DNA from: Raja brachyura
Lineage: Eukaryota
DNA: 64,000 nt
Direction of reading: 5' to 3'
NCBI GenBank assembly: GCA_963514005.1
Contig: OY740790.1
Location: forward strand, 19,716,001-19,780,000
Below are positions 1-64,000 of the stretch, one piece after another. The notes beneath the pieces were generated by a model. That model did not search any database and was not told the origin of the DNA. It saw only the letters and a program-made list of their open reading frames with translations. A program made the position numbers and the translations under genes. Positions within the stretch are counted from its first letter, which is position 1. The number at the start of each line of letters is the position of its first letter.

Positions 1-194
1 CTTCAATGAGCTATTATACAGACGAATAAATACACTGCACGACAGAGGCTACTGTATTCGAAATAATTTAACAACCCTTACAATATCTGCTTGCTATACT
101 CTGTTAATCTGGAGTGAGTGCTAAGAGCAACATTTATGATCGGTTAGAGCAACATAGATTTAAACACGTGGAATTGTACTTAATCTTAAGAAAC

Positions 195-660
195 ATATCA
201 CAAGTTCACAAGTTATAGGAGTAGAATTGGGCCATTCGGCCCATCGATTCAATCATGGCTGATCTCTGTCTCCTAATCCCATTTTCCTGCCTTCTCCCCG
301 TAACCCTTGACACCCGTTCTAATCAAGAATTTGCCTATCTCTGCCTTAAAAATACCCACTGACTTTGCCTCCACAGCCCTCTGTGGCAATGAGTTCCACA
401 GATGAACTACCCTCTAACTAAAGAAGTTCCTCCTCACCTGTCTTAAAGAGTGCCCCTTAATTCTGAGGCTATGGCCTCTGTTTCTAGACACTCCCACCAG
501 TGGAAATATCCTTTCCACATCCACTCTATTTATGCCTTTCATTATTCTATAAGTTTCAATGAGGTCCCCCTCAACCTTCTAAACTCCAGCGAGTAAAGGC
601 CCAGTGCTGTAAATCACTTATCATATGCTAACCCACTCGTTCTGGGAATCATTCTTGCCT
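195..660 (-). mobile_element. CR1 LINE 3' fragment
   Basis: Reverse complement resembles the CR1 tails at 3700-4140 and 58800-59220 (ggccattcggccc...ccttctccccgtaacc...aaactccagcgagta). Confidence 0.8.
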
Positions 661-939
661 CAGCTCTATATCAAATCAAAATAACAAAATGTTACCTTTT
701 AAAGTAAAAGTTACCAGCTCTCATCTATTCTGTTTTAGTGTAACTTGAGCATGCAGTTTAATCCAAAAAGGTATAAAATGATGGGCCCAGAGTGATGACT
801 CTCCAAAAATTCAATCCCGATCTTTAATTGTTTAGATCATACATTACACAAACAAAGATCAACTGACTGTCAAATAACTTTAACTCAATGTCTGCAGTAT
901 GCTATTTGCACTTTTCTATATTGTACCTTTTATTATTGC

Positions 940-1178
940 ACTTTAATAACATACCTCAAAATGTTACTAGACTCTGGCACACTGTGAATCTTTTTTATAT
1001 AATGTCTATTTTTAATGGTATATTTTTAATGGTATTTGTAATGGTATATTGTCTGTCTGTGTTATAAATAAATATTACTTGCACATTTGGAGTATGGGGA
1101 AACACAATTTCAATCCTCTGTGTAACTACTTGTTGCATTATTTGAATTGACAATAAAGTTTACTTTGACTACTTTGAC
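940..1178 (+). mobile_element. LINE/SINE 3' tail (Rex1/L2-like)
   Basis: Ends gacaataaagtttactttgactactttgac, i.e. AATAAA plus a short tandem tail typical of L2/Rex1-type ends. Confidence 0.45.
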
Positions 1179-1340
1179 ATTGGGAAACCTGGAGAAACAT
1201 AAGAAATAAAAACAGGAGTAATTTGACTCTTTCAACCTATTAAAAACAAATCATGGTGGATCGGATTTCTCAAATTTATATTGCTGCTCTCCATACCCTT
1301 TGATGTCTTTCAAATCTAAGGATAATTCTTAAATCCCCTT

Positions 1341-1450
1341 GATACATGAATTGATCATGTATTGTCTTTCCGCTGACTGGTTAGCACACAGCAAAAGCTT
1401 TTCACTGTACCTCGGTACACGTGACATTAAACTAAACTGCGACTGAAACT
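1341..1450 (+). mobile_element. Short Rex1/L2-type 3' tail insertion
   Basis: aaagcttttcactgtacctcggtacacgtgacattaaactaaact: stem-loop plus short-repeat tail. Confidence 0.55.
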
Positions 1451-2000
1451 TAAGTATGCTCAGCAATTTTAGTGGTAGAGAATTCTACAAGTACATCATC
1501 CTGTGAATGAAGAGATTTTTCCTCATCATCATCCCAACTCTCTTGGTGTATGAGATTTGCCTGAGACTGACCTGAAACCGTTTCCTGCTGTTCTGGACAC
1601 ATCGACCAGGGGAATCATCCTCCATCCAGTCAGTCTTCTAGAATTTTGTATGTTTCATCTAGACCCCTTTTCATTCTTCTAAAATCTGTTCATACAAACT
1701 AATTTATCCTCATATGGCAGTGGTACTACCCTGGGAATCAGTCCGATTCTTTGTTACACTCGCTCTGTGGCAAGTATATTCTTTCTTAAGTAACTGAAAT
1801 AGCACAGAATATTCCACGGGTATCTCACCAACACCCTGTATAACTGCAGCAAAACATGTTTGTTTCTGTCCCCACATGTTCATGCTATAAAAGTCAACAT
1901 ACCATGTGCCTGTTTAGTTGCCTGCTGCTCTTGCACATTTGCTTTTAGTGATGGTTGTATAAGAACACACACTTTCCATGCTAACATAATTAGAATTAAC

Positions 2001-3025
2001 GTTTAAGAAGGAACTGCAGATGCTGGAGCAATCGAAGGTAGACAAAAATGCTGGAGAAACTCAGCGGATGAGGCAGCATCAATGGAGCGAAGGAATGGGT
2101 GGTGTATCGGAAGAGAAGAGGCGGAGACAGTAGGCTGTGGGAGAGCTGGGAAGGGGAGGGGAAAGAGGGAGAAAGCAAGGACTACCTGAAATTGGAGAAG
2201 TCAATGTTCATACCGCTGGGGTATAAATTACCCAAGCGAAATATGAGGAGCTGCTCCTCCAATGTACGGTGGGACTCACTCTAGACATGGAGGAGGCCCA
2301 GGACAGAAAGGTCGGATTCGGAATGGGAGGTGGAGTTGAAGTGCTGAGCCACCAGGAGATCAGGTTGGTTACTGCGAACTGAGCGGCACAGGTGGGGTAT
2401 CGATTCACGAAATCTGAGAAATGTATATAGACTGTATGGAACAATTCGTATAGCCTCCGAAAATGTTGGATGGATTTTTCGCACGGTTGATGTATTGTAT
2501 ATATTTACTACCCGAATAAAGTCTATTTTGAAATTAAAAAAGAACTGAGCTGAGGTGTTGGGCGAAGCGATCGCCACGCCTACATTTGGTCTCACCGATG
2601 TAGAACAGCTGACACCTAGAGCAGCGGATGCGATAGATGAGGTTGGAGGAGGTGCAGGTGAACCTCTGCCGCACCTGGAAAGACTGCTTGGGTCCTTGGA
2701 TGGAGTCAAGGGGAGAGGTAAAGCAACAAGTGTAGCATTTCCTGCGGTTGCAAGGGAAACTATCAGAGGAGGGGGTGGTTTGGATGGGAAGGGAAGAATT
2801 GGCCAGGGAGTTACGGAGGGAGGGGTCTCTGCGGAAAGCCGACAGGGGAGGAGATGGGAAGATGTGGCCAGTGGTGGGATCCCGTTGGAGGTGCTGAAAA
2901 TGTTGGAGGATTATCTGTTGTATGTGATGGCTGGTAGGGTGGAAAGTGAGGACAAGGGGGACTCTACCCTTGTTTCGAGTGGGAGGATGGGGAGTGAGAG
3001 CAGAGTTATGCGGTATAGAAGTATA
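2001..3025 (-). mobile_element. Penelope-like retroelement 3' fragment (GIY-YIG endonuclease plus terminal repeat)
   Basis: Minus-strand translation gives QGPKQSFQVRQRFTCTSSNLIYRIRCSRCQLFYIGETK...RFAQHL and RSVRSNQPDLLVAQHFNSTSHSESDLSVLGLLH, a GIY-YIG domain of Penelope type. The terminal segment aaggaactgcagatgctgg... is shared with the short elements. Confidence 0.85.
2387..2541 (+). mobile_element. 5'-truncated poly(A)-type retro-insertion (L1/Tx1-like 3' UTR) with target-site duplication
   Basis: Flanked by gaactgagcgg (2376-2386) and gaactgagctg (2542-2552); ends aataaagtctattttgaaattaaaaaa. Confidence 0.75.
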
Positions 3026-3128
3026 GAGGTATATAAATTTGAGTTAATGCTGCCTTTCTATCTTTCCTATCTTCATGTTCATCCACGTTACACTGCATTA
3101 GCTTACTTTTTGCCTCCCAATCTATCTA

Positions 3129-4143
3129 AGTGACTAGTGGGGTAGTGCAAGGCTCGGTGCTGGGACCACAGCTATTTACAATATACATTAATGATCTAGA
3201 TGAAGCGATTCAAAGTAACATTAGCAAATTTGCAGATGACACAAAGCTGGGATGCAGTGTGGACTGTGAGGAGAATGCTGAGGATGCAGGCTAACGTAGA
3301 TGGGTTGGGTGAGTGGCAGATGCATGGCAGATGCAGTTTAATGTGGATAAATGTGAGGTTATCCACTTTGGTGGCAAAAACAGGAAGGCAGATTTTTATC
3401 TAAGTGGTGTCAAGTTGGGAAAAGGAGCAGTACAATGAGATCTGGGGGTCCTTGTACATCAGTCACTGAAAGTAAGCATGCAGTGAAGAAAGCGAGTGGC
3501 ATGTTGGCCTACATATCAAGAGGAGTCGAGTATAGGAGCAAAGAGGTCCTTCTGCCATTGTACAGGGCCCTAGTGAGACCACACCTGGAGTACTGTGTGC
3601 AGTTTTGGTCTCCATATTTGAGGAAGGACATTCTTGCTATTGAGGGAGTGCAGCGTAGGTTCAGCAGGTTAATTCCCAGGATGACGGGACTGTCATATGT
3701 TGATAGAACAGCTGGGTTTATATACTCTGGAATTTAGTAGGATGAGAGGGGATCTTATTGAAACATATAAGATTATTACGGGTTTGGACACGCTAGAGGC
3801 AGGAAACATGTTCCAGATGTTGGGGAAGTCCAGAACCACGAGCCACAGTTTAAGAATAAGGGGTAAGCCATTTAGAATGGAGAGGAGGAAAAACTTTCAC
3901 ACAGTGTGTTGTGAGTCTGTGGAAATCCCTGCCTCAGAAGGCGGTGGAGGCCGGTTCTCTGGATGCTTTCAAGAGAGAGTTAGATAGAGCTCTAAAATAT
4001 AGCTGAGTCAGGGGATATGGGGAGAAGGCAGGAACGGGGTACTGATTGTGGATGATCAGCCATGATCACATTGAGTGACGGTGCTGGCTCAAATGGCTGA
4101 ATGGCCTAATCCTGCAACAATTGTCTATTTTTATTGTCTAATT
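3129..4143 (+). mobile_element. CR1 LINE 3' portion (RT C-terminus plus 3' UTR)
   Basis: [57 protein letters not shown] and RMRGDLIETYKI, with frameshifts; tail (ttgtcta)n. Confidence 0.92.
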
Positions 4144-5019
4144 GCCTTGAAAACTCTTTGTATTCTCCTCGCAATGAACAATCCTACTCAGTTTGCTGTC
4201 ATAATCAATGTTCAACCTATTACATTTTATTCCCTCGTCAAAATCATGGATATGTTTTATAAATAGCTGAGCTCCAGGCTCTGATGTGTGTAGTTACCCC
4301 ACAAGTTACCTGGAGCCACCCCTAAAAAGACTGTGTTTCTCGACAACCAATTTTCAACCCACGTCTATGCATTACCTAAGATGCCATAAGCTTTAATTTT
4401 ACACACTAGCCTTCTCAGTGGGACATTAACAGAGGCTTTCTGGAAATCTAAGTACATCACATCCACTGGTTTTCACATTTCCCACAATTTACAACCAATA
4501 AAGTTAATGGACAGAAAGTCATGGAGAACTCATCCATGATTTCCCAATATTTCTTCCCAAAAGATACATCAAGAAAGTTAATGCTATAGGTCTCATTCCT
4601 GTCATAATAAAGGAGAAATTACAATGAATGATATTATGATGCATATGTTTGCCAGACAATTTTTTTTGTCAAATTTATTAGAGTTATTAACCCATTTAAA
4701 ACTAACTGGATAACACTGCAAGCAAAATAGCAGTGAGAAAATTTGAAAAAGAAGACAATAAGTGGATTTCTCAAAGTAATTTCCAGATTAATACATTTCA
4801 CACGTCTAACTTACCCAATGTTGCACCTCCACAATGTTGACAGCTCTGTAATAGTCATTCGCAATGCTTCAAGTTGACTGGCCTTACCCTACATCACCCA
4901 TTAGAAGTCCCACTCAATTTGATTTGGGTTTTTTTACAGTACTGCTAAGTAATATTACTTTTCTTATTGTTATTTTTTTTATAAGGAACAAGTTGTCAGT
5001 GGCAGTGGGAGAATAGATT

Positions 5020-5920
5020 TGCTCACACCTAGTTGTCTTCAAAAGATGATGGTGAATTAACTTCTTGAACTGTTGCAGTTATTCTGGTGAAAACATTGAT
5101 GTGATGGTGATCTTCTGTATCTGAAGCCCGTGTACTTCTTGGAAGGTAAAGATTGCAGTTTTGGGAGACACTTTAAAAGTAGTTTAAGGAGCAAGAACAG
5201 TAATTATTGCTGTTGGTACACAGTGCAGTTGGGAATGGAGAGAATTTGGGGTGCAGTATGGGGCAGTATGCAGAATGCCCTGAATGGTGTCGAGGATTTT
5301 GAGAGTTGTAGGAGCTGAAGTCATTCAGTCAATTGCAGAGTATTCCAACACACTCCTTATTTGTGCTTTGTAGATGATGGAAAGACTTTGGAATGACAGT
5401 AGGTGTGCCGCTTGCCTCGGGATAGGCAACCTCTGATCTGCTCTTGTAGCCATGGTATTTATGTGACTGGTCCAATTGGGTTTCTCTCCAATACAGACAC
5501 CAGGTTATTGATGCAAAACTCAGCAATCGTAGTCAAGGTAGGTGACATTCAAGATTGTCTGAACAAGTGATTGGACTCTCACCCGTTTCAGATGGTCATT
5601 GCTAGCACTTTTGTGAACATTTCTTGCACATTAGCAGCTCATGCTTCAATGTAGTATGGGTCTTCCTGCATGCAAGTAGGCTGTTTATTAGCTGAGGAAT
5701 TACAAATGATATTAAACGTTGTATCAGTAAACATCCCGGGGTGGAAGATAGCAACCTTCACGTGTTCCGCCCTGTTTCGACTAATGCAATCAACTCGACG
5801 TGCACAAACAGAAGATCAAATAGAACAAGTTGTCCTACAACTTTAGGCTATGCACGCCACACGAAAGAAGAAGAAGAAGAAGAAGTAAACATCCCCACTT
5901 CTTGCAACGAAGGATGTGCA
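5020..5920 (-). mobile_element. Degenerate CR1/L2-group LINE RT C-terminal fragment
   Basis: Minus strand ~5340-5480 reads NWTSHINTMATRADQRL...SLSIIYKAQIRSVLEYS. Confidence 0.7.
5738..5883 (+). mobile_element. Short retro-insertion with (GAA)n tail and 12-bp TSD
   Basis: agtaaacatccc duplicated at 5726-5737 and 5884-5895; ends cacgccacacgaaagaagaagaagaagaaga. Confidence 0.85.
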
Positions 5921-6769
5921 GCTTGATGTCACAAACAGTCAACTACTCCACTCTTACATTATTATTTCTTTATAGTTTGGTCTCAGTCAACTAAATCCTA
6001 GAACCAGAGACTCCTTCAATTGACCCTTTATACAATAAGGTCTTTCAGACTACTACCTCTTTACGCATTCTTTGAATGAAGTTCTTGAATCAGGATGCAA
6101 TCACACCAAAGACAAAAACTGCATTATAATAATCATTGAAGCCCACAGGCAATATTTAAGTGAAGTATGCACTGAAAATTGCTGGTAATGTGAATATTGT
6201 CTTTGTGTTTATGCGGAACAGAGAGGGGCCTCCATCTTTCCATTATTTCTTACTATCAGTAGACTTTGCAGAGATTAAGGCCACAGACCATTAATTTGAT
6301 GGTTTATCCGATTATGGGGAAAATGTTGATGGTAAAAAATAAATATTTTCTGTTTCAGCTGATAACATAACATCTTTAATTTCACATTTAAGTAGCACAT
6401 TTGAGGTAATAAAGTATCACAAAGAGTGGCACAATAATGCCATGAAACAAGTACATAAGGAGTTATTGGGAAAAGTAACCAAAAATGGTGCCAGAGGTAT
6501 ATTTTATGGGGCACAGTTAATTGACACAGATAGTGAAGCTTAACATGAATTGTATGTCTGAGGCTGTGGACGCTGAAGGCATGATGGCCAGTGGTGGAGC
6601 GTTAATATTCAGAGAAATTTAATGGTGCAGAATTGGAGAAATGGAGAACCTCAAAGGGTGCAGAAGGCTACGGAGATGAGGAGAGGCAAGATTATAGGTG
6701 GATTCAGTCCAAGTCCAAGGATGAGAAGTTTGAAAGGGATGTTTCCTCTTAATCCGGAGTCAATATTGA

Positions 6770-7120
6770 GTAGGTCAAAGCCAAAGTCAATTTTATTCAT
6801 CACATGCACCTAAAGGTGCAGTGAAATGAATTTGCCAGCAGCGATACACTTAAAAAGAACACACAATACACAATTGGTCGCTCCAATCTATGCTGTTAGG
6901 CCGCGAGAGGGGAGGCAGAGATGCGACATGGAAAAAGTCGCCTCTCCTTTGAGGGTGACTGAAGAACGGTTTCCCCCTTTCTCCCCACCACCCCCACCAC
7001 CCCCACACAAGACACACCGAGAAACACCTAAAACAAACACTTAGACAAACCAAAAAAAATGTTTAAAGTCAAAATAGCGGGCACGCTGCTGGCAGCGCAG
7101 CCGGCTCGCTGTGCCCCCAC
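6770..7120 (-). mobile_element. Non-autonomous retroposon with L2/Rex1-type tail, inside a degraded LINE (~6380-7430)
   Basis: Reverse complement ends catttcactgcacc...gtgcatgtgatgaataaaattgactttggctttgac; CpG-rich body; tail similar to 31365-31803. Confidence 0.55.
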
Positions 7121-7619
7121 AGACCAAACTCCAACTGAGTGAACAGTACATGATATGAGTAAGGACATGAACAGCAGGTTTTTGGATTAGTGTTAAGTTA
7201 TGTTGGGTACAACGTGAGTTCTAGCCATGTGACCATTGAACAAGTAAAGTCCAGAGTTAAAGAAGGGAAGGTTTAAGGCTTCATTAAAGGTTCCCTAGTG
7301 TGGGCTAAAGAGAATATGGCAGATGTAGATGGTATTGGTGATGGAGTTTTTAAGGAAGTCAGAGACAAACTCAGACTCCAATGGAATGCTGGATATGTAT
7401 GAGACCTGGCAATTGCAGTACAAACATCTGGAAGACAGGGAGCCTAGTGCACCTATATGCACCTAGGGGTTGAGTTTCACCTGCTAAACCTCTATTTAGC
7501 ATTAATAAAAATTAAGCCTCCTTGCCATAAATATCACAAAATTAACATAGCAGCACCAGGATTGCTTACAGCAAGCTTCAAAAGAGGACCTGGAAGTTTT
7601 CCTGAATATCAGCATGACC

Positions 7620-7830
7620 AAGCTTGGTTTTGGTGACCATTTTGCAAAGCAGCTGTACCCTGCCTGTGACAACGATCTTGAACTCATTTCAACTCTGCTT
7701 TTAATTCCTCTGTTGAGTTGTTTATGTTCAGCATTCTCCACTGCCATGCTGAGGACAAGCATGAACTAGAAGACCAGCAACTCATATTCCACTTGGGTTG
7801 CCTGTATATTTTCCAATTCCAAATTACCCA
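7620..7830 (+). mobile_element. Old Penelope-like GIY-YIG remnant
   Basis: FSILHCHAEDKHELEDQQLIFHLGCL matches LGLLHGQSEQHRKLEQQHLIFRLGSL of the copy at 48625. Confidence 0.7.
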
Positions 7831-7889
7831 CTTCACTGTGTTCCTTTCCCACAGTATACCTCTACACCTACATCTACCTTTTCACAATA

Positions 7890-8850
7890 CTCTTCAAAAT
7901 TGTACCATTTACTGTGTAAGTCTTGCCCTGTTTGATGTAGCAAATTGCAACACCTCACACTTGTTGGAGTTTAAAAAAAAATCCTTTCCTTGGCCTATCT
8001 TCCCGACTGATCTAAATACTGTTGTAAACTTACAAATCCTTCCTCACTGTCCACTGTACCACCAATTGTAGCATCACCTGCAAATTGACTAACAGTGTTA
8101 TCTACAATATCACATTAACTATATCCATTATGTAGATAACAAACAACAGTGGACCTAGCACTGTGCCCTGCTGCACATCCTGGTCACAGATCTCCAGTCA
8201 GATAACCAAACCACAACTACTCTGATTTCTTCCTCTAAGTCAATTTTGAATCTATTTGGCAAGCTCATCTTGGATTCCTTATGATCTAACCTTCCAGACC
8301 AGCTTACCACGCAGTAACTTGACCAAGGCCGTACTAAAGTCCATATAGACAACGTCATTATCCTGCTCTCATCAATCCTCTTGGTGACCTCCTCAAAAAA
8401 CTATCAGATTTGTAAGACACGATTTCCCACGTACAAAGCCATGCTGACTATCCCTAAATATTCTTTGCCTTTACAAATACTGGTGGATCCTGCCCCTCAG
8501 AATACCTTCCAACAACTTTCCCACCACTGCCATCAGGCTCTCAAGCCAGTAGGTTCCTGGCTTGTCTTTGCTGCCCTTCCTATAGGTTCAACTTTATTTA
8601 CCCTCCAGTCTTCTGGTACTTCACCTATCACCTGTGACTATAGATGATGCAAGTATTTCTGTTAAACCTCCACAATTTCTTCCCAAACTTTCCGCAAGGT
8701 CGGAGGAAACACTTGGTTGGGCATTGATGTGTTTTAAATCCACCAATACCTCCAGTTTGGAATTCATGTCATCTCAGACATCACAATTTATGTGCACCAA
8801 TTCCTTAGTTTCCTTGATCTTTTCTTCAATAAAAACAGATGAAAAATATT
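7890..8850 (-). mobile_element. Degenerate CR1 LINE RT fragment
   Basis: Minus strand reads ...DVVYMDFSTALVK..., VVVVWLSDWRSVT... and VSQFAGDAT-like RT motifs. Confidence 0.75.
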
Positions 8851-9499
8851 CATTTATGGTTTATTCATGTCTCATAATCATTGCAGTTGAATCTGAAAAG
8901 CAGCAATATCTCCTAAGCTCCCTTATCTGACTATTAGTGTATGATGTTGTTGTTAATCATTGCACTGTGAAGAGGTTTACTTGATTTGTTTATGGACGAT
9001 ACTTTTGCAAACTTATTATGACAAATATCTCTATCAAGTTCTTTGTATTCCATGAGGACAGCACTTGGTTCCTCTTCTCATCTGCAAGAAGAGTCTGTAG
9101 AAGCTGAGTGAAACAATCCCTTGGTAGACCTGTTTCTCTTCATCCTACTGTTCCTACTATCCTATAGGATCAATCTTATGGATCTTGGGTTCCGGGTCTT
9201 CTTCCCCCTCTTCCTCTGGCACTTGTTCTTGTCATCATTTTGCTTGATTGCTCACCAAATATAATGTTTTCATAGAGACCCTGGGGGGAGGAATTGTTAC
9301 CAATTGGATAAAGGTGCTACATTAGAACTTTACATTAGAGGGGAAATGGTTGGGAAACGAGGGGAGGGAATGGATGGGACAGTGGCCAGTCAGTGAGAGG
9401 TGCACCAAAGAAATATGAAAGGTTACCCTGCTTGCTTGCTTGGTTTGTACTATCTCTCCAGAATGGTGCAAGGCAACTGAACCTCATCTTTGGAGTCAC

Positions 9500-9606
9500 T
9501 CAAATCTGAAGATGTTGGAATCTTGAGTAAAAGTCAAACTGCCAGAGGAGCTCAGCAGGCTCAGTGAAATGGAATAATGATGTTTCGGGTCAGGACCCTT
9601 CTTGAG
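9500..9606 (-). mobile_element. Degenerate Penelope-terminus-derived short element (half copy)
   Basis: gaagatgttggaatcttgagtaaaa...gagctcagcaggctcag...gatgtttcgggtcaggacccttctt. Confidence 0.6.
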
Positions 9607-10170
9607 ATTGATGTTTACTAATATCATTTTCATGATTGCTTTGAAGCTCTCCGTCGCTGTCTTTACTATTTGATGATCCATGTATCTGTATTCAGTTGGT
9701 ATCGCTGGAGAGCACATTGGGATGTTGAGCCTAGGAGGCAGAGAGTGCTCTTGCCCCTTGGGATCCAGGGCAGATACTGAGAATGCCTAGCATTGTATAT
9801 GGGATCCACTGTTGGAAAATGTTTGTAATAGAGTCGTAGAGTGATACTGTGTGGAAACAAGTCCTTCAGCCTAATTTGCCCATATCGGCCAACATGTCCC
9901 AGCTACACTATTCCCACCTGCCTGTGTTTACTCCATAACCCTCCAAACCTGTCCTATCCATAATGATCAACACTAATCTGGAAATTGAAGGAACAGAGGC
10001 CATTCCTTTCCATAAAATGCCCAGGATATTAAGGAGATCACTTAAAATACCTGAGTGCTGTCAGTGGCTATCTGCATTCATGGTGATTAAGTGTTGATCC
10101 AATGCCATAAGGTGAAATGCTGATCCTGTTCCCAGTGGGTAGCATTTTACCTAAAAATTGTCACTTTCAT

Positions 10171-10380
10171 GTGTAGAAAGGGACTGCAGATGCTGGTTTA
10201 AACTGAAGATGGACACAAAAAGCTGGAGTAACTCAGTGGGTCAGACAGCATCACTGGACAAAAGGAATAGGTGACAGTTCGTGTCTGTAGAAGGGTCTCG
10301 ACCCGAAACGTCACCTCTTCCTTTTCTCCAGAGATGCTGTCTGACCCGCCGAGTTGTTCCAGCTTGTTTTGTCTATCTTC
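10171..10380. mobile_element. Palindromic Penelope-terminus-derived short element with a mutated hammerhead core
   Basis: Inverted arms gacacaaaaagctggagtaactcag...ggtgac / gtcacc...gagttgttccagcttgttttgtc around ctgtagaagggtctcgacccgaaacgtc (10285-10312). Confidence 0.8.
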
Positions 10381-10829
10381 ATGATCACTTTCATGCTATA
10401 TTCAGGGCAATAATGTGTTTTGCTGTTATTAACCACCCACAAAATGGATGCTAATTGATCCAATTGGTAGACTAAGAATCCAGAAGTTGCTGTCAATGAT
10501 AATTGCTCTTTCACCAGCTTCTCTGTTTAGTCTTTACATAAGTAAATCAACATTGAACCCATGATCTGATGTGAACTTTATTTTTCTAATAGTACCCCTA
10601 ATGTAAATCCACGGAAGACATTAAAATGCGGTTCATCTGAACCTTTGACAGTGTGCTGGATATAATTGCCACGTGACCGCAGCTCTGGCACTAACATTAG
10701 AACTACCTTCTCTATCCCATGTTTAAAAAATATAAAAATACATGTTTAACCTCCTGCTTTGCTTTCTGTGAGAATTATTCAACCTGTTTAGCTACTTAGA
10801 CTCCTGATAAGATGTCCAAAGAAAGGTCC

Positions 10830-10990
10830 ACGAAACAACACCCATCCCTTTCCTCCAGTGATGCTGCCCGACCCGTAGGTAGACAAAAGTGCTGGAGAAA
10901 CTCAGCGGGTGCAGCAGCATCTATGGAGCGAAGGAAATAGGCAATGTTTCGGGCCGAAACCCCCCCCCCCCCCAGCACTTTGTGTCTAGA
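10830..10990. mobile_element. Nested fragments of the same short Penelope-derived family
   Basis: ctccagtgatgctgcccgaccc, then tagacaaaagtgctggagaaactcagcgggtgcagcagcatctatggagcgaagg...tttcgggccgaaaccc. Confidence 0.7.
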
Positions 10991-13900
10991 CTGATGAAAA
11001 ACACTGATTCTGAATGCATCAGGTTTTCTATATATAGCTATTCAAGTTGGTAAATTGGGAACCCTTGTGATAACGCCTACTTGATCATGTGAGGTCAGTA
11101 GTATATACACCAGTCTTTTGTTGCTGACTTTAAATTGTGTGATAATGGTATTTATATCGGTGTACTAAACCGGCATCGAAAATGTGCTAGGCGTATAGAA
11201 CGAAGCCTCCGTGATGTAGCACCTTATTATGATGTTCCAACGTGCCATGTAATGAGAAGCGTGACGTGTGATCTCGTTTGTAATATGCATCAAGCAATAT
11301 ACCACAAAAAGCTAAGGAGAGATGACATGATAATTTGCTTATGTGGGTTAGAAGGGGTGTGCGTGGGCCGGTTGCATCCTGATGGGCTCGGGTCTGCTAC
11401 ACGACAACGTGGCGTTGACCAACGGGAAATTCTTCCACTGATCCACATTGAGGAAATGGGCTTCTTGAAAGTCCCAAAGAACCTATAAAATCCAAATTAA
11501 TTACCAAATCAAATTAATTACCCAAAGAGGCAAATAATTTTAACCAGCCATTCAGTAAGTTTAGCCCTGCTGATATATCCAAGTAGATGTAACGTTGAAC
11601 AGAGGTGTGAGTGTCCGTCCTCTATCCAGAGGCGGGAATAACATTAACTAAACACAAACCTTTCATTAAAGTATTTAACTCATCGCTCAAAAAGTACGTT
11701 GGTCACACTTATTTTATATGGACAATCTTTTCTAAATATTGACACAGAGGAAGGTATTAAACATTTACTTTAAGTGACTTTAAGGTAAATGCCGGATCAA
11801 CGCGTAACACAGACCACCTGCAGTTTTACAACAGCGAGAACACACAGTGGTTTTGCAATGACAAGGGTGTTATATTTGGCTGAATTCAAGGTGGCGGAAA
11901 AATTCTCGAAGGTAAAAAAAAATGCTGCACAATTGCACGGCTCAAACCGCTATTTAATTTGAGTGTTCCAGAAAATAGTTGGAATGTAGACAAAAATGCT
12001 GGAGAAACTCAGCGGCGTTGAATGTCGGTTGCCTCGGTAATCCCGACGTCCCTGTCACTCTCCTCTGTGTAATTATATACTTACATGCTGTCCATAACGG
12101 TCTGTTATTATTGTACAATATTAAAGTGTTTTCCCTCACGTATTGCAACATTTGGATAGATATATATGGCTCAAACAGAAAATAGGATGCACCTGTTGAA
12201 CGTGTCAACGCAATAGGCTGTGGAAATATAACACAGGTGATTGTTTTGGGACGGATGTTGTGCACTGTGCAACGTGTTTGAAAAGGGGTGGTCGACTGGG
12301 TCAAACATACAAGTCCTTAAGCACATAAATAAACTTGCATTTTTAACATTGCCGATGTCACGGTGGGGCTGCTAAATAATCTCACGGATATAAAAGTGCT
12401 GGAAGGAAAGTCACCCATTTGGTGTCATTAAAAGGTTAAACATTTCACCGTCAGCAGGGTGATCAGAGCAGCAGTCCAGCCATTCTGCGCAGTCCTCTGC
12501 TTTACCTCGCTAGATAGCGGCGCAGGGAAGCAGTGTTTCTCCTCGTCACTTCGAAATCACAGTAGCAATTAAAGCCAGGTACTGCCTCAAGGCTAGTTCG
12601 ATATTGTGTTGTTCCCGAGACAAAGGATCGAAGCGATCGTTCTTAATTTCTTCGGCGACTCGAGAATGTAATAATTGGAGAGTCAGAAAACAGAAGTTTC
12701 CGTCAGTTTTGTTTTCTCTTTGCGCGTGGCTTGTATTCAATTGGAATTAAAACATTTAGAAAAAATATATATAAATAGCAACACAACACAAGGATAAGAC
12801 ACACCGATTTGTAAATACAACGTTGAGATGTTATTCCATTTGCTGTCTCGTATTATTTCATACCAATTGCGTTTAAACTTGCTAGGACCCAGAGTATAGT
12901 TACTTACTCCATCCAACCTGTCTCAAAACTTTACATGTAAGCTTCAGACAAACTTATTCTTTTTTTCTCCTCAGGTGAAAAGGATTTGTCTTTCTGCAGA
13001 TGTTGTCCGACCTGCTAAATCCTTCCATTATTTTCTTTTTTTAAATTTCAGATTTCCAACATCTAAATCCAAAAGAGAAATGCAGCATTTTGAGAGGTAA
13101 TTGTTCTGAATTCGCTGGGCTATTTATTTCAAGTTGAAGTAACAGAATACAGATAACGGATGAAAGTCAAACATGCACATCATGCTTAAAACAAATGGCA
13201 TTTCCTTTTTGTTGTTATAATTAAAGGGTGTTCGAAGGTTGACTTTTTTTAATGATTGCAGAAATAGCGCGAATTGTCCAAACAGTAACAATTTTCAAAG
13301 AGCGCTTGGTTACACCGCTACATGTATTTATTTGTAAAAATATTATCGAGCAATGTATTTCATAGGACTGCATTTTAGGAGCAGCCCAGAGCGCAGTAAA
13401 TTATGTGAACAACGCTTGAATTTGGACTCGAACGCGACGGAATAAACCAAGACGTAAATACAAACCACAACTGGTGTAAGCGAATGGCTATGTTTGTTTT
13501 AGTCTCAGAAGGCAAACTGTACCATGCGAACCGTGCTTTCTGGGCTGGAATTCATCTGTTCAAATTCCAGACTCCTCGGTTAATACTGCTTGGGACGGTG
13601 CTCAGTGGGTGACCCTTTCCTGGTGATCTTGTCACCTTCACCACTCTCTCTTCGGGACCTTTGCAGTTCATTCAGAGGCAGCTGAGAAACAAATGCAAAA
13701 AAAAAAATGATGACACATTAGGAATATGCGTGAAACTATTGCACAATTGAAAACAGAAGGCCATAAGGTTTAGATTGATTATAATATGCATTGCTATTTA
13801 AAATTATTTATGACTTCTTTTTATGGGCGCCGATAATGCAGAGAGAAGACGCTGGGCTCATATTTCAGTGTGGTTTAGAACGGCGCGCGTAGATGCTTCT

Positions 13901-16900
13901 GTACACAAATCTATACAATTGGGTGAATATGCCAGCAACTGGAGGGATGGCATTTAGAATCTTTTTTTGGGGGGGGGGGGGTGGTGGGGTGGTGAAGGAG
14001 AAATGTTGTTTTTGCCTGGTCAATCTTTTCCCCATCTTAATTGCACGTGCAATGCTGTTGGATGCAGTAGGAGCCGAGGCTGGATATTAAAATCTGCCTT
14101 GACGCTTTGTAAGCGGACCTTGAGAACACACTGACAGTGCCAGTGAATATCTCTTTTGTTCCCACCACTTCTCCCTGGATTTGAAAGCAGGGCTGCACGC
14201 GTCGTATTTGCAAAAAAATATCAACAGATAAAAACGAGCAACTTCATGTTGTTTGACAGTGTTACACGTTGATGGAGTAGCTTCCTAAAGGGGGTGATAA
14301 TGGCGAATCCAGCCCTTTTAGGAGCTTGAGCCTGCAGGGCGCACGTGACTTGACCGTACAAAACCAGATTAAACATTTCTTTCAATAAAAAGTCATTTTT
14401 TTATGTCTTTGAACAATGAACCGGCATGATGCAGAATCTCGCACCGCGGAATGAAAGAACAGTTTCTGCAGAACGATGCATTCTGATTAAACCTGACATG
14501 CTGATAACTTCATGCTAATGTAAAATAATTAACATAATAAGTGTAATTAAGAGCGCGCCAACAATGCCATTAATTCATCACGAATTTTATTCGCATTCTA
14601 AATGCTGTCCAAATGCTGTATCCGATTTCTTTGAACCTTTAATTAAACGAGTTGCCTTTTTATTAAACGCTGTTTGATTTGTACAAATTGGAGTTATCCT
14701 ACTTTCTTCCAGTCCATTATCACAACCGAGTTTGCGCCCCCTCTCCTTTAGCGTCTCTTTCACTGAGTAACTTACATCATAGAAATAAAGATTTGGTTTT
14801 TTTTTTCAATTTCCCCACATTATTGTAGCTAATTAATGATTGGAATACGTTTAAAGAATGTTAAAATAACTGTGAAAGGAGCCGAGCGATTACTGAGGAG
14901 GTTGTTTTCGGATGTCACGACCACCTTGTTTGGACGACTGTATCCAAACATGTGAAATCGAAGCGTTAACGTCTTGCGTTAGCCGGAAATTGATATTTCA
15001 AAAATGAAAATATTTTTAAAAGCAATTAAATCAGCCGTCGCGGAGATGTCCCATCTCTCTCTTAATAGAGTAGAGAAGTATCGGTGAAGGTATTCTTAAT
15101 GGCGTGGGAATTATTTTAACAGACACTCAGACACGGTACATAATGGGTAAAAAGGTTTGATGCTGTTGCTGATTTCAGTTAGACGGCTAGTAAATGTATT
15201 AATGTTCCTAGATGTACAAGGATTGGGAAGAGTATATGCCACAGGTAAGAATCTGCTGTATCTCACGTCGGTGTATGGTTAATAGTATTACCGTTAACGT
15301 TTCCATAATAGATCTGGGGTCGCTATTTTATGTGGATGCAAAAGATATTTCTTATTCTTCACTGTTGCTCGGTGTGGTGTTGCCGAAGTTAAGAGTCAGC
15401 CCACACGTTAGAAGCTGATGGAATATTTCCCCCTCAGCTCATTTTCCCTCCATGCAGTGCACATCATAATGGGATTTCTCCTTTCATAATCCGAGTGTGG
15501 CGTGATTTTACATAATTCATCGGAGAGGCTAATAGGGTTTAAGCAGTAGAAATAGGATGTATTTGATACCCTTTCTCTGTTTTGTTGAAGGCGACTGGAT
15601 TCTGGCAAGTGTATTTCGCGAAGCCACAGCCTTAGGGTGGTGGAGTCCGAGTGACATCTGAATGACCGCGTCTGATGGATCCAAATCTCAGCTATATTTA
15701 ACTGAGAAATTAGTAAACACTAACAAGTGCATTTAAACCTAATTTAAAACGGGAGTGGGGTGGGGGGGGGGGGGGGGGGGGTCAAGATCAAACAATAAAT
15801 GTATCGCATTAAAAATCCCCTTTACACTTTCGCTCCCTCCATAATTCCATATAAATTTATCTTATTTTTCCTATTCTCCTCCCCCCCCTCTCCCCCCTCC
15901 CCACGCTAGTCTTGTCATTCATTTTACATTTGTAGCTTTTTCTTTTCGCCCCTTCGTTCCTTCCTTCTCTTACCTTCTCCATCACAGTAAACTGTCTTGG
16001 ATGGATTATGTGACGGTTCCTATTAGGAAGATTCGTTGAGGATCCTGTTATTATTTTCAACGGGTCTGTGATACCCAGCGCTGCTTGGAGATTTGCTCTT
16101 TCTCATTAGCAGCACCACATTAAATTAGATTATAGACGGTAGGAGATACAAGTCCGGTCGTTTAGTGCGAGAACGCAACGCGTCGCTTTTTTAATTCTAA
16201 TTTTCTGTGCAGTGATGAAGTTTTTACGTTTAAAAAAACAGTTGACTTATAAAGTTTATTGGTTTTGCCGAATAGTTTCAGAAATGACAGCCAGTTCGCT
16301 TGGTCCCTTCTGAGGGCCGTGTGCTTCTTTCACGATGACCTGAGCAAACGTGAACATTTCGTTTGTTTCTTCACAGTGGCGGTGATACCCAGATCATTAT
16401 TTCATCCTAAATATACCTGATTAAGATTTGCTAAATTGATCCTGAAAGCCTTTCTATAGAAATGATTGTCGAACAGAGTTCTCTGAATCAACACGGGGAT
16501 TAGCACAATACATCCTTAATCGAGGGGAAACAATCCTTTTCACGCTAAGGGTCATAATTAATGGTATGATTTAATTAATTTGACTTTTATTGTGTTTAAG
16601 AAATAGGCATCAAAGGGACATGCGTTCAGTAGTTGTTTTTTTAATTCTCCGCCAAACTCCTCTGAGAGTTAAGAAGATCATCGGAAATAAATAGGATGAT
16701 GCTTGTGGAACAAAGACGGCATTTTATGCTTCTCTTAACGATGCTCTTCCGACCACGAAGCTGATCGCAATTGAAAGCAACAGCCCAGATGGTCGCATAT
16801 AATAGTTTTTTTTTTAATCAAATATTGCTCAAAAATGAAATAATTCTCATTTTGCTGTTACATTCCAGGCTCTGGGCACATTTTAATTCCTCTTGAAGCC

Positions 16901-19029
16901 AAACAAAGAAACTGCAATCTTGAAATATGGAACTTTTCGAACCCAGTTTCAAACAGGAAGAGTGACACATAGGAAGAAAATTGGAAAAAGAGAGAGATTT
17001 TGTGTGGGAAATGTTGACTACCAATAAGTTTAGCTAGCCTACAAGGCAGGCTATTTTAAATGAAGAGCGATTATGGAACCCTTGGTTTCAGTAACCTCTC
17101 CTGCTCCCACATTACACTAAAATCAGTATTTTGCTTCAATAATTAAAATCCCATCACTTTCAGCAGCAAAATGCATGCAGTTTTATTCAAATATGATATA
17201 CTGGACGTCGATGACGTAATTGTAACGAATAAAAACGAAAACTTGTTAAAATGTGTATATATAGCTGTGCATTTCTGATCCGTTTCATCCCAAATTTGAT
17301 TTTGCTTAGCGTTTGATAGAATCAATGAAAGCCTTTTAAAAAAAGATGATAGTGGCAGCTGGCCCAGGAAGAAGTAAACAAGTACGAAAACTAAGTGCTT
17401 TGTAAACTGAGATGTTCTGCCGTATTTACACAAATGAAAACAACAACCAACAAACACTCATTTATAACCAATTTACAACCGCACAGTGTTGGTTCCCCCC
17501 ACCCCCTCCCCTCCAGGCTTGATTCATTTTTTTCATCGTGTCCAGGATGATTGCTTAACATATCTTCATTCGCTTTGATTCCGCACTTGTTAAAAGAAAA
17601 ACACAAAGCTATATATCTCAATTGAAGTTTGCTAATTGAAGTAAATAGTACCTAATTTCAACAAAATGTACAGCCGGATGCCTCGACGAAATATTGTCGT
17701 TTTTGCTTATAGACCTGCCCGATAATATTAATAGTTTAAAATCAATTTTGAGAAAAATAAAATAATAACGCAAAATAGCAACCAAGCACGAAAATGGGAA
17801 GTGTAAATCTATTGTTGACTGTACAGAGCTTAGCTCTGTGGGGGAAACGCTTGCGATTTATAATATCATTTTGTGTCACAGGGAAGCCCTGTCAAGTTTA
17901 AATGGTTATTCATTCCTCCCATCGAAAACATGTCGTAAACCCATTCACATGGTTTTGTTAGTCTTAATAGGAGGGTGGAAAGAATAATTGATTCTTTTGT
18001 CACTTAAAGATATTCTGATTTGAGTAGGAGGAATTGGGAGGACAAATCAATTCGAAAATAACCTAACACTAAAACAAAACAAAAAAATTAAAGCTAGTAT
18101 TTACACACACAACTTTAGTCCTGCACGAAGGCATTGCTTTTGGGAAGGGATTATTGCGCTGAAATTAGGCTTTTGTTCAAAGGACTGTGTCAGTTCCTGT
18201 CAAACTTATTTGGAAAACTATAGTGTTCACTCCGTAGTTTAAAAATCTTCTTTCCTGAGAACTGTATTGAGACAAACCCTTACCTTCAGTGTTGTGAATA
18301 GCTTGTTCACATTCACCCACACTCTCCCATTTCCTCGTTTTTCATATGCTAACAAACGGGATGATTAGCTCGTTAACACCTCTGCACATCCTGGTCCAAT
18401 TTTCTTTATTTGAGGCTTCTCTATTGTTACCGCTGTCTCCCCCAATAGCTACCACCTCCTCCCCATCCCTGCCCTTTTCGTCCCCTCTTCTCTAAACCTA
18501 ATAGATTAATCAATAACCATTTTGCTGTATGTGCGTCTTTCTTACAAAAAATGTCGTTCAGACGCTGATGCCTGACTGTAAGTCAATGTAAAAAAATATA
18601 AACCGATCACTGTATTTATAAAGAAAGCCTGTGACACATCAGTCCGCATAAACATTTCTAAACTAAATAAATAGCGTCACGTTCATTAATATAGTTATAT
18701 TAAGTTTAATATCTAATTAACATATTACTGTTTTGATAGGGACTGGAAAATGCCCTGAAATAAAGCAAAATCAGTAAATGCACAAAATATCTTGCATGGC
18801 ATATTTCTACATTTGCTCCCCCCCAAAAAAAAGTGAAATTCAAAATAAAAGCCCCAGTTGAATAATTTGAGGTCTCGTATTGCTCCATTCCGCCAGCAAG
18901 TTTATTGATAAAGAATGCTTTGATCACCCTGGTGAAATGGTGCTTGTAGGAATGAGTGGTGCTACTGTTGTCGAGGCCGGATCTATGTTGACGATTACAT
19001 GAAATAACTCGAGTTTTGCATGGCTTAAC

Positions 19030-19328
19030 AGAGGGAAGTCTGACGTTAGCCCCTCACGTGACAATCCTGAGAGTATATCTTTAACTGAGACAATCACCAG
19101 TCTTTATATATATATAAAGGAGGCATAAAAAGCTAAAGAGCTGCGTGCCTGCAAACGTTTTACAAACATTGCCAGGAATTATAGGAAAAGTTAAAACGTT
19201 GCAATGGGCAAATTGAAATAGGCTGTCAAAAAGTTAAATGTGAGTGCTATTGACAGCCCCTTGACCTGCATTAAAAAAGCGTTGTCATCTGATCTGCAAG
19301 GGACTGCCAGCTGAGACAGTGTGTATGT
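19030..19328 (+). promoter_or_regulatory. Putative foxd3 proximal promoter / 5' region
   Basis: Lies immediately upstream of the CDS. Contains TGACGT (CRE-like), a CACGTG E-box, a TATA-like TATATATAAAGG at ~19108-19119 and paired inverted TGACAG sites at 19221-19258. The TSS cannot be determined from sequence. Confidence 0.5.
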
Positions 19329-19457
19329 NNNNNNNNNNNNNNNNNNNNNNNNNNNNNNNNNNNNNNNNNNNNNNNNNNNNNNNNNNNNNNNNNNNNNNNN
19401 NNNNNNNNNNNNNNNNNNNNNNNNNNNNNNNNNNNNNNNNNNNNNNNNNNNNNNNNN
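19329..19457. other. Assembly gap (129 N) just upstream of the foxd3 start codon
   Basis: Run of N characters. Confidence 1.
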
Positions 19458-19516
19458 TCATCAGAAAAGAAGCCAAGCTCTTACCTTTTTTTGGTGATTT
19501 GTGAAAGGGGAGCGTG

Positions 19517-20650
19517 ATGACCCTGTCAGGCAGCGGCAGTGCGAACGACATGTCAGGGCACACGGTGCTCACGGCAGAGGATGTCGATATTGATGTGGTA
19601 GGAGAAGGAGACGAGGGCATGGGGAAGGACAGCGACTCGGAGAGCCACGCCACCCACGACCAGGGGGAAGAGGTGGAGGAGATCGGGGCGAGGGAAATCG
19701 CGGAAAGCCCTTCCGCTCTCTGCCAGCCTTCCTCGGAGGGAGAATTAGCCAAATCGGAAACTCAGGAAAGTGGCTCTTCGAGCGGCAACAACGTTTCAAA
19801 ACCCAAGAACAGCCTGGTGAAGCCACCTTATTCGTACATTGCTCTCATCACCATGTCTATCCTGCAAAGTCCCCAGAAAAAGTTAACCCTTAGTGGGATC
19901 TGCGAGTTCATCAGCAACCGCTTCCCTTACTACAGGGAGAAATTCCCTGCCTGGCAGAACTCTATCCGCCACAACTTGTCACTGAATGACTGCTTTGTGA
20001 AGATTCCCAGGGAACCTGGTAATCCCGGTAAAGGGAACTACTGGACGCTGGATCCACAGTCAGAAGATATGTTTGACAACGGGAGCTTTCTCCGTCGGCG
20101 GAAAAGGTTCAAGAGGCAGCCGGCGGACCATCTGAGAGAGCAGACTGCCCTCATGATGCAGAGTTTCGGAGCATATAGTCTGAGCGGCCCTTACGGGCGT
20201 CCCTATGCTCTGCATCCCGCCTCCTACTCTCACCCCGCTGCCCTTCAATATCCCTACATCCCTCCTGTGGGTCCCATGTTACCCCCGGTCGTCCCGCTCA
20301 TCCCGTCCAGCGAACTCAACAGGAAAGCCTTCAATTCTCAGCTCAGCCCCAGCCTCCAGCTCCAACTCAGCAGCCTGAGCTCCGCGTCCATCGTCAAAAC
20401 GGAGCCCTCCATCAGACCTTCGTTCAGCATCGAGAATATCATCGGGGTGACAAGCACGTCGGGCGGCGCACAAACTTTCCTCCGGCCGCCCGCGACCACT
20501 CAGTCCGCGTTGGTCAGCCCTCAGCCCTTTTCTTTAGCGCGAACCACGGCCGCAATCACCCCAATCATCAGCGTCCCCACGAACATCATCTCCGGACAAT
20601 TCTTACAGTCAGCAGCTTCGGCCGCCGCAGTGACCAAATGGCCATCTTAA
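19517..20650 (+). CDS. foxd3: Forkhead box protein D3, single-exon CDS, 377 aa
   Basis: ATG at 19517 (the ORF track starts at the upstream GTG). N-terminus [31 protein letters not shown] is diagnostic of FoxD3. Forkhead domain [12 protein letters not shown]...[10 protein letters not shown] at ~19820-20115, eh1 motif FSIENII at 20423-20443, C-terminal KWPS then TAA. alg6 lies downstream, matching conserved synteny. Confidence 0.97.
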
Positions 20651-21111
20651 TACCTTCCCCGCTTCCAAACGCTCACACACCAGACCTTTTTTTTGCTCCT
20701 GTGGTAGTGAGTTGCACTGAACTTGACTGCAAATGATAGACTATAATCTTATCTATATAAAAAAAAGGAATGCTTTCTGTACAGGTAAATACGTTTGTAA
20801 ATATTTGTATAAAGAACCTATCGGTTCATAGTCATTGAGTTTTATTTTTTAATTAGACGATTTCACAGTTGTAGTATAGAGCTTTGGGCTTTCACACTTA
20901 ATGTCTTTTTGAAAGGTTCATTGCCAGTAGTTTATTGATGAACATGTACAGATATTAAGGAAGACTGAATCATTCTAAAGAATTAATCCAACAGGAGAAA
21001 ACTGTCAATATTGTATACGACTACAAAAGCTTAAAGCCCTTTATAAGAATTAAATATATGTATTCTATGTAGCGCCGCCGTCGTGTTGTACAATGGGAAT
21101 TAAACTTTATA

Positions 21112-21117
21112 AATAAA
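21112..21117 (+). promoter_or_regulatory. Putative foxd3 polyadenylation signal AATAAA
   Basis: AATAAA ~460 nt after the stop codon, preceded by ATTAAA and followed by a U-rich tract. Confidence 0.6.
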
Positions 21118-24100
21118 TTTTACAAATTGCAAACATTCATGTTTTTATTCATTTCTCTAAAAAAAGATGCTATTGGCTGATAATTGCAAAGTTTATTTCT
21201 GTCGTAAATGTACTGTGCGCGGGAAGACACACACTGCCGGGTCAAATTCATTGCCATGGTTGGAACCTGCTAAAGATAAGCAACATGGCAGCTCAGCTTG
21301 TTCTTATCAATTAAAAAAAAATCTTTGGAGCGACGACATTGAGGTCATTGCCATTAAAAATAAAAGTAAAAGCCAATTAATCAGTGGGCACTTTGCTGTA
21401 GATATGAGGGGTGAAATTTGAGCTGACAGCATCTACTGTACAACTTAATGGAAGAGAGGTTCGCAAAGGCAAAATAAGCACGGCTCGACTGAAATCTCGT
21501 TCTTTTTCCATTTTAGTCATGTCGCGAAATCGTTTGACTTGGGAGAATTTTTACCATTTTAAAAGGCCGCGCTTAGAAAAAATTCTAAGCAAGGCGCGTT
21601 ATCATGAAATATATATTTTATATCTAAATAAACGTAATTCCGATTGTAGGTGGCGATCGTTTTAAATGTGGATTCGCCATAGATTGCACTATTGTTAGTA
21701 TAGCAAAATATTAACGTCTATTACTTAAAATTGTTTGGAGAGATGTAGTTCGAGCAGATTTAGTTTTCAGTAAAGGAACCAGGTTTGACGATCTACCTGG
21801 AGTGACGGCGTATATTTCTTTGCACTATTTCCCTGTAACTCTTACATTATCACTGGAATAATAATACACAAGTTCAAATGAGGCACAAGGGCGCACCAGT
21901 AATCGGGAGCTTGCAAGTTTCATGAAGCAATGTAAATAATATGAATGGGACTTAAATATAGAGTACATTGTGGGATTTTGTATAAAAATAAAATAGGCAA
22001 TTAAAGGGGGGAAAAGGGTACTCTGAAAACATCTAAGGGTTCTGGAGATATTTTGACAGTTGGCAATCTTATCATTTCTCTGTACCTCCCAGTTACAGAC
22101 ATGTTTTATATTCAGCTGAGAGGTATTGTGTTTGAACGAATGTTCAATAAATATTATTCAATTGTAATTTAGATACCATTGGAATTGTCCCAGTTCGGAA
22201 GCTAGACCCTCTCTAGAATGGAACATAATACCCTGAAAGCTGGACATGTAGTTCTTCCAACTTGTGTATTATGAATTCAATCAAATACAACGCACCGCAC
22301 TGACCCTACATTCTGTGTATGGGGAGAGAAAAAAAGAAAGCTGGGGTTCTGGGACAATTCTGTCAAGTCTCTGTTTTAAACCAGAGCGGAGGGGCAAATA
22401 AGTCGAAGCAGATAGTATTCGTTTTATTTTGTAAGTGATCGCGGGCGACGAGATTGCGTTGAGATCGCTGGCGCTTCTCTTCTCCCTCGGCTGTTTGTCG
22501 ATGTGTCGGGGCTTAAGTGTCGCTTCTGGTATTGAATGTCCATATTTACTTCACACTCCGTGCTTAAAGAGAGTTGCTAGATGACTGACCCCGTCCAAGT
22601 TGAACAACATTTGCGTCCGGGCCAAGGCTCGATTTCTTTCTGTAACCGTAAATATTATTTTACAGTGAGCTAACATTTGTACGTCCGTATAAAAACACCA
22701 AATGAAGCGAGCCGCCCCGCTCGCCGGGGTGTGGTCTGAACACCAGGGACATATATTTGATAACCATTTGACACGGGCAGAAATGTCCGCCTCCAACTTT
22801 ATTTGAAGGGCAACATAATAACAGCAGATCCTGTCCCTAAACTGAATCTCCGCAAGTAATCCTTTTACAAGGAAATTGAAACTGATCTAAAAATGTTGTG
22901 CCTCTTGTTTCTATAAACGTAACAAGATGTTAGGCATTTGCGACCCTACTTATGAGTTGAGTTTACACAAATCAAGCAAATGGCGGATGGTTCGTGAAAC
23001 ATGAGCATTAGTTCTATATTTGACTGATACCCCTGGGAAAGTAGAAAGCGACTCCTAAAATCACTGTCCGTCTCAGAAACCTGCTGATATAACCATTCCG
23101 AAATGACAGCGCTCATTCCAACACTGATCCTTTGTTGCCTCCAACTTTTGCCCATTCGTATTTCTCTCCAGTTGTAACTTTTGAGTCACCTTCCGGTCAA
23201 CTATGATGTTCAAGTGATTTATTTGTCATGGATTTTGGCGCAACGAAACGACGTGAATATGAACTTCGCAAGCTTCTGCATAAACGCGGGGCAGATGGGT
23301 ATTTACCCGTTTCGAACCCACCTGCTCAAAATTATTATTTTTTTTAATGATAGAATCTCTCATCTGGAGCAAATGCTTAATGTTATTGAACCCCGAAGGA
23401 GAAATGACAAGTTGAGGCTCAGATCAGGCACGACACGAGTATTGGTAACCAAAAAAATCGTTTTAGTCAGAGTTTAGATCTCAGAGCAGTGTTGATAATG
23501 ATGTGAGCAACATCATAATAATTATTGCAGCTTAACCAAATCTCGTTCCATTTGGAAGCTCGGGATTGGATTTGGACGGGGGTGTGTGGTACCACAACGG
23601 AGCACTAGATGGCACTTACGGAATGTGCTTGAAATGTCTGAAATGTTAACAACTGTCCGAGAGGTACTTTCAACAGAAGAGCAAATAAAAAGTTTAACTC
23701 GTGCCATCCAAATATGCAGGCAAATCGTAAATGTGCGCATTTGTCTGTGTTAGAATTGTGTTTCGAATTTTCTGAAGAGTTGGCCGTGATTGTAAACAGA
23801 AGTAACATCTAATTTAGTAGGTATTTTCGGTAGGTTATTTTCGGAGTGAGTCTTGAGAAAGGCGGTGGCCTCCTTTGCCCGGGTCCCAACACTTCTGCAT
23901 TTAACACGTGAATGAAACCTTTGCTCAGCGGGCTCTATGACCAGGAGGGTTCAATGTGAGGAAATCAATATGATTTTGTTTCAAACATCCGCCGACCCTT
24001 TGCTGGGTGGTGGGATTGGAAGAGGAGGCGACCCTGCAGCCAGTGACTGACCACATCTACTGCACGGCGAGCTCGTAAATAAAGCGATAACTGAGCAAAA

Positions 24101-24609
24101 TCCATTCCCAATCCCATCCACTTGCACCGGTGTTTAAAATATATCAACGTAAAAAGTTAAGCGCTATCTTTGGGAGATAAATCAGCGACCACACAAAGTC
24201 AAGAAGAGACTTGAAATAGAACCAACTCTCTTTGTTAACCTAAATAAATCATGATTTGGGGTTATTTTACCATCACTGTTACCTGCAATTTCCTCGTTAG
24301 CTTGTACCTATGCCCAGAAAGGCAATTTAATTAAAATTTTGATCCCAGTTTCTGCATTTCAAATACCATTGAGTTCAGTTGTGAATAACCAACAGGATAA
24401 TTCACGCCGTTCAACCCTTGAGTTAAGGTGTGCTGCTTATGGCTGTTGCGTTCTTAGACACATATCCACCAAGTGCCAGGAATATCCCTCCCGCTTCTAA
24501 ATGCATTTCGAGAGTGCGATTTACAATTATTTGGCGGCAATGGGATAAAAGGGTGTATTTTAAAATATTGTCAGTGAAACATATGAACCTGGGAGTGATT
24601 TATCTGATA

Positions 24610-25032
24610 GATCTGATGGTGTTGGACTATGGAAAGACAAGTTTGAAGAGACTAAAGGTGTCATATAATGATGCCATGAGAACATTGCTAAGGAACCCTA
24701 GATGGTGTAGTGCTAGTAACATGTTTGTGGCTGCAGGAGTCAGTACTTTAGAAGCTATCCTAAGAACTCATATGTATAAATTAATCTGCAGGATAAATGA
24801 CTCTAAAAATGTAATTATTGTGGCCTTGTCAAACAAAAGGTTTAGCACTACACGCTACGAATCCCAGTTGTGGAGACACTGGTATCGCTGTCTCGTTGTA
24901 GGACATTGATCATTATTTTATTCTGGATTTTAATTCTGTATTGTGTTTTTTTTAATATATAATTTATGATGCTTTTACAAGTATACTAAGATTTTATATG
25001 TACTTTATGACGGTTTTTAATATGCAATGCAG

Positions 25033-25096
<64 letters not shown>
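24610..25096 (+). mobile_element. RTE-X-like non-LTR retrotransposon 3' end with (ATT)n tail
   Basis: The ORF C-terminus YGKTSLKRLKVSYNDAMRTLLRNPRWCSASNMFV...SQLWRHWYRCL resembles RTE-X RT C-termini; an AT-rich 3' UTR and a long (TAT)n run follow at ~25034-25096. Confidence 0.7.
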
Positions 25097-25097
<1 letters not shown>

Positions 25098-26589
25098 AAC
25101 ATGTCCGAATTAGCTTATTTCACCGAGCGAATTTCAAATGAATAATCACGATGTATCTATTTTACACACAAACAAGTACACACGATCTGTGCGCGTTATA
25201 CATGGCATCTATGATTGCTGGATATTAACAACTATTTTTAATGTATGGGGCTTGATAAATATGTCAGTCGATATAGTGTAGCTGACGACATTTAAATATA
25301 AAGAATCATTTGAACTGTCAGAGGCTGACGTTAATATTCAATGAAATTCATACTAATAGAGAGAAGAGTTACATTTCACTTCAACTTCTAAACAAACAAA
25401 ACATAGACGTCGTCGGAGTTGGACTTTAGGTCAGCACACGCACGGAAGCAAAACTCTTGAACATTTTCATGAAATGATTTTTAAAATAATTTTAATAATT
25501 CACTAAAACTTACAACCGAGCTATATTGTGCGCTAGAACAATTCTGTACGCGAGGAATTATCATAAGATGGAAAAGACGAAAAGTAATCAGCAACGATAG
25601 TCTCATCAGAATAAATGAAAACGAATCCAATTAAATTGTTCTACTTTTGTATTAAAGCTAGGAAATTCAATTAAATATCATTCTCAAATCTTGTCAATAT
25701 CCAGTTCAACTTAAATATATTCGAGGTTATGTATGAGACATCTAATTAGATAAAACTAATTGCCTCAACCGGTTCCATTATAACGTATGATGACAAATGA
25801 GGTTAAAATAATATTAATTTTGGCAGCAATACAAGGAAGCCTTGCAGAAAGTTTAAAAACAACCTGGCGATAGAACTCAACTCATTGTCATAAACGATTG
25901 TTGCAGAATTACGTATTTTTCCCACCATTCGATTGGCGTTATGGTTAAGTGAACTTTTATGAGTGTAGGTAAATCCTGTTTTCCTGATCTCATTGCCCAC
26001 TTATTAATAAATGTCTGGCTTAATGTAAGAAACACATGCAGTTCTATAATCGGCGTGGTTCACTCCACCGTCTATTTTTATAGCTTCTCTCCCAGTTTTT
26101 CTTCGTCTGTTCTTCATCAGTATTGGTAGTCATTAACACGCCTTTAAGTGCAAAGGGCGACATACAATTATAACCAAAGATCCTATAGCGGAGCATAGGA
26201 TCTTTGATTATAACACAACACATTTATAAAATCATACCACGAACCTAATGACATTTTAAATATCTTTCTTATTTATCCATTCTAATATAACCACGAATTT
26301 TACTAAATGCGTCAATGTGAAAGAAAACTCTAATGCGATATTTAAAATGCAGGTTACTGCAGTTGGAATTGAAACAGCTTCTGAAATAGTTACAGCTGTC
26401 AATTGCAGCTTAACAAAGTTTTGTAAAAGGCAAGAATTGCAGTTATCCGATGATAATTTAAACCGTTTTAAAAAGTTTATCTTTGAAAGTGACACGAGGT
26501 GTCTTCTACAGAATTTAAATCAGATAAGGCTGACATAAATGAAAGGGAATGGCTCACTCACTGCAGAGCAAAGCACCATCTCCCTGGGA

Positions 26590-26853
26590 CTCAGAGCTCA
26601 GCCCTACGTCATCGCCTGGCGCCGGCCGCACGCCCGGCTGCAAAGCGGCTCGGAGCGCATGCGCGGCCTTCAGGAAGCGCTGGGCAGAGAAGAGAGGAGT
26701 GTGAGAGAGGGAGAGGGAGAGGGAGAGGAGAGAGGGGCAGAAGGAGGAAGAGAGGGAAGCGGAGTGAGAGAAGAGAGGATAAGAGAGGAGAGGGAAGCAG
26801 AACGGCCGCTGGGCAGAGGGTGTGGGTGAGGGAGAGGAACTGCTGGTTTGAAC
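26590..26853 (+). promoter_or_regulatory. alg6 CpG-rich promoter and GA-rich 5' leader
   Basis: CpG cluster at 26600-26680 with the NRF1-type palindrome GCGCATGCGC (26655-26664) and an ACGTCA CRE half-site; purine-rich stretch 26685-26800 leading to the ATG. Confidence 0.7.
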
Positions 26854-26935
26854 ATGGAGAGATGGAGCATGGTTGCCCTCGTACTCATGGTCAGCTTCAT
26901 AGTGCGCTGGGCAGTGTCTCTGAACCCATACTCAG
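26854..26935 (+). CDS. alg6: ALG6 alpha-1,3-glucosyltransferase, coding exon 1 (82 nt)
   Basis: aacATGG start; MERWSMVALVLMVSFIVRWAVSLNPYS-G resembles the ALG6 N-terminus; donor gtaagt at 26936. Confidence 0.93.
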
Positions 26936-27074
26936 GTAAGTGCTGAGAGAGTCCTGACTCTGTTGTGCAGCCAGATGGATGGGAGGAGGAGGATGGTGGT
27001 AGTGCATAGGCTGGGAAGGCAAAACTTTTTGGATTGTGGATGTTTCAGGTCGAGATCCTGCATCAGATTTCTGT

Positions 27075-28745
27075 TTCAGAATCTGCCTTCTGAGCATCCT
27101 TCAAGAGGGTGAAGCCATGCAAAGCCTCCAGTCCAGACAGTTTACCTGGCCAAGTGCTAAAGACCTGTGCAGACCAGCTTGCTAGAGTATTCAAGGACTT
27201 CTTGTACCTCTCGTTTCTGTGGTCTGGTGTTCCCACCTGCCTCAATGACTAGAATCTGGTAGTATTTGCATCCACTGAAATTAAGTGCTTCAAGAGGTTG
27301 GCTGTGACGCAAATCAACTCCTACCTAGGAATCACCTAGATCTACAGGTCCAGATCTTTTTTTCAGTGGCTCTCCACTCTGCTCTGGTTGCCATGGACAA
27401 GAAGATCATGTACGTCAAACTGATGTTTATTGATTGAACACAATCGTCCCCTTCAAACTTATCACCAAGTTCCAAGAACGAGGTCTCTGCACCTCCTTTT
27501 GAAAATGGATCCTTGACTTTCTCAACGGTTGACCTCAATCAATGCGCATTGGTAACAAATGTGTAGGAAGCAACTGCAGATGCTGGTTTACATTGAAGAT
27601 AGTCACAAAATGCTGGACTAACTCAGCGGGAAAGGCAGCATCTGTGGTGTGAAGGAATGGGTGGCATTTTGGGTTGGGTTCCTTCTTCAGATGGAAGCTC
27701 CTTGTTTCTACAGGGAGATAGAGCAGCTGGTTGAATGGAGCCACATCAGCAATCTGTCATGCACCATCAACAAAACCAAAAAAACGAATTGAAGATACTC
27801 CAGCATTTTGTGTCTATCTCAGCGGGACAGGCGGCATCTCTGGAGAGAAGGAATGGGTGATGTTTAGGGTCGAGACCCTTCTTCATTGTTGACTTCAGAA
27901 AAGAGTAGTCAGACCTTGCAGCAGTTTTCCTTGGTGGCTGACAGTGGAGTTGTTAGCAGCTTCAAATTACTGGGTGTTAACATCTCAGATGACCCATCCT
28001 GGGACTAGCCATAGCTGGAATTACAAAGATGTGGCAGCTCCTCTACTTTTTTAGTAGTTTGAAGAGATTCAGCAAGAGAATCAAGAGTATTTAAATGTCA
28101 TATGTACTGACAACAGAACAATTAAATTATTACTTGCAGTACTTTAACAATCTGTAAATGCAACACACAGATTAAAAAAAATTAAAAGAATTTAAATCAA
28201 TACTTCAAGTCACAAAATACTTTAACAAATCTTTACAGTTGCACTACATAAGGCATTCTGACTGGTTGCATCATGGCCTGGCAGAGAAATTCCAACACAC
28301 AGGGACGCAAGACTCTGCAGGGAGTGGTGGAGTCAGCCCAGTCCATCACATGCATGGCCCTCCCCACCAACAAAAACATCTAGGATCTCCACTATTTTCT
28401 CGCTGATAGCATTGAGCGGGAGGTATAGAGTCTTGCCATCCAATGCCACAAAGTTCAGGAATAGCAATTTACCGACAACCATCAACTTCTTGAACCAACC
28501 TGCATAACTCTTAATTCTACCTCAACAATGGAACACTATGGACCATCTCCTGTACTTATCACGGATTTATTTTACGAACTCTGTAGTACTCTAATAGCTT
28601 GTTTTTGCAGTCTTTTCACTGTCTTGTATAATTAGCTTTGTATGTTGTCTTGAGTCTGTGCCCATAATGCTGCTGCAAGCAGGATTTTCACTGTACCGCA
28701 CTGTACCTGTGCTATTGCCTATGACAATAAATGATTGGACGATTA
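27075..28745 (+). mobile_element. Degenerate Rex1/Babar LINE in alg6 intron 1, interrupted by short elements
   Basis: ASFKRVKPCKASSPDSLPGQVLKTCADQLARVFKDF, IKCFKRL, SFKLLGVNISDD and ILTGCIMAW; tail ttttcactgtacc...atgacaataaa. Confidence 0.8.
27560..27885. mobile_element. Two fragments of the short Penelope-derived family
   Basis: taggaagcaactgcagatgctgg...ccttcttcag (27560-27690) and ctcagcgggacaggcggcatctctgg...gggtcgagacccttcttca (27795-27885). Confidence 0.75.
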
Positions 28746-29463
28746 AAAATTCACTAAAATTGCTTGTTTGCCATGGTTCTGTAAATATAGCTCGTACATC
28801 TTTCCCAATACTTCCTAAAATGCTCCACAAGTAATTTTCAAATTGTTGGCGTTAGCTTGCCTTTTCTCCTTTCTGATCCTCCAACTGCTGAATGCTGCTT
28901 TACTGCGACACTGCTGCTTAAAATTAGCATATCTACCCGTATACTTTAAAAAATGTTATAGACCAGCATCTATGTTTTTACAACATAGTTTTCTTCCCAC
29001 CACCTCCGCCACCTTTCTCACTTAATCTCCCATGGTCCATGGTTTTGAAATTCATCATATTAGCAGTTTGTTGCTTCTTTATTTATTTGACTTCTCGTTA
29101 GTTATGAACCAAGACCACATTCTTAGTTATCTCTCTAAACTGTTCTGTAAGTTGTCATTGGGGTTTGATCGCACCTTTTCCCATTTTTTAACATTGTTGG
29201 TTCTTTGTCCTGAAACAAAACGCATGTTGACATCATCAATTTTTTACGTGTCGTTTTGACACAATAGGAGAATGTGTACCGTTGAAGAACCTAGTCTACG
29301 GACTTAATACCATGTGTAATTAAAGAGCCAAGAAACTTGGCCAGTGTTTTCTCCTCTCTACTGAATTACATTAACTATTTTGAGAAAATTCATTAATTTA
29401 CTTCAAGTAATTTGGCCAAGAACACCTTTTGATGTTATCTCTACATTGTTTTTCCATCATCAG

Positions 29464-29548
29464 GTGCTGGTAAACCACCGATGTACGGCGATTATGAAGC
29501 ACAGAGACACTGGCAGGAGATAACATTCAATTTACCCATCGATGAATG
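29464..29548 (+). CDS. alg6: ALG6 coding exon 2 (85 nt)
   Basis: cag acceptor; [29 protein letters not shown] contains the GDYEAQRHW motif; donor gtttgt. Confidence 0.95.
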
Positions 29549-30093
29549 GTTTGTAACCTCAATGCAATTAACTAACATGTTAAAATCGTAGTTGAGGATT
29601 TTCTCTAGAATATATGATATAATGATTAAATAAAAAGGTTTTCCCCCTCCTCCCCCAACCCTTTCTCTCTTCCACACTACCCCAACAATTATGTTACTTC
29701 TGGAATTTTTTCATATTTCAATTAAGTCCTTTGTCTGCAAGCTCAGATGGAGGGTGTTGAGGGGCTATTATACCTTTGGAAAGCATCATAATCTCACTTA
29801 CCAGAAGGAGCTACTGGCAATTGTGCACGTTTGTGATCTCTGAATTTCTCGCTACTGGACTACAACATGATCTTACTTGCTGAACCATTAGAGGTGCCCT
29901 GCTAAGAAAGAAACCTGTTACTTAATCTGAGGGAATTGTGATTCTGTGGCATTACCTACATATCCTCTGACAGTACATTTAAAATATTGTAATTTAATAA
30001 ATTAACTTGCTGAAATATATGCTTTATAAGCAATCCGAGTATCGTTTAAAACTGAATGTATTGACTTTAGCATTGATTTGTTTCTCTCTTCAG

Positions 30094-30183
30094 GTATTTC
30101 AATACAAGCAACAATGATCTTGAGTACTGGGGCCTTGATTATCCACCTTTCACTGCGTATCACAGTTTGCTTTGTGCATATGT
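30094..30183 (+). CDS. alg6: ALG6 coding exon 3 (90 nt)
   Basis: Polypyrimidine tract plus cag; [30 protein letters not shown] contains the LDYPP motif; donor gtaagt. Confidence 0.95.
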
Positions 30184-30539
30184 GTAAGTTCATTCTGTTA
30201 ATGGTAGGACAATTTGGTATTTTTAATTATTAATCGGAAATCTTTAATGCCAAATAAGTGAAGTTTTGAGCTCTTGATCAGTGGCTGACCTCTTCCAGCC
30301 CCTTTCATGGGTAAGTGCAAAAGCATCAACTTGGTAGAGATTAGGATAATTCATGGCCTTGTTCAGTCTTTATATGCAAGCTTTGATGTTAATGCTTTTC
30401 TCCAAATTTGTAGAAGAAGAATAGTCATCAATGGCATTAAAAATAAGCCCCACTGTATACTACAAATGATATGTTGTGGTGAAGGACTTGTCCATGGGGT
30501 TCTGGGATTGTTCAACCCACTTAAACAGCAGCTCTAACA

Positions 30540-31260
30540 GAAAAGGAAGAATGGAAGAAGACCACTCGACCTCTTGTGCCTGCTCTATTGTTCAATACAA
30601 TCATGGCTAATCCCCCAATGCCATATTCCTGTACCCCACAAGGTGTCTAGAAATCTCCACCTCCTTCTCGAATAGATCCAGTGACTTGACTTCCACGAGT
30701 CTTTTGTTATTGAGAACTATACAGGTCCACCATCCTTAAATAAATGTATCTTCATTGCAGTCCTAAGTACCTTTCCCTGCTCCCTTAATCTATGACCCCT
30801 TGTTTTAGTCCCCTGAGTCATTGGAAACATCCTTGTACATCTATTCTGTCGGGCTCAGGCAGAATTATGTATGTTCCAATTAAATCCCTTTTTGTTCTTC
30901 TAAATTTGATCCAATGCTGATATGACTGCCCCTCCATCCCCAAAATTAGTCTAGTGAACCATTGCTTTGTTGTTCTGTCACTGTGGCAAGTATATGATGT
31001 CTGAGATAGGGAGACCAAACCTACATGTGTACTTTAAATTGGTCACTTCGCAACCGAGAATTAAAAAAAATTGTAGTAAGACCCAGAGCTGGGCACAATC
31101 ACTGATTCCTGTAGTACTCCACCTGTTATTACCAGTCGCCCCAAACAGCATGTTTACTGCCATTGTTCTCTTTCCTCTCTGTCAACCAATTTTCAATTGA
31201 TGCCAGTATGATGCTACCCAGTCTTGAGTACATTAATTTTGCATGCAAAACTCTTGAGTG
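30540..31260 (-). mobile_element. Degenerate CR1 LINE
   Basis: Minus-strand ORF fragment ...FTRLILGMEGQSY...KFRRTKRDLIGTYIIL. Confidence 0.7.
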
Positions 31261-31364
31261 AAATTTTATGTACATCTTGCACATTATTAACTAGTCATGA
31301 ATCTCAGAGAGTAAGCAGCTTGATTGAAATCTTCAATGGTTGAGGGCAGTTCAGGCTCTTCCGT

Positions 31365-31803
31365 TCAAAGGTTTCAAAGGCCTTTTATTGTCACGCACCA
31401 ATTAAGATGCAGTGATATGCGAATTATCATACAGCCATACGAAAAAAAAGCAATAAGACTCACAACTACATAAAAGTTAACATGAACATCCACCACAGCG
31501 GATTCCCCACATTCCTCACTGTGATGGAAGGCGAAAGAGACCAATCTTCTTCCTCTTTATTCTCCCGTGGTCTGGGCAGTCGAACCATCCGTCGGGGTGA
31601 TCGAAGCTCCTGAAGCTGGCGGTCGAAGCTCCAACGTGGGGGAGATTGAAATCCCCCGCTTCGGGGTGAACGAAACACCCGCATCATGGCGGTCGAAACT
31701 CACGTGCCTTGGAGTTCCCAAAGTCAGTCTTTGACCAGAGACTGCAGGCTCCGTGATGTTAAAGTCCGCAAGCGCCCACGGTTGGAGCTCAGAGGTCGAT
31801 CCA
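31365..31803 (-). mobile_element. CpG-rich non-autonomous retroposon with L2/Rex1-type tail
   Basis: Begins (plus-strand view) tcaaaggtttcaaaggccttttattgtcac; internal imperfect repeats of ggcggtcgaagctcc and ggggtgatcgaa. Confidence 0.6.
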
Positions 31804-31990
31804 TTTAGACTCCTATTTATAGGTTGTGCAATTGGTTAAATCATTGTATGCCTTCATATCAAGAGTTATTTCTTTTGGGGCAGAAGAGGAAAACAGGTGG
31901 GCAAAAAGAAAATATTAATACTTGAATGTTTTTCCTGAGAGTGTACATTATTTCAAATGTAGAATGACCATTTTTTTTATTTTAACCTAG

Positions 31991-32079
31991 AGCTGAATTA
32001 ATAGATCCTGAGTGGATTGCTCTTTTTACATCCCAGGGGTATGAGAGCCCTGAGCACAAACTCTTCATGAGAGCAACAG
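31991..32079 (+). CDS. alg6: ALG6 coding exon 4 (89 nt)
   Basis: tag acceptor; [29 protein letters not shown]; donor gtaatt; phase consistent with neighbours. Confidence 0.94.
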
Positions 32080-32342
32080 GTAATTACAAATTTCAGAGAT
32101 AACTTCAAATCTTGTTGGGGCAGTGGGTTGGGGGTGGGGGTGGCAATACATGATAGATAAATGGTTAAAGCTAGGTTATGATACTTAGGAATACCTGAAA
32201 GAAACATTTTTACCCCTCCAGGTTGCTTCATCAGTGATGTTCTTCCAACATAAAATCAGGTCTATTTTTATAATGATTCCATTGATTTCCATTTTCAAAG
32301 TCCCATGTTAATTCAGTAATATAAGAGGGGGGGGGGGAGAGA

Positions 32343-32645
32343 AGTGGCACAACAGTGCAGTTTCATCTGGTCACAGATGTCTGGTTTAAGACATCTGGTT
32401 TGGTCCTGTCCATGGGTGCTGTCTGTGGAGTGTTTGTCCATTTTGCCTGAAACCACATGGGTTTCCCCATGGCACTCTGATTTCCTCCAATGTGCCAGAG
32501 ACATCCTGATTGGTAAGTTAATTGGTTTTGTCAGGTGGTTGATGGGGATGTGAGGGCAAAAAAAATGGAATTAGCATAGATGGGTACTTTCTGGTCAGTG
32601 CTGGCGTGGTGGGCTGAATGGCCTGTTTCAATGCTGTGTGACTTT
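32343..32645 (+). mobile_element. V-SINE (HE1-like), degenerate
   Basis: tRNA-like head, V-core tgtctgtggagtgtttg...tgggtttcccc...tttcctcc, CR1-type tail gggctgaatggcctgtttc. Confidence 0.7.
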
Positions 32646-32742
32646 AGAGTATTCAGGCGGGCTGTCAAGTATTATTCATGACACATAATTGCCAGGTAAT
32701 GATCATCCTGTACAATAGGAAGACCAGCCAAATATCCTGCAT

Positions 32743-32944
32743 GGGAAAGAACTGCAGATGCTGGTTTAAATCGAAGGTAGACACAAAATGCTGGAGTAAC
32801 TCAGCGGGACAGGCAGCATCTCTGGAAAGAAGGAATGGGTGACGTTTCGGATCAAGACCCTTAGGTCTCGACTGGAAACATCACCCTTTCCTTCTCTCCA
32901 GCGATGCTGCCTGTCCCGCTGAGTTACTCCAGCATTTTGTGTCC
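32743..32944. mobile_element. Palindromic Penelope-terminus-derived short element
   Basis: ~69-bp near-perfect inverted arms at 32780-32848 and 32875-32943. Confidence 0.85.
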
Positions 32945-34321
32945 ATGAGCCATATATCGTGATTGTCTACACTACTCTTGTTGAGAGCTTCACCATCTTC
33001 TGTGGGTTATCATTGACCAGGTGCTTTACTGAAACACCCATAATCAGCATCTTTACAGTGAGGGCAGTGAAGAAGGTGGATACTCAGACTGTTGATGCCA
33101 GAACTGGAGTATCCAATATGCACAAATGTGTACAGCACCTGTGGCAACATTACTAAGGCAGCTTATGGTTTGAACATGTGGGTAGGAATGACAAACATTG
33201 AGACATTAACATTAAATACACGGGGAAAATCACACAAACATATCTTCATTATAATAAGGAATAAACAACATAACTTTTTTGGAAGGTATACATTTATGAT
33301 AGTTGTGGCTCAATTTATGTGCTGTTGATTCTTGTGCAACTTTTTTTTGAAGACTGGAGGAAAAATAAATCTAACTTTGTTCCTGGAAATCGCCTAAGAC
33401 TATGAGCATTGTGCTGTGGTACACTCAGCCCTGTGGACTAGGTCAGCAGTTATTTACACCTGTTCACTTGGTGACCTTGAGAATTCCACAGGTCATGTGG
33501 ACTAACTGGCTGGAAGACAAATGTTATTTTTCTCCCTGTTCCACATGTGAAAAGTTTAACTAGTCGATTAAAGGCCAATCTGAAATATCTAAGGATGCCT
33601 GTGAGTGAGGTGATAATTCCTTCCTACACGAGAGTGCAAATGACTCGTATTACTGGTTTCCAACCAGTGCATTAAGCAGGGAACCTCTAGATTTCCACTC
33701 AGTGCTTTGGCCTGAGTTTTGGACACAATGAATCCCATCCACAATAAGTGAACCACAATATAACTCAGAGTTCAGCACTTTTTGCCATAGTGTGCATAAA
33801 TAGAAGGAAGCGAAAGACATTTTCTTGAACATTGATATTAAGATATTTTGCATTTGTGTAGAGATGGAGCAAAGGACTGATTAGAGGACACAGCATTGAT
33901 TGAATATATTGAGCTGTTATGAGATAAACTGCCCCCATGATGTGAAATAGTGGACTCAACCCATAGTAGAACAAAAAAATTAAAACAGCCTTCAGAAATC
34001 TAAAAGAAACGTGGCATATTGGATATACTGCAATAAATATCACTTACTGCACCAACAAGGTTTTTCCCATTTCTCTTTGTGACATCTGAGAAGGCCAGTT
34101 ATGATTCCAGTTAGTTCTGGATTGTCCTTGTATTTGACTATCGAGATCAAAATGAACTCTCCCCTCCTGGCCTGCACACACTGCATACACTCTCACCTGT
34201 AAGCATTTAACCTGAGAGAGACCAAAGCACCAGCAGTGAAAGAAATGGCGTCTGCAGCAGATTGACCATAGTGCTGCTATGTCATTCCTCAAGGTCATCT
34301 TACTGAATATTACGTTGCTGT

Positions 34322-34500
34322 GAAAGATAGACACAAAATGCTGGAGTAACTCCAAATGCGGGCCAAGCAGTATCTCTGGAGAAAAAGGACGGGTGACGTT
34401 TTGGGTCATCTTTTTTCTCCAGAGATGCTGCCTGACCCACCGAGTTACTCCAGCAATTTGTATCTATCTTTGGTATAAACCAGCATCTGCAGTTCTTTGT
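34322..34500. mobile_element. Palindromic Penelope-terminus-derived short element, centre deleted
   Basis: aagatagacacaaaatgctggagtaactc...gtgacgttttgggtc / ctccagagatgctgcc...gagttactccagca...accagcatctgcagtt. Confidence 0.8.
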
Positions 34501-35254
34501 TTCTCCATTTCTACATTAGGTTGCTGTGGCCTGCTATACCATTTTCACATTCAATATTACATGCCCAGGAATTAGGAAGTAAAAGCAAATGCGAATTTTA
34601 ATACGCAAGTAAATGGGCTGAGTTCCCTGTCTCTTTGGTAGACCAAGTTTGTGATCGTCTAGGAATTAAATCAGAAAGTGTTTTAACATAAATAGAGGGG
34701 AAAATAAGGAAAACCCTTTGCCATGTGGTTTTGGATGTTGAGTTAATGATATAATTCACAAATGAAAATTAGATTTTTTAAAAATTAGTTCATGTAAGAT
34801 GCAGCAAAGGCAAACAAATGGAGCCCAGAAGACAACTGGGTTGAAAGTTTATGAATCCACACTCCATCCAATCCAAATTATACTCAGTGGTACCAGTTGC
34901 CTGTGCAAGGTTGGATGGTTTTGGTCAGGGTAATGTGCTGGAATTTGTGGAGGAGGAAAGGGAAAGCATCAAAATGATTGCTGTTTCCTGATCATTGATC
35001 CCAGGTGTTATTAATTGGACAAACCTCTCCCAGTGATGAAAAGTGTTGTTGTGCTTGAATTGGTCGTGTAGAGCAAACATGATGGATTCAGTGGCCATTT
35101 TAGGAGGTACAATACAATGACTAGCACCTTTGGAATGGTGTTAAGATATTGAGCAAATTACTACGGAAACTTGCTAAAGCAGACAAGATGTGGGTTCATT
35201 ATTTGAAGAATATCATCAAAGGTTGTGTTTGTGGAATGGGGTTGCCCTATTTTA

Positions 35255-35570
35255 ATTTAGTTTAGTGATACAGCATGGACACAAGCCCTTTGGCCCGCTG
35301 ACCACTGAGTCCTTTGGCCCACCCATTCACGCTAGTGCTATGTGCTCCCACTTTCACACAGTCCGTACACACTAGGGGCATTGACAGAGGCCAGTCAACC
35401 TACAAACTCGCACGTCTTTGAGATGTGGAAGGAAATTGGAGCTCCTGTAGGAAACCCACGGGGTCACAGGGTGAGCCTGCAAACTCCACACAGCACCTGG
35501 GATAAGGGTCGTACCCTGGTCTCTGGCTCTGTGAGGCAGCAGCTCTACTAGTTGCATCACTGTGCCACAC
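35255..35570 (-). mobile_element. V-SINE (HE1-like)
   Basis: Antisense V-core tgtggaaggaaattggagctcc...gaaacccacggggtcacaggg...gcaaactccacacag; antisense tail (tttag)n. Confidence 0.8.
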
Positions 35571-35643
35571 ACATTTGGGTCTTGATGTTTTTAACCTTAA
35601 AGATTCTTGTATACAGTACTGACACGCTGTCGATTTTGTTCAG

Positions 35644-35723
35644 TGGTTGTTGCAGACATCACTATATATGTTCCAGCGATCCTATACTACATGCATCTCT
35701 GCGAAGGTCCATGGGCTACAAAG
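35644..35723 (+). CDS. alg6: ALG6 coding exon 5 (80 nt)
   Basis: ttttgttcag acceptor; VVVADITIYVPAILYYMHLCEGPWATK aligns to ALG6 VLIADLLIYIPAVVLY...; donor gtaggc; phase consistent. Confidence 0.9.
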
Positions 35724-37196
35724 GTAGGCATTATACTCCATGTTACTCTGGCAATTGCAAACTCAAAACATTAGTGGCGCTCTCCTATCTTTGTGAAAGC
35801 AAGGGGCTATATCGAGAAAACAACATAACAGAAAATGAACGATGCACCAGGCTATTAATGTAAAAATTGTCCAGCAATTTTCATTGCCCATTTGGGCCTG
35901 TCTAAAATGAGTTTTTTTAACTTAGGATCATGAGACTTCTGGATTCACAACCTCAGATAGTTGTGGAGGCAGTTGTTGAGTGTATTGAATACTCTGGTAG
36001 ATTTTTGGAAACTAAGAGAATGAAAAGAGATGAGGATCTGGGAGGAACCTTGATGCGGTGCAGGATCAACCATGGTCTTATCAAATGGTAGAACGCACTT
36101 GTGTATGGTCTGTCACTTCTGTTTTAGATGTTCATGTGAATAAGAGAGATCCTTTAAATTGCAAATAGCCACAGTCCGCTGAACAATTTCCACCACACTG
36201 CTGTTAGCTTCACATAAGAAGCATCTTGCCTTTACCTACCATGTGAATTTCAAATTGCTACATTTGCACATTAAGTAGCTATTAAACTCACCACAGAAAG
36301 TTAATCTAGTAATTAACAGTGTAAGTACCCTTTAATAACATCATAACCATTAATGACAGCCAGACAACTTTGCTTGTCCAGAAAGTGAACAATTAAATTA
36401 CAGAGCCTTTGTTCCTTCTAACTGTGAATTATGGAGACTTCAATTAAAACTTTATATTTTCTTTACCTTTTTTTCTTTTCATTTAAAAAAATCCTTAATT
36501 AGATTTTTCTTTCATCTCTCTTTATTTCCTTAATACTTGCCATTAATTTAATTCACTTTCCTTTATTCATCTACATATTTCTTAACCATTTAGCCTGTTG
36601 TCCAAGATGGCTCTCAACTTCACTGTTATTCACTTTTGTCAGTCTCATGGATAAAAAGATTCTACCCTTAAAAACTACGGGAGCAAATCTAACCAAAGTA
36701 CACAGTGAGATGTTCCACTCAATGTATAATATTATATTCTCCAATTGTCATTTTGCATTGGGAGGATGATTCAATGTTATCCTCGGTATCCTCCTGTGAC
36801 TTCTCCCTTATTCACTGGGCAACAACAGCTCTCTTGTGATGAATTTGGGAACGTTATGCTTTCTGAACGGAGCAACAAAGCACAAAGTTGAATGCACTAC
36901 AACATTTCACACAGGCTTTTATTTAAACCCTTGTCAAACTCACTACTGTATACTTTGATACTTCAGTCCATTAAAATTATCACTAATTCAAGATATTGAT
37001 AGTGTAATGGGGTAATTGAATTAAGTGCACTGCTGAATCGATGCTTTTTCCAAATTCAACAAGCCTAGATTGAACTAAGATGATTAATCTTCGCTTCAAG
37101 TATTTGGTCTTTACTGTGTGCGGGGATGGGGTTGGTTGGCTGCAGATATATGCTGGTGGGAATCAACATTCTGTGCGCTGCAAGTTGATAGTGAAG

Positions 37197-37287
37197 GAAA
37201 GACAAAATGCTGGAGGAACTCAGCAGTCAGGCAGCATCCCTGGACAACATGGGTAGGTTAGGCTTTAGGTCAGGACCCTTATCCAGA
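37197..37287 (-). mobile_element. Half copy of the short Penelope-derived family
   Basis: acaaaatgctggaggaactcagcagtcaggcagcatcc...ggtcaggacccttatccaga. Confidence 0.65.
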
Positions 37288-39643
37288 ACATGCATCAGTA
37301 AATTCAGTGCACAATGGACTGAAGTATCAAAATATGCAGCAGTGTGTTTGACATCCATTTAAATAAAAGTCTGTGAAATGTTTTAGTGCATTCAACTTAG
37401 CGCTTTGTTGCTCCTTTCACAAATCACAATGTTCCCAAATACATCTAAAGAGTGCGGTAGATGCACAGTAAATAAATAAGGAAGAGGTCACAAGAGGATA
37501 CTGAGAATAAAATTGAATCCTCGTCCCACGTCCGATGACTATTGGAGAAGATTATATTGTCCACAATGTCTTTGAGTGGAAAATCTCTGACTGTGCTCCT
37601 GCAGTTCCTTGTTCTACCGGTTGACAGCGAAGACAGATTTGCCAAGAGAGAAGCTCTCATTCCCAATCTCTATCTGTGTGTGTATATTTATGCATTTATG
37701 GACATGTGTTGGGTGAAGGGAGGTTAGCACTCCAGAGTGATGAGCCAGCTTCCTGTAAGGGAAATAGCATGTTGACACTATGTAGGCTCAAGTGATGAAT
37801 GCCTACATGGTCCAAGGACACTTATGGAAGCATCTATTTAAAAAAAAACAGTGGTTAGTCTTAGAGGAGGGAGGAAACGCGTTGTTCGGTGAAGGCGGGT
37901 GTGTGGGAAAACAAACAGAATAATTTTTATGGATTGATTACCATGCAGTTTTGAATCAACCAAATTATTTAATATGGTTTTGTGTGAAGGTGACTGATTT
38001 GGACATGGGTGGAGAGTTTCAGCTAAATCCTCTGGAACGTGGCTGCGGAACAAGTGAAGATCATTCTCGGCAACACTGGCTTGCTTGACTTGAGGATAAT
38101 ATCATTTGAAACTGCTTTGAGGTTTTAAATTCTGTCACATTACAGAATCATCATTAGATTTACTGGTATTTTTGTGTACTGAAACAACATAACCAAATCA
38201 TTAACATGCTCTAAATGCTGATAAAAGTCAAGGTGAAGGCTTCCTTGATCTATGGTGGGTGCTTCAAGATAACAAGCAAACTAGATATGCCATGAAACCA
38301 GATCTGCTTGGCTGGTAAACAATTTTTGAAATCGTTTCCTGAGTAGCATGCAGGAGAGCTGGTTGGGGGTGGGGGTGGATGTTGGAGGTGGAGACAACCA
38401 AGGCAATCAACAGCTGAGGGAGCAGTAATGATATTTATTTACTGTTCATTCCATGTAATTATCAGAGTTGTTCATATAAAGGTAACAGCTGCAATTGTGC
38501 ATTGACTGCCTCACGCTCTTCGCCGTGCGCAGTGAGTAAGTGTTCCTAAATTAGCATCTGCGTTGTGTGTCTAAAATCACACAATACCGCTTCGTACCAT
38601 GTCATGGGGCATAAATCCCTGGCAAGCTTATGATATTCCTTACCAAAATATAGAACGCAAATGTTTTTTTAAATCTTTGAATATTTCATTTCACCACTTT
38701 CTCCTGAAGGCTCTCTCTAATCCTCGATGATCTGCACCTCCTCAAACAAGGGTCACTTTTTCCAACGCAAATAAACAGCAGCATGTTTGACCGTGGAGCG
38801 CATAATGGTTGAGTCTAATTTTGTCCTGGTGTTGCTGTTAACCTTATCCTTTGCCAACAAACGTGAAATATTTATTTGCAGGTGCCCTGTTTGATTTGAC
38901 CCTATGACTCTCACCCCTTCCTCTACTCAAGGGCAGAGTTAATGCCATTCGTACAAGTTCTGCTGAGATCCGTTTACACATTCCACGAATGGAACTTGGA
39001 GCTTTCCACGGTATCTGCTTCACTGCGTATTGAGTTCTCAATGAAGTACAGTGCAAAGTTATTGCAAAAAAAATTGTAATGTTACTATTATTTTTGCATT
39101 TTGCATGGAGAAATGTATTCCACATGCAATCCTGTGGCAGCTTCTGTTTGTTGAGTTACGGCATTCATGGGCACTTGCACTGTTGCGTAGAAGATACATT
39201 GGGTTTATTACATGGTTTTGTCTAGCACCCTCTTTAGTTTAACTGCATCATGCAAGATGATACAGAGCCAAACAAATCAAACTTCAAATTTGTGTCTGAA
39301 TTTGAAATTAGACAATGTAGATAAATAACAGATACATTACAGATGAATAATAGGATAGACTTGAGGGACTGAATGGTTCCTTCAATTTAATTGCTAATCG
39401 ATTTCAGATTAGCACCGCAGTAGTAATATCTGTTTATATCTTGAGGTTTAGACTGGGCTCCATTGCCAAGCACCCTGTGGATAGAAAACCTCATCAGGTG
39501 CAGTCTTGACTAAGGTGGCTGCCATGGCTAATTAACTTAATTACACCTGTTATTAGACCTAACTCGGGACGAATGAGCACTGAGACGAGAGATACCTGTA
39601 TGATTTGGTGCCTTAAGGTAAATGAAGCAAATTAAACCATATA

Positions 39644-40680
39644 GTAGGTATGTTACAAAACTTACCTTTAGCGGCGCTGCACTTCTGCCGCTCCCCGTGT
39701 GCGCGACTTTCGCGCCTTGCAGAGGGGGGCGGGCTTAAAGTGCCGTTTTTCCACAGGCCTGGATAATCGATGAATGTCGGGCGATTTGGTTGCTGAAGAA
39801 AAATCGCTCCGACATTTAATGAATGGTGGTATTTTTAAATTACTCTAGATTATTTATTAACTAGAGTAATTTAAAAATCACCTTCAAAAGCCGTGAGCGC
39901 AGACAACCGGAAGCATTTTGCGTAGGGGAGAAAAAAAGGTAAATACTTTATTTTTATATTAAAAGTTGGTTTTTCGGGAGGCATTAATAATATTTTTATG
40001 TTGCGAAATGGGGTCCCCAAAAAATGTATGAACCCCCAGTATTTTTCCTCCCGACTTCACCGCTAACCGCAACGTTCTAATCCACCGCATTCCACTAAAA
40101 CCCACTCGCTAGTTGATTTAAATGGCCATTAATTTACTGGCATAAAACACTAAATTCCTTCCATTTGGCCCAGAAATTCATGAAAATGAGATTTAAAAAT
40201 TATGTTATATTGTGGATTATTGTGTGAATGTTATTTGGACACTTAGGCAATTTAAAAAAAGTTTATCTTTTCTTAAGAAATTGATAGATGTTTAGATCTA
40301 CTCATTGAATTTTGTAATTAGCTACAATTAGATAACTAACTAATTATATGCTTTAATTTCAGGTCATCCAAGTAAGATTGTTTAATATTTGTTTCAGAAT
40401 GTTTCAATCTATAATAACTGAAAATTTCATTGAGTTCTCTTAATTTTTAAGAATGTTATGGACTTTTAACTTTTCCAGATCACAGCTTTTGAGTTAAGTC
40501 AATTGAAAGGCAATGGGAAGCAAGATGCTCATTTCCGAGTATGAAAATGGCCATAACTTTCTTAATACTGAAGATATGAAAGTAAATTAGGTGTCAAATT
40601 AAACTTCTTTTTATGCTTTATCTGATGGGATAAATTGCAGACTTGATTTTTAAAATCTCAAAATTTTGTAACATTGCTAC
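39644..40680. mobile_element. Non-autonomous DNA transposon (1037 bp) with TIRs, superfamily unassigned
   Basis: Left end gtaggtatgttacaaaactt vs reverse complement of right end gtagcaatgttacaaaattt (17/20); flanked by direct ATATA at 39639-39643 and 40681-40685; no long ORF. Confidence 0.75.
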
Positions 40681-41093
40681 ATATAGAAGGTACATTTTGA
40701 CAAAAAAAGCCTTTGCATCTGCATTTAGGCCGAGAGCTAAAATGAGTCAAGGTTCCCAACTCAAGATCAATATCAGTGGCCCTTTTCGAATCGGTCATAT
40801 GTTCACTGGTAAATGTAGATTAAACTCAACCATTTTCTGTAGTTTCAAACTAATTATGCCATGTGAAACATGATTTCTTGGGTGACGCACTGCAGAGTCT
40901 AAAAAAATGTTTGCTGAACGTTTTCAAATCGTAAGAAGAAATGGAGGGAAAATTGTTTGCGTGGGGAAAATTGAAATCAATTGCTTTTCCTGAGCCATGA
41001 TTCTGTGCCACTGAATCTAAATACACACTTGATGCTAACTTAATATGTGAAAGATAATTAAAACCTATAAGCTCTACTTTTCTTTTTTTACAG

Positions 41094-41158
41094 GTATCGT
41101 TTTTGCTGTGTGCCTTATTGTACCCTGGACTCATTCTTATTGACCATGGCCACTTTCA
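41094..41158 (+). CDS. alg6: ALG6 coding exon 6 (65 nt), followed by a U12 AT-AC intron
   Basis: ttttttacag acceptor; VSFLLCALLYPGLILIDHGHF-Q; ends at the ATATCCTT U12 donor. Confidence 0.93.
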
Positions 41159-41342
41159 ATATCCTTACAGATAAAAGCTACATTTAAAAAGAAATGCGGT
41201 AACACAAACAGCTTCCCTGTGCTTCATTGGCCGGTGCCCAACATGATGTTGCACTAGGCCATATGGGGTCAGCTGATGTCAGGGTCAGTTCCTCGCCTTT
41301 AATGAGTTTATGGGTTGAAATTGGTAATCTAGAGCTTTGATC

Positions 41343-41685
41343 GAGTGGATATGGAGAGAATGTTTCCACTATTGGGAGAGACTAGGACTAGAGGTTGTAG
41401 CATCGGAATTAAAAGATTTTCTTTTAGGAAGGAGATGAGGAATTTCTTTAGTCAGAGGGTGGTGAATCTGTGGAATTCTTTGCCACAGAAGGGTGTGGAG
41501 GCAAAATCAGCAGATATATTTAAGGCAGAGATAGATAGATTCTTGATTAGAATGGGTGTCAGAGTTTATGGGGAGAAGGCAGGAAAATGGGGATAGGAGG
41601 GAGAGATCGATCAGCCATGATTGAATGGCGGTGTATTGATGGACCAAATGGCTTAATTATACTCCTCTCACTTATGATCTTATGA
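41343..41685 (+). mobile_element. CR1 3' end inside the U12 intron
   Basis: MERMFPLLGETRTRG...RNFFSQRVVNLWNSLPQK...IFKAEIDRFL followed by the CR1 3' UTR. Confidence 0.88.
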
Positions 41686-41849
41686 TTTAGGGGAAACAAA
41701 TTAATAGTGGTTTTAGCTACCAATTGCCCATCATGGACTTCTAGGGAAATATGTGTGATGGTTGAGGACAGATTAGTTTTCTTGCCATTTTCACTCTGGG
41801 AAGGCAACAGTCCCATACCAGCCTCATGGCTTCAGAAACCTGGTGCAAG

Positions 41850-42112
41850 CTTTGTGGAGCTTGCGTGTTGTTCCTGTTTCTGCACAGGCTCCCTCCAAGT
41901 GTTCTGGTTTCTCCAATGTGCCAAAGACATGCTGAATGATAAGTTAATTGGCTACTGTAAATTGCTCCTTTTGCAGGTGGGTGAAAATAGAATTAGGCGA
42001 GTAGCAGTTAATCGGAATGTGAAAGACAGAATGGAAGTAGTATGGTGGTTGCTTCCTGGTCAGCATGGATGCTGAAGGGCCTGTTGATGTGCTCGATGAT
42101 TCTGACTCCATG
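41850..42112 (+). mobile_element. V-SINE fragment inside the U12 intron
   Basis: tgtggagcttgcgtgtt...ctggtttctcc...aagttaattggctactgtaaattg...gctgaagggcctg. Confidence 0.6.
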
Positions 42113-42416
42113 ACCTAATGGATCAAACATGTACTGCCTGACAACACTGCAGAGGGGCAAATACAATAGTAATAAAACTGAAGCAAAATACCACCTCATG
42201 ATTGTAACCTAATTGTTTTTATTTGGTTGGTTTTCAGGCCACTTTTAAATAGTAGTTCGTCCTCACACTTTACCTAAATCCTATTTATATAATGAATTCT
42301 GAAAATGTTGAATGATATTCTTCTGGAAACATTTCTATTGTGAAAGCTGGGGACTTGGTTTGATTCCATGTTTGGTCTTCGTCAATACTTGTGTGTAATC
42401 CTTATCATGACAACAC

Positions 42417-42599
42417 ATACAACTGCATCAGCTTGGGCCTCGCCCTGTGGGGGGTGCTGGGCCTTTTGAATGACCGGGTCTTCTTAGGGTCAGTGGCATT
42501 TTGCATGGCCCTCAATTATAAGCAAATGGAGCTATACCATGCGCTGCCTTTCTTCTGTTATCTCTTTGGAAGCTGTTTAAGAAACCTGAAAAATGGAGG
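42417..42599 (+). CDS. alg6: ALG6 coding exon 7 (183 nt)
   Basis: [61 protein letters not shown] contains the NYKQMELYH motif; donor gtaagt at 42600. Confidence 0.95.
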
Positions 42600-43199
42600 G
42601 TAAGTAACTGAAAAGGAGCAGTATTTTAGTTTGTGCTGTGTCAAATGGATCAAGTAAGGACTTTTTAAGGTTTGCAAATGTTTCTATTTTGCCATTGTTC
42701 TGCAAATAGCTTAAATACAAAGGCAGGCCTTCTTTTTAGAATATTAGTTATTCTTCAAATATGTCAATAGGAGTCATTTTGTGGTGTCTTAATTAAAGTT
42801 GTATAATGCCGGCCAAAAAGTATTTTAATTGTGACTGACACAGTTTGTGGAATAGGCTGTAGATTGGACAGTCTCAGATCTGTGTGTTATTCTCTGATGA
42901 AACAGTGATATAAATTCAGTAACTTGACGCTGAACACAGAATAGAGTTAAATTACTCCAGGGATGGGGGGAGCAGGGAGGGGTGAACAGCACAAGAACAG
43001 AAATGGACTTGCCTGATATAACACAAAGTTGAAAAGCTTATTGTCACTCATTCTGAAACCATGGATATGTACAATGACCATGTACAAGATATTGGAAAGC
43101 TGGTGATATTTATCAGAACTATAACCCATCTTGAGTCAATGTATTCTGAAGTGTTGGGGAGAAAATAAGAATGTTATATAGTGATTCATTGTAAAGTAT

Positions 43200-43570
43200 T
43201 AACCTTGCCTTATGTAATTCCTGTCACGACTCTGTGATCTCCAGAATAGCCACAAAATACTTTTAAAATGTTGTTATATTGGGAAAGCCTAACGGCCAGT
43301 TTATATAAAATATTAACCGAGTAGGTTTTAAGCCACATTACAACTTAGAAATAACATATAAGCTTCCACAAGTAACAGAGATAAAGAACTTTATTCCATT
43401 TGTTTGGCTGAAGAATGAATATCGTTCAGAGCATTGGGCATCTGAGATGGGCCTTATTCAAAGAGGCAGCACCTATAACAACTTAGCACCCCTTGGTTCT
43501 GCACTGGACCGTAAGCTTAGATTGTGCTGAAGTCCAGAAGTAGTTTAAATCTACAGCTTTCTGATTGGTT
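43200..43570 (-). mobile_element. Ancient Deu-domain SINE-like relic
   Basis: aaagaggcagcacctataacaacttagcaccccttggttctgcactggaccgtaagcttagattgtgctgaagtcc resembles the antisense Deu-SINE (AmnSINE1/SacSINE1) core as I recall it. Confidence 0.5.
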
Positions 43571-43719
43571 AGATGTTATCATTAAAGTCATTGAATTATA
43601 AATGTTGAGAAGTATTTGTGGAAAAATTGTCCAATGCAACTTAAAGTTCCATTAATGCATTCAATTACATTGTTTCATGTTGCATCTAAACACCATGAAT
43701 GGTGAACGATAACGTAGCA

Positions 43720-44010
43720 GTTTTGCTATTGGGTGACCAATCCATCGATCTGAACTAATGATCTTGAGTTTCAATTCCAACATGGACAGCTGTAGAATTT
43801 AAATTTAATTAATTAAATGGGTAAAGAATAAAAAGCTGCAATCAGTAATGATGATGATGTAGCTTCAGATCCACATATAAACGCATTTGGTTCACCAATG
43901 TCAGGATGGAAATTTGTCCTTGTGTGATTTGGCCTAGTGCGACACTGGACATATACTTGTGTATTTGACTAATAACCCTCTGAGATGGCAGAGCAACTCA
44001 GTTCATAGGA
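43720..44010 (+). mobile_element. Degenerate chondrichthyan SINE/LINE-tail relic
   Basis: gagtttcaattccaacatgg...gaatttaaatttaat...tggttcaccaatgtc...ccctctgagatggc...actcagttc resembles a common shark/ray interspersed repeat as I recall it. Confidence 0.45.
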
Positions 44011-44576
44011 AATTAGGCAAAGGTAAACATGTTGATATTACTAATAAAGCACAGGAATGAAATAAGATATTGACTGTTTTTAATTTTATTTGTCATTATT
44101 TAAGTTGTCATAGGATACAGTAATTGCTTAATTATTATTAATTGCTAAATTATTAATGCTTAATAATAAACCTATGTTTTTATATAATTAGGCTTGGTGT
44201 TGCAGGGATAAGGAAAGATAAGGCTGCTGATATGCAAATATTTTAGCCAATATGTAAGCATGATTGTCAAACCCTGTCATAGTCTACTCATTATTGAACA
44301 TAACTGTACAAAGAGTGTTGGAGCATAGGTAGGAAACCGTGTTTTTTTTAGAGGGGAGGGTGGGTAATGTTGTGGGCTGGGGCAATATAGACAAAGTGAA
44401 GCCACTGTGACATTCTTTTCCAGATATAAATAATATGAAACCTATGCTGTGCACTTCAATTCAATCTGGGGAGAAGATGCATTATGGTTTTTTTTTCTCA
44501 TTGTGGGTATTAGTGCCCAAGAGATGGAAATAAACTTTAATTATACCAGGAACCATTCTTTTCTCTTCTATTGTAG

Positions 44577-44712
44577 GTTAAAACAATTGATCAAAATTAT
44601 CCTTGTGGTGTTGATTTCATTTGCTTGTTGCTGGCTACCCTTCCTCACCAGTTTCGAACAGTCTCTGCAGGTGATTCGAAGGATTTTCCCAGTGGATAGA
44701 GGTTTGTTTGAG
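44577..44712 (+). CDS. alg6: ALG6 coding exon 8 (136 nt)
   Basis: ttgtag acceptor; LKQLIKIILVVLISFACCWLPFLTSFEQSLQVIRRIFPVDRGLFE; donor gtgcgt. Confidence 0.95.
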
Positions 44713-47700
44713 GTGCGTTCAGGAGATTATTGGTAACTGTATGTTTTATTATAGTTGTTTACCATTTATAGAACTTGGAGATTGTAGCGGCACTTGTGTA
44801 ATTTCAAGCCAGAGTGTAACACGGAGATATTGTTCAAGATGCCACTTTGGTATTCTTCCTCATGTTGCAGAATCACTGGGAATGTTGAAAAAAGATCTTT
44901 TACCAGATCAACAAAATGAACCATGCTTATGAGCCCAATTATCCAACTAAACCTAAGGTGCAAAGCCCACTATCCTCATCTGACAACAAGTTCATCATAA
45001 AATCTCCATGATTAACATTTCAATGATAATATTAGCTCAGCAACGGTGTAAAAGTCTTACATGAAATACTTATTTGGACATGGGTGAGGACGAACTTGAG
45101 AAATTGTTAGCGTTAGCAAGTTAGTGACAAGTTAGGCATCTCCAATTGCTGTTTAAAAATATGCTGATGTGTAAATTACACGTTCAGCCATAAAATTGAT
45201 ATCTGCTCAGTTTGTTTGTAGAATGCGTCAAGCATTAACCTTCTAACCTTTCTCCGTGTCCTCATCAAATTCGGGGCCGATATTCTATCTGTGCCATGTA
45301 TGAGGGAAATTATTCCATCAGTCTGAGGCGTGGCCAGCTTGCCTGTGAAGTTATGTCCCCTCCAGTTGTGACACTGACAACTGTCTCTGCCGTTTCTATT
45401 TCCTGTCTTGAATAGAGGTATCAGATATTGCATTCTTGATACTGATATCATAGCCTTCCACAGATAGCCCATTTATAGAACCAATTTGGCTCAAACGTAA
45501 CCCTTGAAATTGGCGTGCACTTGTATCGTAAACACCACAGATTCTGTTGACTCAGTCAGGCCTGTGAATGTTAGTGCCACGCATTATTCTGCCATTTTGG
45601 TGTTTGGTGTGCTGTGAGCAGTAACTTTGCTGGACTTAACAGCAAACAAATTAGTGATAGAGCACTTGACCGCAACTTGGTTGTTCTGGTCAAGTGCTCG
45701 TTTACAAATGCTTTTTAATTCAACAGAATGAATGAAATGCCTATGGAACATGAAACCTGTGTTAAAGTCTTAGTAGTTGTTAATTTATTTTGAATCTGAT
45801 GTTGTTTGCATGTTCGAGTGGAAGTGGTGCAGCTGTCGGGGGTTCCATGTATTTGTGGCATCGCAGATGCTGGCCCCATCCAGACACTAAAAAATCACCA
45901 CTCTACTGGTGATACTGAATCAATGGCCATTCTCTAGGATATACAAGTACTTTGCACTTGATTCACTGAAAAACATAGGAAGCAGGCATTCTCTTTTCTT
46001 CATCCCAAATGTCCATCAAAACAATTGGAAGCAACGTTTCCCTTTCTGGATGCACAAACAAATCTCTGCAGTTGCCTTTTCTAATTCAGCACAGATCAAG
46101 AATGAAACCTGCAGCTTTCATGTCTGCCTGGTCTAGAACTATGTGGAGGGAAAAAAGTATTTATTCCACAAGGGGTAGCTTTGTTATTTCTTCACATACC
46201 AACTTGTGGCAGTATGCAATAAAAATGGTAATTAAATAAATCTATTGTAATGGTTAGTATATGTTCAATTGCTTTGTTCAGTAGTAAAATATCATAACTT
46301 GTTACAGCTTTCTTCTGCTCTTGGTTTAATCAGATACCATTTGCTAAGTATTTGCAGGAATATATTTTAATGAACTTCAGTTGTGTTTAAGTTTCAACTG
46401 TCATGTAGCAGGCTTTGGAGAAGTGTGCAGATTCAAGCAAGAATTAAATGTCAGTGCTCTGGAAGAAAGATATGTTGTTATGCCGCTGCAAATCTTTTTT
46501 ATCACATCTCTTGTAGATCTTCAGAAGTGCTTTGCATATAATTACTCTGAAGTTCATTGGCCACTGTCACTAAAGGTTCATGTTAATAGGCTAATAATGC
46601 ATAGTCTTGGATTATTGATCCAGTGATAGTTCAAATTAACATATAGTTAATTAGGGAGGTAGAACTGGAATACCACAAGCTGATGTTAGTAATGTGGTAT
46701 TGAATCGACTGATTATTGTCAAAAGAAACCATCACACCGCTGATGTCCACCTTGACTTAACTGTGACTCCAACTATGTGGTTGACTAGCCAGCAGGATGG
46801 CGCCTCCAAATTTTATCGTGCTCCAAATGTTAGCGAGAAGGAATGTGCAGGGCTGCTTTGTGGTCAGTCTACACAACAGTAAATTCATCTAAAGGAGTGA
46901 CGTACAATTGACCCCGGGGGAGTTGTAGGGATTTCCATATCATGTGAATGAAGGATATTTAGGAAAATGTAGCATGATGTTGTGTGCAGAAAAAATCCAT
47001 GAATGTTAGATAAATGTTCAGTAATGTATTTATTGTTTTGATTTGGAAAGATTTTGCAACAGATATTAACACTCCTTATATTCAAGTACACTTCATAGTC
47101 AATGGAACGATTGGAGGAGATAACGCTGTTAACTAAATATCAGTTCCTGGTCAGTACAGCACCAGCTGACTAGATTGCAGAATCCAATAAACCTTGCCTA
47201 CAAAGTATCCTGTGCTCCTTGCAATCTGTACAGACACATCTTTTGGGTTTTTTTTCTCCTTCTTTTCAGCCCTTTAGTCTCGGGACTTGGTCAGAATTAC
47301 TTGGCAGTTATTCGACTTGTGTTTTGCCAGATGGTGATGATGCAATGTCTGCGTATGTCAGAGAAAACTGCTGAACTTTACCGTGGATCGAGAAAACCAA
47401 CTGCATAATAGCTACAGTATAAACCTGAAAACCCCTTAATAAACTGCTCCAAATGACAAAATATATGCATAGCAAAATTGGAAATCTACCACTGTGGTAC
47501 AAAAAAATTTTGGTCTTTGGGCCATTTTCCACGTGTTAGCGGAAAAATGATTTATGATAGATTTCATGTTCAAGATCAAAACTAGGAGACGCACTGCAGT
47601 GCAGCTAGCAGATTCATAGTCATACAGCATGGAGGCCCTTCAGCCCAACAGGCCCTTCTGCCCATGCCGACCAAAATGCCCCATCAGCAGTAATCTCCCG

Positions 47701-48624
47701 ATACTGTGTTGGGTTAATATCTCTCTAAATCATTCTTATCCATTTACCTGTCCAAATGTCTTTTAAATATTGTTTAGTATCTGTCTCAACTACCCCCAGC
47801 AGCTCAATCCATATACCCACCTTGTGTGAACCAGTTGCCCCTCAGGACTCTATTAAATCTTTCCCCTCTCACCGTAATCCTATGATCTCTGGGGGTTCTT
47901 GATTCCCCTACTCTGGTTAAAAGACTGTGCATCTGCCCCATCTATTTCCCACATGAATTAATCCACCTCTGATAGATCACCCCTTATCCTCCTCCACCCC
48001 AAGGAATAAAGTTCTAGTCTGTGCAAACTCTCCCTATAGCTCAGGCCTCGAGCCCTGTAAATCAGTACTCCAAATGTATCCTCACCAATGTATTGTACCA
48101 CTATAACATAACATCCCAACTTCTATACTCACTACCCGGACCGATGAAGGTCAGTGCACTGAATCGCTTCTTGACCATCCTGTGATGTCACTTTCAATGA
48201 CTTGTGTACGTGTACTCCCAGATCCCACTGCTGTACAACATTCCCGAGAGTCCTCCTGCTCACTGTGAAATTCCTACCCTGGTTTGACTTCCCCAAAAAA
48301 CAGCAATGGACCCCACACCAATCCCCAAGTCACACGCTAGTCACAGATATCCAGTACGAAAAACAACTTTTCACCATCACCCTTTACCTCTTTCCATGAA
48401 GCTGATTTTCTATCCAGTCGGCTAGCTCTCCCTGGATCCCATGTGATCTAACCTACCATAGAAGCCAACTATGCAGAACCTTATTAAATGCCTTAGTGAG
48501 GTCCATATTTTCAACGAATATAGCTCTGACCTCATCAACTTTTACTTCAAAAACTCAATCAGATTTGTGAGACCTAATTTCTCGCAAACAAAACCATGCT
48601 GACTATCACCAATCAACCCCTGTC

Positions 48625-49223
48625 TAACCAAGCGGAGGCTGGGCGATCGTTTCGCCGAACACCTCCGCTCGGTCCGCAATAACCAACCCGACCTCCCGGT
48701 GGCTCAGCACTTCAACTCCCCCTCCCATTCCGTATCCGACCTCTCGGTCCTGGGCCTCCTCCACGGCCAGAGTGAGCAACACCGCAAGTTGGAGCAACAG
48801 CACCTCATATTCCGCTTGGGGAGTCTGCATCCTCTGGGCTTAAACATTGAATTTTCTCAATTCTGTTAACCCTGGCTGCCTCCTCCCCTTCCCACCTCCC
48901 CCTCAGCCCTCGGGCCCTGGCATTCCTTCTCTCTCTATCTCTCCCCCACCCAAGTCGCACTATCTTCTGATTTTCACACTACAAACAGCTTACAATGGCC
49001 TGTTTCCTTTATCATTGATACTTTTTTGCATATCTTTCATTCATTGTTCTTTATCTCTCCACATCACCGCCTATATCTCTCGTTTCCCTGACCAGTCTGA
49101 AGAAGGGTCTCGACCCGAAACGTCGCCCATCTCCTTCGCTCCTTAGATGCTGCTGCACCCGCTTAGTTTCTCCAGCTTTTTGTGTAACCCTTGATTCTCC
49201 AGCATCTGCAGTTCCTTCTTTAA
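48625..49223 (+). mobile_element. Penelope-like element 3' end: GIY-YIG C-terminus plus terminal repeat with an intact hammerhead core
   Basis: TKRRLGDRFAEHLRSVRNNQPDLPVAQHFNSPSHSVSDLSVLGLLHGQSEQHRKLEQQHLIFRLGSLHPLGLNIEFSQFC then stop; CpG-rich, so probably young; terminal ...ccagcatctgcagttccttctt. Confidence 0.88.
49097..49124 (+). ncRNA. Candidate minimal type I hammerhead ribozyme core
   Basis: CUGAAGA-A-GGGUC(UC)GACCC-GAAAC-GUC has all the core nucleotides, a stem II hairpin, a palindromic ACGU stem III and a GUC cleavage triplet. Stem I is weak (~2 bp). Confidence 0.6.
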
Positions 49224-49614
49224 CCAAATGTATATATTATCTTATACCTCAGAATATTCTCCAGTATCTTGCCCACCACAGATGTTAGGCTCACTGGTCC
49301 ATAGTTTCCAGGCTTTTTCTAGTAGTCCTTCTTAAACACAACATTAGCCACCCTCCAGTCTTCTGGCACCTCACCCGTATCTAATGACGATTCATGTATC
49401 TCAGCCAGGGTGCCTGCCTATTTCTTTTCTAGCTTCCCACAGTGTCCTCAGACATATCTGATCAGGCCCAGGAGGTTTGTCGACTTTATACGCCTTATTG
49501 TATCAACACTACCACGATTGTAATACTGACTGTCCTCAAAACATTTTTATTAACTGTCCCAAGTTCCCCAGTCTTCATGTCTTTCCCCACAGTAAAAAAA
49601 GCACCTCCAATGCT

Positions 49615-49880
49615 GTTTCATGAAGTCTGCATGTTCTCCCTGTGACCATATGGGTTTCTTTCTGGTGCTGTTTTCCTCCCACACATCATAGATAATCAAA
49701 GACATATGGATTCATTGACCGCTGTAAATTGTCTCTTTTGTGTAGGTAGAATCAGGTGAGAGGTGATGCAAATGAGGGGATAGCAAATAAAATACCCTGA
49801 GCAAAGGTTTAGTGTTAAGGGTTGTTTGACAACTGGTGCAGAATTGGTGGGCAATGACTATTTCCACATATGACTATGTT
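49615..49880 (+). mobile_element. V-SINE fragment
   Basis: tgcatgttctccctgtgaccatatgggtttcttctggtgctgttttcctcccacac V-core. Confidence 0.65.
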
Positions 49881-50257
49881 TCCTTTGATTTACACTTATA
49901 ATCACAAAGTCTTCTCACTTCCAATTTTCAAACTCTTTTCCCCATCACATAACCATTATATTTTGTTGATACTACTATTTCTTGAACAATTTTTCTAAAT
50001 TCCCAAAATGTCACCTGCTCTAATTCCTCCCAATATTCCACACCATGTTGAAATGAAAATTGTTGCACAGTAAACTGTAATTTATACTTTCTGTAAGTTT
50101 CATTGCTGCAAAGGTATAAGGTTTAGGCTATGGCTTTTTAAAACATTTTTTTTAAATGACAGATTTGACTTTTTTGTCTTTATGATATCTTTTATTTCAA
50201 ACGATTAAAAAAAAAGAGAAAAGAAAAGATGAAAATGAATAAATAAAAGGAAAATTT

Positions 50258-50350
50258 TATATATATATATACATACATACATACATACATATGCATGTAC
50301 ATATATATACATACATATACACATATACATAACATATATGTACATACATA
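50258..50350. repeat. Compound (TA)n/(TACA)n microsatellite
   Basis: tatatatatatatacatacatacatacatacatatgcatgtacatatatatacatac... Confidence 0.9.
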
Positions 50351-51149
50351 AATTAAAAAATCAAAAGCTAATTTCAACATAATACACATTAGACTCCTTT
50401 GAAAAGGGATAGGAAGAAGCCTATGCTTGTCAAGTCCTAACCCCATTCTTCACCATTAACAAATGCAAAATTCAATAAAATAAACTAAACAGACAATTCA
50501 AATAAAACTACTCCAATCAAGCTATTAATAAAACAAAACAAAAAAAGAAAAGAACAAAAGAACAAGCACCATTAACATCTGTGAGATTTACATTCTCCTT
50601 CCTCATTACTGTACTTTTCAAGGATATATCTTTTGTACATTTTTTTAAATTGCATTATGTTCATTCTTTGTTTAATCGTTTCGTCAAGACCATTCCACAA
50701 AACCACTTTTGATGTCCCAATTTGATATTCCAACACACATTCTGTGAATGACCACTAGTCTGTGCTATTGTATAGTTTAGCAATGACTTTCATACTAGAA
50801 AATGTAAGTTGGTAACTTTATTGGCACTTGCATAATTTACACGTTTGTTCAGTATTAGCAATTGAAGTATTGTTGCTCCGGTGGTATGAAGTTGAAAGTT
50901 GAATTTTGAAAACCTGAGTCAGAATTACAGATTTGGTGCACCAGCGTTGTTGCTGTACATGCAGGTGGGATAATTTGCTGTGCCAATTCATTGATGAGGA
51001 GTAAGTGTGACCACTGTTCACTTCAGCAGCCTACCTGAAGATGGCTGCACCCTAGACCATTGCATAATTTCAGTTGAATGGCAGGGTGCAGTTGAGAAGA
51101 AAAATATAGGACATGGATATAATGTTCCAATATTTAGTAGTAATTTTTG

Positions 51150-51505
51150 TGTATAAAATCATGAGAGGAATAGATCGGGAAGATGAACAGAATCTCTTGC
51201 CCAGAGTAGGTGAATCGAGGACCAGAGCACATAGGTTTAAGGTGAAGGGGAAAATACTTAATAGGAATCTGAGGGGTAACTTTATCATGCAAAGGGTTGT
51301 GGGTGAATGGAACAAGCAGCTAGAGGAGGTAGTTGATGCTGGGACTATCTCAACGAGTAAGAAGCAGTTAGACAGGTACATAGGTAGGACAGGTTTGGAG
51401 GGATATGGACCAAACACAGGCAGGTGGGACTAATGTAGCTGAGACGTGTTGGCCGGTGTCGGCAAAAGGCCTGTTTCCACGCTGTATCACTGTGAGTCTA
51501 TGACA
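51150..51505 (+). mobile_element. CR1 3' end
   Basis: VYKIMRGIDREDEQNLLPRVGESRTRAHRFKVKG...QRVVGEWNKQLEEVV...LEGYGPNTGRWD followed by a 3' UTR. Confidence 0.88.
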
Positions 51506-53568
51506 ATGGTGGGGCTCTTTGGATTTGACATTACTTGGCAACTAATATTTCACTTAACTTTCAGCCTATTTCTCAGCAGCCTTCTTGTCCAAACCACCCT
51601 ACTACATATTGGCAAAGATCTCTGAGTGCATATGAGGTGTATATGCCAGCATATGGTTGGATCAATCATAATGCTGAAATAAACTAGGCTGCTGAATAAG
51701 TCACATTCCCTCTCTTAGTCAACTGTCACAACCTTGTAAATGTCTCTGATATTTAGAAACATTCCAAACTTTAGAATTTTATCCGTTTTCTAGTACTTTA
51801 AACTATTTAAAATACAAAACAATATAATTAAATTTAAATAACTAGATTTAACAAAAAAAAAGATTTAATACTTAGCTTGTTTCCTTGCAGCTGGTTCCCC
51901 CCATTAATATGAATGGAGTTGTGGTTCCTGTGCAAGACTTAACCTGGCATAGGTTCAGGTGGGAAATTAGAGAATGTCATGGTTCTGCCACTACACTCCA
52001 TGACTCTGCTAAAAAGGGCAATCAGCTATCAAGAGATTCTGCATTTGTGTTTGTGTGCACCAGTAGAAATCCCAAATTTGCCCATGTCCAGGGAAATAGT
52101 AACAGATAGAGAAGCGGTAACTTGAGGTGGACGGTGAAGTTGCAGAGTGTGGCGTCGTACATTTCTTGGTCGTGTAGAATCCATTGCCTAATTTATGACC
52201 TATTTTTGGGTTGTTAGCTGTTTCCCGAGTTTGCCTCTTAATATATCGGTAAGGTCACACCACATGATAGAGTGTCGTATTGCAGAATTGTGCTGAGTGA
52301 CTAAGACGTTAAAGGGAAAAATATAAGCACGGTTCTTCTGTTTGCACAGCAGGGGTACTGAACTTACATAAGTATTCAGAAAAATTAAAGCAACAGAACT
52401 TGAAAGTACAAAAAAGCCAGGGACATTGCTAATTTAATCTGAGTTGATGTGATTACAAACAAGACCTCTCCAGGAAGACATTCTAAAATCTCTAAAAGAT
52501 ATTGAATAAGGATGTATTTAGTATATTGCAACAATTTTAGTCAGTTTTGCCTAATTGCATAAGTAACATTGATCACAGAGATCTGAACTGTATAGGAAAT
52601 ATTATATTTTGTGCAACATTTGTTCATCTTGTTAAATACTTGTAGTGTTTTTTGTCAATCTCAATTTGATTCGACTGAAAATTATTCCTCTTTTCAAAAA
52701 ATAATTCTGTTGAATGTTCTGCATTTGTTCTCAATTTGCTGGGTAAGAAAACACTTCTAATTTACAAGTTTTCTTTGGTACACTCAATTTGATCCAAATA
52801 ATTTGTTTATCAATACTTTTCCATCATGTGGAAAAGATTCAACAAATGCTCTTGAGGCAGAGTAAAATAACTCCTTCATACAGGATCCAGATAAATATCT
52901 AGCAATCAATAACTTACTACAGTGGTTCTTTGGGCAGGGGAATAGTGGGAAAAGTGTATTGCAAGTGGAGAATAGGAAAATTGATAAGTTTACAGAATGT
53001 TTGTTTCCCTCAATTTGAAGGGAGCAATAAACTCCAAGGCTCCACTCCACGTATTACATGATTGATGGATTTGTCGTCTTTACTCATTTCATGCTTTCCA
53101 GTGTTATTCTTCTGAATGTACACTTTTGAACCTTGTTTTCAAATCCCCTGGAATATCTTTCGTACTTGTCAGAAGTCCTGATCTCAGTAGCCATTTCTAA
53201 TGAGTATTTCCTGTTAAAGGATACCAAATTCACAGAATTTTAGAATAGTTAAAATGTGGTAGAAGGCCATTCAGTCTGTTGAACCTGTACCAACTGCTTG
53301 CAAGCAATCTAGCTAGTCCTGTTACTCTGCCCTTGATCTAATTGCCTTGCAAGTTCATGCATTAATCACATGGATCATGGGGTCCCACATTTCATCATGG
53401 TATATTGATAGAGCGAGGAACTCATTGAATAAATGGTTCTCGTTGCATCTGGTAAATTTGACTAATGCTTAGTTTAAACATTTTCAACAAACCCAGTCTT
53501 TGATTGATACAAATTGATGATCTGCAAGACTTTGTGTCTAATAAATGGCTATATGTGTTTCTAAATAG

Positions 53569-53654
53569 GATAAAGTTGGAAATGTGTGGTGCAGTTTATC
53601 TGTAATCGTGAAGGTGAAGGAGATACTGTCACAACAGACACAGATTTGGCTCAG
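53569..53654 (+). CDS. alg6: ALG6 coding exon 9 (86 nt)
   Basis: aaatag acceptor; DKVGNVWCSLSVIVKVKEILSQQTQIWLS; donor gtagtc. Confidence 0.93.
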
Positions 53655-54317
53655 GTAGTCTTTTTGTTCCCGTTGAACAATTTTGTGTTTAAACATTTCA
53701 CAGTTGTTACCTCAGCAAATGATGAGTTGGTATTTTTAAAGTAATTGCAAATAATATATATTTAATTTTAAAAGCTCTGTTTATTTTAATTGGAAGATGT
53801 TGTATTTTTCTTCCACTGTATGGCTACTTATGACACCATTGAGATCAGTTCATTTTATGTATTCAGTTGAAACTGCCCTATAGCAATCTGGGGCTTCGAG
53901 AATGGGCATCAATTGCGGTATTTAGGTCACCTGGCCAACGATAGGAAAACAATAGAGTAAAAAGTTTTGAGGATAAAATAAGACATTCAATAAAAATTTG
54001 GTGCCATGGAGTTGTACAGCACAGAAATAGGCCCTTCAGCCCAACACATCCATGTCAATCGTTTTGCCCAAATGGACGGTACTTGGTGAAGGAAGGAGCA
54101 AATTTCATACTTATCAGACTCATAAAACAAAATTTTGAACAATCCATTTATGATTCTGACTGAGTGTGTAGCGGAACGGTATTCCAACATTTTCATTTCT
54201 GGTCACATCTGAAGAATGGTAATCCTGTCATGACCGTGACAACAGTTTTTGAAATCCATCCCAGCTGAAGTCAACACCTTGTGGAGGAAATATGTAGAAA
54301 ACTGAATTGAATTTAAA

Positions 54318-54650
54318 AGCGCACAATCTTTTGCCCAGAGTAGGAGAATCGAGAACCAGAGTAGATAGCTTTAAGGTGAGGGGGGAACGATTTAATAGGA
54401 ACATGAGGGGTAACATTTTCACTCAAAGGGTGGTGGGTGTGTAAAACAAGCTACCAGAGGAGGCAGTTGTGGCTGGTACTATCGCAACATTTAAAAAACA
54501 TGTAGACAAGTACATGGATAGGTACAAGTACAGGTTTAGAGGGATATGGGCCAAACTCAGGCAGGTGGGACTAGTGTAGATGGAACATGTTGGTCAGTGT
54601 GGGCAAGTTGGGCCGAAGGGTTTATTTCTATGCTGTAGGACTCCATGACA
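54318..54650 (+). mobile_element. CR1 3' end (same subfamily as 51150)
   Basis: cacaatcttttgcccagagtaggagaatcgagaaccag...gggatatgggccaaactcaggcaggtgggactag. Confidence 0.85.
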
Positions 54651-55679
54651 CACTGAAGTTTTGATATCCACAACATGCATAAAACACATACCACATCAAA
54701 TGTTCAAAGCTCAAGATTTTTGTTTCTGCAGTATTCTGGTTTCCACTTGGAAAATCTTTATCCAACATTTATCCATAACTGATAAAACTGATGAGTTTGT
54801 GTACTAAGTGTTCTACCATCCTATCGATAGCGCTTAAAAGTTGTTTCTTCACTCTCCTGGTTCTTATGACCCCAAACTAAAGTTCTGTTTTATTTTCCAC
54901 TGCCTGACTTGACTGTATCAGCATTTTCTATTCGTGTGCCCGATTTCCCGGAGCTCTAGCTTTTTGATTTTCAATTTGTTTTTTGCTAGGCATGTGTCCA
55001 TGCATAAAATTTCCCACAATTTAAAATTACAACTACCTAGCAATCTCACTCTGAGACAGCTGGGTTGGAAAATTGTTGTTGTGATGTTGTATGTGGTAGT
55101 ATTCTGGAGATGAAGTTAAGAATAATTGTTGTGTGTATTTGTCATCCATCAACTCTGCATATTAGCTGCACGTACAATGGTGATCTTTACATGGATAAAA
55201 AATTTAATTTTTAGGCAATATGAAATTAGGATAGGATTTAAAGAATAGGCTAGAGGAAACGCAAATAAAAAATGAAGGTAGGTGGCCTAATTATGGCAAA
55301 CAACGTTTAAAAGAGATGGATGCAGAGACTAAGAAAGGAGGAATTTACTGAGCCTATGCAGTAAAAAAACCTCTTGCTTTGGCAATACACCAGGAGATGG
55401 ATTTTGAGAACATTGCCTACAACTTGCTAATCCAACTGTGCAAGAGTAATAGAGCACAATTGCCAGGATGCATTGCACAGATGTAACCATGCTGTCTACT
55501 GTCCTGGCCACTGCAAAGGTACAAGGGCATTGATACCAGTGGGTAAAGGACATCTAGACCAATAAACTATGTTAAGTACTGGCAGCTATAAGGAGAGGTT
55601 GTCACATCTATGGTTTTGAGGTTATGAGCACGATTCTTAAATGTGGGAAGATGGTGTCATATATTAATATTGCATACAA

Positions 55680-56080
55680 CCATGCCCTTCAGTCTCCTAT
55701 GTCCATTATCTACATTAGTCTCTTTTGCCCACATAAAGATCTTATTCTTCCATGCCTTTCAAAATGACTCTTAAAGGTATTGGTTGTATGTGATTCTACC
55801 ACCTTCTCTGCCAGCATGTTCCAAATATTAATTACTGTCTACATAAAAGAAACTCACTTCTCAGATCTCCTTTAAAACTACTTCCTCTCATCTTAACCCT
55901 GTCCCTCATGATTTTGATGACCCTACGATGGGAACATTATTTTGATTACCTGCACTAATGCCTCTCATAATCCAGTCTCATCTTATAATGAATCTAGGCA
56001 ACATCCTAGTGAACTTTCCCTATGCTCTCTCCAGTACAATTACACCCTTCTTTTAGTGGGACGACTAGAATTACACACAA
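55680..56080 (-). mobile_element. Degenerate CR1 3' fragment
   Basis: attctaccaccttctctgccagcatgttccaaata...agatctcctttaaaactacttcctctcatcttaa, an antisense CR1 tail pattern. Confidence 0.6.
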
Positions 56081-56346
56081 TATATGCACAAGTAGTTTGG
56101 TTTAAATTATTCAAAAAGATAATAAAAGCAATTGCGGGCAGGATGTATGGAAAGGTTGAAGGGATTAGTGGGTGGGTAAACACAGGCTGTTGTCTTTTGG
56201 ACCTGCAATTGGTGCATCCTTATGTCCTACACTTAACCCAAACATTTAGAGAAAATGCATTATTTCTAATTGCATGTTAAATTGGATAGCTATTCCAAGT
56301 TGCTTTCATCAGGTGGGAAGGCAAAGATACCCAGTTTTTTTAGGTA

Positions 56347-56580
56347 TTTAAGAAAGAGCTGCAAATGCTGGAAAAATCGAAGGTGGACAAAAATGCTGGA
56401 GAAACTCAGCGGGTGAGGCAACGTCTATGGAGAGAAGGCAACGTTTCAGGTCGAGACCATTCAGTCTGAAAAAGGGTCCGTCTGAAGGAGGGTCAGTCTG
56501 AAGAAGGGTCTCGACCCGAACGTCGCCTATTCATTCTCTCCATAGATGCTGCCTCACCCGCTGCGTTTGTCCAGTATTCT
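56347..56580. mobile_element. Palindromic Penelope-terminus-derived element with a triplicated hammerhead 5' half
   Basis: Inverted arms plus three 16-bp units ngtctgaanragggtc at 56463-56510. Confidence 0.85.
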
Positions 56581-56805
56581 TAGATTATTGTTTAACATCG
56601 TTGGGCCAAAAGGCCTGTGTCCATACTGTATGACTCTATGATTCTATAATGCTAAGTCTTTGTCTATGATCAATGATTCTCTACATGCAGATTTCCTGAT
56701 CTTGAGAAAAATGTTTATATTCATTCCAAAAGTGAGTCTCTTTTTTGCATTTGACATGAAATTATTTAATTATCTGGCAGTTTAACAATTGTTTATGTTT
56801 GTCAG

Positions 56806-56890
56806 TTTTGCTGCAACACTTTTGACAATTTTACCTACGTGCGTGAAGTTGACATTTGATCCCACAATAAAGGGATTTAAATTTGCACTG
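56806..56890 (+). CDS. alg6: ALG6 coding exon 10 (85 nt)
   Basis: tttgtcag acceptor; FAATLLTILPTCVKLTFDPTIKGFKFAL; donor gtaagt. Confidence 0.93.
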
Positions 56891-57731
56891 GTAAGTCTTA
56901 TTTTTTAATTTGAAATTGATTGATATTTATTGCATGCAATTTTTCTGGCATTCATTTTCCTTTGGCAATACAGGGCGACAGGGAACTGAGATGCGCAAAT
57001 CAAGATTGTCCTTTAATTCTGTGCCCTATTGCCCTATTTAAACAGGATGCTTGTGGCTAGAGTCAAAATGGCCTTTCTTACTGAACAAGAAGTGTGGTTT
57101 TGAACTTTTTTTTTGTGGTGTCTGTTTGTAGATAGTTGTAGTAAACATCCGGAGAATTAAATACTCACTTTTTCACTTTGCATGAAGAATAGTCAATTGG
57201 TTTGAAGTGTGGGCATTGGTCACCTGGGGAATGGCATATAACTTAGGCACACTGTCCAAGATCTTGTTGTTTATATTTGTTTCCCTTCTGGCAAAGATCA
57301 CTGAACATTGAAAAAGAACAGAGGCGATATGCTTGAACATTGGAGCTGTGGTATGCTTGATTTCCCCCTTCCTACTGCACTAGCATATTCACATCACAAT
57401 GGATTGTCTACCTCTAAGCTGTAGTTTTCCTGCACTGTGTTACCAACATTGTGCAGTTCACTTACTTATGCATTACATAGATTAATGATAGGAAAATAAT
57501 TTTTAAAAGTGTTTTGTCCTTTGATGGTAAATGATAAGATTAATGTTTATGCAAAGAGATCATTTAATCTTCACCTGTTTATATTGATCTTCTGCAGCCT
57601 GGGATTTATTCAGGAAATATAATGTAGTATAAGCAGAGAAAATAAAGGTGGATGTCATAAGGTTCCTTCATGATGGCACAGAATGGGCCATTCTGCAAAG
57701 ATTGCTTTGGAAAACATCCTGCTAACTGTAG

Positions 57732-57941
57732 TTAGACACAAAATTCTGGAGTAACTCAGCGGGACTGGCAGCATCTCTGGAGAGAAGGAACGAGTGAGGT
57801 TTTGGATCTGAAGAAAGGTTTCAACCCGAAACGTCACTCATTCCTTCTCCAGAGATGCAATCCCATTGCCCATGCCTTCTCTCCATAACTCTGACACCCG
57901 TACTAATCAAGAAACCAGCATCTGTAGTTCCTTCCTACACA
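57732..57941. mobile_element. Palindromic Penelope-derived element with hammerhead core, chimeric with a CR1 tail piece
   Basis: ctgaagaaaggtttcaacccgaaacgtc at 57808-57835; antisense CR1 tail segment at ~57859-57912 inside the right arm. Confidence 0.75.
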
Positions 57942-58577
57942 TCATGCTAACTGCCCTCTTCATTGATAAATGATGATGGGCACAACCCAATATAATTGGC
58001 ATCACCCTGTCTCTAAAGAGCAAAAATCAAGTGCTCCCACTCTTCACTGTTGTCGACCGATTCTTGCTGACTGCCTGCTGGATAGCTAGTCCACCAGCAC
58101 TCATTGTTAAGTCAAGATTGATGGCCTGGATGAAATTCCAGATGGCAGGCAGCTGCTGCAAATCTCAAATGCGGGTGCCGGCAGGAAAGGAGGGGAAAAA
58201 TAGGTGGGAGAATAACCTTGAAAGAGCAAGTATAAATTCAACCAGTTTTTTTTTGCGACCTGCTTATAACTTAATGTTAAAATAATTATTTTCTCTAAGA
58301 GTTAGTGCTACAAAGAATTCACAAATTGACTCTCCACTAGTAAGATTTAAAAATGCAGCAGTAATTGACACAAAAATGCTCTACGAATCATTACAACTCA
58401 ACAATTCTGACAGCTTTGGGTGGATTGGATACGTAGATTTAGGTTTGCAACGTGTAATTATTTTTACTTAATCATACATTTCAGTTTTAGCCAACTATCT
58501 AAACACATTCAAGCAATGTGTGAACTAAATTACTAAGGGTCATATTCTTAACCAACATCTTGTTGGTTAAGAATACA

Positions 58578-59225
58578 GGTACAGCAGGCAGTGAAGAAAG
58601 CGAATGGCATGTTGGCCTTTATAACAAGAGTCGTCAAGTATAGGAGCAAATGGCTCCATCAGCAGTGGTACAGAGCCCTAGTGAGACCACACCTGGAGTA
58701 TTGTGTGCAGTTTTAGTCCCCTAATTTGAGGAAGGACATTCTTGCTATTGAGGGAGTGCAGCGTAGGTTTACAAGGTTAATTCCCGGGATGGCGGGAGAT
58801 TGAAGCAGCTGGGCTTGTACACTGTGGAGTTTAGAAGGATGAGAGGGGATCTCATTGAAACATATAAGATAGTTATGTGTTTGCACACGCCGGAGGCAGG
58901 AAACATGTTCCCGATGTTGGGGGAGTCCAGAACCAGGGGCCACAGTTTAAGAATAAGGGGTAAGACATTTAGAACAGAGACGAGGAAACACTTTTCCTCA
59001 CAGAGATTTGTGAGTGTGTGGAATTCTCTGCCTCGGAGGGCGGTGGAGGCAGGTTCCCTGGATGCTTTCAAGAGAGAGCTGGATAGGGCTCTTAAAGATA
59101 GCAGAGACAGGGGATATGGGGAAAAGGCAGGAATGGGGTACTGATTGGGGATGATCAGCCATGATCGCATTGAATGGCGGTGCTTGCTCGAAGGGCTGAA
59201 TGGCCTACTCCTGCACCTATTGTCT
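58578..59225 (+). mobile_element. CR1 3' end, same family as 3129-4143
   Basis: Very similar sequence: gcagtgaagaaagcgaatggcatgttggcc..., RMRGDLIETYKI...VSVWNSLPRRAVEAGSLDAFKRELDRAL. Confidence 0.92.
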
Positions 59226-59520
59226 TGCTTAGAAGTTAGAGACATGGATGATGTACAGTAATTTGATTGGGATTTCTGCATCTTTTTAACGTGGGCTATT
59301 TAATGCAATCAGTCTTTTTCGTAATTCTCCTCATGCTGTTGTCGGCACCTGCTAAGCACTTTACTCCAGGAAGAAGGAACAGTAATTGGCCTTTTAATTA
59401 AACTCTTGCTCTGGAAGGATGTTGGGATGGACTGTTTTGTCCAACTTTGGTCCGTACTCTTTGGCCAACCAAACAATCAATAATTTGAGAACTGCGTGTA
59501 GAAGCAGGTTTTTCAAACCT

Positions 59521-59712
59521 TTGTGTGGGAAGGAACAGCAGATGCTGGTTTACACCAGCGATAGACACAAAGTGCTGGAGTGACAGAGGATCAGGCAGCA
59601 TATTTGGAGAACATGGCGACAGGCGATTTTGTGGGTCGAGACCCTTCAGTCTGAAACGTCACCTGTCTATGTTGGCCAGAAATGCTGTCTGAGTTACTCC
59701 AGCACTGTGTTC
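59521..59712. mobile_element. Degenerate palindromic Penelope-derived short element
   Basis: aaggaacagcagatgctgg...gggtcgagacccttcagtctgaaacgtcacc...gagttactccagcac. Confidence 0.75.
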
Positions 59713-60344
59713 TTTTAAGAAAAATCAGACAGACTCAACTCTTTGTCATAACATATAAATGCATTAATTCTGGCTGTTTACCTTGAATTGCATTTTCAAT
59801 ATTTTCTGGGAGTTATTTACATCCCTCTTCCATTTCACCAAAGAACACCTGTCTTGAGTGTTCATTGTGATACTGCCATCTTTATAGATATTGTACTGTG
59901 CTGGGACTTTATTGATGACCCCCATCCATAAAATCATTCAAGTTACCTTTGTGAGGTAGCATTGTTATTGTTATTCTACCTGCCATTTATTACGTTTTTT
60001 AAAAAAAAATCGCATTTAAATAATGTTGAAAGTTTTTGGATTCCATTCGGCAATTGTCCCACTTGTATAACTAAAATCAAGAAATTTGTATGTGAAAACA
60101 CACAGGAAAAGCCCTGGATCACATCTTTCTACCTTAACTCATTCCCAAGGATGAATTCACAACTGAGTAATGGACCAATGGCCACACTCAAATTTGAGGG
60201 TTGCTGGCATTTGTGAAACTGCACCCTTTTATGATTCTGTGGAAGAGAGATGCGTTAGAATTGCATAACACATTGATAATCTCATGCAAAATGTAAGTGG
60301 CACAAACTAATGCAACATTTTCTTTACACTTTTGCAATTTATAG

Positions 60345-60415
60345 ATAAATTGTTCCTTGGCATTCTTCCTGTTTTCATTCCACGTTCATGAAAAGTCTAT
60401 ACTTCTGGCAGCAAT
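60345..60415 (+). CDS. alg6: ALG6 coding exon 11 (71 nt); gene probably continues beyond the window
   Basis: ttatag acceptor; INCSLAFFLFSFHVHEKSILLAA contains the VHEKSIL motif; donor gtaagt. I found no further exon before 64000. Confidence 0.93.
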
Positions 60416-60475
60416 GTAAGTTTTGGAAATCTGTAATTTTAATTTCCTCTGAGATAAACTGATAAACCACACGAT

Positions 60476-60740
60476 GAATATTTTGCTTGATTTGTTTACA
60501 CCCTAGCGGTATGATCATTGACTTCTCCAATTTCAGGTAGTCCGTGTAGTCAGCTTTCTCCCTCCTTCCCCTCCCCTTCCCAGCTCCTCCACAGCCTACT
60601 GTCTCCGCCTCTTCCTCTCTTCTTCCCGCCCCCCCCCACCCCCACATCAGTCTGAAGAAGGGTCTCAACCCGAAACGTCACCTATTTCTTCCTCCATAGA
60701 TGCTGCCTCACCCGCTGAGTTTCTCCAGCATTTTTGTCAC
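60476..60740 (+). mobile_element. Penelope-like 3' terminus with hammerhead core, ~60 nt downstream of alg6 exon 11
   Basis: Reverse complement of the family at 2001-2240 (acttctccaatttcaggtagtcc...ctcctcccacagcctactgtctccgcc-like); ctgaagaagggtctcaacccgaaacgtc at 60652-60679. Confidence 0.85.
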
Positions 60741-61979
60741 CCACACGATGAGTGGTCCTCTGCCTCATTAAGTGGGTGATGAATGATTTCATCCATTCCC
60801 TCCGTTTCCTGGGTTCACTGGAGTGAGAAACCTTTTCTTTAAATAACCTTCCTTTTGTCAAGCATGGTCTATTTAACATTGGATTGGCTATTTCACATCA
60901 GACTATTGAAAACATGGATGTGGGATTGAATCTGTGACCTTGCTCTGCATTGTCCTATTATCTCTTCAGACATTTTCAGTACTTTTGATCTTGATGCAGT
61001 GTTATAATTTTTATTTTTCAAAGTATTGTCTCCATTTGTCATTACACTGGATTACTTGGTAGGATATGTGACGAGTGTAAGAGTTGACCTTTCAAGGCAA
61101 TGTTCCTTCATCAGAACTGGAGCAGTTATTTACTTTGTTTCCCAGTTCAATAGTTAACTCTCATTTTACATGTTCTAATCCTGTGATTATAAATGCATAC
61201 ACAATCATAGATAGGTACAAGTATTTGTTTCCAGTAACAAAGGAGAAATGTGTGAATAACTTATATTTTAATACTGACACATTAAGAAAGCCTCCTTAAG
61301 TTCCTCAAGTCCCTTATGCTGTCTAAGCAATACTGTGAGTTCAAATCTTCAGATTGTCATGTGCTTCTGCTTACTGTTCAAATTAGTTAGTTGTGGTATT
61401 ACATTTAATGAAATCAGACTTTGAAAACAGTCAGCTGATTTGCAAAGAGAACATTTTATATTAATTGCGGCACTTTTATCTTTTATATATTGTAATTATG
61501 AGAAGTAACAGCATATTAAAAGTGACTTTCGCAACTTTTCAAATTGTTTTGAAATATTTAATTAAAGAAAGGTTAGATTCTACAAATACTTAATTAAAGA
61601 AAAGTTAGATCCCATATAGTCTCTTGCTATCTATTGTGATTGACCAGGTTTTTGGGATAGTTAAATATTCAGCCTAATGTATTAATGGGATAAAATAGAT
61701 CGGGGATCTCCCAAATTATCTTGATTTTAATGTGCTGGTTGATGTTGGCAAGATCAGCCATTTCACAGGTTAGAAAGTGGGAAAAAATACAGATCAAGTG
61801 AATCCCTGCCCCTCGTTAGGCAGTTCATCTTGCTAGAAAGGATATGTTTGCAATAACTTGCATGGTGTAATGATGCAGCTGGATAGTCCAAATATAATGT
61901 ATGCTAACACATAATGAAAGATTAATTGGATGGAGAACTATAACTCAACTGGTGTTGATGCTGTTAAGTAAACTGGAAG

Positions 61980-62312
61980 TTAGACAGCGCAGAAACGGAT
62001 CCTTTGATCCACAACGTTTGTACTGATCATCAAGCACCCACTTCCACTAATCCCATACTAATCCCATTTTATTCTCCCCACGCTCCCAGTAACTCCCACC
62101 ACATTCCACTCTTTGCCTACACATGAGAGGCAGTGTGCAGCAGACTGACCACACATCTTTGGAATGTGGGAGGAAACCAAAGCACTCGGATAAACTTTAT
62201 GCAGTCACGGGGAAAACGTGCAAACTCTAGACAGACAGCATCGGAAGTCAGTATTTAACCTAGGTTGCTGGAGATATGAAGTGACAATTCTATCTATTGT
62301 GCTATGGTGGTG
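61980..62312 (-). mobile_element. V-SINE (HE1-like)
   Basis: tctttggaatgtgggaggaaaccaaagcactcgg...gtcacggggaaaacgtgcaaactctagacagacagca, antisense V-core. Confidence 0.78.
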
Positions 62313-63654
62313 TCCAAAAATTGATGAGTAGATGGTGAATGTAAGTGACCCAGAAGCCGACATGTTTCGTAGCTGGTTCCCAGTACTACATTACAAGCAC
62401 TGCTCCTTTTATGCTAGGCGTTGCAATATTTTACCTTAAAACAAATGTAATTTTTTACGTAAGTAAGCTCAATCTATTTTTTTCCCCATTCTTTGAGTGA
62501 TTACAATGTTTGCAGTAATATAGACAATTAGGTTATTTACGAAAAAGACAAGGAAATTGTTAGGATACATCAAACACAGTAAAATTATTCCTCTTTGGTT
62601 GTACCAACCTCTACCCATTTTATTCCCCAGTCCCTACTCCTTCAGAAATAGGCTTCATGTATTATCTGGTTCAAAGATCCGTCCCAGCAATTTTTGTATA
62701 GATCTATTGACACTATTTTGCTTAACCTTTTAGTCCATCATATTAATTTCTAACGACCCTTGGCACTTGACCTTCTGAATAAAGTATTTGTCTTCAATTT
62801 AGTTAGTTACATTATCAAACTTCAAAATGTTATTTGTTTAGCTTATTCCAAAGCCTCCTTTTATCTTGCGAGAGAAGCTTTACTTGAAAATGGAAGATAT
62901 TTTCCTTGTACCTGACACACTGATCTATGGTCAATGTGAATCCAATCCAATTTTGTGGTGATCATAGCAATCAATGCTTTAAGAATTAGGCACTTGAACT
63001 ATGAGCATATGGCTTAAGACAGAACAATAAACATTGTGCACAGTCTACTTACACAGAAACCTATTACAATATATTCAATTTACATTAGCAAGGAACAGCA
63101 TTTACAAATTAAGTTATTGCATTTTATTCTCTATCCACTAATATATGTTGAATGTATTTTTAAAAATGTTGACTAGTTTAAGACTTTTTAATTCTTTTAA
63201 TATTGACATGATACTAATTTTAAATAATTTCTGCATTGAAAAAAATTCCAAGTAAAAATTATAAATTCCATAATCAGATTTGTGCTCATATTGCTGACTC
63301 ACTTGTTACCAATTTAACCAAACTGCTGCATTAAAATCATGGTGGATCTGTGGCAAACATTGGGTAAATGTCTACAAATTCATCGATCTGTCCTAAAAAC
63401 CATTGTGTAGCAGAGTATAGGACCTTCCGGAAAGCAGTCTGGAATAGATTTATTTTTTTCAATTGAATTGAATGTTATATATAAATAAAAAGGAATTGGA
63501 CAGGATATATTATGCAAGACTAAATGAAGCGGCTGAATTGAACAAAGTATTAATGAATAAAATGTCTATTACTAAACTGGGCAAAAATAACTAGCGATTA
63601 AATAAATATTCCTCAGTTACTGACTAATCTGTCAGTTAACATTTTTTCACATTG

Positions 63655-64000
63655 AAGTCTGGCTCAGCCAGTGGCACCTAGGAATAGACTGGGTGACAAC
63701 CAAGAATAGTTTGGTGACTACTGGAGAGACAGTTGACGGCACGGAAAGACGGCACCCGGGAAAGGCTGGGTTAGCACCCCAGTCTGTGTCTTTTGTGAGG
63801 AAGACACCCAACAAAGCTAAGTAAAGGCTTAATGAACCATCATGGCCTAAACATCCATCAGGCGAGAATGAAATGCTCGGAGAAGGAGAAAGAGGTGCAG
63901 CGCACAGGCCTTGAACTTGGTGAGACACAGGAGGAGCCCGGCCGGGAGCCACCCCACAGAGCCCAGTCCCTCCATGCACTAGAGTCTCCCAACCCCTGCA
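63655..64000 (+). mobile_element. 5' end of a HERO-like (R2-group) non-LTR retrotransposon, truncated by the window end
   Basis: The frame from 63832 reads MNHHGLNIHQARMKCSEKEKEVQRTGLELGETQEEPGREPPHRAQSLHA, which resembles the N-terminal GLKIHQARMKC...GETQEEPG signature I recall from fish HERO elements; GC content rises abruptly here. Confidence 0.65.

Follow-up and report, generated by a model that had tools for sequence, protein, structure and literature searches.

We confirmed that the motif at 49097-49124 on the + strand of the window (the whole 64,000-nt stretch of Raja brachyura DNA analyzed here) is the minimal hammerhead known from Penelope-like elements; it was found exactly where it had been claimed, and reversed controls gave 0 matches. 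We hold it very probable that it is the hammerhead of a 5′-truncated Penelope-like copy that is a neutral passenger, predicted not to cut the alg6 pre-mRNA to any meaningful extent. The motif sequence is far above chance, but its location in alg6 and its intactness are not.

The motif, the element copy and the host intron

The 28-nt core, CTGAAGAAGGGTCTCGACCCGAAACGTC, was located by sequence search of the window. A descriptor scan found the CUGANGA...GAAA...UH core of the minimal hammerhead ribozyme (min-HHR) at 49097-49124, with a palindrome at 15.2-16.2 (ACGU, 49120-49123) replacing stem III. The G10.1-C11.1 pair is present (G49105-C49116), and the extra nucleotide between A9 and 10.1 is A49104. 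The features of the region are as follows.

44713..53568, + strand: alg6 intron with the insertion, GT..AG, 8,856 nt (from flanking exon translations and splice sites)
48625..48631, + strand: left 7-bp TAACCAA, target duplication or microhomology (from junction sequences)
48627..49224, + strand: 5′-truncated EN+ Penelope-like element copy with ORF end, 3′ UTR, hammerhead and long tail (from relatives and common ends)
48627..48869, + strand: C-terminal ORF remnant, a portion of the endonuclease domain downstream of the GIY-YIG motif, to the stop codon (from comparison with the family ORF)
49093..49097, + strand: pile-up of short-copy 5′ ends, putative transcription start, CAGT (from short-copy ends and excess G at -4)
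49095..49126, + strand: minimal hammerhead motif as a whole, 2-bp stem I plus core (from sequence and descriptor scan, features as in the parts of PMC4209133 drawn on)
49097..49103, + strand: C3 to A9 (from the core sequence, hammerhead numbering by established usage)
49104, + strand: extra A after A9 (from the core sequence)
49105..49108/49113..49116, + strand: stem II, 4 bp, GGGU/ACCC, with CUCG tetraloop
49117..49120, + strand: GAAA (G12 to A15.1)
49120..49123, + strand: ACGU palindrome
49124, + strand: C17, with the predicted cut after it (from the core sequence)
49125..49224, + strand: sequence after the cut site including the longer tail; 5′ UTR of the next ORF in full-length units
49221..49227, + strand: right 7-bp TAACCAA, target duplication or microhomology (from junction sequences)
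60652..60679, + strand: further sense motif with intact core, belonging to an older subfamily and located in an alg6 intron farther downstream (from the descriptor scan)

The description of the motif as a minimal type I hammerhead core at a Penelope-like terminus was borne out, as the core, the extra A, the ACGU palindrome and the family ends all match. Its stem II had been drawn with 5 bp and a 2-nt loop, which had to be revised because such a loop cannot close; the workable form has 4 bp and the CUCG tetraloop. Stem I is as weak as had been flagged (about 2 bp), consisting of a U49096-G49125 wobble and G49095-C49126 with mismatches beyond, and this length is at the low end of the published list in the part of the PMC4209133 supplement used here. 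Extension of stem I past an internal loop was considered and rejected, as it adds at most 2 pairs beyond three mismatches in a fold that is not predicted. Rfam covariance models gave 14 matches with E up to 10 in window positions 44000-54000, with no hammerhead among them; the models matched were of microRNAs and snoRNAs, and almost all matches fell on a simple repeat near 50.3 kb.

The copy carrying the motif is 95-97% identical over about 598 nt (48627-49224) to its 39 best other copies (the best 40 of 4,988 scored candidates), and these copies share a common 3′ end and vary in their 5′ reach. It had been called young, in agreement with our finding that only 9 of 598 sites deviate from the majority of 29 close relatives; two changes are private to it: about 7 nt are missing immediately upstream of the motif, and position 49128 has changed from T to C. 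The motif had also been placed downstream of a GIY-YIG C-terminal ORF, and the upstream frame, which ends at 48869, indeed agrees with the C-terminus of the family's ORF, although Pfam gave no match on the window's ORF fragment alone. Identity as a retrozyme was rejected for this copy, which is solitary, retains an ORF remnant and has no tandem unit nearby. The insertion site lies within an older repeat, of which one homologous empty site was found (locus L075). Older LINE-like repeat fragments, presumably of CR1 type, surround the insertion (about 47600-49480 and 51110-51500), and the insertion landed inside one of them. In a related organism (run X8), a contig of single-copy depth fits from 49221 on, but its first 29 letters mismatch the element end; this faintly suggests that the site lacks the insertion there.

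The alg6 exons (Pfam PF03155) lie on the + strand from about 29.5 kb to past the window end and run on beyond it in locus L182, so that the motif is in the sense of alg6 and within one of its introns, as had been stated. The alg6 coding span holds two core-intact sense motifs, at 49097 and 60652. Two further core-intact sense motifs, 297 nt apart (L182:4872 and L182:5169), lie about 1.4-1.7 kb past the alg6 stop codon; this pair is possibly in the alg6 3′ UTR and may be the stronger candidate for dimer cleavage, ahead of the intron copy.

Copy number, core conservation and predicted folding

The exact 28-nt core occurs 50,608 times (25,374 + 25,234) in the 2.70-Gb genome. Core-intact motifs, in which all catalytic bases, G10.1, C11.1 and the ACGU were fixed, number 104,220 genome-wide and are evenly split by strand (52,093 + 52,127), with reversed controls at 0 in both searches. 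An even sample of 80 evenly spaced stretches, 799.6 kb in total, contained 16 exact cores, 37 motifs by the strict descriptor and 331 profile matches including decayed ones (controls 0). From the 104,220 copies, 0.69 sense core-intact motifs are expected per 36-kb gene, and the probability of at least one is 0.16 for the intron at 44713-53568 and 0.50 for 36 kb. By chance alone, a sense copy in alg6 is therefore to be expected (P ~0.5).

Excess conservation of the core relative to its flanks had been proposed as a signature of function, and none was seen among young copies. In 105 copies with anchors flanking the motif (every copy of this kind in the fetched loci, a set hence biased young), the ten non-CpG catalytic sites were changed in 7/1050 cases and the non-CpG flanks in 15/2520 (Fisher p 0.82). 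The exact core was the modal state (60/105), and G12, which lies in a CpG, was changed in 9/105 copies, with other CpG sites ranging from 1 to 14. Since dead copies are expected to decay neutrally, the lack of a core excess speaks against selection on the copies and not against catalysis in the source elements. Within the modest power of this comparison, inserted copies decay neutrally and the intactness of the alg6 copy is the usual state.

The comparison across subfamilies used the 199 of 331 profile matches in the even sample that span the region. The mean difference from the majority was 6.1% at catalytic sites, 15.7% in stem II and its loop and 18.7% in the tail (p 3e-5), with the limits that the core is A-rich, that many tail sites are equally constant and that detection favors good cores. 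Judged by these differences, source elements likely kept the core functional. Alternatively, the motif may be non-catalytic even in source elements and be kept as a promoter or protein-binding sequence. We consider this rather unlikely, as none of the 10 non-CpG catalytic positions varies by subfamily whereas many tail and loop positions do, position 17 is C or U across subfamilies, both of which are permitted, and 2-bp stems I occur in the D. virilis, Culex and Oikopleura motifs in the part of the PMC4209133 supplement covered. What speaks for it is the 2-bp stem I of the present motif, together with the near absence of two-sided (compensatory) stem II changes among the 199 copies; stem changes were one-sided, chiefly U-A to U-G, seen at 2.1-1.1 in 44 copies and at the uppermost pair of stem II in 13. 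The predicted fold of the young family, which hides the core, and the apparently uncut templates described below also favor it.

Nearest-neighbor folding was carried out in seven sequence contexts, with Mg2+, tertiary contacts, co-transcriptional folding and proteins outside the model. Stem II had a probability of at most 0.007 in six of the seven and 0.31 in one, and stem I at most 0.0001 in all seven, so that the alg6 copy is predicted to adopt the active fold only rarely. In the competing folds, either CGAC pairs with GUCG over the cut site or GGGU pairs with GCCC, the latter favored by the private T-to-C change at 49128. With the long tail included, UGAAGAAGG was predicted to pair with the end of the tail. 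Positions 49098-49106 were predicted to pair with 49214-49222, joining the tail end to the catalytic box and the start of stem II, an arrangement that would bring the presumed start of reverse transcription beside the presumed RNA 5′ end. The picture was unchanged at 15 C, the copy in locus L171 was equally low (0.003), and the 16 exact cores of the even sample, in short context, were mostly low as well (0 to 0.17).

The suggestion that this copy is special and likely to cut the alg6 pre-mRNA was not upheld: the active fold is predicted to be rare, and no tandem partner is present. Cutting at a meaningful rate through ACGU pairing, with the motif at 60652 or with another RNA, which would regulate or burden alg6, strikes us as very improbable. 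Every core nucleotide is intact and in sense orientation, a second sense core lies within the same pre-mRNA, and dimer cleavage of min-HHRs is known from the parts of PMC4209133 covered and a review passage (PMC6765202). However, ACGU pairing would contribute only about -2 to -3 kcal/mol, and at -6.7 kcal/mol the double hammerhead lies 16 kcal/mol above the best dimer fold (-22.9 kcal/mol). The nearest possible dimer partner, at 60652, lies in another intron at a distance of 11.5 kb, young copies give no signal of selection on the core in either direction, and about half of all 36-kb genes would hold such a motif. According to the preferred passenger explanation, the alg6 copy would be transcribed as part of the intron and likely be discarded with it; stem I has only 2 bp, and competing hairpins are predicted to pair the cut site and the CUGAAGA box. 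Any cleavage would require a partner motif or the element's protein, as in other Penelope hammerheads. Against this explanation count the core that source elements likely kept functional, which is unchanged in the alg6 copy, and the possible partners, namely the sense core that this pre-mRNA also carries at 60652 and about 100,000 further ones.

Family structure and insertion ends

Near full-length units were reached by stepping upstream from window-type copies in the genome. One of them (L171) has an open ORF of 1191 aa (L171:3149-6721) with DKG, YIDD and YIG motifs and a CX4CX2C linker (CNRKRCYTC); its Pfam matches, RVT_1 (E 0.00034) and GIY-YIG (E 0.0017), are weak, both being below Pfam curated cut-offs. 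A single ORF with RT and C-terminal GIY-YIG, as in EN+ Penelope-like elements, is thus present, and a family with such an open ORF may still be active. The protein also has a Pro/Ser/Thr-rich N-terminal extension of about 450 residues. A classical partial tandem was seen in 1 of 10 long loci examined (L172), with the order hammerhead, 135 nt, ATG, ORF (one stop), 3′ UTR, hammerhead. Its two hammerheads, at 2986 and 6972, are direct and 3,986 nt apart and flank the RT and GIY-YIG ORF. It follows from this order that what lies downstream of the cut site forms the 5′ UTR of the following unit. Across the family we found a partial tandem with pLTRs, inverted 5′ copies, an optional tail and a short target duplication. 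The Zn-finger-like linker between RT and EN, present in L171, is common to Neptune and Nematis in the portion of PMC8557442 used here. Two other loci (L179 and L180) are long tail-to-head-inverted double insertions of about 7 kb each; both strands carry near-complete ORFs, and of the two 3′ ends one is short and the other long. In five loci (L034, L041, L047, L053 and L055) the same RT region is joined to another, C-rich 3′ UTR and to a variant motif with a UUCG loop and a GUU triplet, which suggests exchange of ends between subfamilies.

Insertion ends were sampled by searching with 36 nt of the tail and taking the first 100 of 40,484 exact matches, which all fall within the initial 4.3 Mb of contig C1; choosing copies by the tail is independent of the core. 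While 36 of these retain the upstream UTR, 64 are short. The short copies begin at -5..0 relative to C3 in 42 of 64 cases and at the cut site (+28) in one, which is an inversion junction. In the even sample, 20 of 28 close copies start at -4..0 and 1 at +28. Two classes of 3′ end were found, at about +90 (66/100) and about +130 (34/100) after C3, and the window copy has the longer. An inverted partner was flagged for 16 of the 64 short copies. Head-to-head inverted pairs of hammerhead-plus-tail stubs are also present in the window, at 56347-56574 and 10178-10372.

Templates made of cut RNA would give stubs from +28, and the stubs start elsewhere; the templates for short copies were therefore likely uncut, and the positions of the ends suggest that the transcript likely starts at the 5′ edge of the hammerhead. 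Among copies starting with AGT and the core without the C, the preceding base was G in 54, A in 35 and T in 11 (by eye, in the first 100 listed of 4,464), and G makes up 28% of non-C bases in the background; in the even sample the preceding base was G in 25/56. A copied cap would add such a G, as in other retroelements, and the CAGT at the pile-up resembles an Initiator. Start positions are blurred by 1-2 nt through chance matches, and A also outnumbers T at -4, for which we offer no explanation. As the cause of the pile-up, we give about even chances to a transcription start at the hammerhead edge. Short non-autonomous masters beginning at this edge seem unlikely to be responsible, and we view a splicing-related stop at a pyrimidine tract and CAG before the core with the same reserve; junction chemistry alone is less probable than either. 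Capture of host exons through the CAG before the core was rejected, as no long exon sequence is carried given that target duplications, where found, lie mostly within about 16 nt of C3.

The hammerhead may stand at the very start of the transcript in the source element. The element's protein would bind the transcript, with the hammerhead mostly uncut when reverse transcription begins at +90 or +130. Priming in the upstream repeat would yield short hammerhead-plus-tail stubs and inverted stub pairs, and priming in the downstream repeat would yield longer truncated copies such as that in alg6. We put forward tentatively, as a possibility that we do not yet favor, that the transcript starts 3-4 bases before the core, with the cap recorded as an extra G in thousands of insertions and stem I limited to few pairs. 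Sequence downstream would hold the ribozyme off during reverse transcription, and the ribozyme would then decap the element RNA at a protein-controlled step rather than release unit-length RNA from a longer precursor.

It could also be that the alg6 copy is cut occasionally, only in cells making the element's protein, which would refold it and leave alg6 unaffected. The Penelope hammerhead of the anole is protein-assisted in the parts of PMC11167929 covered, the alg6 copy keeps the long tail, which is located between the two starts of reverse transcription in the anole element, and the genome contains a copy with an open ORF (L171). On the other hand, of the 64 short copies just one, an inversion junction, starts at the cut site, so that even protein-bound templates would rarely be cut before reverse transcription. 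We regard such protein-dependent cutting as improbable, well behind the passenger explanation.

Comparison with known elements and implications

The published systems are compared here on the basis of excerpts of the cited papers. Cervera and De la Pena (2014; PMC4209133) describe min-HHRs in the pLTRs of metazoan Penelope-like elements, thousands per genome and mostly solitary; a single min-HHR showed no cleavage and dimers showed low cleavage. The motif described here shares with these the CUGANGA / GAAA / UH core, the extra base after A9, the G10.1-C11.1 pair, the CG palindrome for stem III and the pLTR location. In both cases copies are mostly solitary and come from truncated elements, with some pairs on opposite strands. 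Most of the listed helices are longer, however, than the 2-bp stem I with a wobble and the 4-bp stem II found here. The counts of that study are about 4,000 for coelacanth and about 9,000 for Xenopus, compared with 104,220 from one family here under different search rules, and cartilaginous fish are absent from its alignment in the part covered.

The hammerhead of PAc (Poseidon, Anolis carolinensis) was cut only with protein, and cleavage was not needed for insertion (PMC11167929, in excerpt). No reads began or ended at its hammerhead site in that work, and two starts of reverse transcription define the tail. As in the family described here, the hammerhead of PAc is near the unit start, the main template is uncut RNA, and there are two 3′ ends with an optional tail some 60-100 nt past the cut site. 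The ORF of PAc starts inside stem II, whereas here the ATG is 135 nt past the cut site (L172), and the CX4CX2C linker (a Neptune/Nematis feature) and the long Pro-rich N-terminus set the present family apart from PAc. PAc is known from biochemistry and the present family from genomic insertion ends.

Clade features of Penelope-like elements are given in PMC8557442, whose excerpt calls the role of their hammerheads unclear. EN+ elements of the Neptune clade resemble the present family in having RT followed by C-terminal GIY-YIG, the DKG motif, the Zn-finger-like linker, a partial pLTR tandem, inverted 5′ copies and an optional tail. By these features, the family appears Neptune- or Nematis-like. 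Inverted pLTRs, tails and Initiator-like sequences within pLTRs are described in passages of PMC3846280 and PMC2377424. Non-LTR retrozymes have been reported in one chondrichthyan, and Xenopus retrozymes are 42-44% intronic, a relative deficit (bioRxiv 10.64898/2026.07.22.740005, in excerpt). They likewise have a type I hammerhead derived from Penelope ends and many intronic copies, but are tandem non-coding units, whereas the window copy is solitary and has an ORF end. In the passages covered of literature outside subscription papers and Repbase, we found no report of this copy number or of a 5′ pile-up at the hammerhead edge, which may nevertheless be known.

The motif is real, of a known kind and in an ordinary location, and the uncut-template record of its family is the part worth following. 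The insertion ends argue against cleavage as the step that produces the template, in agreement with the in vitro work on the anole element. alg6 itself is most likely unaffected, the copy being one of very many. If the decapping role put forward above is true, a genome with about 100,000 intact-core insertions would be a direct test bed for the function of Penelope hammerheads and for the tolerance of introns to them. The copy number would let a count of sense versus antisense motifs in annotated introns gauge RNA cutting by these motifs in vivo.
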